Notes: generated from the sequence alone by a model not told the origin. Counted from the stretch's first letter, positions 1 through 64,000 are shown. The stretch: DNA of 64,000 nt from Tubulanus polymorphus (GCF_964204645.1 NC_134026.1:1697950-1761949), one strand, 5' to 3'. Numbers and translations: made by a program.

Positions 1-1916
1 TTGCAGTTTTTACACAATCTAGCATTCAGCTGTTTTCATCACTTACTCATGCTCTTTGATTTCTTTGATGCCCATTCTTTTAGCTGCATCATATTCTAAC
101 ATTCCTACAAAAATAAAGATTACAACTGTACTTAAATAACCGGGCACAAGTGAACCAAAAATCAGATGCTCGCTTGCTTTTACCTTTTAAAAGTGAAATG
201 AGTAAAGGTGGCAGATCATCGGGTATCGTATACTCTCCTTTACCTATATTCTCAAACAGTTTATATATATTGTCACCTTCGAATGGATATTTGCCCGTGG
301 TTAAATTGTAGCTAGAAAAAGAGAAACACAAGGGTCAAATGGAGCCAGAAATTTCATACCGCTTCTAGACGAGCCGCTTCATTCGCAGGACACAATACAT
401 TGACTACCAGTGCAGGCCAGTTGAATAAGCCGAAGAGCAACGGGGCTTTGAGATACACAAACTCTCACAACTTCCATGTAAGGTGGACCAGAAGGTTGTA
501 TGAAGATCAAGCATTCTCAGTATGCAGCGCGAGATTGTAGATAAGGTTAAGCACGGGTAGACACAGAAAGGCGCTTTACAAATTGCTCGAATTATTATCA
601 TTACAGCCAATATGTATCAGATAATTCATCCCTTAGGTAAGCTTTACATCTAGGTACAACTTTCAACCCTAAGCTTTGACTGGTATATTTATATGAATTC
701 ATTAAACTTACAGTGTTACTCCCGTTGACCATATGTCCACTTTGAAACCCGAAAAAGTTTCATCACCATTTGCAATCTCGGGCGGTTGAAATGCAGGTGA
801 ACCTTGACTAGTTCTACAAGTATCATCAGGGTTGAACATATCTAGAGCCTGAAAAATCATGAATTCAAAATGCTTGAAATAGAAAAGAAACAATGTGAAA
901 TGTGACAATCCTACAACTAATACACACCTCTGCTACACCAAGATCAGTGATCTTTAGTTTTTCACTGAAAGACAGTAGAAGATTTCCAGGCTTAATATCT
1001 TTATGTACTATGCCTTGAGAATGTAAATATTCTAGCCCTTCTATAAGTTGACAAAAATACCTGAAAATAAAAAAAGAAAGTGAATATTAGATGCCAGGTT
1101 AGTTATTTTCTATCAGAGATCGGGTGAAAACAGATGTAAAACGTATTTTACCCGTGGGTTTGCCAAATAGGGAATTTCTTATCGGGTGCATGCTCTAACA
1201 TTTCCTGTAAGACGGCAACACAAAGCTCCATCACCATATACCTGATTAACGTTATTAAGGTCTATGAAACACACATTTATGCAATTTGAACAACATCCAC
1301 TTTATGGACTCAGAAATATTGACTGGTAAACAATAATTAACAGGTGAAAGGATACATTTTCTGTTTTTCTTCATTGTATAAGACTTCGATAAGTTCGATC
1401 ACATTCGGGTGTTGAAGTCTTTTTAATAGACGAATCTCTCTGCAATAGATAAATCTGAACATTGTAATACTGTCACAATGAGCTTTGATTTTGGACCCCA
1501 GAATCATTTGACAAGCCCTCTCTGATTTATGGGCGTGTCAAATTCGAAAACCTGCATTTAATGGCGTTTTACCTTTGGACATTTTGTTCACCGTTTGGAA
1601 TTTTTCTTAATTTCTTCTTTTTCAATATTTTAACGGCGAGTCTACGTAACGTTTCAGTATCGAGCACCTCTTTAACCTTGCCGTACGAGCCCTCTCCGAG
1701 AACGTCACCCATCAGGTATTTACCGATCAGTTTCGCTCTCTTTTTACGCGGTTGGTAAATGATTTGGTCGGAGTCGACTCGATGGAAAAACATGTTATCG
1801 AATGGTTCATCGTCTCGTAAGAAATCGAGCTCGTCGATGTTACACAGCATTGGATGTTGATAATCGTCATTTCCCAACGCGTATGCTATATCCTGCTCGT
1901 GATGCAGAGCTGCCAT
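1..1916 (-). CDS. STK11: Serine/threonine kinase STK11/LKB1, multi-exon, 3' end runs off the window start
   Basis: Exon 1 (1916-1573) encodes [44 protein letters not shown]...[12 protein letters not shown]. Later exons give [46 protein letters not shown] and [16 protein letters not shown], all diagnostic of LKB1. Confidence 0.97.
330..603 (+). mobile_element. 3' remnant of an L2/CR1-type LINE (or SINE with LINE tail) in a STK11 intron
   Basis: Ends in GGCGCTTTACAAAT...ATTATTATCATT. Just upstream it reads [14 protein letters not shown], resembling the L2 ORF2 C-terminus. The same tail occurs at ~13010-13065 (-). The 5' boundary is approximate. Confidence 0.55.
1242..1355 (-). other. U12-type (minor spliceosome) GT-AG intron, STK11 intron 2
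   Basis: Minus-strand donor is GTATCCTTT. A branch-like ACCTTAAT lies about 12 nt before the CAG and there is no polypyrimidine tract. Splicing restores EEKQKM/YMVMELC. Confidence 0.9.
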
Positions 1917-2190
1917 TTCTCAACAAAGCTCCGCAAAGCACGAGAATAATTATTTAATACAAAAACACGAAAATACAACGCTTGTATTTTGACATTTCTA
2001 GCTGTGATTATCATTTAATTTTTTCAGGAAACCTCAAAACATACCGCGACGCCACCTCGAGGGCTTCACTTTTTACACTATAGCGCGGCACCGCGACAAA
2101 ACCAGAGTCCGAAGTGCGCGGCCGTGTTTCTGTGGCCGCAGCGCGCCGTAGTGCAGTGATGCGTGGATGAATCAATTCAAATGATAATCT

Positions 2191-2240
2191 GTGAAATCCG
2201 TGAAGTTCGTGAAATCCGTGAAATTCGTGAAATCCTTGAA
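2191..2240. repeat. 9-bp tandem repeat (GTGAAATCC/GTGAARTTC, ~5 copies)
   Basis: gtgaaatcc gtgaagttc gtgaaatcc gtgaaattc gtgaaatcc ttgaa. Confidence 0.85.
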
Positions 2241-2800
2241 CTGGCCCTCATGTGATAGCGTGGTTCCGGGCCGTTTGAGGTGCCAATACGTCGATCGACA
2301 GTGACATACTAATGGCCTTGTGGCAGCCCTTTTCCATTTTGCCAACAACAGAAAATTGGTGCATTCACTGCTGCTATTTTGCCTTTTGGACACCAAACCA
2401 AAAAGTATTTGGAATGTGACGTTCTTCAAAATTAGCTTTTAGATCCGTTCCTGGATTTTGATTTTGTGAGATAAGTCGCAACACAATCGTGGGCCATTCG
2501 TACCGTTAAAATTTCGTACCAAAGTCAGTAGCTGGCACGGTCAGTAGCTGGCCCACGGGGCGTGCCTTCAGGACATGTGCCCTCTTCCCGATATGGAACT
2601 GTGATTCATTCTGATCAGAAATGCAAGTAACTAGTACGCGTGCACTTAACTATCGCGTGAAGTCTCGTCAGTCGATTTTGCTGGCCAATATTTGGGGCTG
2701 TGCAAAGTTCAATTTTGAGAGGAAATCGGGTGATTTTCATTTAGACAACTTTCACTAACAACAGTCTATAGGTTGTCGGGCAGCAGATAAAGATTGAAAA

Positions 2801-3704
2801 ATGAAGTTCTTCGTTGTAATTCCGTTAATGTTACTCATATTCGCAAATACGTGCGTACGAAGTGAAAAGGTCAGTAAAGAATAAAGTCATAAATATTTTT
2901 CATTAATAAAGTTTCTGCCTCCCGCAAATTGAGTGTTGTTCGATGCGCATCATGATTTTCTTCGTTGATTTCTCGAATGTACTAAATAACACGTAATCAG
3001 ATTTCGTGTGTTGCCAGAATTTCAACTTGATATATAAAAAATGTAATGAAAATATATCTATAAATCATATGAAAAATATCAAAAAAGTAACTGATATATA
3101 GTTTATAATCATTTTCGACAATTATTGGGTTTGGTTGTCCTGATATCAAATTCCATAGGAATTGTACGTATAAGAAATTAGGTAGAGACATGAAACTACA
3201 ACATTATCGCAAAAAAACGAGTCAAATATGAATAAAAAAACTGAAAAATCTTCTGTTAACTGTCTAAATTTAGGCTGATGATTTGCATCAAATCATGAAA
3301 TAATCTCATCGGCGAAAGATGAAAATTTGAAAAAATGAATTTTCGCCCACTGGTGACTGATTAGTTTCGTTATTTTCTAGGAACTAGAAATAACCAGTAG
3401 CGCTGACGTGGCTACAGAAACCGCTTTGAATTACGATGAGCACCATTTATCAATCGTATCCGATAGAAACTGCAGCCGATCAGAATCAACATCCATCCAA
3501 CTCAGTATCAGAAACAATCCGTACTCAAACTGGGTGATACCGAAATCAAGTCGCGAAGCTCTGATACTGATGTGTTCGTATGGTCTAACCGCTGCCCTCA
3601 CTCTGACTCCGTATGTCACCAAACTATTCGTAGAAAGCTCTGTTTACTTAGTAACACGCGCTTTCACTGGTATCACCGCACTCGTCAACTCGTCAATATC
3701 TTAA
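2801..3704 (+). CDS. Orphan ~130-aa protein with signal peptide; exons 2801-2869 and 3381-3704
   Basis: MKFFVVIPLMLLIFANTCVRSEK ends at an AAG|GTCAGT donor. The TTTTCTAG| acceptor joins in phase 0 to ELEITSSADVATETALNYDEHH...LVNSSIS*. AATAAA at 3735-3740. Confidence 0.65.
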
Positions 3705-4094
3705 TGGCTGTGATCGCAAAGTCTTGCAAGCTTTAATAAACTTAAATGATACAACATCTGGAAGAAAATGTGTATGAATAGTAATTGTTTAGTTCTTGTT
3801 GATTATATACATCAAAATTAAACCATATAGTGTTGATAGTTTTACGTTTTATAACAAAAGTCCATGGTCCAGTTCCGCAGTGGCAAGTTAGAGTTAACTC
3901 TGAACTGAGCCCCACGCGTCAGAACTATCAGATTCTGATTGAATGATTGTAACGTCAATGTCATATCGTGTTCTCATGTTACCAACACCATACTGGTGGT
4001 CACAATACTAAGATTTCCGAAATATAGAAATTGCCATGATATTATCTTAACTATGACAATAGATCGAGTATCGAACCCCGGATATATCGAGCTG

Positions 4095-4315
<221 letters not shown>

Positions 4316-5685
4316 CATCACTCGATCTTAACCCTTTCGTCAATCTCAAAAAGAACAAAAGAAAATGTGTAGTAATCTTTCAAACGTCAAACGCGCAAAC
4401 AGAATAAGACAATACAAAAAAGACTGACGACTACACGTATGCATGTTTTTCACTTAATATATCAAACGATGCGTCCGGCTAACCTTGATAAAACGGAAAT
4501 ATGATGTGATGCTGGAGCACAAAAACCTATTGGACCTAATTGCGAGTGTTGCCAGAATACATTCCATATCCTCATCACCCCACAATATATCCCTCAAAGA
4601 GAAGGTACTTTCGCGAGCTAACAAATTACTTGAATTTATTTCCTGGCTTCCTTTAAAGAATTTCCCTTGTTTTAATAGTTTTTATTTTGTAACTTCTGCA
4701 ATTATCATTTCATATTTCAATGATTTCTTTTTTTTAATCCCAAGACGGAATACACCGCCCCCCCCCCCACCTCATCAGATGGGAATGAGTATCACCGAAA
4801 CCTGTTGATTGCCATTCACAAGTTCTATATACATCTATAATATTCCTCTAGCTCGACCCAATAAAGAATAACGAACGTGTGAGAGAGCTTTATGAATACA
4901 ATTTAGTTTTTGATTTCTATTAGATTTTTAATGGGGAGCAGGGAAAAAATGACGATTGGCATTGAATCTACAGAAATGAGAGACATGTATTTACAGCTCA
5001 GGGAAACAGTAATTACATGAAGTAAAAGCATAACTATGATTAAATCACGTGCACTTCGTGAAAAGTAATTAGGATAATGCACCATATCACGTGATGGATG
5101 GACAATGATGAAGATACCTATATCCATTTGTCTTCTGGCTCTTAAACGAAGTATGACAGCACCGACAAAAGAAAGGTAAGACCATCTTATCTCCAAAAGA
5201 TAAATGCAAAGATAAACAAATAAATGTGAGAAAATTCTAGTATATAGAAAATTGATGAAATCAGTAGAAAGTTGTAAGCTTTAAGCGGGGCGATAATGAT
5301 AATAATTTATTCACTTATTAAGTGTAGATTATGATAGAATGATCTCCACGTTTTTTACGGAATACGAACATAAAGACCGTTAATTAACTGAGATAAGAGT
5401 GATGAAAGGTTGATTAAAAGCTAGTTCTCCTTTAAGGTAGGTTTTAAGATCACGATTAAGACTGAAATTGGAAGGGATTCTTTGATAGAAGATAATTCGT
5501 GGGAACAGGAAATTTTAATGTATTTCAAGTATGAGATTTAGATTTCATAGCTTATTGGATTTAGTAAATAGAAGTAGAAAATAGAATCAAGTTCAAGATA
5601 CATTTAAGATATTTGAGTCTAAAAAGTCGAAAGGTTTGAATCCAAAATGAACCAAACTTTATTGAAGAACTTGTTACGCATATAC

Positions 5686-5772
5686 GACTTAGCTGCATAA
5701 CTACTGGGCAAGAGTTACTATGGTCTTGCGTTCTGAGTACGAGACCCGGGTTCGATCCCAATCAGTGCGCGT
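5686..5772 (+). mobile_element. Degenerate tRNA-derived (SINE-head-like) sequence
   Basis: Pol III B-box-like CCCGGGTTCGATCCC at 5745-5759. I could not fold a clean cloverleaf. Confidence 0.35.
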
Positions 5773-6604
5773 AATTTCACTGTCACTTCTCTTAAATGTT
5801 AAAAAGTAGGTTCTGATTGCTATTGACATTCGTTCGAGGGTTTCGTGGAAAACCCTAGATTTTTTCGAAGCCTTATCTGCGCTATTTTGATCAAAAATGG
5901 CACCAGCTATTCGGGCAATTGCCCTTGAAAAATCCTGGCTTTGGGCAATAAAGGTATTTGCAATAAAAAATCCTTTTGCATTTTACAAGCTGATAGTAAC
6001 GCTCGAAACAGGTTATCTTTATTATGAAAATAGTTTATCTTTACTGACAGTACGTACTGAAGCTTTTCGAGACTTAATGATACCACGTATGAAAAAAATG
6101 AAAAGAATGTTATTCAGTCCAGTCCAAAAGTCGATAAAGCGATATTCAAATGTTAAAAAGTGTACCTGCTTTAAGACAAAAATGAATTTGAAAAACTCCA
6201 CCTTTCTAAATAAACCAAGCGAAGAAAATGAAGGGGTTGGGCAGAAAATTTCTCAAAATGGATGACCGTCAATTAACATTACCGATGAGCAAATGATAAT
6301 CTAATTCATATAATGGCCATATTTTGTAACGTGAGCACAGCAGTAATGGAGAACCCCGCACCCCGGAAACAAATTTAATTAGATATGATTATCTACATTC
6401 GCCGGGTATGATTCAACTCTCTGGTGACAACTCGATATTTTTTTTTCATATTCACACAGATAACCCGCGCTGCATGGCGACGTTAAATTCAAAATAGCAG
6501 CTCATGAAATTGATAGTTTTTCTTCAAATAAACACTTTTCATTTACTTTTTTTACACGCGTGCGTGGATGATACTTATATAATAGCAGTCCTGATTTCAA
6601 CCAA

Positions 6605-8068
6605 ATGGGCACAATATCCACTGAAATAGAAATGAATGACTACATCATTGGCAGACGTCGTCAGGTAATGTATATTTATACTGTTATTTTCACATGAAAA
6701 CATATTCCTCATTTGACACACGGCGAATAATAAAACGATCTTTCGAACTTCATAGTTTCTTTCTTTTTACGAATACAGAGACGAAACAGGACGACATTTT
6801 CACCTCAACAACTGTCCGCTTTAGAGGAACTATTTTCACGCACTCATTACCCGGATATTTTCGTCAGGGAAGATTTAGCTCTTCGTACAAATCTCACTGA
6901 AGCTCGAGTTCAGGTAAAAAACTGGTCTGCGAAAGACATATAATTGATTCGAGGGATTGAGAAATATACATATTGTTTATGAGTGTGGTGTAGATTTAAT
7001 CAGTCTGATTACTAGTCTTTTACTGACCTAAACTAATATAGAAACAGATTTGTACACCTTAACAATGAAGTTGTCACTAACTTGATTGTCATTTCTAACC
7101 AGCGTATCGTCGGTGATCAAAATGACTAAATGTTGGTTCAATTAATTAAGGGAAGAGCGAGAGAATTAGTTACATAAGGCGTGACGTGTAATTACTTTGA
7201 TTAATGTTTATAGGTTTGGTTTCAAAATCGACGCGCTAAATGGAGAAAGAATGCTCGACTTCGACTTGGACGCGGGGCGTTAGCACCTGCAGCTCTCAAT
7301 TTTACCACATCGGGCTGGTCGTTGCATACACCGCCGAGTGTATTCTACCCAACAATGGCTAGATCCCCGGCTAATATGCCGACTTTAACTACAGCGGCAA
7401 TACCAAATCCATTGCTGTACCATGGCGATCCATATATACCAAACAGGTAAATTACAGTTGCTTGATGTATTGACGGAAAACAGTATAATACGTCACATTA
7501 TAGATCAGTTGTGAATCAATTTAGGAATTTTAAACCTATTTAAGATTACTGAAATCTTGTTTAAGAATCGTACTATCAACTATAAACTCATGTTTAAGAA
7601 TCGCTCTATCGCTACTAACTTGAAAAATTCGTCTAATTTTCTCATTGGGTCCACGACGCCCACCTGAGTCCATGTTAATCATCTCCAGAAGTCGGCAAAC
7701 GCCTGTCTATTTATTCATCACCACAGACGCACGTGATCGTGATCCTACGTAGTTCTACCAGCTTTCATTAATCCCATTAATTGATTTTGAATGTTATCCT
7801 TCTTTATGTCATTGTCACTGGTATTTTAACAAAGTTAAAGCAGATACCGATCGTATTTTGCAGAATTGGTGATGCTCGAAGCAAAGAAGCCGTGGACAGA
7901 TATTTGTCCATGTGTTCGTGTCCTGTTAACGGTATTACGAACGACTTCAGGAGGGTCAACGGAAATGACGATTCTTGCGGATACGGTCAAATAAAAATAC
8001 CATGTAAACATACAGAAAACATGGAAACCATACACGAAGAGATGCAAAACTCATCTCGCAAGAAATGA
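6605..8068 (+). CDS. PRD-class Q50 homeobox protein (CG11294/Drgx-like); exons 6605-6664, 6779-6913, 7214-7446, 7864-8068
   Basis: Spliced homeodomain RRQ|[45 protein letters not shown]|[15 protein letters not shown], with an intron at the PRD-typical Q46/V47 position. It is missed by the ORF track. Confidence 0.93.
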
Positions 8069-8738
8069 ATGAAATGTAGTAGTTTTGGATCAAAATGGCT
8101 GACTTCTTATTTCTCTCTGGAAAATGATAATAACAATACTGTATCTTGGGGAAAATATGACGCCATTTAATTTAGTTTCGTCTTTACAATGTTTATCTAT
8201 CCCCAAATATAGAAATTCATTAATACCTGCCCACTGTCGACTCGAATCCACGATCAATGTTGTATAAATATCAAGGTGTTTCCAGATATTTACTTTTCGC
8301 ACGCAACTTTTCCAATGCGCTCCGAAGCAGGTAATGTGATAACAGATCCCCATTTTTTACACGAGGGACTGCGTGCAATATTTCTGTAATATGGTGTAGT
8401 GCACAAAAACTAAATAAAATATTTAATGTAAAACCAGTTCGAAATATATTGATAAATCAGTAGATCTTGAACAGTCATTTCACAAGGCTGAATTTTATTT
8501 TGTAAGCGGCGGGACTGTCTCGCATAATGTATCTCTCAGTATTCGATTGATTGTGGTAACATTGTTTTTTTGTGTGTTATCTCTGGATTTCCACATAGTT
8601 CCCTCTTACAATGAAAATAAATCTATGATTATGATGGTAACAAGCTGTTGTTTGTTGTAATTGCTATCAAATAAGGAAGTAAATGTTCGAATTCCAAAGA
8701 ACCCTAATAGCAGGTACGCGTATATACAAGGCTGAAAG

Positions 8739-11585
8739 ATGAAGGGAGGATTTGGAAAAGCGTGTTGCAGCACTCTTCGAGACTTGTTTTATGTGTACGA
8801 AACGCCCAAAATTGTCCATATCAAAAACTATAAAATCGGACTGTGTAATCGTTTTGTACAACTCAGTATAATAAGCTACGTGATCGGGTAAGTGGTATAC
8901 CAGTCATAAACGAGATGAATTTAGATCATGTGCTTTTTGACATGATTCGAGGACCAATTTCTGGAACCAACTTCAAATACGTATATAAATTTTTCTGTTA
9001 AGTTGGGTATTGATAGCCAATAAAGGTTACCAGGCCCAGGATCAACTGATATTCAGTACAACATCTAAAGTGAAGGGAACTATATATTCAACTGGAGGAA
9101 TACCTGGTGCACAGCGCAGAATCTGGGATGAGGCTGATATTGTGATTCCACCACAGGTATGTTACTTTAGGCGAATCACGACAACGTTCCGCACAGCTCT
9201 TGGTTGATATTTTTAAAACGCTTATGTCCAATCTTGGAGTAATCAGACTGGATTACTCCAAGGTCCAATGCACATGATGCATGGAAACACAGGAAACAGA
9301 AACATTCCCAGAAACGTTCAGGTCTCCCGTGTCGTCTGTGTCCGCGAGTAACGGAAAACATGGTTCCAGGAAACAATGGTTACCGAGATCAAAGAGTTTG
9401 ATTCCGTGTTTCCCTGCGTCGTGTGCGTGTGCGTTTATTAAACTAACATTTTACAAACGAGTCTATAACTAATTACTGTGGTACTGAATCACTTGTTCAA
9501 TATAACCTTGAAGTAATCATTTCAAATAATTACTCCAAGATATAACAGTCTCCCGCCTGTAGAATTAGGTTGCCTGAAAAATATAAGTAATCTAACCACG
9601 TCCAGGTGTAAAAGCTTTGGCCACCTTGTCCAAATCGGTGCTATGGACCTACTGCCCAGCTGCATGCATTTCTACATCAGTAAGTTTGCAAAATATCGAT
9701 TGATACCAGGAAATTGTTGTTCATCCTCTGTCAGGAAACAAACGCTTTTTTCATCGCGACGAATTTCATAACGACAAACAATCAGTCACAAGGATTCTGC
9801 GCAGAGGCAAGTGACTATCAATCTCGATTCGTGTGTTCGATAAAACATGCAAATACCGTTAATTGATGCGCCATATATAATCACTCTTTCAGCAACCAAA
9901 ACGAAATTCAATCTGTAAGAATGAAACAGATTGTAAAAAAGGACGTATTGTTCCAGGTGGACATGGTCAGTATTCTGAATATCGTATTGCGCAATTATCC
10001 TAAAACGTCATCTTGAATCGTCGTATATTTCCTAATGTTTAAGGAGTTCAAACTGGACGATGTATTGAATCAGATGTCAAAACCGCAGAAGATGTCAAAG
10101 TGTGTGAAATATTTGCATGGTGCCCGATTGAAAGGCGCGAGTCAATGTAAGAAGGCGGGCGACAGTACCTGAAATCTACGAGCAATCATCTCAACATCAG
10201 AATATATTCTGGTTGCGCGGCGCCCTTCGGAATCGCCATAATAGGGAATAATTGAAATCCGAAAAAGATTCGATTGATAGTTTTCCGAGCTTCCTTATAT
10301 TTACGAGGCGTTTTTTTCGATGATTTTCAATGATATTTTGTCTATATTAATATTTCGTCCAATCATCAAGATTCAATATTTCAGACTGAATCAAACATAT
10401 CTGGACATCTCGAATGTTACCGTAATGATTAAGAACCACATCAAGTTTCCCAAACTTAACGTTGTGAGGTAAAGAACGTTAACCTAATAGTTTATACTTT
10501 TGAGCCCAATCTATTTACCCTGCCTGTATAGTTAGTTCCCCTTGTGTTTTTCCGAGTCTGAATCTAAAACATTTCTATTTCTTTTTGAACATCTAGGAAC
10601 AATTTGCTTTTCACAGATCGTGTGTGTTTTTACAACGCCAGCGATCCGATAAAGCGATATTCCTGTCCGATATTCAGGTTAGCTGATATTCTAAAAGAAG
10701 CCAAGGTCAAACGAGAAGATATCTCAATTTACGTAAATACAGTTTCAATATTTCTCATCATATATACTGGCAATTTATGTCAATGTATCTCAATTGCGTG
10801 TCTTTCATGCAGTCATAAGGGATTGACATCATATTTTCTCTAAATTCCTGGACACATTTTGTTTTTTTCTAGGGAGGTGTCATTATTATCATGATTCGTT
10901 GGGATTGTAATCTCGATCGAGGTGAAGATGCCTGCCTACCGAAATATAAATTCGTAAGGCTTAATCACATCGGAACCACGTTCAGCACAGGTTGGAATTT
11001 CAGGTATCTATCAATATGCATTTAATTCTATGTAAGTTATTTGTAATTGACCATCTTACAAATAATCTCAAACATCACGAAATCTGCCGTTTAGTGAAAA
11101 TGACCAAATAGCACTAAGAAACCAAAATACGATAGGCTGCATCGAGAAATATTTATGAATTTCATAATTTTCTTTAAAAAACAGATACGCCGAACACTAC
11201 ATGGATTTAGGCGTGCAAAAAAGAAATCTAGTGAAAGTATTTGGAATTCGATTCATTGTGCTCGTGCAAGGTACGGCCGGGAAATTTAACGTGATTCCGC
11301 TTTTACAAAATGTCGGAAGTGGATTGGCAATTTTATCCGTGGTGAGAAACTCTATTTCTGTGTCGTATTCATTATCACAAGAATAGCTGAAATAGAAGCT
11401 ATTTTTCACATTTCTCACAGGCTACGATACTATGCGATGTATTCGTGTTGTATTGTCTGAGGGATAGGGCGTACTACAGGCGAAATAAATTCAAATACGT
11501 CGAAGAGATAGATGGTAATGACGATGACATTCAGAACGGCGAAGGAACGGCATTGAATTTGAATAAAACTCAAACCTATCAATAA
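8739..11585 (+). CDS. P2X purinoceptor (ATP-gated cation channel), 10 coding exons
   Basis: YETPK N-terminal motif, KGYQ, SKVKG, IWDEAD, NAFFIATN, CEIFAWCPIE, CPIFRL, WDCNLD, GWNFRYA, LVKVFGIRF, GKFNVIP..GSGLAI, C-terminal YYRRNK. All 10 ectodomain cysteines are present. One GC-AG intron (GAG|GCAAGT at ~9807). Confidence 0.96.
9270..9426. mobile_element. MITE-like element in P2X intron 2
   Basis: Imperfect terminal inverted repeats: GCACATGATGCATGGAAACAC versus the reverse complement of the right end, GCACACGACGCAGGGAAACAC. Confidence 0.65.
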
Positions 11586-12546
11586 CTGAAACTTGTCCGA
11601 ATCAGCCACCATAGAAACCAGTCGGAGAACAGATTTTGCAGACACCAGAATATTTTTTCGGTGGACATTTCTATCATTATAATCGAATGGATATCGTGTT
11701 TTAAACGGTAGCAATGCATGTGGCGCAGCCTTTACCTGATAGCAGTCCCCAATCCTTGGCTCCCTTGTTTTTCAGAATACGGTACCTTTGATTGAACTGG
11801 GGGGGGGGGGGGGGGCACTAAAATGTGCTCACTGTATTAAATGTAAATCTTGATTGTGCAGCATATGAGTCAGATAAGATATACGTATAATCTCAGGTCC
11901 AAATAGGGACAACATGGCAAGTGATAAAGCAAAATCAAGGAGACAAACTAGAAATATTTTCAGAAGATATCATCGTTGTATTTTTCATATGAATTCGAGA
12001 ATAAAAACAATGATTCTTTGGATTTTATCAACTTAATTTTGTAGAAGATATAGAATTGATAACAATCAGTAACATTTTTTAACAATCAATTTTTCCAAAA
12101 AAGACAAAAACTTGATAATATTTAAGGATTTAGAATTTATATTTGATGCCGCATGAGAATTAAGCCAACATTTGGGAATCGAATTCGAATTAAAGATTAA
12201 CATAGAATTTGTTTTGGCAGCTTCAACTATTGAAGTGGAAACCAGCACTTTTTAAAGAGTGTTTGATAGGATAAATATAAAGTGTATACAAAAATAGGTG
12301 CTACGTAACAAATTTATCGAGTAAGCCCTAGACGGAATGAAATTTCCTTTTCAAAAATAATACGTTGAATGTTGCCTATATAAGTCGAGAGTGCTAGCAA
12401 TATAAAGCAAAGTTACAAGCATATTTTGAAGACTAGAAATTTGGACCTCGGGCTCTTCATAAAATGTTTTTTTAAATAAATAATTTAATTAATTTGCTAC
12501 AATTTTCTTCAGATATAATTTGTAATATAAATAAAATATGGAATGT

Positions 12547-12547
12547 G

Positions 12548-12617
<70 letters not shown>
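12547..12617. repeat. (TA)n microsatellite
   Basis: Long TA run. Confidence 0.97.
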
Positions 12618-12623
<6 letters not shown>

Positions 12624-13008
12624 GACTCTGGATAGTTAATAAACAGGTAGTAAGTAGTAAGTATGATAACAAGAGTTAATGTATGATTAATATCTCTAAC
12701 AAGTGATCATTTTTGGACTATATTCCACAATAAACAGCTCCTACTCATTGATTGTCATGCTACATTTCGATAATATTATCATATTTTTTACATAAATAGA
12801 ATCAGCTTGCCACTGAAACGTGATTTCTAGTTCATTTCTCAGGTCATTACATTTCACAGTTTGAGTTCCAAATGAAGTTCCGCTTCAGACTAAAAGTAAA
12901 TTTTTGTTGGTTTTTTTCCGATAATCCAGGAACTGGGTTTCATTCGCTTGAGGCTTATTTTTAGCGAAACCCAAAGCATGTTTTTTTTCGAATGTTTTCT
13001 AACAGTAA

Positions 13009-13240
13009 AATGATAATGATAATAATAATATTAATGATAATCAATACTTGTAAAGCGCCTATTTCTCTGTATACCAAAGTTCACCAGCGTTGTAAATGGT
13101 CAAGCAAATCATTGATAAGCCATTTGAAACTGTCCAGATCTGAGGCACAGCGAAGATTTTCATCAGCGTGATTCCAACGGGATGAGTAAACAGATTCAAC
13201 CACCAAAAGCCTTGAGTCGGTATAATGTGCCAAAAGACAA
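13009..13240 (-). mobile_element. L2/CR1-type LINE 3' fragment
   Basis: Minus strand reads RWNHADENLRCASDLDSFKWL (resembling the WN.LP..LR.A.SL..FK ORF2 end), then GGCGCTTTACAAGT and an (ATT/ATC)n tail. Confidence 0.6.
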
Positions 13241-14352
13241 AAGGTTTCTATTTGATGAATGGAGCAACCGCGATAATCAAGATAAATAGCTCTACCTCAA
13301 ATCAATGAATGGATATGACTAAAAATCGGTACCAAAAAAAAATCCCCGAAAAAGATGTTCTAAGGTTTGGTTGATAATTGCTTATAAGCGGTATAGACTT
13401 GTCTACATTTAAAAAACTATCAATCACGTTTGTTTAGAGGAATACCAGTTAAAAACAAACACATATGAAGCACATTCGTTCATAAACCAGTTTCGCCATT
13501 ATTTCTGTAACCTAAAAATATAATTAGCCGACATGAAATTTGTTTCAAAAATATTCTAAGATAATTCGATACATTAAACTAATGAATGTACACGTAGAGA
13601 TATAACCTTTTTCAAACAAACTCTAATATTTGTAAGAACAACCCACGCCCAGTGCTTCAAGTAAATGTATTTATAACATTGCTTACGATAACAAATACCG
13701 TACATGTAATAACTTATCTACACTCTGAAACATAATTGATTTCTTTTTTTTCTTACAAATTATATAGCACCAGTCTCTCTACTTTATACGTATCACAATC
13801 ATTTCAAGACGTTAAATTCAAGCGAAAACCTAGAAAAAAACAACATTAATACAAACGCTACATCGGGTTCTGGTAATTATCGATTCTAAAGAACAATAAC
13901 ATGGTCGTAGTTGTTCTAAAAAAAAAAATTAGTTAAAAATAACTCCGACTCATGTGCATTAGATTGATACATTATTTGACACGAGAATAACCAATATATT
14001 TGAGACAATATCGCAATAACCGGATATTTTCAACAACGACACAGTTTTATCTAACACCTTAACACTGTACTAGAGATGTATCTAAACATATAGTTCACTG
14101 TCTAATTCTACTATTCTATCTTTATATTAAAGGAGAAGAGAAATACAGTTCGGGAAAAACTAACGACGAGAAAATAGATTTATATTAAAACTATAAAAGA
14201 AACATAACATTCTTCCCTTGGAAGACATACATTGAACATGAAATCGTTGCGCAATTAACAAAATGTGATCGCCACTTAACTAACATTTATCGTGTCCCAG
14301 TTCAATCAATAGAATGTTTTAAAGGATATTCCAGTAACAGCGGTAAACCTGC

Positions 14353-14469
14353 TCAGTACTGTGAGTATGAAGGTGGAGCCAGATGCGCTGGTGGGCGACC
14401 CGGACCGCGAGCGTAGCTTACTTTATGACCTTCAATTTGAGGAGGTAATTCACCCTGAAATGCTGCTGG

Positions 14470-14500
<31 letters not shown>

Positions 14501-17500
14501 AGAGCGCGGGCTGTCTTTACCCGCGTATGAGGAGCCAAACCACTCTGAATTCGCTACAAAACAATAAACTTCAAATCAACATTGATTCCAGACAAGACGC
14601 TTGAATAACAATGATATCGAGGCCCAGTTGACATAACTCCGAAGTGATCTTAGATTTTTAAGACTGGTCTTAAGTTGACATATTGGCTATAGAACTAGTC
14701 TTATGGTGGTCTTAGATGTAAGATGTATAAGATTGGTCTTAAATCTAAGCCATGAATGCACAACTGGCCCCTAGCATTGAAAATAAAAGAACACGAATAC
14801 AAGTCATAAAAGGACAAATGTAATTATAGTAGTGTTTCAATCATGCGAAAACATTGCATAAATATCTAATATAAAATACGATTAAGTGTAGAGGAAAATG
14901 ACATATAATTTCACATAGAAAAACACACACCGTTTTAATCTCACCATTTGTAAAATCATGAAGACTGTAAATTCATCAGAAAGATTGTTTACGCAATAAT
15001 CGTCATTGTAGATGTGCGGGATAGATATGTGTTCACGCACGTATTTTAAATGATTAATCGCGACTCACCTGAGATGACGCTGGAAAGCTTTTATTCATTA
15101 ACGATCCGTTCTGTTTACGATGAGCTGATTGTAACGACGCACGCGCTGTGACCGTGTTTGTTTTAGGTGGCGTCGTATCGTCGGGACTGAACGGTCCGTT
15201 ACTATCAATACTCTCCGTTTCGACCGACGCCAGCGTGTCGTCATTGTCGACGTAATTCAGTTTATGATTAGAATGTTGAGGATGCGCGATCAATGAATGC
15301 GCAGGTGGTAGATTCGAGAAGGATGGCCGACCCAGCTCATCACCTTCTACTCCATCATGAAATAACCTGCGAAATATATCAGATTGCTACCTGTAGTCTA
15401 GAAACATTAGAGGCCAGTTACACAGTCATTTCTTTGATTTAAGACCGATCTAAGCTCATTTTGGTTCCATAGCAAATCTAACAACGAAAGACCAGTCTTA
15501 AGATTCGAGACTACTTTTCAAATGTGCAATAATTGGGCCAAGCATCGTCTCCAGGAGATGGGAGATGATCATATGACACACAAACAAGATACATGATATT
15601 TATTAATTCTTAAATGTTCGAATCTGAATCAATTGTCAAAAAACAGAATTTATCGCCTTAAAACACGGTAGTTTCCAAAGGTAATTTCACTAGTATATCT
15701 ATATTCAATTCTAGTTGATAATTACCTGTCAGTACGACTGCGGTTATACAGATTAGCACTACGTATCGATGGTTGTAAATCTGATGGTGGTTGTAATGGT
15801 GCTATATAACCTGTACTGCCTGTCCCTTTAGAATCAGCCTCCCCTGCCACAGCTGCTGCCATTGCCGCCGCTCTCTTCTTCTTTTTCTTCTTCTTTCTGT
15901 CGGCTTTCGTCGCCGGTGGCAACTGCAAGTGACTGCCGGGCATACGCGGTTGATTAAGCGGCATGAGTTGTGGAGGTAAGGGTGGACGAAGCTTTCGCTC
16001 GGGCGGAGTCAATGGAGCTACATGAAAATATATACAAAACATTGAAATAAAGGGGAAGAAATCATTGAAAGATTGAAAATTTATCTTGACCTCAATGGTT
16101 TTCAGTTGATGTTTTAAAACTATTTGGTTGTTTTTAAATAGTTTTGACACTTTAGAACATTGAAATTAACTAAATCAGCGAAATTGTCTATAATGTCAGA
16201 TTGTGGCTCCATAAATATGGGAATTGCAGTTAATTCTGCAGGTCTAAGTACAATCCCTTCCACGTATTGGCCTCCTGGACAGCCAAGACCAAGTAGCTGT
16301 ATTAAATAACAAACTTAAGTGTAGTGGAGAATGAATACACGTAATCATTTAGCATGAAGAAATCAAAGTGTTCATACAGACTTGAAGTGCTTAGTCTCCC
16401 GGTTCTGTCTCAGCCTTTAGCCGTCCCTAGTCAACAGTTATTGCAAACCACAATCATGATTAATTCCCACAATTAACATCAGTCATGTTTTTTTTTCCAT
16501 ACCTTGATGTCTGTAATCTAGAGGCGGTCCCAGTACATCGTCCTGTATTTCATGTACGGTCTGATCTAATTCAGTACTAGATCGTGAAGCTTGACTCGAC
16601 GATCGTTGACTTTCTATTTGAGCAGTTGATCGTTGCGTTAATCGTCCCGGCGATGACTGCCGCGCGGGAGATCCCAGTTGTCGCGGTGATATCCCGGGCG
16701 AGGATGGGGTTACCGCCGGTTTGTGGATGGGACTTTTCGGCGGAGTGACTGAGGAAGGTACACGGGTCCCTCGTGGAACGGGAACTGGTCCCGGATGACG
16801 ATTTTTAGGATACTGCGGTTGCGGTCGAGGGGGTGATGAATGTTGGAATTCATCCTCTTTTCCAGCGACCTCGTTCTCTCCGGGTCCTGCCACGTATCTC
16901 GGATAATTATCTGATTCAGGCTACAAATAAAATTCAGATTCTTTTACGATGCCGTAAAAACCGTTACAAAAATGTGTATTATGCGCACCATGTCATCAAC
17001 ATTCAAGTTTCACGACTCATATTTTCTATCTATGTTCATGATAATGAATTTCACAGTTGTATGAATGAATGTGCACTACAACATCTATATTCAGTAAGTT
17101 TTCTTGTTGGTTAATTTGGTACAAATGTTTCTATCTTCAATCAATCATTAAAAGTTAAACCTACCTTCGGTTTAATGTAGTTGTGCGGTTGTTTAGGAGG
17201 CACTGGTTGTTTTGGTGGTGCAACCGGCTGTTTGATTTGTACAGGTTTATTTGGTATATTTGGCGGACGTGGTTGAAATCTGGCAGGCTGCAGTGGCACA
17301 GCTACCGGCACCGCTGCTGGAGCTGGTGCTGCAGGTGGCGTCGGTTGTGATTTTGGTTTGTGCGGACGATGAATTACGGTTGCTTGATCGGATTCATCTC
17401 CGTCTAGATCAGATACATCCATCTCTCCTAAACTGACATTATCATTTACATCGTGTTCCATTCCAAACTCTACATCTTCTATAAAACAGTTAAACAGAAC

Positions 17501-20500
17501 GATCATTTGACGGATCAAATTCAAGTACATACACATGGCATTCAACATCACTGTGAATTCGACATATACAACACTTGAATTCATGGGAAAGTTACCATTA
17601 GCAGCTGAATTAAACATTCTCACAAAAACCAGTCCCAGAGGAGAAGACTTCGGACACCACACCAAAAACTCAGCTTGAAGAATTATCTATAAAGAGGGGA
17701 ATATACCTTGTGTTTCCTGTGAATTTGGTCGACCAGTAACAACTATCTCGTCATCTTCAGTTTCATCTATAGACATGTATATTTCAGCCGATTCACCGTT
17801 TATTCCCGGTTTTCGAGCTGTTTTCTGCGATTCATTTGTCGTTTCGTCACTGTTTTCACCATTCATTCCGTCGTACAAGTTCTCGGCCATCGCGTAATCA
17901 GTTCTCATCAACGGTACAGACATGGAATGTTGAAGCAATCGCACATTTTCCTGTTTTAACGGAAGATAGTTTTACTTAATGATTATCTAGATTCAGGGTA
18001 CTGCTGCATAGTCATAGCTTAGACTTCAGACCGGTCTAAAACCAGTTCAATTCAATAGCCAAGCAATTGAGTTAAGGTCAGTCTTACAATTAACACCACT
18101 TTCGGAACTAAGTCTCAACTTTGGGACCAACTGGCCCATGAGATTTACCTAACCCATTACCCCTGGTATATATTTGTTAGATAGAAGCTCGGTACGGTTT
18201 TTAGAATCTCACATTCTCTGATTTAACAGTTTGCAGAGGACCGCATCTTCGTTTCTAATAATATGAATACTTACTGAACTGTCTAAACTCTTTGATCGAA
18301 GGTGTTTTGCATCCTTTTCTCCCTGTTCTTGTACATCGAATGATTCACTTCTCGTTAAACTGCTCGATCGTAACGGACGTTTCATCGCTAATCCACGCGG
18401 AGATTTACCTCGATTTGGAGGTGGATCTTTCGGTGGACGAGGCGGAGTGATCGGTTTCAAAATCGCATCGCTCAAATTTGAGGATTCCTGAAAATAATAT
18501 TCATTGAAGAATAATACAAACTTAATTACCACAGTATATCAGCACAGGGTTTCCAGTGGTAAGGCCTGGACAAAAAGAAGTATTAAGAAGTTTTTTTCGG
18601 TAATTTTAAACCCAAAAGGAAGGACATTCATAGATAACCTCAGGGCAGACTTTGACAGGAGCGCAAAGAATATTTAACATATAGGCCAAAGTCAGCGGAC
18701 TTATGCTCTGCTAGTTGCAGGTGAAAAGAATTGTGGTAGCATGTGCTCCTTGCGCTCCCTTCTCCCCCGCTAAAACTACTCTACAACATTCAGCTTATAA
18801 CTGACAATAACTACAGGAACAACAACAAATACAGTACTCTGACTATAGAGCGATGAGGAAATATTCAAAAATAGACAAACAAACACACACGGCAACATGC
18901 TGACAACTGAATGAACTTGTACCTCTAATCCCAGCTCAGACTCCAAATCCTGACTTAATGTCTGATAGCATGTAAATACAAATAACATTTTATAACAGAA
19001 GAAACGCTCGGTATCCATTCTAATTCAGCAAAATCAACTCACCCGAAATCCGAATCCTCCTTTCTCCGATTCAGGAGTTCTGCTTCCATCTCGAGCTCTT
19101 TGCCTTTGATGTGAAGCCAGTATTAACATACAGTAATGTAGCTGTCTTCCTCGCGCATATTCCCAACTAGTCGCGTTATATTTATCACGAGATTCTAATT
19201 CACCTACGCAACAAAAACAATTCAATGATAAATTCATCTGTCCCCTTAATTCAATCTGTTACATAGCCTTTCCTCAAAACTAAGGCAATTGCTAGCGATA
19301 CATTTTGAAATGAAGGGGCCTCACCTCCTTTTTCGAGTAAAAAGTTACAGACTTCGCCGTGGCCACCCATAGCTGATAGATGAAGCGGAGTCCGATCATG
19401 GTCATCTCTATCATTCACACAATCATTACCGGCAATTTCTACAATGACTTTACAAGCCGGTAATGACCCTGAAAGATATTTAGACATAAATTTGTTATAG
19501 CGCTTTATATCCATAAAGATAATTAAACTTGTGCCATTCATTTCTAACATTTATAATAACAAGTACAGCAAGTAAAATCATCACTTGCAAAATCAAGGCA
19601 GGCTTATATCATCAACCAGGTTAAGACTATTTTGTTATCCTATAGCTCATAAACCAACTTCCTATTTGAAACCATCTTTAGGCTGAAAATTAACGAGAGT
19701 TCCAAAATTCCCTAAAATTGCCCAGACCCTTGACTGAAAATTCCCTGATTAAATCATGAAAACATGTGGGAAATTCGGATTAAAAGTCATTTTCTTGTAT
19801 ATTAAGGAACAAATGGACTGCAAATATTAACCGGATAAGACCAAAATCAGGATTAAACGACTATTAAGCGCGTTTGATTGTCAGAGGCGACATGAATGAA
19901 TGTAATTTACCGATTTCAGCGGCGAGAAGCATCACAGTTTTCCCGTCGTCATCTTTTATCACAGCCGTTTCCTGAGTCAGTAATGTCCTCAAACATTCTA
20001 ACGGTTCAGTACGTCGTACGGCCCAATGCATCCACGTACGACCGTTATTATCGCGTTCAATCCCGTCCGCTTCGTCGATGTTCTGATTTTCAACGACGCT
20101 CAATTTCTCAAAGTGTTCGATATGATCTAAACGACACGCCCACATACACGGCGACAGACCATCTTTATCGCGGATGTTTACGTTCGCCCCATGAGCCGTT
20201 AACAGCTGAAATATAACGAAACATTTAAAATATAATTACCCACATTGAATAAATACCTTTTTGTTATTCTAGACTGAACACAGGATTATTATCATATTAT
20301 AATTACAGACAGTGGCCTTTTTTCTCTTATAAATGTTAGTATTAACATGCAGTTTATGAGTGTTAAATCGGCTCTGCAATTTTGAATTCGCTTTACTGAC
20401 AGAACACAGAGGATCACAGTGGAACCAGATCATCCATTTTTGGTATGGTGTTTTAAAATTTGAATTACACTATACTTATCATTTCAGAAATGTATATGAT

Positions 20501-22774
20501 AATGAATTAAAATGTGATTATATATAATTCCCTCACCTGTAATGGACCAGTAGACGGAGTAACTACAGCCCAGTGAATTGGCGCTCGACCAAATGAATCT
20601 TGTAATGTGTGATCACAGTCGGTGTCTAATAGAAGTTTAATCGCGTCAGTGTTGCCTTCGTGGCATGCAATGTGCAGAGCTGAAGACCCATCTATAATTC
20701 ATACAATTAGGCATCATTAATGATATGTAGACACAAATTGGCCAAAACTGATGAAAAAAATTTGGACGAAAGATGTCATCATATTTATAGAGAATCATCA
20801 CTAAGATCTCCTTACCGTGAGCTGTAGCATTGATATCTGCACCCATATCTATCAAATACTTAGTAACATTGAGCTGTTGATGATGTATTGAGTACATTAA
20901 AGGTGTTCGTCCAATAGCGTCAATATCATTGATAACATGAACATCTAAAAAAACAACAGTTCATCAAAACAATTATTAGTCTATTTTCCTCCGTTCAAAC
21001 TCTCTAAATGTTTGTCCATAAAAAGTTATTTCTAATAAATCTATAGACAGGCTGTCAAGTGGTCTTTTGAAAAAGATAAGGGACAGTAGGGATCAATTTT
21101 CTTTTTCTAAAGTAAGGATTTTAGATGACCAGACAGGGCATATAGTATGAGGAATTTACTCTCACAAATACTAGTACAGGAAAGGAATGCTCCAACATCC
21201 TCCCAGCCCAGGTATCAATATCAACATCAAAACGTTGCATTTCCACCAGGTATTGGTATTGATATCAGGTGACAGTGCCAAAACCTTTCTGACATCTTAT
21301 CGCACGTGGACAGATGATTTTAGAAAAAGTACAGAAAAATGCACCAAACAATAAGTAGCAGTGGGGAAAACACTTTTTAGCAGAAAAAAGAATTAATCAC
21401 CTATTTCAACTAACTCTTGTAACCAGGAAATATCGCCGTGTTTTGAAGCTTGAATTGAGTCTGGTAGACTCGGAGAATTCGAACTCTGATTACCGTCAAA
21501 CGTCATCGAAATACTCATCGACACGCGAGGATTCTCTAGATTTATCCAACGCCATTGAAATTTATCGGGAGCGTCTTTAAACGGCGTCATCGGACTGAGT
21601 CCGCGCACCGACGAACGAAAAGTGTGATTTCCATTTTTTTCCTGAAGTCGACCTTGTAGCAATCGATAATACTTTTGCATGTGTAACAGCGCTAAATTCA
21701 ACGCGTCGCGAAGTTCGGCGCATTCAACATCTTCACTTAGTTTCAGCAGGAATTCCTGCACATACGCAGCCGTCTTTTGGAAATCTAAGAATAAAACAAA
21801 AGTAATTCAAATAATCCAGCACCCTCACATTCCTTCATGGGTATCATTCACAGATACAACCATCATTATAACAGACGCTATAGGGCCTATATATAGGAGA
21901 GAATAAGTTAATTGAGTAAATTTCTGAATGGAGAGTCAATTTTTATAAGTGAACCCCCGATATACCGCCCTTCCATTTAGGCCTACCGCTACCGCCAGGT
22001 TTTCTCAACGTACATCTCTAACAAATACATAGTAAAACACCCCCGATACACCGCCATACTCTCTATAAACCGTTCAGCACCGATGTGGGCGGTATATCGG
22101 GGGTTGACTGTATATTACTTCATTTTACTTGATTCTAATTTTTAACGCATATATTTCGTGTTTACTCGCTATGAAATTTGTATATAGTTGGTTTTGACCT
22201 TACTTATTCCCCACGTCACAGAGTGTACTATTCGACTAGGACACCTTTCTTTATTTCTAATGCTCTTCAATCAAAAGTAATTACATACATACAACTTTTG
22301 TTGTTGTTAGATCAGTGAGTCAGGAACACTTATACACATATAGCCTGGGCTATCCTGACTGAATAGCATGGGTTCACTGACTGACTGACTGATCTAATCC
22401 ACAATACCGCTCGGTCTAAGCTGTGAATCACAGACAGCCAACAATCAACAAGACTTAATTATAAACATCAGAGTATTTTTAACATATTGACTGTATTGAA
22501 ACTTCTACTAAACAAAATCAAAATAATATCCACCATTTAATCAAACACGAAGAATTTTGTTGTTTGTCAATCCAAAAATTATAAAAATTAAAAAGTTTCA
22601 CTTGATTAGATGGTTGCTTTCAGCTTTTTAAGGGGGGGGGTCCAAAGCTCAAGTTGATGTTCTTCATAATTTACGGAGCGGAGTTCCTAATTTTTGGCAG
22701 AGTGTCAGATTAGTTTCGGAATCAATCAATTTAATTGAATTTGCTCCGCAGTTACCTTTTCTTTTGACGGTCAT
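14353..22774 (-). CDS. Ankyrin-repeat protein (ANKRD55/inversin-like N-half) with long Pro/Ser-rich disordered C-half and poly-Q
   Basis: Probable start MTVKRK (22774-22756) is spliced to DFQKTAAY.... Ankyrin repeats: GRTPLMYS..LIDMGADIN, GSSALHIAC, GRAPIHWA, GLSPCMWAC, GRTWMHWA, GKTVMLLAAE, DRTPLHLSAMGGH. Pro-rich exons at 18488-15070. Last exon ends QQQQ...PPSYSQY*. Confidence 0.85.
14621..14771. mobile_element. MITE family A copy 1 (TIR GGCCCAGTTG...CAACTGGCCC)
   Basis: Terminal inverted repeats plus internal AAGACTGGTCTTAAG motifs shared with copies at 15412-15539 and ~17996-18137. Confidence 0.7.
15412..15539. mobile_element. MITE family A copy 2
   Basis: GGCCAGTTAC...AATTGGGCC with internal AAGACCAGTCTTAAGA. 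Confidence 0.6.
17996..18137. mobile_element. MITE family A copy 3
   Basis: Ends CAACTGGCCC, with internal AGACCGGTCTAA and GGTCAGTCTTA motifs similar to copy 1. Confidence 0.55.
21947..22110. mobile_element. Tc1/mariner-pogo-type MITE
   Basis: TIR AAGTGAACCCCCGATATACCGCCC versus the right end GGGCGGTATATCGGGGGTTGACTG followed by TA. Internal sub-repeat CCCCGATACACCGCC. Confidence 0.8.
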
Positions 22775-23349
22775 TGCGGAATCAATGCGTTCACACGATT
22801 AACAAAACATCAGCTCATACAGCTAATTAAAACCTGATTATATGTCCTGAATACTGCGTACGAAAACTGCGATATACTAGGTAATTATCGACATTTTAGA
22901 GATTTAAAACGCTGATATTGAATCGATATAAACACTGGTCGCCATTTTGACGCTTTTCTACAGCGGGTCAACACGGTACAAATAAGTGTGAAACGGCTTC
23001 CAAAACTAACGTTTAAACTACTTCGAGAGTTAGTGATCTCATTGAGATATAAACGAATTCATATCATATTCGGTTGTAAGCGAAATCTGCGGTGAAAATC
23101 TCTTGTCTTGAATAAAATGCGATATTATTTATGGTAACAACAAAAATAGTTCGCTGACAGGTGCTCGGTTCCGGTCGTATCGATATCTTCCTGAGCAACT
23201 AGGAGGAAAGTAGCGCCGGAGAATTCGCCATATTTGTTTACTGCCCGATCGCTGGAAAATTTTAGTCCATTTCATCGGCTATCATCTTAGTCAACGGACC
23301 AATTTCAACTAAAAAGATTTAACGAAACGCATCCATATTTATTTGAAGA

Positions 23350-26487
<3,138 letters not shown>

Positions 26488-26599
26488 AAATAGAATTCGA
26501 CGTCAGTGTTCAAGTAGCAACATTTATATCGGGATCAGTGGATCTTTGGCTCGTATATAAAAACCAAAGACACCATTGTATATTTATGATAATAATCTG

Positions 26600-26645
26600 A
26601 AACCTGTCTCTATTGCTGTCTGAACGTCGCGATAGAGACAGGTTT
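26600..26645 (+). other. Stable stem-loop in the PP1 3'UTR
   Basis: AAACCTGTCTCTATTGC pairs with GCGATAGAGACAGGTTT (17 bp including one G-U), with a 12-nt loop. Confidence 0.75.
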
Positions 26646-28091
26646 TATTACACCCGTTTAGGTGCCGCCTGTCGTTGGACATTGAACAAACACGCGACAG
26701 CATCCAAAACAAAACTACCGTACTACTTTAAAAACATTGTGTACAAATTGTAAATGTGTTTTTTGATAGGCATTTTGATGTCTCGCACTTGGAATTGACT
26801 AGTGTTCAATGTAACGTGCGCGACTCCCCTTTAGGAAAGCGAGTAAAGTATATGTATATATAAATATATCTATTAGAGAAATCGGTGTAAAATTAGGCTC
26901 GAACTTCACGGAGATTTTGGTTCTGATTCCGCGCAGGGCAAATGTGTAAACAAATATGGCAAAAAAAAATTGGAAAATGGCGGAAAAAGAATCGTAAATC
27001 ATTCGCGAAACGCAACGGTTGCTATGAAAGTTGGGGATCGGAAGTTTTAAGACCTTTAATATCTACGTCATTTCCTGATCTCGTCTGGAATTAATCTTAA
27101 CCTCAGGAGACCTGTAAATCTTAACGAATAGCGAAACTGAGACAAATTCGGTCACATGCATGAATTGAGAAAGCGCGACGACTAAACGTCTCGTGTCATC
27201 GAATTGACATTAACGTTGACTAACTTGTAAATAAATGTAAAAAAAAATCTTATGTACTCCATGGACGCTTGTATCAGTTGAAAAGATAAGTTTTTGTGAT
27301 TGTTCTTCATTAGATTGTATTCGTCCAATATAAATCTCGATGTGACCAGATATTACGTTTTTTTCTGTACGATTAAATAGCAGATTGATTGATGTCGTGT
27401 AGCTGCAATTTTATTTTGACTTGGATCAACTAATGTTGTATACCATTCTCAATGTATTGTATGTATAAATGATAAAATAAAAACTGATGTAGTTTTCATC
27501 GGTGTTCTTTGTTCTGTAATAATTAGTATCGTAGAACTCATGGTAGTTGAGGATTCTTCTGATGAGCACATTTCTTTCATCGAGAGAAGTTGATTCAGAG
27601 AAACACGCCCTCTATTAGTACGTCAGAATCAGTCGATGTACGTAACTGGTTGGGAACAGTGGCGAGTGAGAATCGGAAAGGACGAATCCGGGATTCGAAC
27701 CCTACTACAATGAGACTCATATCTTCCCGCTAGTCGGTACTAGCAGCAATTACCATATGTCAACATATACACGTGCGTGAAGTCTTCATCTGATAAAAAA
27801 ACGTCTATAACGCCAGTTTGAAAGCTTACTGTGACGTGACTGGTGAACCTGAAGATTTTTCCTAACCAACCTACGTTTTTATTAGTTAACTAAAAGTAAG
27901 ACTAACTGACTTGGCCAATCCTGCTTTCAAATTCAATCAATGACAATGTCGAATCATCTTTGACTGAATTTGCCTAGTGTTACATATTTTTAAGATATTG
28001 TCTATAACTCAAAGGGGACGCCTAATGAATTATTTCAATGACATTTATTTAGTTTGTTGTGCAAAAAAAGGAGAGAAATTGCATCACGAAG

Positions 28092-31000
28092 ATGACGACA
28101 TCTTTAGCTCAGCAGCTCGCTCGTTTAGCTGTTCCTCACACCCAGGCATTGTTAGGGGAGGATAAACGAAAGGCTTCATTACTTTTTGAACCTAAAGAAG
28201 CGGCAAATATTGACAAAGAGACATTTTATGCCCTCGGTAAGTGGAGTGAGAATTAAGTATTTATTGAAAGAAATATGAAGATTGTTTCATTGATTATGTT
28301 ATGTTTTTTCACTAAGGTTTGAATGGATTGCAAGAACTTGAAAATATAGATCGGGAATTCGAAGAGTTCAATGATGTATTATTCAGCGATGCATCACAGA
28401 ATTTTGAGAGGAGCGTGCAGACGAAAGAAGTCAACAAAAAACTAGATGAATCAATTTCGAAGTTTCTGATCAAGTTGTCGCCATACTTTTTGTTGCGCCC
28501 GGCTCACAAAGCTCTAGAATGGCTCATATACAGGTGAACATATTCATCTATTTGAAAAAAACTACATTTACCACTATTCTTTTTGCTGTTGTTAGCTGAG
28601 CCCTAGTAAAATAAGTAACCTGGAGGTGATTTAGTTTTATAATCAGGTATTTTCACATCTGATTTTAAATGCTTACCACCAATGAATCAGATGATTGGGA
28701 GAGATCAGCTTTTTATTTATTTTTGAGAATACTGTTGATGATGTCTTCTATAGGTATCATATTCACTGGTATAATGTAGATGAACTAATGCAGTGTATAT
28801 TGCCGTATCATGAAGCTAATATATTTGTACGCGCTGTACAGCTTATCAAGCTTGAAGATCCAGCCAATAAATGGCATTGGTTACATCATATACAGGTCTG
28901 TTTGATATTACTGGATGGCTTTTACCTATATTTAATATCATATTGAATATGATATGCAGGCTTTGTTTTTAATTACAGAAACCTGGCAGTCATCTTCCAC
29001 GAATGACTGTCATTAATCATTGTCGGGCTGACTTGGGGTTTCTAACATTTGTGTGCGAAATGGTACCTAACTTCTTAAAGGTCAGTAATGTCCTAGATAG
29101 ACATCCAGTTGTCAGTTGCACTACTAGATCTAGAATCTTGTGATTAAGCATAGCTGTTTTATTCTTGTGAGCAGATTCATGGAAATGCTTCTAATAACAG
29201 TACGTCTCTGCGTGTTATAATGAGTTTCTACGCTACGACTGTAGTCGGTGCTCTGGAAAATGGTAACGTCAAAGAGGAAATGATTGCCAAGTTACTGCCG
29301 TATCTGACGCAAGGATTCAAATCGAAAAACATCGAGTATAAAGCATCGTCGTACATGATCATGTCGCAACTCGTTACGAAGGCAAAAATAAAAAAAGAAT
29401 TCTTTGCGAATACTCTACCAGCGCTTTCAAAGGTGAGTCTAATATTTATTGAGAGAAAAGAATGAATTCTTAATTCTGTTTCATATAGAGATAAGCTATA
29501 ATGATATGATTCTTTTAATTTTAGCATATTCCTTCAGTAATGATCAGTGAGGCTTTAACGTGTATATGTCTCATATATGAAACACAGACCATCGATGAAG
29601 TTCCTAAAAGGTAATTATAGTGAAACAAATAAACTTGTTGTAGTGGTTTTTACAGACACTTGAATTGAATGCCTTTTATTTTACAGAACGTTTCGCCATA
29701 TCTGTCGACTACCGGCAGTAGTGTCTACGATTCAAATGTTATCTTCGAAATACATCATATCGAAGTTTCTCGACAGGTTTCTGTCGCGACTAACTCGCGA
29801 AGGGATCAAAGATGCCGCTACGATGACTTGTAGCGAAGGAGGTGATGATATGGAACAAGAATTTTCTCCGTATTCAGCTTTATTAGAAGGCATCCTGTCT
29901 GATGTACAGCTCACTTCTGATACCGCGCAACATGTTATCAAGTAAGTTCTATTTTCAATGACGTTGTCTTTTGCACAATTATCAGATTTTCATCTTCTTG
30001 AAAATAATTCCCATTTAGAATTCTCCTGGATGAATTTATGTCGCAGAAAAATGATGAACCAGCGGATATTGACAGCTTGAATAGAATTAAACAATTTATA
30101 GGAATTATGGAGAAAAGGTACAATATTTTATTGATCAGTCAAATCTTTACAATCTATCCTGCAAAAAAGGCTTCATTCTGTTCATTTGTATGATATTTAA
30201 TCCTTGGTTTACAGGTATCCACTGGACGTAGACGCGGTCATCGAAAAAACAACAAAGCGTGGTTTATCACCTAATCAACAGTCGATCGTACAAGAGTTTA
30301 TAACAGCGACAATGTCAGCAGCGAAACACTCCGTAATTCCGGACAGTGAGACTAATCTCGTACTTGCTGCCAATCATCCGAAAGCTGAAATACGTAAACT
30401 AGCCATACAGCAACTTATAAAAATCGTCAACAACAATGAGGCAAGTAATCATATAAATCTTTGAGAAAATTTCTGCTCTTCGTCGACTAACTAGAAGTTT
30501 TTCGTGCAATCTTTAGGAAGAAGATAAAGATTTTGTCGCGTCAATTTTCATCGATAGATTGAATGATGATGATGCAGAAGTTGTGAAGGCAGTACTTCAA
30601 GATGTTCAGGTAAATATCAATAGTTATACGCAGGATTACCATGGCAGATGATAAACTCAGATGAGGCAAATCAGGGAATTCCAGATTTATTTTCCCCTGT
30701 TGGGAAAATCAGGAAGTTCTGAATCAGAATATTTGGTATATTGTTGTTCTTGCCGGTGACAAATGAAGACACAAGAACCTCGAGAATATCATGATTTAAT
30801 CAGGGAATTTTTGGTTGGGTAATATCGAGGAATTTTGTATTCCCTGATCTGTAAGAATCCTGTAAACTAGTACATCGATTCATTGGTCATTTTATATTCT
30901 AGGTATTGAAACAAGTAATAGAAGATCAGAAATTATATAGCTTGATTTCTAAACTGCTACTGAAATCATTCAACTTCCACTCAGATAAGAAGTAAGTTGC

Positions 31001-34000
31001 TTTACTAGCATTTTACTAGTAAAATATAAAGAACATAAGACAATTTATGAATATTGTTTGGAATTTCAGGAAATTGATCGTCCCGTCCTGTTTAACTTTG
31101 CTAACAGAGGATCATTTTACTGATGTTTCTATGGATACGGTGCTTGTTTTATTGCTGCCGTTTTTGATAAAAACTCAGAATCAGAATAAACGCTTTGCTG
31201 CAATGATTATGGGGAGCAAATTTGCCGAGAAACATCCGCTATTGAAGAATTTGCATGAAGGTAAACTTGCACGTGCTTGAATTTGTTCAGTATCAATGTC
31301 GGATTTCATGTTCTTATTGGCGTAAAATTTGTATTTGTTAATATTTCAGAAACATCAGAAAAGAAAAAACAAAAAAGTCATTTGATACTACAAAATCTTG
31401 TCAATGCACTAAAAGAACAAGACATCGCTTCAAGGAAAAGCTTCGTGAGTAATTTCAATGGATGATTAGAGCCTACTGGTTCATAATCGTATGAATAATT
31501 ATGCTTGCAGCAGATGCTTTTGTGTTTTCCCAATGATAGAATATTCATATATGAACACCTGTTATTAATTTGTAGTTGATAAAGTTATTGGATGCTGACA
31601 AGGAACACCTACCGGTGCTGTACGATGTCATTTCACTATTCGTTTTGACTGGTTTGCTGCCGAGTGTTGAAAATGCAACCGAGGGATTTTACTATGAGAC
31701 GCATATAGTTGCAATACTCGAGAAATGCCTTCTACCAAACATGGTATGTTGTACCATGTACAGCGTTTTAAAACTGAATCTCCTGAATATATTTTGAAAT
31801 CTATCGATTGTTTTTCAGATTAAAGGGCTGAACGATGGTGTAGCTCATGACGATATTGAGAGTATACTGTTGAAAGCTGTAAGGTTATCAGTCACTGATT
31901 CTACCATGTTGTTGCCATTTGTGTTGTGGATCTTGGATCAATTGATAACTTCCATCTGTGTATCACCCGAACTGAAAGGTTCGTATATCGGTAGATTCGA
32001 GGCATAAATTAAACTTGAAATGGAATTCATGGAATATTGTTATTTTTTTCACAGATATTGATTGGTGGGAGAAAGAGGAACAGGATTGTCCGCTAAAACC
32101 GTTCAAATTCTACACAGACCTGTTCACTTTGTTAACAAATGCCGCATCAAATAAAGAAACATCAGAGTTTGAGCTGTTTAGAAATCCATTGTTAAAATTT
32201 CTTCAGGTTTGTTCATCGTAATCATATGAAGTTTGAGTTGTTTTGATTTCATTCATAAATATCAATACGTCTTAAAAACTGTATCATTTTAGAGGTTTCC
32301 TGATATCATGCTGTATCAGTTTCTGGAAATGATGTGGAGAGACAGCTCTGATGTTATTACTCAATTGAATGCTCTGTACATTGCTGAGGTTTTCATCGAG
32401 AATTCATCCATCGATCACTTAAATCAACAAGATTCTGGTAAATAAATTTTCAGCCAATCAATTTCCTTTTGATTTGAACCTTTCATATCGTGGCATAGTA
32501 AGATTGCTTGATGAATATCTAGAGATAATTTTGAGTTTCTAGAAAGAACAAAAGAGTCAATCTATGTACGTCTCTTTATTGCAGTTATCCCTAGTTTATT
32601 GTGCTGTTTGTCAAGTGATGAGAAAAAAGTGCGTAAAGCGGCAGTTGCTTGTTTCAAGTCGATTCAAGAAGCTCTGGAAGACAAAAACGATGTTGATACG
32701 TTTGTGTACATTTATCTGATCCGTGAAGTTGTTCAAAGGCAGGAAGAATTGATATCAGATTGTAACCACATATCTGAGGTGAGTTTATTAACTTTGTATA
32801 CAAAACAAAACTAAATGAATCAGTTTTTAGGACATGTATTCGATGTATATACGTTCGATCCCTCATCTTTTTCATGATAGGCTATTGGTTTAATCTTACG
32901 AGATGGTTATAACTCATCGGAGAAAAATCTTCTGGCTAATCTAGAGTCACTTGTGTCGATCGTCCTCCAAGATGAAACTCCTTTGTCAGTGAAAGACGTC
33001 ATTTTAATGCAGTTATCCGGCATAGATGAGCAGGTCAGTTTCTTTTTGTGTCGAATTCAATGTCAATTCCTGTATCTCGCCATATTTCCTCTTCGCTAAG
33101 TTAAAGATGTATCATTTTCTAGAAGCTGTTGACGAAACTGTTACCGTTTCTAACTCATCTGATAGAAAAGGAAAGTCTCAACGAGTCAGAAACGAGGTGT
33201 ATTCATCGACTCGTCCAGAGATTCAATGAGGTCACCGCTTCGTTACTGTCTCAGAAGAAAGTATTCGACGTGTTTGTCGCTTGTATGAATAAAACAACCG
33301 GACATGATGCCGAATATTCATCCGTTCAGTACATCGCATTATCACAGGTTTATATTGCAGCAATTTGTCACAATTATATTTGTCGTTTATTTGAGATCCT
33401 GTAGGCCTTATATTTTGATGTGCACTGTTCTTGCTTTGCAGATAAAGAAAGAGTTCTTCACAGCTTTGACTCCAAAGGTTCAACAAGAACTGATATCAGA
33501 GCTGTTCGATTTATGGGTTGATAGTAAATTAACGCAAACTGCATCTTGCGTTACGAAATGTCTCAAAGGTGTAAGTATAAATGTGTAGATTGATTATTGG
33601 AATTGTAGCGAATTTACGTCTTTATTTGATGGATTGTGAATGTTAATGTTTTTAGTTGACGCTAGACGCTCAGCACGTGATTGTTGAATTGAATAAACTG
33701 AGAGCTGGTAATAAAGCCACTACAGTTCGCGATGCTAAACGTGTTAGACGTCAATCAAAACCAGCGGAGTCTGAACAGAGCGAGTTAGATACTCGTCCAT
33801 GGCAGAGATCATTATTGGTTCTGGAGATGCTTCAATCGAAGAAAAAGATACACAATGTTTCCAAGTTGATACAGTCTCTTTTTAACATTCTGAAAATGTA
33901 AGAAATTTATTACATCGAATTTCATCACTTAAAATCTTCTGATTTCCTTGTCTTTTACCGAGCATGCTATATTGATATTTCAATAATTCAGCAAATATTG

Positions 34001-37000
34001 ATTTCTTATTCAGTATTTTAGAATTGGATAGTCAGGTTCCGGCTGAATATGCGAAACAACTAGTGATGTCGTGTCTGAATAATATCTGTACTAAACTAAC
34101 ACCTGAAGGTATGGAACAGGTTCCTCAGTCCTGACTTTATTCAGATTCGAACAATTGCTTATATCGCGTTCTATTGTATTTCAGATGTTGAAAATGAAGA
34201 ACACTTTAACGTGGAACTGATTGTACAATGTATTCGAACATCTAACAATCCTCAAACTCATCATCATGCTCTGTTACTATTAACTGTTGCAGCTGCTTTA
34301 TTCCCAGTAAGTTTCCTTATTTTCCTAGTTAAGTTTGTAGCGTAACTTTCAGCAATTCTTTCTAATAATTTTGTTATTCTTCCAGTCTTTGGTACTACAC
34401 AACATCATGTCTATTTTCACGTTTATGGGCGCTAATCTTTTAAGACAAGACGATAGTTACAGTTTCCAGGTGATCACTAAGACCGTTGAGACTGTTATAC
34501 CCGCTCTTATTGAGGTAAGTTATAAGTCGTTGCTATATTTCAACACGATCTCACACAGTTACCTAATATATAAGGGCTGGTAGCAGCTGAATTCTCAATG
34601 TACATTACGCTGTTTATCTTGAAATTGTAAATATTTTCAGGCAAGTGAAAAATCTGCTTCAGAAACTACCAAATTAGACAGTAGTGTTGTGTATGGTGTT
34701 ATACAGGTATTTGTTGATGCCTATCCTCATGTACCTGAACACAGGCGTCTGCCTATCTTCCTGCAACTAGTCAATACGCTCGGACCGAAGAAATACCTGT
34801 GGCCATTGTTAATGCTGCTGTTAGATGGACACGTCCTGCATGAATCGACCAAGACTGAAGATTCAGACAGTAAATCCGTACATACGGATATCGAATTCTG
34901 CGCTAACATCTGCAGCCAGTTTGATCCAGCCGTTCAAGTGCATTCAGGTCAACAATTGTTGCAATATTTGCGAAAACTTCCAGCTGAAAAAGAGGGTACG
35001 AAATGTTTAGTACTTTCAATCTCGGTGTATGAACTTAACAACCCGTATGTGAATCAATGTGTTCTAAATAGATATATGGGAATCTTCCTTTCAGACAAAA
35101 CTAAGGTGTCTAGGCCTACTCGTAGAAAAAGTAAAGTCATTGATAAAACTCTGGTGTTGATAAAACTTGAAAACCACACAGCAAAACAGTATCGTCATTT
35201 CCGTTATATTACAACTTCATTTATCGGTCAAATTCTTGTTAATGAACAATTCCTTGAAAAGGTAAGTATCATTACCCTTGGTCATTAAGGATCTAACTGC
35301 GTGCTGATTGTGTTGCTAATTTAGATATCATACTTGATATTTGAAGGTTGAACAGTCGAAGGGAGGGAATGAAGAAATGGTTGATTTGTATCAATGTATG
35401 TTAGAAGAAGATCTACAGTATATCAGTCAGATAGCGCGATGCCTTACTGACAGCAGCGATCATCTTCCTACTAACAAATTTTGGAAAGTTATGTTAACGA
35501 AAGCGTATGACATTCTAGACAAGGTACAAGGTTATTTATAAAAGAAGAATATTCAGTATGATAATGATAAAACGGTAATGGAGTCACTATTGTGTACGGT
35601 TATATTTCAAGGTGAATAATTTGTTGCCAAACTCGGTGTTCGTTGAAGTCATTTCGGGTTTGATGAAACACGACCTGCAGTTGATCAGACGTAAAGCTAT
35701 GGAACTAATGAATAGCAAACTACAATCAAATCGTGAGCCATTCTCCGAGAAAGAGGTATGCTTGATTCTGTTGATGATTTGTGTAGATTCTGCCTTTAAG
35801 AGTCTAATTTTACCTTGTCGTTTTCAGGCATCATTGTTCCTATCAGTCATAGATCAACTGGTTGAAGTTGTTAAAACAGCCAGCGACCAGTCGACTGAAG
35901 AATCCTCCTACAATCAACTGACTGCTCTATTTTGTCTCAGAGTACAATGCAAAATATTTGGAAATAAGAATCCAGATAAATTCAAACCGGTAACTATAAT
36001 ATTCACTGACAAATTAGTGTAATATTTTGGCATGTAGTCTTTACCTGGTGTGATTCTGTTTGTTTCTAGATTCTACAAGTTGTAACCAATATTTTTTCTC
36101 GAGAAAACATCAGTTCACAAGTGGCATCAGGAGCTTTACTCTGTTTGGCTGAGTTGTGTAGTACTTTGAAAGCTCATTCAATTCCATACCTGTCGAAATT
36201 CATGCCAAAAGTTATTCAGGTTCTGCAAAACGATAAGAAACTTCAGAGGTAATTATACCGTATACTGTGAGAATGTAGATTGCATCAAAGGATCTTATTT
36301 CATTCTTAAAAATCATGTATTTCAGCAATGATATGTTGCTGGTTAGTGCTGTCACTACCGTTCAGAAAGTAGTTGAATGTCTTCCTCATTTCATTAGTCC
36401 TTATGTTCAGGATATTATCGGAAAGGTAAAATATAGTCCAGTGCAGATTTCACTTCTTTAGAATGATATCGAGTAAATATGATTCGTGGATCTATTAAAG
36501 GTTGCTGTCTTGAGTATTTTACCGGAAACGGAAACAGAAGCCACAGTACAAAAATCTCAATTTTACTCGCGACTGAAATCAGTTCGTCAGAATCTGGCTG
36601 CATTGCTGCCAACAAGAGTGCTTCTACCAGCTGTATCTAAGTGTTACGAAGTGACTGAGGATGAAAATCGAGTAAGTTCGCATATTTATTTTACATACCC
36701 ATTTAGGTGTATTTTTATTTATTAGGAATAGTCATTAGGATTCATATTTTAATATACTTGTTACGCAGGAAAGTTTGTGTACACTGTTTGAAATTCTATC
36801 CGATCATTTGCTTAAATTGACGAAAGAACAATTGACCGGTCATCAAACTCAAATACTGAACTTCTTCCTTGTTGCGTTGGATTATAGAAATGACCATTCG
36901 GAGGTAAGTTCTAGGAATTTCAGTGAATGCTGGCTTAAATCATTTATGTATAGTAGAAATCAGTACCTGTAATTCTGTTATTTTTAGTTGAACGTCGAAG

Positions 37001-38284
37001 AAGTTGAGAAAATCGAATGCTATATAATTGATGCTATAGTTGCGATGGTGATGAAACTTTCTGAATCAAGTTTCAGACCAATGTTCTTCAAGGTGCGTAA
37101 GGGTTTTCTGTCTTGTTAAAGCTTTTTATTTATTCATCTTGATAAAGTTTTGAATGATATTTATTCCCTTTTGATTACAGCTATTTGATTGGGCTACTAG
37201 AAGTGACACACATAAGGACAGAATGTTGACATTCTACAAACTTTGCGATGGGTAAGTTTTGTCCTTGATAGTCTATGGTATACACTCCCATATAACTTAG
37301 ATATTCACGTAACCAAAATTTGCTTTCAGATTTGCGATGAAATTGAAGAGTTTGTTTACACTATTCGCTGGACATTTTATCAAAAATGCTGCAAACTTGT
37401 TGAATGAAAATAACCAAAGTAAATCAGGTAAATAAATTTGTTCACCTGCCTTTTAGGGTTATTGTAGTTTCCATCATACTCTGAATAGTTATATTCAATA
37501 TTACAGATGAAACTACGTTTGGTTGCGGAGAAACTGATGTGACTAAGTCTTCATTATTGTTGTCATACATCCTGGATTGTCTACAGAAATGTTTCCTCTA
37601 CGATAACGAAGGATTGATTAATAAAGAAAGATTTGACACATTGATGCAGCCACTGGTTGACCAGGTATTCTATCTTAGATACTGAAGCCTAATCCATACT
37701 ATGTTTACCATAGACATAGAACTCTTGTTTATTTTCTGTCATTGTAGATCGAGAATACACAAGGTGGTGAAGACGTTTATGTTGATAGAATAGCGCAACA
37801 CGTTGTCCCGTGTATTTCACAGTTTGCTCTAGCAGTGGGAGATGATGCTTCATGGAAACCGCTCAATTATCAAATTCTACTGAAAACAAGAAATGAATCG
37901 CCAAAGGTATAAATGAATTAATATATCATAATGATCATCGGGTATCTTTTCCTATCATTATATACGGTACTAAACTCCCTTGGGTCATTTTTAGGTGCGG
38001 TTTGCTGCGTTGAAAGTTGTTGAGGCGGTTTGTAAAATATTGGGTGAAAACTACATGGCCCTTCTACCAGAATCTATTCCTTTCCTAGCTGAACTGATGG
38101 AAGGTAAGACAACAGTTGTACATGTACAAATCTGTAGATTCTCATCTACAAATGTCTACGGTATGTGTTAAATTTCGCTATAAATAATTTTTCAGATGAA
38201 TCATTTGAAGTTGAACAACTATGTCAAGACGTGGTAGGACAACTGGAAGTCATTCTTGGTGAACCATTACAAAAATATTTCTAA
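28092..38284 (+). CDS. HEATR1: HEAT repeat-containing protein 1 (UTP10/BAP28), many short exons
   Basis: MTTSLAQQLARLAVP...ASLLFEPKEAA, LSPYFLLRPAHKALEWLI, HNIMSIFTFMG, FVDAYPHVPEHRR, KLSESSFRPMFFK, WKPLNYQILLKTR, LLPESIPFLAELME...LGEPLQKYF*. GC donor at 30441. AATAAA at ~38319. Confidence 0.96.
30632..30862. mobile_element. Degenerate hAT-like MITE in a HEATR1 intron
   Basis: CAGGATT...AATCCTG ends with repeated AATCAGGGAATT motifs. Related motifs occur at ~19706-19750 and ~59226. No target-site duplication seen. Confidence 0.45.
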
Positions 38285-39215
38285 AAACATCAATGACTGT
38301 ATCCACTATTGTATTTCCAATAAATGGTTTAACTGTCAGTAATCTGTCTTGTCAATGATTCATCTTATGATTTCAGCTTTGCAGAGACCAGTGTAGGGAT
38401 TTTATGAGACATTAGAAATTAAAAGATTTACTTACAAATATTAGAACTTTATTAAATCATAAGAAATTATAATTTGTGCTTGGTAACAACAGTACATGAA
38501 ACTCATAACAGTTCTCTTAACAATGAACAATTTTATCAAATTCATAGAAAAAATATACCGGTACATATCTTTCACCTATTATTTACAATATATTTATTGA
38601 ATTATTTATACCAACACTGAGGATAATCGCAGCAGTTCTAAATACAGGAGACTGTAGGAATGCTGTATATTGGCACATCATAAACCTGTATGTTGGATAT
38701 CTGCTGCCTTCAATATGAAAATCTTGAAAACGAAAATGTATTGAAAGATTTTGTGATAAAACCCATATAATTGATGCGGTTATCTATACTATTCTATTTG
38801 GAATGTTGAAAGTAGATTGACCTGCTCGAACCTCTGATTTGAATATGAAGTATTGTTATGATTGATACATGGCTAGGTATTATCTACCTCGGCGAAACTC
38901 AACAATGAATGCTGCCTTTGAAAAAAGGTTACAACTTGTTATTATTGCATGAATATCAAAGAGCATTGATCAAAAGCACAGATCCTATTGATATGCGATA
39001 AAGAGTGCACACATATGAACTAGATAAGGTAGAAACATATGCGTGCCATGTCTGTTACACTATTATGCTATATCAAAATTTTTAATCAATTGTAAATACA
39101 GTTAACAATATATTCCATTTTAATGAGGTACAAAATTAAACAAATTTAACTACTGTATCATTTACAATTTTTGTTTTTTTCATGGCAATGATAATACTGG
39201 AATTTCATTAACAGG

Positions 39216-39628
39216 CTACTTCTTTTCATAGTTTGAATATATGTATTTCCAAAGCGAAAATCCATGAAATAATATCAGTAATAGAATACCGGTGATGTAT
39301 AGCGCCATGCATATCTGCCACCAAAGCAATGCTTCTTTCGATAATTTCTTCGTTCTTTCTCTGCTTTTACTGATCAAGCAAGAAACTGATGTTGAGGGTG
39401 GCATTTCTTGGATCCCCACAGCGTTATTAGTGGACATGGTTGAATCTTTGTCATTAGATATTTCGACATTTCTCATAAGTATGCCCGAGGTCATCTTTAT
39501 CTAAAAGTGAATCAAAGCATATATTTAGTATAAGTGGAGTAATTAAGGAAACAATAGTTTTTCTAGCTCAATCGTCGGTCACTCAATCTGAAGATTTTAG
39601 CAATTTGCCTAAAATAGTTTACCTTCAT
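39216..39628 (-). CDS. Small orphan membrane protein (~96 aa), tail-anchored topology; exons 39628-39623 and 39500-39216
   Basis: ATG AAG|GTAAAC donor and TTTTAG|ATA AAG ATG acceptor are in frame. Single hydrophobic segment ALLWWQICMALYITGILLLILFHGFSLW followed by KYIYSNYEKK*. Upstream GTAAGT donor at ~39727. Confidence 0.55.
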
Positions 39629-40479
39629 AGTTCACTTGCCTTATAAGTACAAAATGACTACAACTTATTGTTATGTTTAATGATCAATAAAGTTATCAAT
39701 CTGATTATTTCTAATAATTTACTTACCATCATAACGTGTAAATTTACATTGTGTGTTTACGCATGTATAGTTTACACATGTCCTGTGTGGTTTATGACTG
39801 ACTTGATTCATCAACATGCGCCTGTGCCTGTGGTGAATAAACACAGCACTTCCACGGAGTTGCGGCATTCGCTCATAGGGGAAACAGGTTTTAATAGTCT
39901 AAGTAAATAATGGTTTTATTATGGGGGTGAATTGTCAAAGTAGATGTCACCACCATACAGAAAATCTCATGACTCGAACGTAAACTCAGTATTTCCACAA
40001 CTGATTGAAACTTAATTCATCCACAACTCCATTTAAAACCAATCGAAATGAAAATAACACGTCTTACAAAGAAAATCTACAGTTTATTTAATTACTATGA
40101 TAATTACAATATAGAAATAGAAAAACTTCCTACAAATATACCCCGCCAGCAGGAATATTGAAAATAGAACTGTCTTGTATTTTAATTATTGAGATCATTA
40201 GAATATTTACAGATCAACGCTATAGAAATGATAACATAATTATCTCATATATTGCACAGTCAATTATATGCTAAAGCTTTTACAAATATTCATCAATAAT
40301 CATAGAACAAATGATTTTTAGTAATCAATATGACTTGTTATTGTAAGATATTGCAGTTTAACACGCTAGGATAGAATCTAGTGCGAGTATTAAGACCTAC
40401 AGTTTATCACATATAAATATCATATAAAAACAATGGATCGATTTTAAAGTCAATGTCTCTCATCTATCGTATTCAAGGA

Positions 40480-43400
40480 TTACTTGGAATTTTCATTGCT
40501 TTTTTGATTAGCCTTGATTTCTGCTCGAGATTCAGCCTCTTCGATCATACTTGTTCCCTAAAATGATAAACCGCCGTAAAGATCTTATTACACTCAAGGA
40601 GGCCAAAGAAAAGAAAGCAACTTGAAATTTAGGAAACGTACCCAAACATAAAATGTTGCAGCACCGGCGGATACATCACGGACTTGTTCCAGATCGAACT
40701 GTGTGAAATACATCTTAGCTTTGCGAGCGATGTTGATATCAAGTTTCGAAGCGTCCAGACCAAGACAGCGCCGTTTCAAACTTTCCTTACCAGTTTTACC
40801 AACCAGCGCTTGAACTGCCTTCCAAACCTATCGCAAGTAATACACAAAAGGGAAAGTAGACATAATACCCAGTAATTGGGTGATTGAACAACAAGCCATT
40901 CTTGAATTGTAATCAGGAAAATTTTTTTCTCTTTTCTCACCTTGGTTTCTTTTTCCTTGTGTCCAAGTAAGAAGAATGTCCCGATCATAACCGTGTGGAC
41001 TGCAACTGGAGGTTTCTGATAGCTGCGAATCTCGGCGACAGTTGTCTGTTTCAGTTCTAGAATTTCAGCACGAATTCTCTCTAAACGTCTCAACTGAAGC
41101 AACAGTTTATTCGCTTCAATCATCTCATTCGTCAACGCCGGTTCAAAACCATTCTTTTTAACATTGTCAACAGCTTTCTCTAAATCTTGCAGCACACGTC
41201 GATCCATAGCTGATAGCAGCTCTAAATCGAAAATAACCATGTCTTTAATATCGGCCTTTTGATTTGTTGTCGAGAAATCACCTTGATGCTACATTTACCA
41301 ACACACAACTTACTTTCTTTAGCTTTAAACTGTTTGAGGAGTCGTTCAGCTTTGAATAGATCACCTTCATCATCGGGAAGCTGAGCTTTTTTAAATTCTC
41401 CGACTGATTTTGTAAGTTTTTCTCGATCACGAGATTTGATCGCGACTTTCAACTCGTAGCGAATCCTCTTGTGATTATTTTCTATGATAAGATACAACAA
41501 ATCAGCCGTATTCATATCAATCAATTCTACTATATTCTTGTCTAATGTGCCACTAATTGTTCTGATTATCTACAGATTTACACATCATACCTGTAGCACG
41601 AGCACGTGCTGCCTTTTCTTTATCTTCTGCTTCTTTTCGAGATTTTGCATCTTTCGCATTCCTGATTTCTTCCTGCGCTAGCCTCAAGTCTTCCTGCGCT
41701 TTTTGTTCAGAACTCATTGCCTCCTGCAAATATAAATGATTATATGTTCTTAGATTTCATCATTAATACATCTACTTAAATTGCACTGAATATAGGAAGG
41801 ATACTAACTATGGCTTTAACTTCGGCTTCATTTCCTTCTTGTTCCTCTCGTAGACGTCTTTCTTCTTCTTCTTTCATTTGTTTTTCTTGTAAATCTTTCA
41901 GTCGGCGGATCTCTTCCAGTTCCTCCTAAAATTCAACATTGTCACCAAACAAATGAATAAATCGTATACGACAAATGAAACGGAAGGTATAAACATCTTA
42001 TTCAACCAGAATCATATAATTATAAACTATATCCAAAATTCATAAATTTTTTAATATATTCATGAATGCAGAATCACACCATATTTCAACTGTTTATCTT
42101 AAAACTAATATTCCAAAAATGGCATATATATTATATAATATACAGACATAAACGATGAAATGTGTATTCATGGTCAGGCCCAGTTTCATAAAAAAGGTTT
42201 GAAAATTTAAATCATCGAACAGTTTAACTTATTTTACGAAACTAGGCAAATTTCATAAAGATACATTGTGTCTCATGCAGGATTTGTGCAAACATTTAGT
42301 GATTTTTTCACATTTTCATTCCTCTAAACTACTAAGGTAAGAACAATTTGATACCACCAGTGCTACAACAAATCATAAGTGCATGTATAATGGACCAATT
42401 TCCAAATGGTATGTAACAATGCATGATCTGATTTAAACAACTGTAGCTTAATTACAATTGTTAACCCCGGTGCACTTGAAAATCACTAATATAAATTTGA
42501 TTATATCCATTCTATTTATTGTATGGGTTTTTTGTACCGACTCCTCTTTTACAAATGACTTCAAGTTAACCTCTTCACCGAGTTCTGCATGTTGTTCATC
42601 CTCAACTACACGAACTTCTTCCATATCTTTTTCTACCTGCTTTTTATACATCATCATACAGACATTGAACTACTGTACATTCGGTCCGACTGATCCACAA
42701 ACGGATTGTTAATGAACGAACGAGTTTAACCTCCTTACCAGGGCTTTACGCTTTCTTTCCCTCTCTTCTTCCTCTTCTTTTTCTCTCACAAGATTCTCTC
42801 TTTCTGCTGCTTCTTTTGCTCCTCTCTCTAAATAACATAATTCATAATGATAACATAATTCACCGAATAACAACAGAAAAATTCTAAATGTATCTTATTT
42901 AAAGAAAATTATTCATCCATTAGATACAAACCTTCTTCTTCCTTCAATCTAAGGATTCTCTCTTGTTCAGCTTCTTTTTCTTGTTTCTTCTTCAGCATTG
43001 CCATCTAAAATATGGGTCAAGATCAAATCTATTATCACCTTTTCATAAACTGTTTCGGTTACAAGAGCGTAAAGTTTTTACATTAATATCAGTAGAAGAA
43101 AGGTTTTGTGAAACATGCAAACAGATAAAAGAATTACCGAGATCCCTTTTCAGAACTGCTTGAATTTTAAACAGAAAATTTTTAAGAACTGATCGCTTAT
43201 TGTAAATCAACACAGAGCTATTAATGAATGAATCAATTAACAGACCTCTTCTTCATTTCTCCTACGTTCCTCATCTTCCTGACGTCGCTTTTCCACTTCT
43301 AACCGTTTTCTGTTCGCTTCTTCCAACCTCTGTATGAATCGTTCTCTTTCTTCCGCTTCTGCCATTTCTTTTTCTAATTTACGTTTGGCCCTTTCTACAA

Positions 43401-44439
43401 ATGATTATCAGAAATTATTCAAAAATTTCTGGAAAAATGCCAAGATATTCATACAGCATTTCATTATACTAACCTTCCTTTTCTCTCTTTTCTTCGTATT
43501 CTTCCTGTAGAATTTGTTCTTTGCTCGCAACGTTACACAGGTCAACTTCTATCTCGGGAAATGTAACTCCGCTACCGGGCACAGCCCTCGATCTCAGAAA
43601 CTTTTCCCATCGGCGTTTTGAAAATAAATCTTGATGCACTGCCTGCATAAACCACCTGTTCAATAGATATCGATATATGAACAAATTCAAGTCATTCAAT
43701 TCCTTCTACTTTCTATATTTTTTAAAGATGATAATTCAAGAAATTTGTAAAATCTTCACCTGGCCTGATCTTCGGTAATGGTGTCAGTTTGTTGTCTATC
43801 TAACATCGAGAATTCCCATCTGAAATCTTGTATCAAATAATAGCGTCTGTCCATCTCAATCAGTACATCATATAATTCACATTTTTCTACCTCTAATCCT
43901 AGACATGTGTAACCAATGGCTGCTCTCGTCTACAATATAAGAAAATAGATTACCTTTAATCAGCCCTTGTAGTAGTATTCTGAATAACAGATGAGTTCCC
44001 CTACCTAGATACTAAACTACCCTTAGTCGATACCATGACTAATGGTACTCCCATATCATTTAACGTTTTCTAATTAACTTGAATTACGGTTCCAAACAAC
44101 ATCAAGAGAAAAGAAAACCTTTTTTTCGCCATGTTTTCATCATAATTTTTCATTTAAGAAAAAGAAAACAGTAGGTACATGTAGGCTTAATAAAAACCAG
44201 ACATAATCGATCAATATTTCAAGAATGTGCACAGCAGGTTTATAATGCCAGACAGTCAACTATCACAACATGCACTATCTCTCAATGTAATTTACCTGAG
44301 CTAAGCTTATTCCACCAATTCGTATATCAGCATGAAGAGACTGCACCTCTTCGACGGTCAGGTAGCTTTTCTGTTCAGTATCGCAGAATTCAAAAACCTC
44401 AGATTGAAGCGCACACCTTTCAGATAACAGATCACCCAT
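40480..44439 (-). CDS. EF-hand-like + E/R/K-rich helix + dynein microtubule-binding-domain-like protein (no motor domain)
   Basis: Starts MGDLLSERCALQSEVFEFCDTEQKSYLTVEEV. Contains FSMLDRQQTDTITEDQAR and charged exons at 43500-41590. C-terminus ILELKQTTVAEIRSYQKPPVAVHTVMIGTFFLLG..|VWKAVQ..LDASKL..FDLEQVRDVSAGAATFYVW|GTSM..NSK*. The exon junctions I checked are GT-AG and in frame. Confidence 0.85.
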
Positions 44440-45094
44440 TGTGACGAATGTTGTCGATTAATAGTTGTTTTTGCTGAAAGATATAATTTTCCCAAATTAT
44501 TTCTATTTCAGTTGCTGTATAAGCTGTGTTACAGAAATTCAATTTTTGCTTGAATTGAATTGATGACTGTGGTGATCCAAGTTATAAACAAATGAAATAC
44601 GTGTGTTAAATAAGCGTTTGAACCGCTGGCAACTACAACTTAATCTAATTATGTTGTAAAACTACTCCTTTCGATGATTAAATGTTATATTCATAATAAT
44701 CTACTCCCTATTTAATCAGAATTTGAACTTTGTAAACATGTTTTAGGTTTGTTTTGACAGTAAAACATTCATTTCCGGGTTTTGACTTTCTAAAACTGAA
44801 ATCTTGCTCTGAAACAGATTCTTCGACTAATCCTCATATTACCATAGAAAAGGGTTACAATGCTGATATTGTTATTGGAAAAACATCTATATTGTATTGC
44901 AATCAATTCTAAAACGCTAATTCAAAATAAGACTCTATTGATAGTTTTTCTGTTCGGAAATGATTCTCGTCGGTTCAGTTACGATTCCTCATATAGATCT
45001 GTCAAAAATGTCCGAGGTGCTGCAAATTAATTTTCTGCCACATATTAAACCAGTACTATGCCCTGTTGATTGATTGAGTCAAAACTACCTCACA

Positions 45095-49943
<4,849 letters not shown>

Positions 49944-50926
49944 TACCGGTAACTGTTCTAGTCATATTCACAATTATGTTCAGTTGGTGAACTAAAAAAA
50001 AAACTGTGCTTTCTGTTTCATTTTGTTGTCACCTCAGTGAAGGCCGATGAAATAGATTTGATTTAACGAGGGCATTTCAGATGTAAAGATGTAATTATAT
50101 ACTTTTTTGAGTGATGTAACCATCGTGTGGGTGACACTAAATATCCACTGTAGCAATTACTATAGTAGTGTACTGTACTGAATTGATGTAGAGCTTGATC
50201 TAACTCTGGTACATGCTTGTAAATGTAATTAAAAATCTTCTACATTTTGGCTCCATGATTTACGGTATATCGCTAAAATAGATGTTCACCATACAATCAA
50301 TAATCTAACTTACTAAGCCCTGTTATAGATTCTAGGCATCTTTGAGGAGGTATCTATAATGAATATTAACAAGTAATATCGGATGTACTGGTACTACAAT
50401 TTATGATGAATTAATGTTTTAATATATGGGAACAGACAATAGCTCTTATATGAGTGATCGTGTAACTCATGAATTAAAAGCTTTTATTGGATACGGTATT
50501 TTGTGTTATATATATATATACAGTATGATATGTGTATTCGTGAAAGTATTTTTGGCAAGAAATTCTATATACTACTGTTATAAAATCACTCGCAATGTAC
50601 AGGCATCTTCACTTGTAAATAAAAGTTCATTTTAAAATATCCTTCATGAAATGAATTTGTTTTCTCTCCTTTTGCGAGTCCTTCTTCATATCCTTACAGA
50701 CTGACAAGCAACAACATTAGAGATAATTCATATCATAACTTAGTCATTTATTATATACACAATTCATATATTATGGTTGGTTCGTCGATCTAAGGTAAAA
50801 TGCACTAAAAAAACAACACCACCTCATTTCTAGTAACCAGTTTTACTTCGTTGAATTGAGAGTGATTTAAAATAGTTCTGAAAGTATCAATAGACCATTT
50901 GTCCATTTCCAAACATCTAGCTGCTA

Positions 50927-52988
50927 TTAAGGTAGAGGGGTGCCTGCTGTGTACGGATCAATTAACAATTGAGAAAATGCGGTCACTTGCTCGGTACCTC
51001 TGACTTCGTGGTCTAACAATGGTAATTTAGAAATGTTGAAATCCTCGTATAAATCTTCAATCTGTAAGGAAGAATACAGAAACCAATCTGCGTAAGTTTG
51101 ACGACGATTTTTTCTGGCGGACAGATTTCAGCGATGATGAATGTCGTACTCACTTGATCTAAATATTTGGATTGTATTTTGTGTCGCGACGCGCACATTT
51201 TACATGGTTTCTCTCCCTGACCGAGAAACAACAACTGATTCACTACGATATTATGCGTATCGATGCCACATTTCGTAAGTTCCTGAACGAGTCTTTCAGT
51301 TTCATAAAGCGATAAAAACTCCGCTATACAAACGCACACGAATGTCGTCTGGTCCTGAAATCATCCGACAAAGATCTCGATGAAATTGCGATTTGAATTT
51401 CTACTTCAATTATGAATCCCGGGTAGAACTTACCGGATTTCTAAACTGTTCATTAACCTGGCGTATGACTGGTAAAATATCTTCTAATTTTTTCGTCATT
51501 TCATCAGCGTTTAATTCTTGCATACCTAACATACCGGCTATCTAAATGATAAATGAATTTTCAACAATATCACAAGACAGCTTATTCTGGCTGCATTGAA
51601 CGAATACCCAAACTGTTTTCTTTCCTAACATTTTGGGTTGATTTTTCAAATAAACTATACATCATTTTTCAAATAACTCTGAAGACAGTTGTAAGTATTC
51701 CACTCAAAATGTAAGGAAAGAAACAATCGCATTTGTTTAAATTGATATTGTGATTTTTACTTCTATGTTCAAGAAATAATCCATTTACAATATTCTGGTT
51801 GCAGTTTGCTGAAACTAAATCCACGAATCATATTGAAACGTTCCTAATTGAAACTTACTTGTGAAATGAATGGACTAATTTGATTTTTTAGCCGTAATAA
51901 TTTCGAAAGTCCTTTTTCAACAACAGCTGGGAATGAAAGCAAGCGTAGCGTATGACCAGTGGGGGCAGTGTCGAATACAACCACAGAGAAATTCATACTT
52001 TTCACTAACCTACAATCGACACAATAACAGATTTACTGGTGTATGTCAAAACCAAGCTGTTTCATACTAACAATATACATTCTGTATTAACTGCATACAA
52101 AAATATATATAAAGTAAAATGAATATCTAGCTTTACAATGATATTTTTTTCAATCAAATATAGGCTACCTCATAACTTCAGCATAACTCATAGCTTCATC
52201 GATTCCGGGAAAAGCACCCATCAATTCCTGCATCATTCCTTGTGCTAAATTTCCACCTCCACCACCTAAATATCAATATCAGTTACGATACCACAACTCA
52301 TGTTTACAATACACAATTCACTTATAGAATACTATTTTGATTATCTATTGCAATTAGGCCCTATTCATTTTTCATTAATACTTTGCGACATTCACCTTCT
52401 TCAAAATATTCTTCCGGCAATTCGGAAAATCCCAAATTAGGATCTATCTCCTGAAGAAAAAATTTTATCGTCAGTAAAAGATTAGTAGTACATTTAGGTT
52501 TATTCATATAGAAATATAGATATCAATCAATAGAAGTCACAAGTTACATACCATAGCATAGAGGTTCTCAAATCCTTTGACTTTTGTCGGAACTTTACTA
52601 AATTTCTGATCAAATGCATCGGAAATATTATGAGCTGGATCGGTAGATATAATGAGAACATTCTCTCTTACTTTACTCAACTGTACAGCTAAACTACAGC
52701 TGAAATAACAATATTCATAAAGCAACGTTTTAACATTAGCCCGATGTGATGTGACATTTCATCCATTTCATCAGTTCTGCTTTTGCCAACACCCCGTTAC
52801 GCGAACACAACCGTATGGCGTTCAACTCGGTTCAAACGAGTCGTTATTACGGTGAGGTTTTCATACCTGCAGGTGGTTTTCCCAACTCCTCCTTTACCAC
52901 CAACAAATACCCATTTCAATGATGTCTGGTCCAAGATATTCTGTAAATGAGGAGGCAACGGTTCGTAATCGTCACCCGCGGCAGCCAT
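50927..52988 (-). CDS. GET3: ATPase GET3/ASNA1/TRC40
   Basis: [80 protein letters not shown], and final exon IEDLYEDF...AGTPLP*. Confidence 0.97.
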
Positions 52989-53384
52989 TGTATAACTCGC
53001 TTGCCACAGCAACTTCTCAGGCTCGGTAGAAATGAGGAACGAGTGAATAAATTACCCTGGTTTTCACGTACACATTTATTTGAAATCAATTTGTAATACA
53101 TTTACAGAATAGTTTTCTCAACCCAACGCACAATACACATAATATCTTAAAATATACACCTGTAAATCAAATCCATTAAAGCTGTATACATATAATACTA
53201 TATCTTAAAATGTAAAGGATTGAATCTTGAATATTTTACACCAATAACAATATAACTATCCTAAATAGAACTTTCCACATGCCAAATTAAGGTTCTAAGA
53301 CATGGCAGAGGGGAAACTTTTAATAGTAAAACCTTCTATGAGCCTTTTTAATAGAAGACGTTTAATGAGGCTTTGACTCGGATA

Positions 53385-54919
53385 TCAACGTCTACTTTCG
53401 AGATAATTAGTTAACGACATCGGAGGGCGATGAAAATAACTGTATTTATTTTCGACCTCGGTTTGCTTCTGGTCGTTGACTACGACGCTCTGACTGATCA
53501 GATCTAAATACTGACAAACCGCGTGCAGTAATAAACGTTCGTAACTGTTTGATAAATGAGATATAAATACGGATGTCGGCCAATCTGTGAAAAACTCAGT
53601 CACTTCTTCCTCCAAATACGATAATGTGCCCTGAAAACAAAACCAATAATTCATGGTTAACTTTCAATTAATGTTCTATACATTAGGTTCAAGATGATGA
53701 AGATCCAATTTAATCTGGTAAAACCTCCCATAACAAACGCTTTTTCTTTGGAACCCGATTCATTATTATTATTTCACACCATCTGTGGGTAATTCTATTG
53801 AATGATTATGTAATCATAATATTTCAGGACCCATAATGTTCCAGGGAATCCACTTATTACAAGGCATCTTTCAAATTAAATGTGAGGTTGATTTGAATTT
53901 TTCTATTTTGGTGCAGCACACACAATTGAAACAACCTCAATCCAAAACTTAGTGAGTTTATTTTATTTACCTTTGGAAGATGCCTCCTTTTCAGAATCGA
54001 CTTTAGATTGCTATCAATACGCTTGAAACACTCCTCAGCAGAGTAGGCTGGGTGAGCTGAAATCATTCGGTGTATCGGTAAAAATTTCCATCATTTTCTT
54101 TCAAATGCAAACATTTTCGATATATTCATTTACCAATTCTTAAATCTTCCCATTCTTCCTCAGTGTTAGACAAAGTTGTCTCTTCAGGCAAATTGTCATT
54201 TGATTTTTTTTCATTATTTGCTGCTGCATTTTTCTCATCAGATCGTTTCAATACCTTTTCCTGGTCTTCTTCTGAGTAATTGAGAAAATCATTCCATATC
54301 TAAAACAGCAGAGCATGCAGAGCGCCATTTAAATCGAAATCCCAAGAATTAAAATCAGTCATAATTAGGGCCCATACCAGGTAGTCACTTTTAACATTAG
54401 TCTCTTTTACCTTCATTTTTTCTTTTTCACACAGAATTTCTGCAAATGCAGACATCGATGGTTCCATGAAATCAAATATATCAATTTCACCATATTCTTC
54501 ATTTTCAACAAGGCCAAGCAAAAAATTCACTGAAAATGCAAAAATTTTGCCTTTTATTCCAATTTAATTATGGGAAGTAGAATAACCAAACAAGTCATTA
54601 TCTGTAGACAAGATTAATCAATTGAATAATTCAACTCTTAATTATATCTTAAATTTTCGAACAGTTTTCTAATCGCCTTGCGCTGCGACTTCCAAGTTTA
54701 GCTTTACGGCGAGATGACTGCTTCACTTTATTTTCGGATTCATGAAGAATCTTCTGCTGGTCTTCCACGGTTTCTCTTTAAAAAACAAATGAAATACAGA
54801 AAGATGTAGATCACAAGAAATATGTAGGTCAGTTTTAAATTAAACTGTACTGCAGCACCATTAATTCATCTCGCTATATCAGTCACTAACTTGTTAGAGT
54901 CGTTTGTAACTGTCATCAT
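53385..54919 (-). CDS. R3HDM4: R3H domain-containing protein 4
   Basis: GSRSARRLEN, SAFAEIL, IWNDFLNYSEEDQE, HPAYSAEECFKRID..LKRRHLP, LEEEVTEFF, SYERLLLHAVCQYLDL (R3H: RxxxH). Confidence 0.9.
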
Positions 54920-55601
54920 GCCGTTGATTGCAAATCACTGAAAATTACACGATCGTGTAAAAAGCCTAATTGCACCACTGTCCAACTAATTGTCAAATTC
55001 ACTGAACCGTGACAGATCTGTCATAAATAATGGTGAATGTTCACTGCTGGCTTGAAGAAACGGGGAACGGCCAACATTTTTCTGAGATTCTACCACCATT
55101 CAAAACTTATCAATCTATAAAGAATTTATATTTTTGATTGATTTTTTGACGTGAAAAGTGCCGATATCGAATTAATGTTAGATTCATCAAGCGTATAATC
55201 CGTATACCTTTACTAGGATTCGAACCCATATCACTCCGATCAGATCCACCTTCCACCTAAATCTCAAGGTCGCGGAGCGAATTCTATGAAATCATTTCCG
55301 GGTTTTATAAATTTTGACATTTATCGTGGTTATATCTGTGTTTATCGGCTTATCTCAAGATTAGATAACGGTCAGACTAGATAAACAATTATAGAATAGA
55401 TTTCGTTAATGCACTGTCGGTATGTATTAACCGTTAATTCATTTATCTGTGACAAGAATTTGTTGAAAAAATTTGAATAATTCAAATTGATTGCATCCTT
55501 TTATTTATGTTGTGTGTATATCGTCCATCTTCAGGGCAAAATATAGAAACATAAATGAAATCAAGTAACAGCAAACAGTTGGTGGTATTGAGTGATATAG
55601 C

Positions 55602-57176
55602 ATGATGGAGGTTGTTGAATCTTGGTGTTTGGTCTCGGCGTTCAATTCTACGACAGAATTTATTCAAGAGTTATTTGTAATGCTGAAACTGCATTTAATC
55701 GATTGGGCTTATTTGCACTGGTTGTTATGGTTATTGTACCCGGTGATTATTTCGTTTCTGTTACCGGCTCTGTTAGTCGTGTTTCTCTATGCATCTGCGT
55801 TATTCCTATATATATATCAGCACCGTCATCGTTTGAGAGACGCTTATTCTCGTGATTTTTGGGACGGTGCTAGAGATACTCTGGCCGTTTTATGGGATTT
55901 TCAAGGTAGAATCTGGCATGGTGAGTATACTCTGACGTATAGTCATTCAATTGATTATCTTATCTAGGCTAATTTCTCATTTCATTTGCTTCAATATATC
56001 TTCGTAGGTTATGAGATAATTGATGCTGAGAAATTACCGACCGAGGGACCGGCATTGCTCATCTACTATCACGGAGTCGTACCTATAGACATGTATTATT
56101 TACTATCGCGAATAAAAATCAAAATCAACCGACACATACGCTGTGTAGGAGATAAATTTCTGTTTAAAATTCCAGGTAAGAGTTCAGGATCATCAATTGT
56201 TCATTCAGTGTTTATTTCTTGATGTCTGAAAATTTGTGATTATTTTCCAGGTTTTCGTTTATTGATGGATGTTGTAGGTGTATTTCCCGGTACTGTGCCT
56301 AGTTGTGTCGAGGTACTTAAAGAAGGTCATATTCTCAGCATAGCTCCCGGTAATTTCAGTTGTGTCTAGTTTGAAATCAAGATCCTTATTTCTTTTGACT
56401 GATAAGTATGAAGTACACAGTGATAAAAGCATTGATTTCTGTTGTTGTTTATAGGTGGCGTGAGAGAAGCTCTGTTCGCTGATCCAACTTATAACATTAT
56501 TTGGGGTAAAAGAGTTGGTTTTGCTAAAGTTGCTCTCCAGGCACAAGTAGTAAGTTCTGACTAAATCTTTTCTAAATCCTGAAAGTTTCTTGCTTTGAAA
56601 TAATCTAGCTTCTCCGTTGACCTCCCTGATAAGCCTCAACTTTATTCTTTCGCAGCCAATTATTCCAGTATTTACACAAAACTGCCGAGAAGCCTTATGT
56701 ACTTTAGAAATCGGTAGAAGTGAGTATGAATGAATGATGATTCTCTTTACCTCAGCTTTTCCCGTTATATTTGCAAGTTAAAAACTTTACTATCCAATGG
56801 TGGCTTAAATGTAGAAATCTTATTTTTCAGAGTATTTACGACAATTATACGAAAAAACGCGATTGCCTTTAGTTCCGATTTATGGATATTTTCCGGTTAA
56901 GTTGAGAACGTTCATCGGTGATCCGATTCCATATGAAGAATTCAAAGATATGACCCCCGAAGATCTATCTGCGAAGGTACAAAAACCTCTTTATGCAATA
57001 TTGAATATCAATCTTCATAAATTGGCTTTATTATATATGATGAATACTATTGATTTTAATCACAGGTGCAGACGGCAATTCTAGATCTGATTAATAAACA
57101 CCAACGAGTACCGGGCAGTATAACTAGAGCATTATGGGAAAGAATCTGTCCAAGTCCGATAATAACTGAAACATGA
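55602..57176 (+). CDS. TMEM68: TMEM68 (DIESL) acyltransferase
   Basis: LLWLLYP..LLP, DFWDGAR..WDFQGRIWHG|YEI, GPALLIYYHGVVPIDMYY, IAPGGVREALF, IIPVFTQNCRE, PIYGYFPVKLRTFIGDPIP, HQRVPGSITRALWER. Confidence 0.94.
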
Positions 57177-60100
57177 CCGGCTACTGGTTACATCGAGTCG
57201 TCAAACCTCAATAAGCACACGTGATGTCAAAATATTATTCATTACATTTATTCATTTCTATTGTTTTATTAGATTCAGTCAGTAGTTTAGAAAAAAATGT
57301 AATTTGAATCCTATGATCCTGAACTTAATACATGTCGAAATTGCTAGTCTAATTATAAGGCTATTTTTGAACATGTAGCAAAAACTGATTGAAGGGATAT
57401 AAAGATAATGTAAGCTCAAATTTGCATTTTTTAGACAATAATGGAAATTGGGATTAAAATTCCACAAATGCATTTTTATCTCAGTTCTTTTTATAAGAAT
57501 GATTTTTTTGTTTGATATTGCACTTCAAGCCGTGGTAAAATGGCTTTCTGATAAATAACGGACCCTCGAGTGATCAGTGAATACCATCAGATAATCAAGA
57601 CCTTCAATTTTTAACTCAACAATGTGCTAAACGATCTTTGAATTACATTTACTGGTACATTGTAACATAATATGTACAAATATTTTCATCCTTTTTACGA
57701 ATTGTTCGTATAGTGCTTATAAAATGCATGTAAAGTGTGTATTCTTATGTATTGTAACTAATAGTGTATTCCATGAGTAAAATCCACCTCATTATACGTG
57801 TATCGATTGTTATGTTGTAATTTATAAAAAATAAATGTAAGTATTTTGTTAATTGAATGTTTTAGTGTTTAATGACTTCCGGATCTAGTCCATTTGAACA
57901 GCAGTTGGATCATGGACTCAAAAGTTTTTTAAGAGTCCAGAGCTGATTACTCCATGGCTGGACTGATGAATTACTGGCACAATTGCAAGTCGACCTTCGG
58001 ATGATTAGGGGTGTTAGTACTGCTGTACTAATGAATCATAACCATCGAGGTTCCAAGAACAACAATATATTTTGCAATATTCAAACAAGAAGATAACTGA
58101 CAGTTTGCTATCAGTGGACCCTTTAGGGGGAGGCAGGTACAGACTCATCTTTCAGTATTACACTGCTGCTTCGGTTAGTCATCGTATTTCACAGGTTTTC
58201 ATTATTTGTTTAATCAGTCCAGAACGTGCTGTGACAAAGTCTACTTTTGATGTGAAATAACCTTTGAACAGATAACAAAGAAGAATTGACAAATATTGAA
58301 TTAACAATTATACTTGTATTTATTTTAACATTTATCTCAACAAAACATACGAAAGTTGAAATAAAAAACACTTGTCAATAATTTGAATGTCTTGCATCGA
58401 TACAGACTTAACCTGAACTTAAAACCTGATTTCAGTATTTGAAAAAAATATTTCATCACAAACATAGATAAAATAGAATGAAATTTTACCAGGCAAACTA
58501 ATAAATCAAAGTTTAGTGGTTGCTTTTTATTATGATAGCAGTCACATAAATGCAATGAATGTTTTCACATACAAGATCATGAAATCATATCCTATATCAT
58601 TATTACCCTTGACAATAGATTATATCTGCCGAATTCTACAATGAAACAAAAATTAACATAGCATTTTATGTCCACGATTTACTTGGTTTTAATTTGAGAA
58701 AGTATTTGTTTGTGCAAACACAAAAATACCTGTCTTTGTATCAAGAGCTCAAGAATCGGGTAAGTCTCAGTTCTAACATCAGTTTATACGAGTACAGTAA
58801 CTTCTCTTGGGAAAGAGAGTCATACTTATGTATGAGTCAATTATGTCATTCAAAAGGCTTCAATAACAGTATTTCCGAGAACAATCAAACTTGTCAACAG
58901 TCGGTGCAAAATCTACTCAGTTCACAAACAAATTCTATGATTGCAAGGCATGAAAATTGCATCACATGAAAATTTAATAAGTTAATTTGCTGCATATGTG
59001 AGAATTGACTTGCATAAATAAATATTATGTCACTCGCTATATTAGCTGACTAAACCCTGTTTATATAGCATTATTCTATCAGTTTAAACTCAATAAAGTT
59101 AAGTAGGCTATAGGTACAAAAACGTTTTTATCATTACTTGTTCAGATAATGAATTTATGAAGGTCCATACAATAAGTTGCAGGTTGGTTAGTGAATTTTA
59201 CTAAGAGTTTGGAAAAACTTTCAATTTCCCTGATTTTCGAATCAGTATCAGGTGACTCATAAAATGTGAAATATCTAGGGTTCCAAAGCTGCCGGGTCTA
59301 TTATACACACATTACTACTATACATGTACCAGCATCAAGCAGAAATAATACAAATCATCATAATTTAAAGCACCACTATTAGTATACTGAAATATGATAT
59401 TGAAATGAATACTTAAGTCTATAAAATATATATAATCAGATATTTTTCCGGTTACGCAAGTGTTGCATCATTTTGTTTTATAAAACATCATATCTTATCA
59501 TCACTAGAGAATTGTGTCTGAAATAAAAAGTCTTTGTGTTGATATCATATGCATGTTCTATATGGCCAGACTACTAGAATATAATAATTTCAGCAAAAAT
59601 ACAGTTAGTGTGACTAATGACAGATATCATCGGTTACAATGAGCATATAATAACAGACAGTGATTAGTACACTCATCTCCATGGCAGGGATTTTAGTAAG
59701 CACCGATGGAACAACATTTATTAGATGGCACAGTATTTCTCTATTGACATACATAAGTAGTATAAGCAGTTATACTCCAGGGTTCTCATGTAAATAGAGT
59801 ACTAGGTACGTGCAGAGGAATATTTAATGAATTTTGAAGATGCCACTCATGTTCATCTGATATCATTTTACACTAAAATAAAGGTGTTCGAAAAGAGTAG
59901 ATACCGAAGGAAGTACATATATTCTATCAAAATACACCCAGTTCTAACATTACAATATTAGCAATAGTGAAATTTTATAGCCCACACTTTACGAGTCTTT
60001 AGGATCCCAGCCAAATTACAAACATTCTACAAGAATGTTTCAGTATTGAAAAGCATGTTGTTTTTTCTCTCTTTCCAGCATAGAAATATAATCTAGCAGG

Positions 60101-60296
60101 CTTAATGATACAAAGAAGCATTCAGCTTGTGTACCTTAATAATTCATTGATAAATATGAAGCTGCTGTTTATTTACTGATCCTAGTTATAAAAATAGAAT
60201 GAACGCCTTCCTTCATCCGTTCAAGGTTTATCACTTCATGCAGTCGAAATACACTTGAATGACTCAAAAAAACATTTCTGATTTCTATACATTGAT

Positions 60297-62777
60297 TCAA
60301 ACCGGTGTTCCAACTGTTCCGCTCGGTACAGACGATTTCTGTTTCTGCGAAGAATTGGATTCAAAAGACGAGCGAACGCTGACCTTCGTCGGAGTACTCG
60401 CCATTAAACCACCTTCGAATTCTAAAACATCCGGTAAACTAATAGTCAAATCAGTCATACCTACTGCAGTGTTATTAGCAGTCGGGCCGGACATCCCGAC
60501 GAACATATGATTAGGTCTAAACGGTCTGATAGCCTGAGATGGATGATACCATTTGTAGAATATCAACATGAAAACGATTCCTACGAAATGACCGAACAAC
60601 ACGAATATGAGGGCCCCGGTGTGATACCACGCGTTACGATTCTCCATAAACAAATACCACGGAACTATCAAACAGACATTCTCTAAATAAATCAACGAAT
60701 AATAAATACTGTATTTATGTCTCGTTTGGCCTTCTTTGACGTTGAAGAAACAGAAAATGTAAATTACGCCGCAAATGATGTCGAAGAAGTACTCTTCGTA
60801 TTTGTGATTGCAGAAGTTTGTTTTTTGTAAAATCAACCACATCGACATGAACACCCAATGACAGCCGATGAATATGAATATGTAGAACCCGTAATGAGAA
60901 GCGAACATCGCGATGGCAACAACACGCGGTCCTATAATAAACGATTGCCACAAAAAGTGGAACAACATTCCGCAGTAGGAGAGATTTTCCTTGTCGTCGC
61001 GAGTGAATCGTAGCGCTTTATGATACGACGTCAACGACCACGCTAAGGACAGTAGAGATATCGAACAACTTACCGCCTGGAATATTACTGAAACAAGAAA
61101 TAAACAAAATACTTAAAAAACATTGATAAAACACTATAAGCAGACGATAATCAGGGGTGGATACGGAGGACTTATCACATCCCAAAAGGGCACTTTGATT
61201 TCCAAAATGGCAATATAAGGTGTACTCCCGAACTGAAATGATGCACCAATCATCTTCGTTGACAAAATGAAAGAGGTCACTCAGAAAGATTTAACTGACT
61301 TGCACAAGTCTTATAAGTCCCCCTGAATCCTCCTCTGATAATCTAAATAGACAATAACATAAAATTTCATAATTTCTGTTGTAACTCGTATCAAACTGTG
61401 TAAACGTTTGAATAAACTACCAGCTCAACGAAACATTTTCGGACTTAATATAATTTTCTTGTTATAATTGTGGAATTCTCTATAGAAAGCAAAATACTCG
61501 CTTGATATTTACTACGCCAGCCCACCTACTCTTAACAGCATTCATATCAATATTGATTTATTTGGAAGAATTTCCGTAGTTATCGATGAAAATGATTTAA
61601 TTAAGCATGTTCTACTTTGCTCTACATAGAGGCAGTCTCTTTAACTACCAGTACTGCATTCATGGAAACCATTTTATCCTGTTGCTAATTAATATTGCTA
61701 GGCAACCGCTCCAAAGCCATAAGGTTTATGTATGCATGCAATGTATTGTATAGAACAATAACTGGCAAAGGAAAAGGCAATTTTTTTCGGTAAAAAAGAC
61801 ATGGCTCAAATATAATTGTATCATATCTAAACGATATCGTAAAGCTAATTTTCTCATCAATTAGGTATTTGAGAATTGAAGATGAAAAATTGAGAAATTT
61901 GGAATTAACCCTATCATATATACGTACCTCTAGGTAAGTCTGTATTTTGTTCTTGGCTGACCATAATATATAATTGTAGAACTAACTGTGGTGCAGATTC
62001 CATAAAACTTTCAATCAATCGCAACAATGTCGAATCTGCATCTTCGTACAACATCAAATTATAATAGTAACGTTTCAAATTGGCTTTTCTGGAAGACTGA
62101 CTTTTCACCCCATAATATAATGATTCCATATATCTGAAAAACAAATATCGCATAAAGTTATCACTGTATACATCTCAAATTGTTACATTTCATTACAGTG
62201 TGAATAAAATGTAACAATTCTTGTGTTATTAGATGTCAATTGGTGGTTATTACAATGTAACAATTACTGAAGTCATCAAGAATCAACATTTCACCATTTC
62301 TATAAAGTTATATTCTAGAGGGATTTTTATCAGTGACAGTAGTGCTTACCGAACAACAGGGGCTAACTGAAGTATTAGGAATATACTGCGTAATATCCAT
62401 TTTAAAGCACCTGCTCTTGACTTGCCGTTATGCGCCATCTCTTGCCTATAATCAGTGATATACCACCACAGGCTAAATAAAGTCATAGTCACTGATGGGA
62501 AGACGATAAATGCAACAGAACAAGCGAAATAGTTAATATCCCCATCTCTATAGTAAACAAGGCAAAGCCAAACATCGGATCCGATATCAGTCATGTAAGT
62601 AATAATTGAAAAAAAAGTTACTGCGAAGTCGACACACGAATATGGCAATTCAGGAGGCGTGCCATCGACAAAATCTTCTCCTAGTTCATCATCATCAGGT
62701 TTAATAATCTCAAATCTATCCGCAATATCCCTTCTTGTACGGATAAACTTTGCTTTGGCTCTTTCATGGTTCGCCAT
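60297..62777 (-). CDS. XK-related protein (XKR4/6/7-like scramblase family), 3 coding exons
   Basis: DIGSDVWLCLVYY, YEDADSTLLRLIESFMESAPQLVLQLY, SLAWSLTSYHKALR, PRVVAIAMFAS, YIFCFFNVKEGQTR, FYKWYHP. Confidence 0.93.
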
Positions 62778-63393
62778 CGTTGCTTCACTACTTGGATTCA
62801 AGGAGGTGCTGCCATCTGACGAGAAAATATAACTGAACCTTGTATCCAGGAGGTGCTGCCACCTTGTGATGATATAAGATCTGTCAATGTTCTCGGCACT
62901 ATTGAAATATCTATTTCGCTAAATATTCAGGTCTATGTTTCAGAATTTTCATAGGCTACTTTTGAATTTTGATTACTGAAATAGGCTTCGCAAAATATTT
63001 CATCGAAACCCGAGCCGTGGAGGTATGTCAGTTTTTGAGCGCGTTGATTGGATGATCGAGGTGGGTGCGACACCAACTCGCGCGCTGATTGGTGGATTAG
63101 TGGGTTTGACATGTGGTTTTTCCTGTTAATTCGTTCACGTGTATTGCCACACACACAGAGCCCACTGCACCTGTGAATTATAACGGCGTAAAAAAACAGG
63201 TTCATATCGGGTTCAAATAGGTTCATATCGGGGACACGAATAGTTTAGGTTGACTGTAGTCTGAGCCCGGCCCTTTTCTCTGCTTGTGATCGACGTACCC
63301 GTACACAGCTTTCAAATCCAGTAAGTGGGTAAGCGTAAGATTTGACAGCTGCTTTTCAGCGATTAGAATTTACTGACGTTCTTTCCGTTCTAG

Positions 63394-63563
63394 CACAGGG
63401 GCTCGTATCATACGTTTGGAGGTGAACTGTAGCTTAGATCATCCAGCAGTATCCCTGGTAAAGAAAATTCTTTCTTTTTATATATATATATATAGTACCA
63501 GGGATACTGGCACGATGATCTAAGCTACAGTTCACCCCCAAACTTATGATATGAGCCCCTGTG
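63394..63563. mobile_element. Foldback MITE with ~66-bp TIRs and 8-bp TSD (hAT-like)
   Basis: CACAGGGGCTCGTATCATACGTTTGGAGGTGAACTGTAGCTTAGATCATC... mirrored at the right end ...CCCCTGTG. Flanked by the exact direct repeat CGTTCTAG (63386-63393 and 63564-63571). Confidence 0.9.
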
Positions 63564-63863
63564 CGTTCTAGAGGACATGATCTTTGTAGGCTACCATCTA
63601 ATGCCAATGGTCAGTAGTTATTAATAAGATAAGCGATAGGTCTATTGGGCCAGGTCTAGATATTGGTATATCTATACTGATATATATTACGGTATGGAAA
63701 TTGCTATCTATGCATTGTTCTATATAGTCTCTTGCCTTGGGCTTCAGGAAATGAAGTAGCTTTAGTCCTCATAATTTACGGCTTAATTGAATAAATTTCA
63801 TTTAGTATCTTCCTTTTTTCTGTCTAGGATTTTTGAAGTCTTATTCAACGCAGCTGTACAAAG

Positions 63864-63993
63864 ATGTCACTTTATGGTATTGTATCGAAACGAAGTTTTG
63901 GAGTTTTACTTCGAAGATGTCTTCCATCTGTAACAAGTTCTGCCCGGTCACTTCATAGTAATGAAATAGAAGAGCCACGTATTCTTATAACAG
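63864..63993 (+). CDS. TDH: First coding exon of a probable mitochondrial L-threonine 3-dehydrogenase (SDR), truncated by the window end
   Basis: MSLYGIVSKRSFGVLLRRCLPSVTSSARSLHSNEIEEPRILITG|GT. An Arg/Ser-rich presequence precedes the Rossmann start PRILITG (metazoan TDH has PRVLITGGLGQLG). Acceptor TCTAG at ~63827. Confidence 0.65.
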
Positions 63994-64000
63994 GTACCGG

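Follow-up and report, generated by a model that had tools for sequence, protein, structure and literature searches.

A motor-less animal protein joining an EF-hand-like head to a dynein-type microtubule-binding domain

The locus and its transcripts

The window analysed here is a stretch of 64,000 nucleotides from the nemertean Tubulanus polymorphus, and its minus strand carries, at 40480..44439, the coding span of a gene with 12 exons, GT-AG introns and a single stop, which specifies 589 amino acids. From the ATG at 44439 to the TAA that ends at 40480, exons 1 to 12 lie at 44439-44296, 43929-43760, 43655-43474, 43394-43246, 43004-42932, 42827-42739, 41925-41809, 41723-41591, 41481-41314, 41221-40941, 40827-40642 and 40557-40480. 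The spliced product matches XP_074641535.1 (P0040) residue for residue, an entry that NCBI lists as an uncharacterised protein. A first-pass annotation, made from the DNA alone, had given this gene its own start and stop, and the 12-exon model bears this out; the C-terminal peptide and the two EF-hand loops that it quoted are present as written.

All 11 introns occur in spliced contigs of run X2 and 9 of the 11 in those of run X4, which comes from a separate study (the records of the runs used carry neither RNA label nor tissue). The contigs extend the 5' UTR to 44661 and give 3' cover to about 40200, and no joint in them leads out of the gene: the transcripts thus join the EF-hand exons to the C-terminal exons, as the hand-spliced model had assumed, and show no link to an AAA motor. 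A 13-exon model with an extra exon at 42636-42571 was ruled out because the spliced joint 41924-42738 skips it. The 813-base intron that holds this in-frame, 66-base candidate is covered by a low-depth X2 contig (41897-42761), possibly a minor isoform or intron retention. In the 5' UTR region, one X2 contig has a loose end at 44551, away from splice sites. An X-box scan gave 10 loose matches in the window, none of them at 44440-44700.

The flanking genes are separate, as first proposed. Downstream lies a distinct spliced transcript, 39847-38558 on the minus strand (intron 39501-39726); its ORF at 39500-39216 ends in a hydrophobic segment and encodes a small membrane protein. Upstream, on the opposite strand, lies an N-terminal exon of FAM91 (45593-45946). 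Only one Walker A motif, at 52898, was found in the six frames of the whole window, a count made on unspliced frames in which introns could hide others. The window also contains a GAT/ATC trinucleotide repeat of about 250 bases at about 4060-4320.

Domain layout and homology to the dynein microtubule-binding domain

The N-terminal part of the protein (residues about 10-148; 43526..44412, minus strand) is a calmodulin-like head with four EF-hand-shaped motifs, delineated from AF2 helices and structural matches, both of which give the paired helix-loop-helix fold. These roughly 150 residues resemble calpain PEF, calmodulin and FCaBP (Z 8-9.3), and their identity across phyla is 48-60% over most of the length. 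Pfam EF-hand matches XP_074641535.1 below the cut-off only, and among the 47 sequences that share the architecture (hereafter the EF family), a canonical loop with ligands at positions 1, 3, 5 and 12 occurs in 0/47 at EF1 and 0/47 at EF3. Asp does hold loop position 1 in 40/47 (EF1) and 45/47 (EF3), position 12 is Gln in 35/47 and 28/47 respectively, and position 5 is mostly Lys; an acidic loop is missing from the EF2 and EF4 sequences. The degenerate loops described at first are thus set in a calmodulin-like fold, and the calcium modulation proposed with them finds no support in the loops. Judged by these loops, XP_074641535.1 is not a calcium sensor, and the head may be read as a conserved protein-binding head.

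The head is followed by a charged spacer (residues 150-345; 41613..43522, minus strand), in which E, D, K and R make up 64% of the 196 residues. Opposite-charge pairs at i,i+4 number 68, where shuffles give 38.9 (z 6.2), with no excess at i+7, which is the mark of a single alpha-helix and upholds the earlier view of this region. The AF2 helix of the spacer is interrupted, at low confidence, at 192-211, and the spacer length is 140-267 residues in 44/47 sequences. An alpha-helix rises 0.15 nm per residue; modelled as one helix, the spacer could span about 29 nm.

Next come two helical hairpin repeats (residues about 354-461; 41064..41479, minus strand), which the first-pass annotation had recognised and which AF2 supports at pLDDT >90. 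Their self-similarity is weak (51 of 2000 shuffles were equally good), and they are common to the EF family and the other architectures that carry the module described below. The last repeat helix stands where the distal CC1 of dynein would be, ahead of a dynein-type microtubule-binding domain (MTBD) with a short CC2-like helix (40513..41063, minus strand; H1-H6 are residues 462-564, with the helix continuing to about 579). There is no long antiparallel CC1/CC2 stalk: the CC1-like helix, 439-463, continues into the repeats, and the chain stops 25 residues past W564. In the EF family this helix is free of proline in 29/29 non-redundant members, and the stretch after the last tryptophan has a median length of 23 residues. 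As proposed, the AAA ring is absent (no AAA match in the Pfam scan), and since the 589-residue ORF is complete without an AAA part, it leaves no room for a motor. AAA+ families are likewise not listed among the 77 long relatives considered below.

Homology of the C-terminal domain to the dynein MTBD is secure, on the strength of family profiles and fold. The single sequence is not significant alone against the mouse MTBD (6rzb_C, phmmer E 0.093), and Pfam MT (PF12777) matches neither the single exons nor the whole of XP_074641535.1; among relatives, it appears as a sub-threshold match in 3 of 9 and passes the cut-off in one, P0063. The dynein likeness first proposed is weak in the single sequence and clear at the level of the family and of the predicted fold: with a profile of 10 C-terminal modules, all 35 of the rows returned are dynein heavy chains or MTBD constructs (best E 1.6e-8), and a profile of 43 family sequences reaches the yeast dynein MTBD at E 5.3e-14. 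A reversed-sequence control gave one weak match in 233 (10.5 bits). In a search of 48,161 chains, 5AYH ranks first against the AF2 model built for residues 354-579 (pLDDT 92.7, pTM 0.79), with Z 17.8 and an rmsd of 3.4 over 141 residues; unrelated rows begin at Z 6.7. An Atlas model of the domain has TM 0.82-0.86 to MT clusters; an Atlas feature search without the MT families gave no usable match. Against the yeast MTBD, the AF2 model has rmsd 2.5 for the low-affinity form and 3.9 for the high-affinity form, a slight difference and a weak sign against the tether reading considered below.

The domain shares with dynein MTBDs (5AYH, 3ERR, 6RZB, 6KJO, 8I3J) the six-helix fold with CC1- and CC2-like flanks (Z 14-17.8, rmsd 2.5-3.4), the EIRS..PP motif, the H3 Trp, the H6 Ser, the H1 glutamate and several basic residues, as well as a short H2-H3 loop without a flap. 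There are a number of differences: (i), XP_074641535.1 has no AAA ring, helical repeats replace CC1 and a short tail past the last Trp (median 23 residues) replaces the long CC2; (ii), the H6 arginine site is acidic, a GKTGK insert is present and most members of the family fall below the Pfam MT cut-off. Identity of the domain to dyneins is 18-19%.

An animal family and a mobile C-terminal module

The architecture described for this one gene recurs across invertebrates: a whole MTBD-like domain is present in 47 of the 49 head-bearing sequences collected, a number in which isoforms are counted and which becomes 29 after 90% reduction. These sequences come from ten animal phyla, with about 50% identity across phyla, and their sources are sponges (Sycon, Oscarella), an orthonectid (Intoshia), nemerteans, a brachiopod, a bryozoan, annelids, molluscs, hemichordates, echinoderms, amphioxus and a tunicate. 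Intoshia linei, which retains an EF-family gene, is gene-poor and heavily ciliated. Among the matches that carry a name, a minority of the 1,764 clusters found with the module profile, none is from a vertebrate, arthropod, nematode or cnidarian.

That profile collects the 1,764 clusters at E <=0.001 and 163 at 1e-30, of which the best 150 were inspected. Of the newly found long matches (at least 400 amino acids, n=77), 51 have an Ig-like_KY domain, mostly together with a transglutaminase-like core, and the others have VWA, CLCA, EGF or CD20-like domains; the C-terminus is nearly always close to the module. The occurrence of the same C-terminal module on KY/hillarin-like and membrane proteins marks it as mobile. 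Among 72 non-redundant long relatives outside the EF family, 29 have an N-terminal myristoylation-like motif and 11 a predicted membrane segment ahead of the module, 40 in total, as compared with 0/29 members of the EF family. Many KY/hillarin-like proteins (PF01841 with PF23265) share the repeat-plus-MTBD module, and three molluscan examples are 47-50% identical to XP_074641535.1 over it; unlike them, XP_074641535.1 has neither a transglutaminase-like nor an Ig-like_KY domain in the Pfam scan.

Several individual relatives deserve mention. A myristoylation-like motif begins 27 of the 48 KY/hillarin-like relatives (P0053 and P0048 included), P0053 has five matched stretches, and in P0065, P0072 and P0075 a CARD domain precedes the module. 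In CLCA-like proteins of amphioxus (P0044-P0047, P0049, P0052, P0080), the module follows a predicted membrane segment, and this fusion is found in several Branchiostoma species; the CD20-like P0067, the EGF-bearing P0070 and the VWA-bearing P0069 have the same C-terminal arrangement.

In a tree of 101 module sequences, the members of the EF family group together, evolve slowly and by and large track the species tree. There are exceptions, as three membrane proteins and four unlabelled sequences fall inside the group and one divergent EF member falls outside. The tree has a midpoint root and no dynein outgroup, and the direction of module transfer is therefore not readable from it.

Tubulin-facing residues, solved relatives and possible function

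Residues were numbered by alignment to 6rzb_C (chain range 3270-3418), and conservation was counted over 150 non-redundant sequences (29 from the EF family, 121 from outside) drawn from 181 with a whole domain. K466, E472, R474, K505 and K516 align to mouse K3298, E3304, R3306, K3334 and R3342, while Q467 and Q508 stand in place of K3299 and R3337. At H6, D553 replaces R3382 with reversed charge, and R552 precedes it by one residue (codons 40675..40680, minus strand). The H1 glutamate E472 (codon 41031..41033, minus strand) is invariant in 150/150, in sequences gathered with a profile that itself contains it; W504 is the only position as fixed, and most surface positions vary. Position 553 is acidic in 81/150 and basic in 12/150, and in the EF family acidic in 28/29; position 552 is basic in 100/150 overall and Arg in 26/29 EF-family members, and position 556, the second basic H6 site, is basic in 10/150. 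Elsewhere on this face, the EF family has K at 466 in 26/29, a basic residue at 474 in 28/29, K at 505 in 25/29 and a basic residue at 516 in 29/29; outside the family, position 466 is D in 42/121 and K in 31/121. Net charge is +7 in XP_074641535.1, with a median of +4 in the EF family.

We take mouse E3304 and R3382 to be the sites of E3390 and of R3469/K3472 in Dictyostelium dynein. There, E3390 (H1) forms a salt bridge with alpha-tubulin R403, and R3469/K3472 (H6) with E416 (excerpted text of PMC4298687). With E472 invariant and position 553 mostly non-basic, one tubulin bridge appears kept and the other lost or shifted. R552 may substitute for the H6 arginine, given that the Chlamydomonas dynein heavy chain 8glv_Cn likewise has an Arg one place before this site. 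Alternatively, the invariant E472 may be structural rather than tubulin-pairing. This residue pattern at E472 and H6 is the main evidence both for and against microtubule binding. A conserved, family-specific surface that dyneins lack consists of the GKTGK insert in H3-H4, H484, Y476 and GAATF.

Solved structures place the motor-less fold both on and off microtubules. Five non-dynein chains match at Z >=7.6, all from ciliary or microtubule structures: 7JTK chain C, residues 440-590 (Chlamydomonas radial spoke, Z 12.3), 9FQR chain Xl (bovine sperm axoneme, Z 10.8), 9YA2 chain L (Toxoplasma ICMT structure, Z 9.4, rmsd 3.1 over 125, 10% identity), 9E5C chain 2e (T. brucei axoneme, Z 8.3) and 7JRJ chain I (Chlamydomonas radial spoke, Z 7.6). 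The four axonemal chains share the motor-less MTBD fold at only 11-19% identity and are not among the 60 sequence matches listed for the family profile. 7JTK chain C and 7JRJ chain I are presumably both RSP2; by the entry titles, the radial-spoke chain belongs to the spoke head and neck, off tubulin. From its length, we guess that 9FQR chain Xl is EFCAB5. RSP2 has GAF and calmodulin-binding motifs (PMC3383722, in excerpt), which are not seen in XP_074641535.1. EFCAB5, for its part, also carries an EF-hand and sits in radial spoke 3 (available portions of PMC11779644 and PMC12423330); its DPY30 motif is absent from XP_074641535.1, which has no Pfam or fold match to DPY30 or GAF.

9YA2 chain L has 162 modelled residues and is numbered to 1457, for which ICMAP1 is too short; by length and numbering, the chain is probably ICMAP2. 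The latter has 1,678 amino acids, its resolved domain covers 10% of the length and follows the 8-nm microtubule periodicity, and its loss separates the two microtubules (PMC12819142, in the text available), a text that does not mention a dynein likeness of this domain. The likeness to our protein lies in a non-motor domain of similar fold, set on the microtubule at 8-nm spacing; as differences, it is a dimer between protofilaments 3 and 4 and its score is in a Z range where helical folds match by common arrangement. In the literature searched, we found no account of the EF family or of a motor-less dynein MTBD, two radial-spoke structure papers of 2021 that may note the likeness lying outside the search; the fold likeness is unmentioned in the accessible parts of PMC10266980 and PMC10774353. 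The "MTBD-like" element of PMC12366701 is unrelated and, from the part available, a TTLL motif.

Our preferred hypothesis, held with even confidence for and against, is that XP_074641535.1 acts as a static tether and keeps a partner some 25-30 nm away from the microtubule. The domain would dock at dynein's intradimer site on tubulin. Its contacts there would be E472, paired with R402/403 of alpha-tubulin, and the basic face of H1/H3 (K466, R474, K505, K513, K516, K520-R522). The helical repeats would fix the CC1-like helix in one register, so that binding would not be ATP-cycled, and the acidic H6 arginine site suggests that affinity may be modest. The single helix would act as spacer between the MTBD and the degenerate EF-hand head, whose binding to a protein partner would depend on calcium little or not at all. 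The ciliary role first suggested has indirect hints in its favour, and a location in ciliated cells is our guess from the distribution. Several observations are suggestive of such a tether: the homology to the dynein MTBD and the predicted fold, the invariance of E472 and the basic H1/H3 face on dynein's tubulin side, the ciliary or microtubule origin of all five non-dynein chains, the 40 of 72 lipid- or membrane-linked relatives, which would fit a membrane-to-microtubule link, and the EF-family gene kept in Intoshia linei. Speaking against it by comparison, D553 takes the place of the arginine expected to pair with alpha-tubulin E416, the equivalents of K3299 and R3337 are Gln, and the radial-spoke chain with the same fold lies off tubulin. 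MTBDs on an unsuitable stalk, moreover, can decorate microtubules poorly (PMC6629372, as excerpted), which might apply here.

In an alternative reading, a dynein-derived fold would have been reused as a protein-binding or structural module without tubulin binding, as seems to be the case for the radial-spoke chain, and the protein would be a subunit of an axonemal or cortical scaffold. We consider this rather unlikely, while giving it real weight: the reversed charge at H6, the family-specific surface foreign to dyneins (GKTGK, H484, Y476, GAATF), the shared fold of the radial-spoke and axoneme chains and the 51 of 77 long relatives that are KY/hillarin-like all agree with it, hillarin being linked to septins (PMC3081291, in the part available), whereas the invariant E472, the basic H1/H3 face and the probable ICMAP2 domain sitting on its microtubule do not. 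A tether or brake competing for dynein's site and switched by calcium, as first proposed, in which calcium binding by the head would free or hide the MTBD, seems improbable. The calmodulin-like fold of the head, the Asp at position 1 of EF1 and EF3 in most members and a site shared with dynein by geometry could accommodate it, against which stand the complete lack of canonical loops at EF1 and EF3 with their Gln at position 12 and Lys at position 5, the non-acidic EF2 and EF4, and the roughly 196 helix residues between head and MTBD. Finally, a relic dynein heavy-chain fragment or a mis-joined gene model has a negligible chance: it has in its favour only the homology to dynein, and is refuted by the spliced introns, all of them in contigs, and by the architecture recurring in 47/49 head-bearing sequences at about 50% identity across phyla; the low identity to dyneins (18-19%) and the lack of any Walker A in the window frames except at 52898 also argue against it.

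A known domain is here carried, in variant form, by an old, uncharacterised animal family, and it has spread as a mobile module. Beyond the tether reading of the single protein, we suggest, somewhat short of an even chance, that early in animal evolution the stalk tip of dynein became a portable microtubule anchor without a motor, of which the EF family, from sponges to tunicates, would be the most conserved carrier. Many lipid-anchored KY/hillarin-like proteins, and membrane proteins of the CLCA, CD20-like, EGF and VWA kinds, would have gained the module at their cytosolic end, where it would tie membranes to microtubules at dynein's site. Such proteins would make up a class of microtubule-associated proteins that has yet to be described, and Toxoplasma ICMAP2 would be its solved analogue, so far unremarked. 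To our knowledge, the dynein MTBD has been studied almost solely as the terminal part of a switch driven by ATP. A small, stalk-free MTBD kept since sponges would show binding without a register shift, and a family in which the H1 glutamate is retained and the H6 arginine lost would separate the tubulin contacts that dynein uses for binding from those used for signalling. Such an MTBD would, in addition, assign a function to the C-terminal domain, so far unnamed, of many invertebrate proteins that at present bear the wrong labels trichohyalin-like, caldesmon-like or KY-like, and would point to a new link between membranes and microtubules.

A minor observation concerns the EF-family orthologue of Branchiostoma lanceolatum, P0043, which has a reverse-transcriptase stretch within the spacer and is probably a gene-model fusion with a retroelement.
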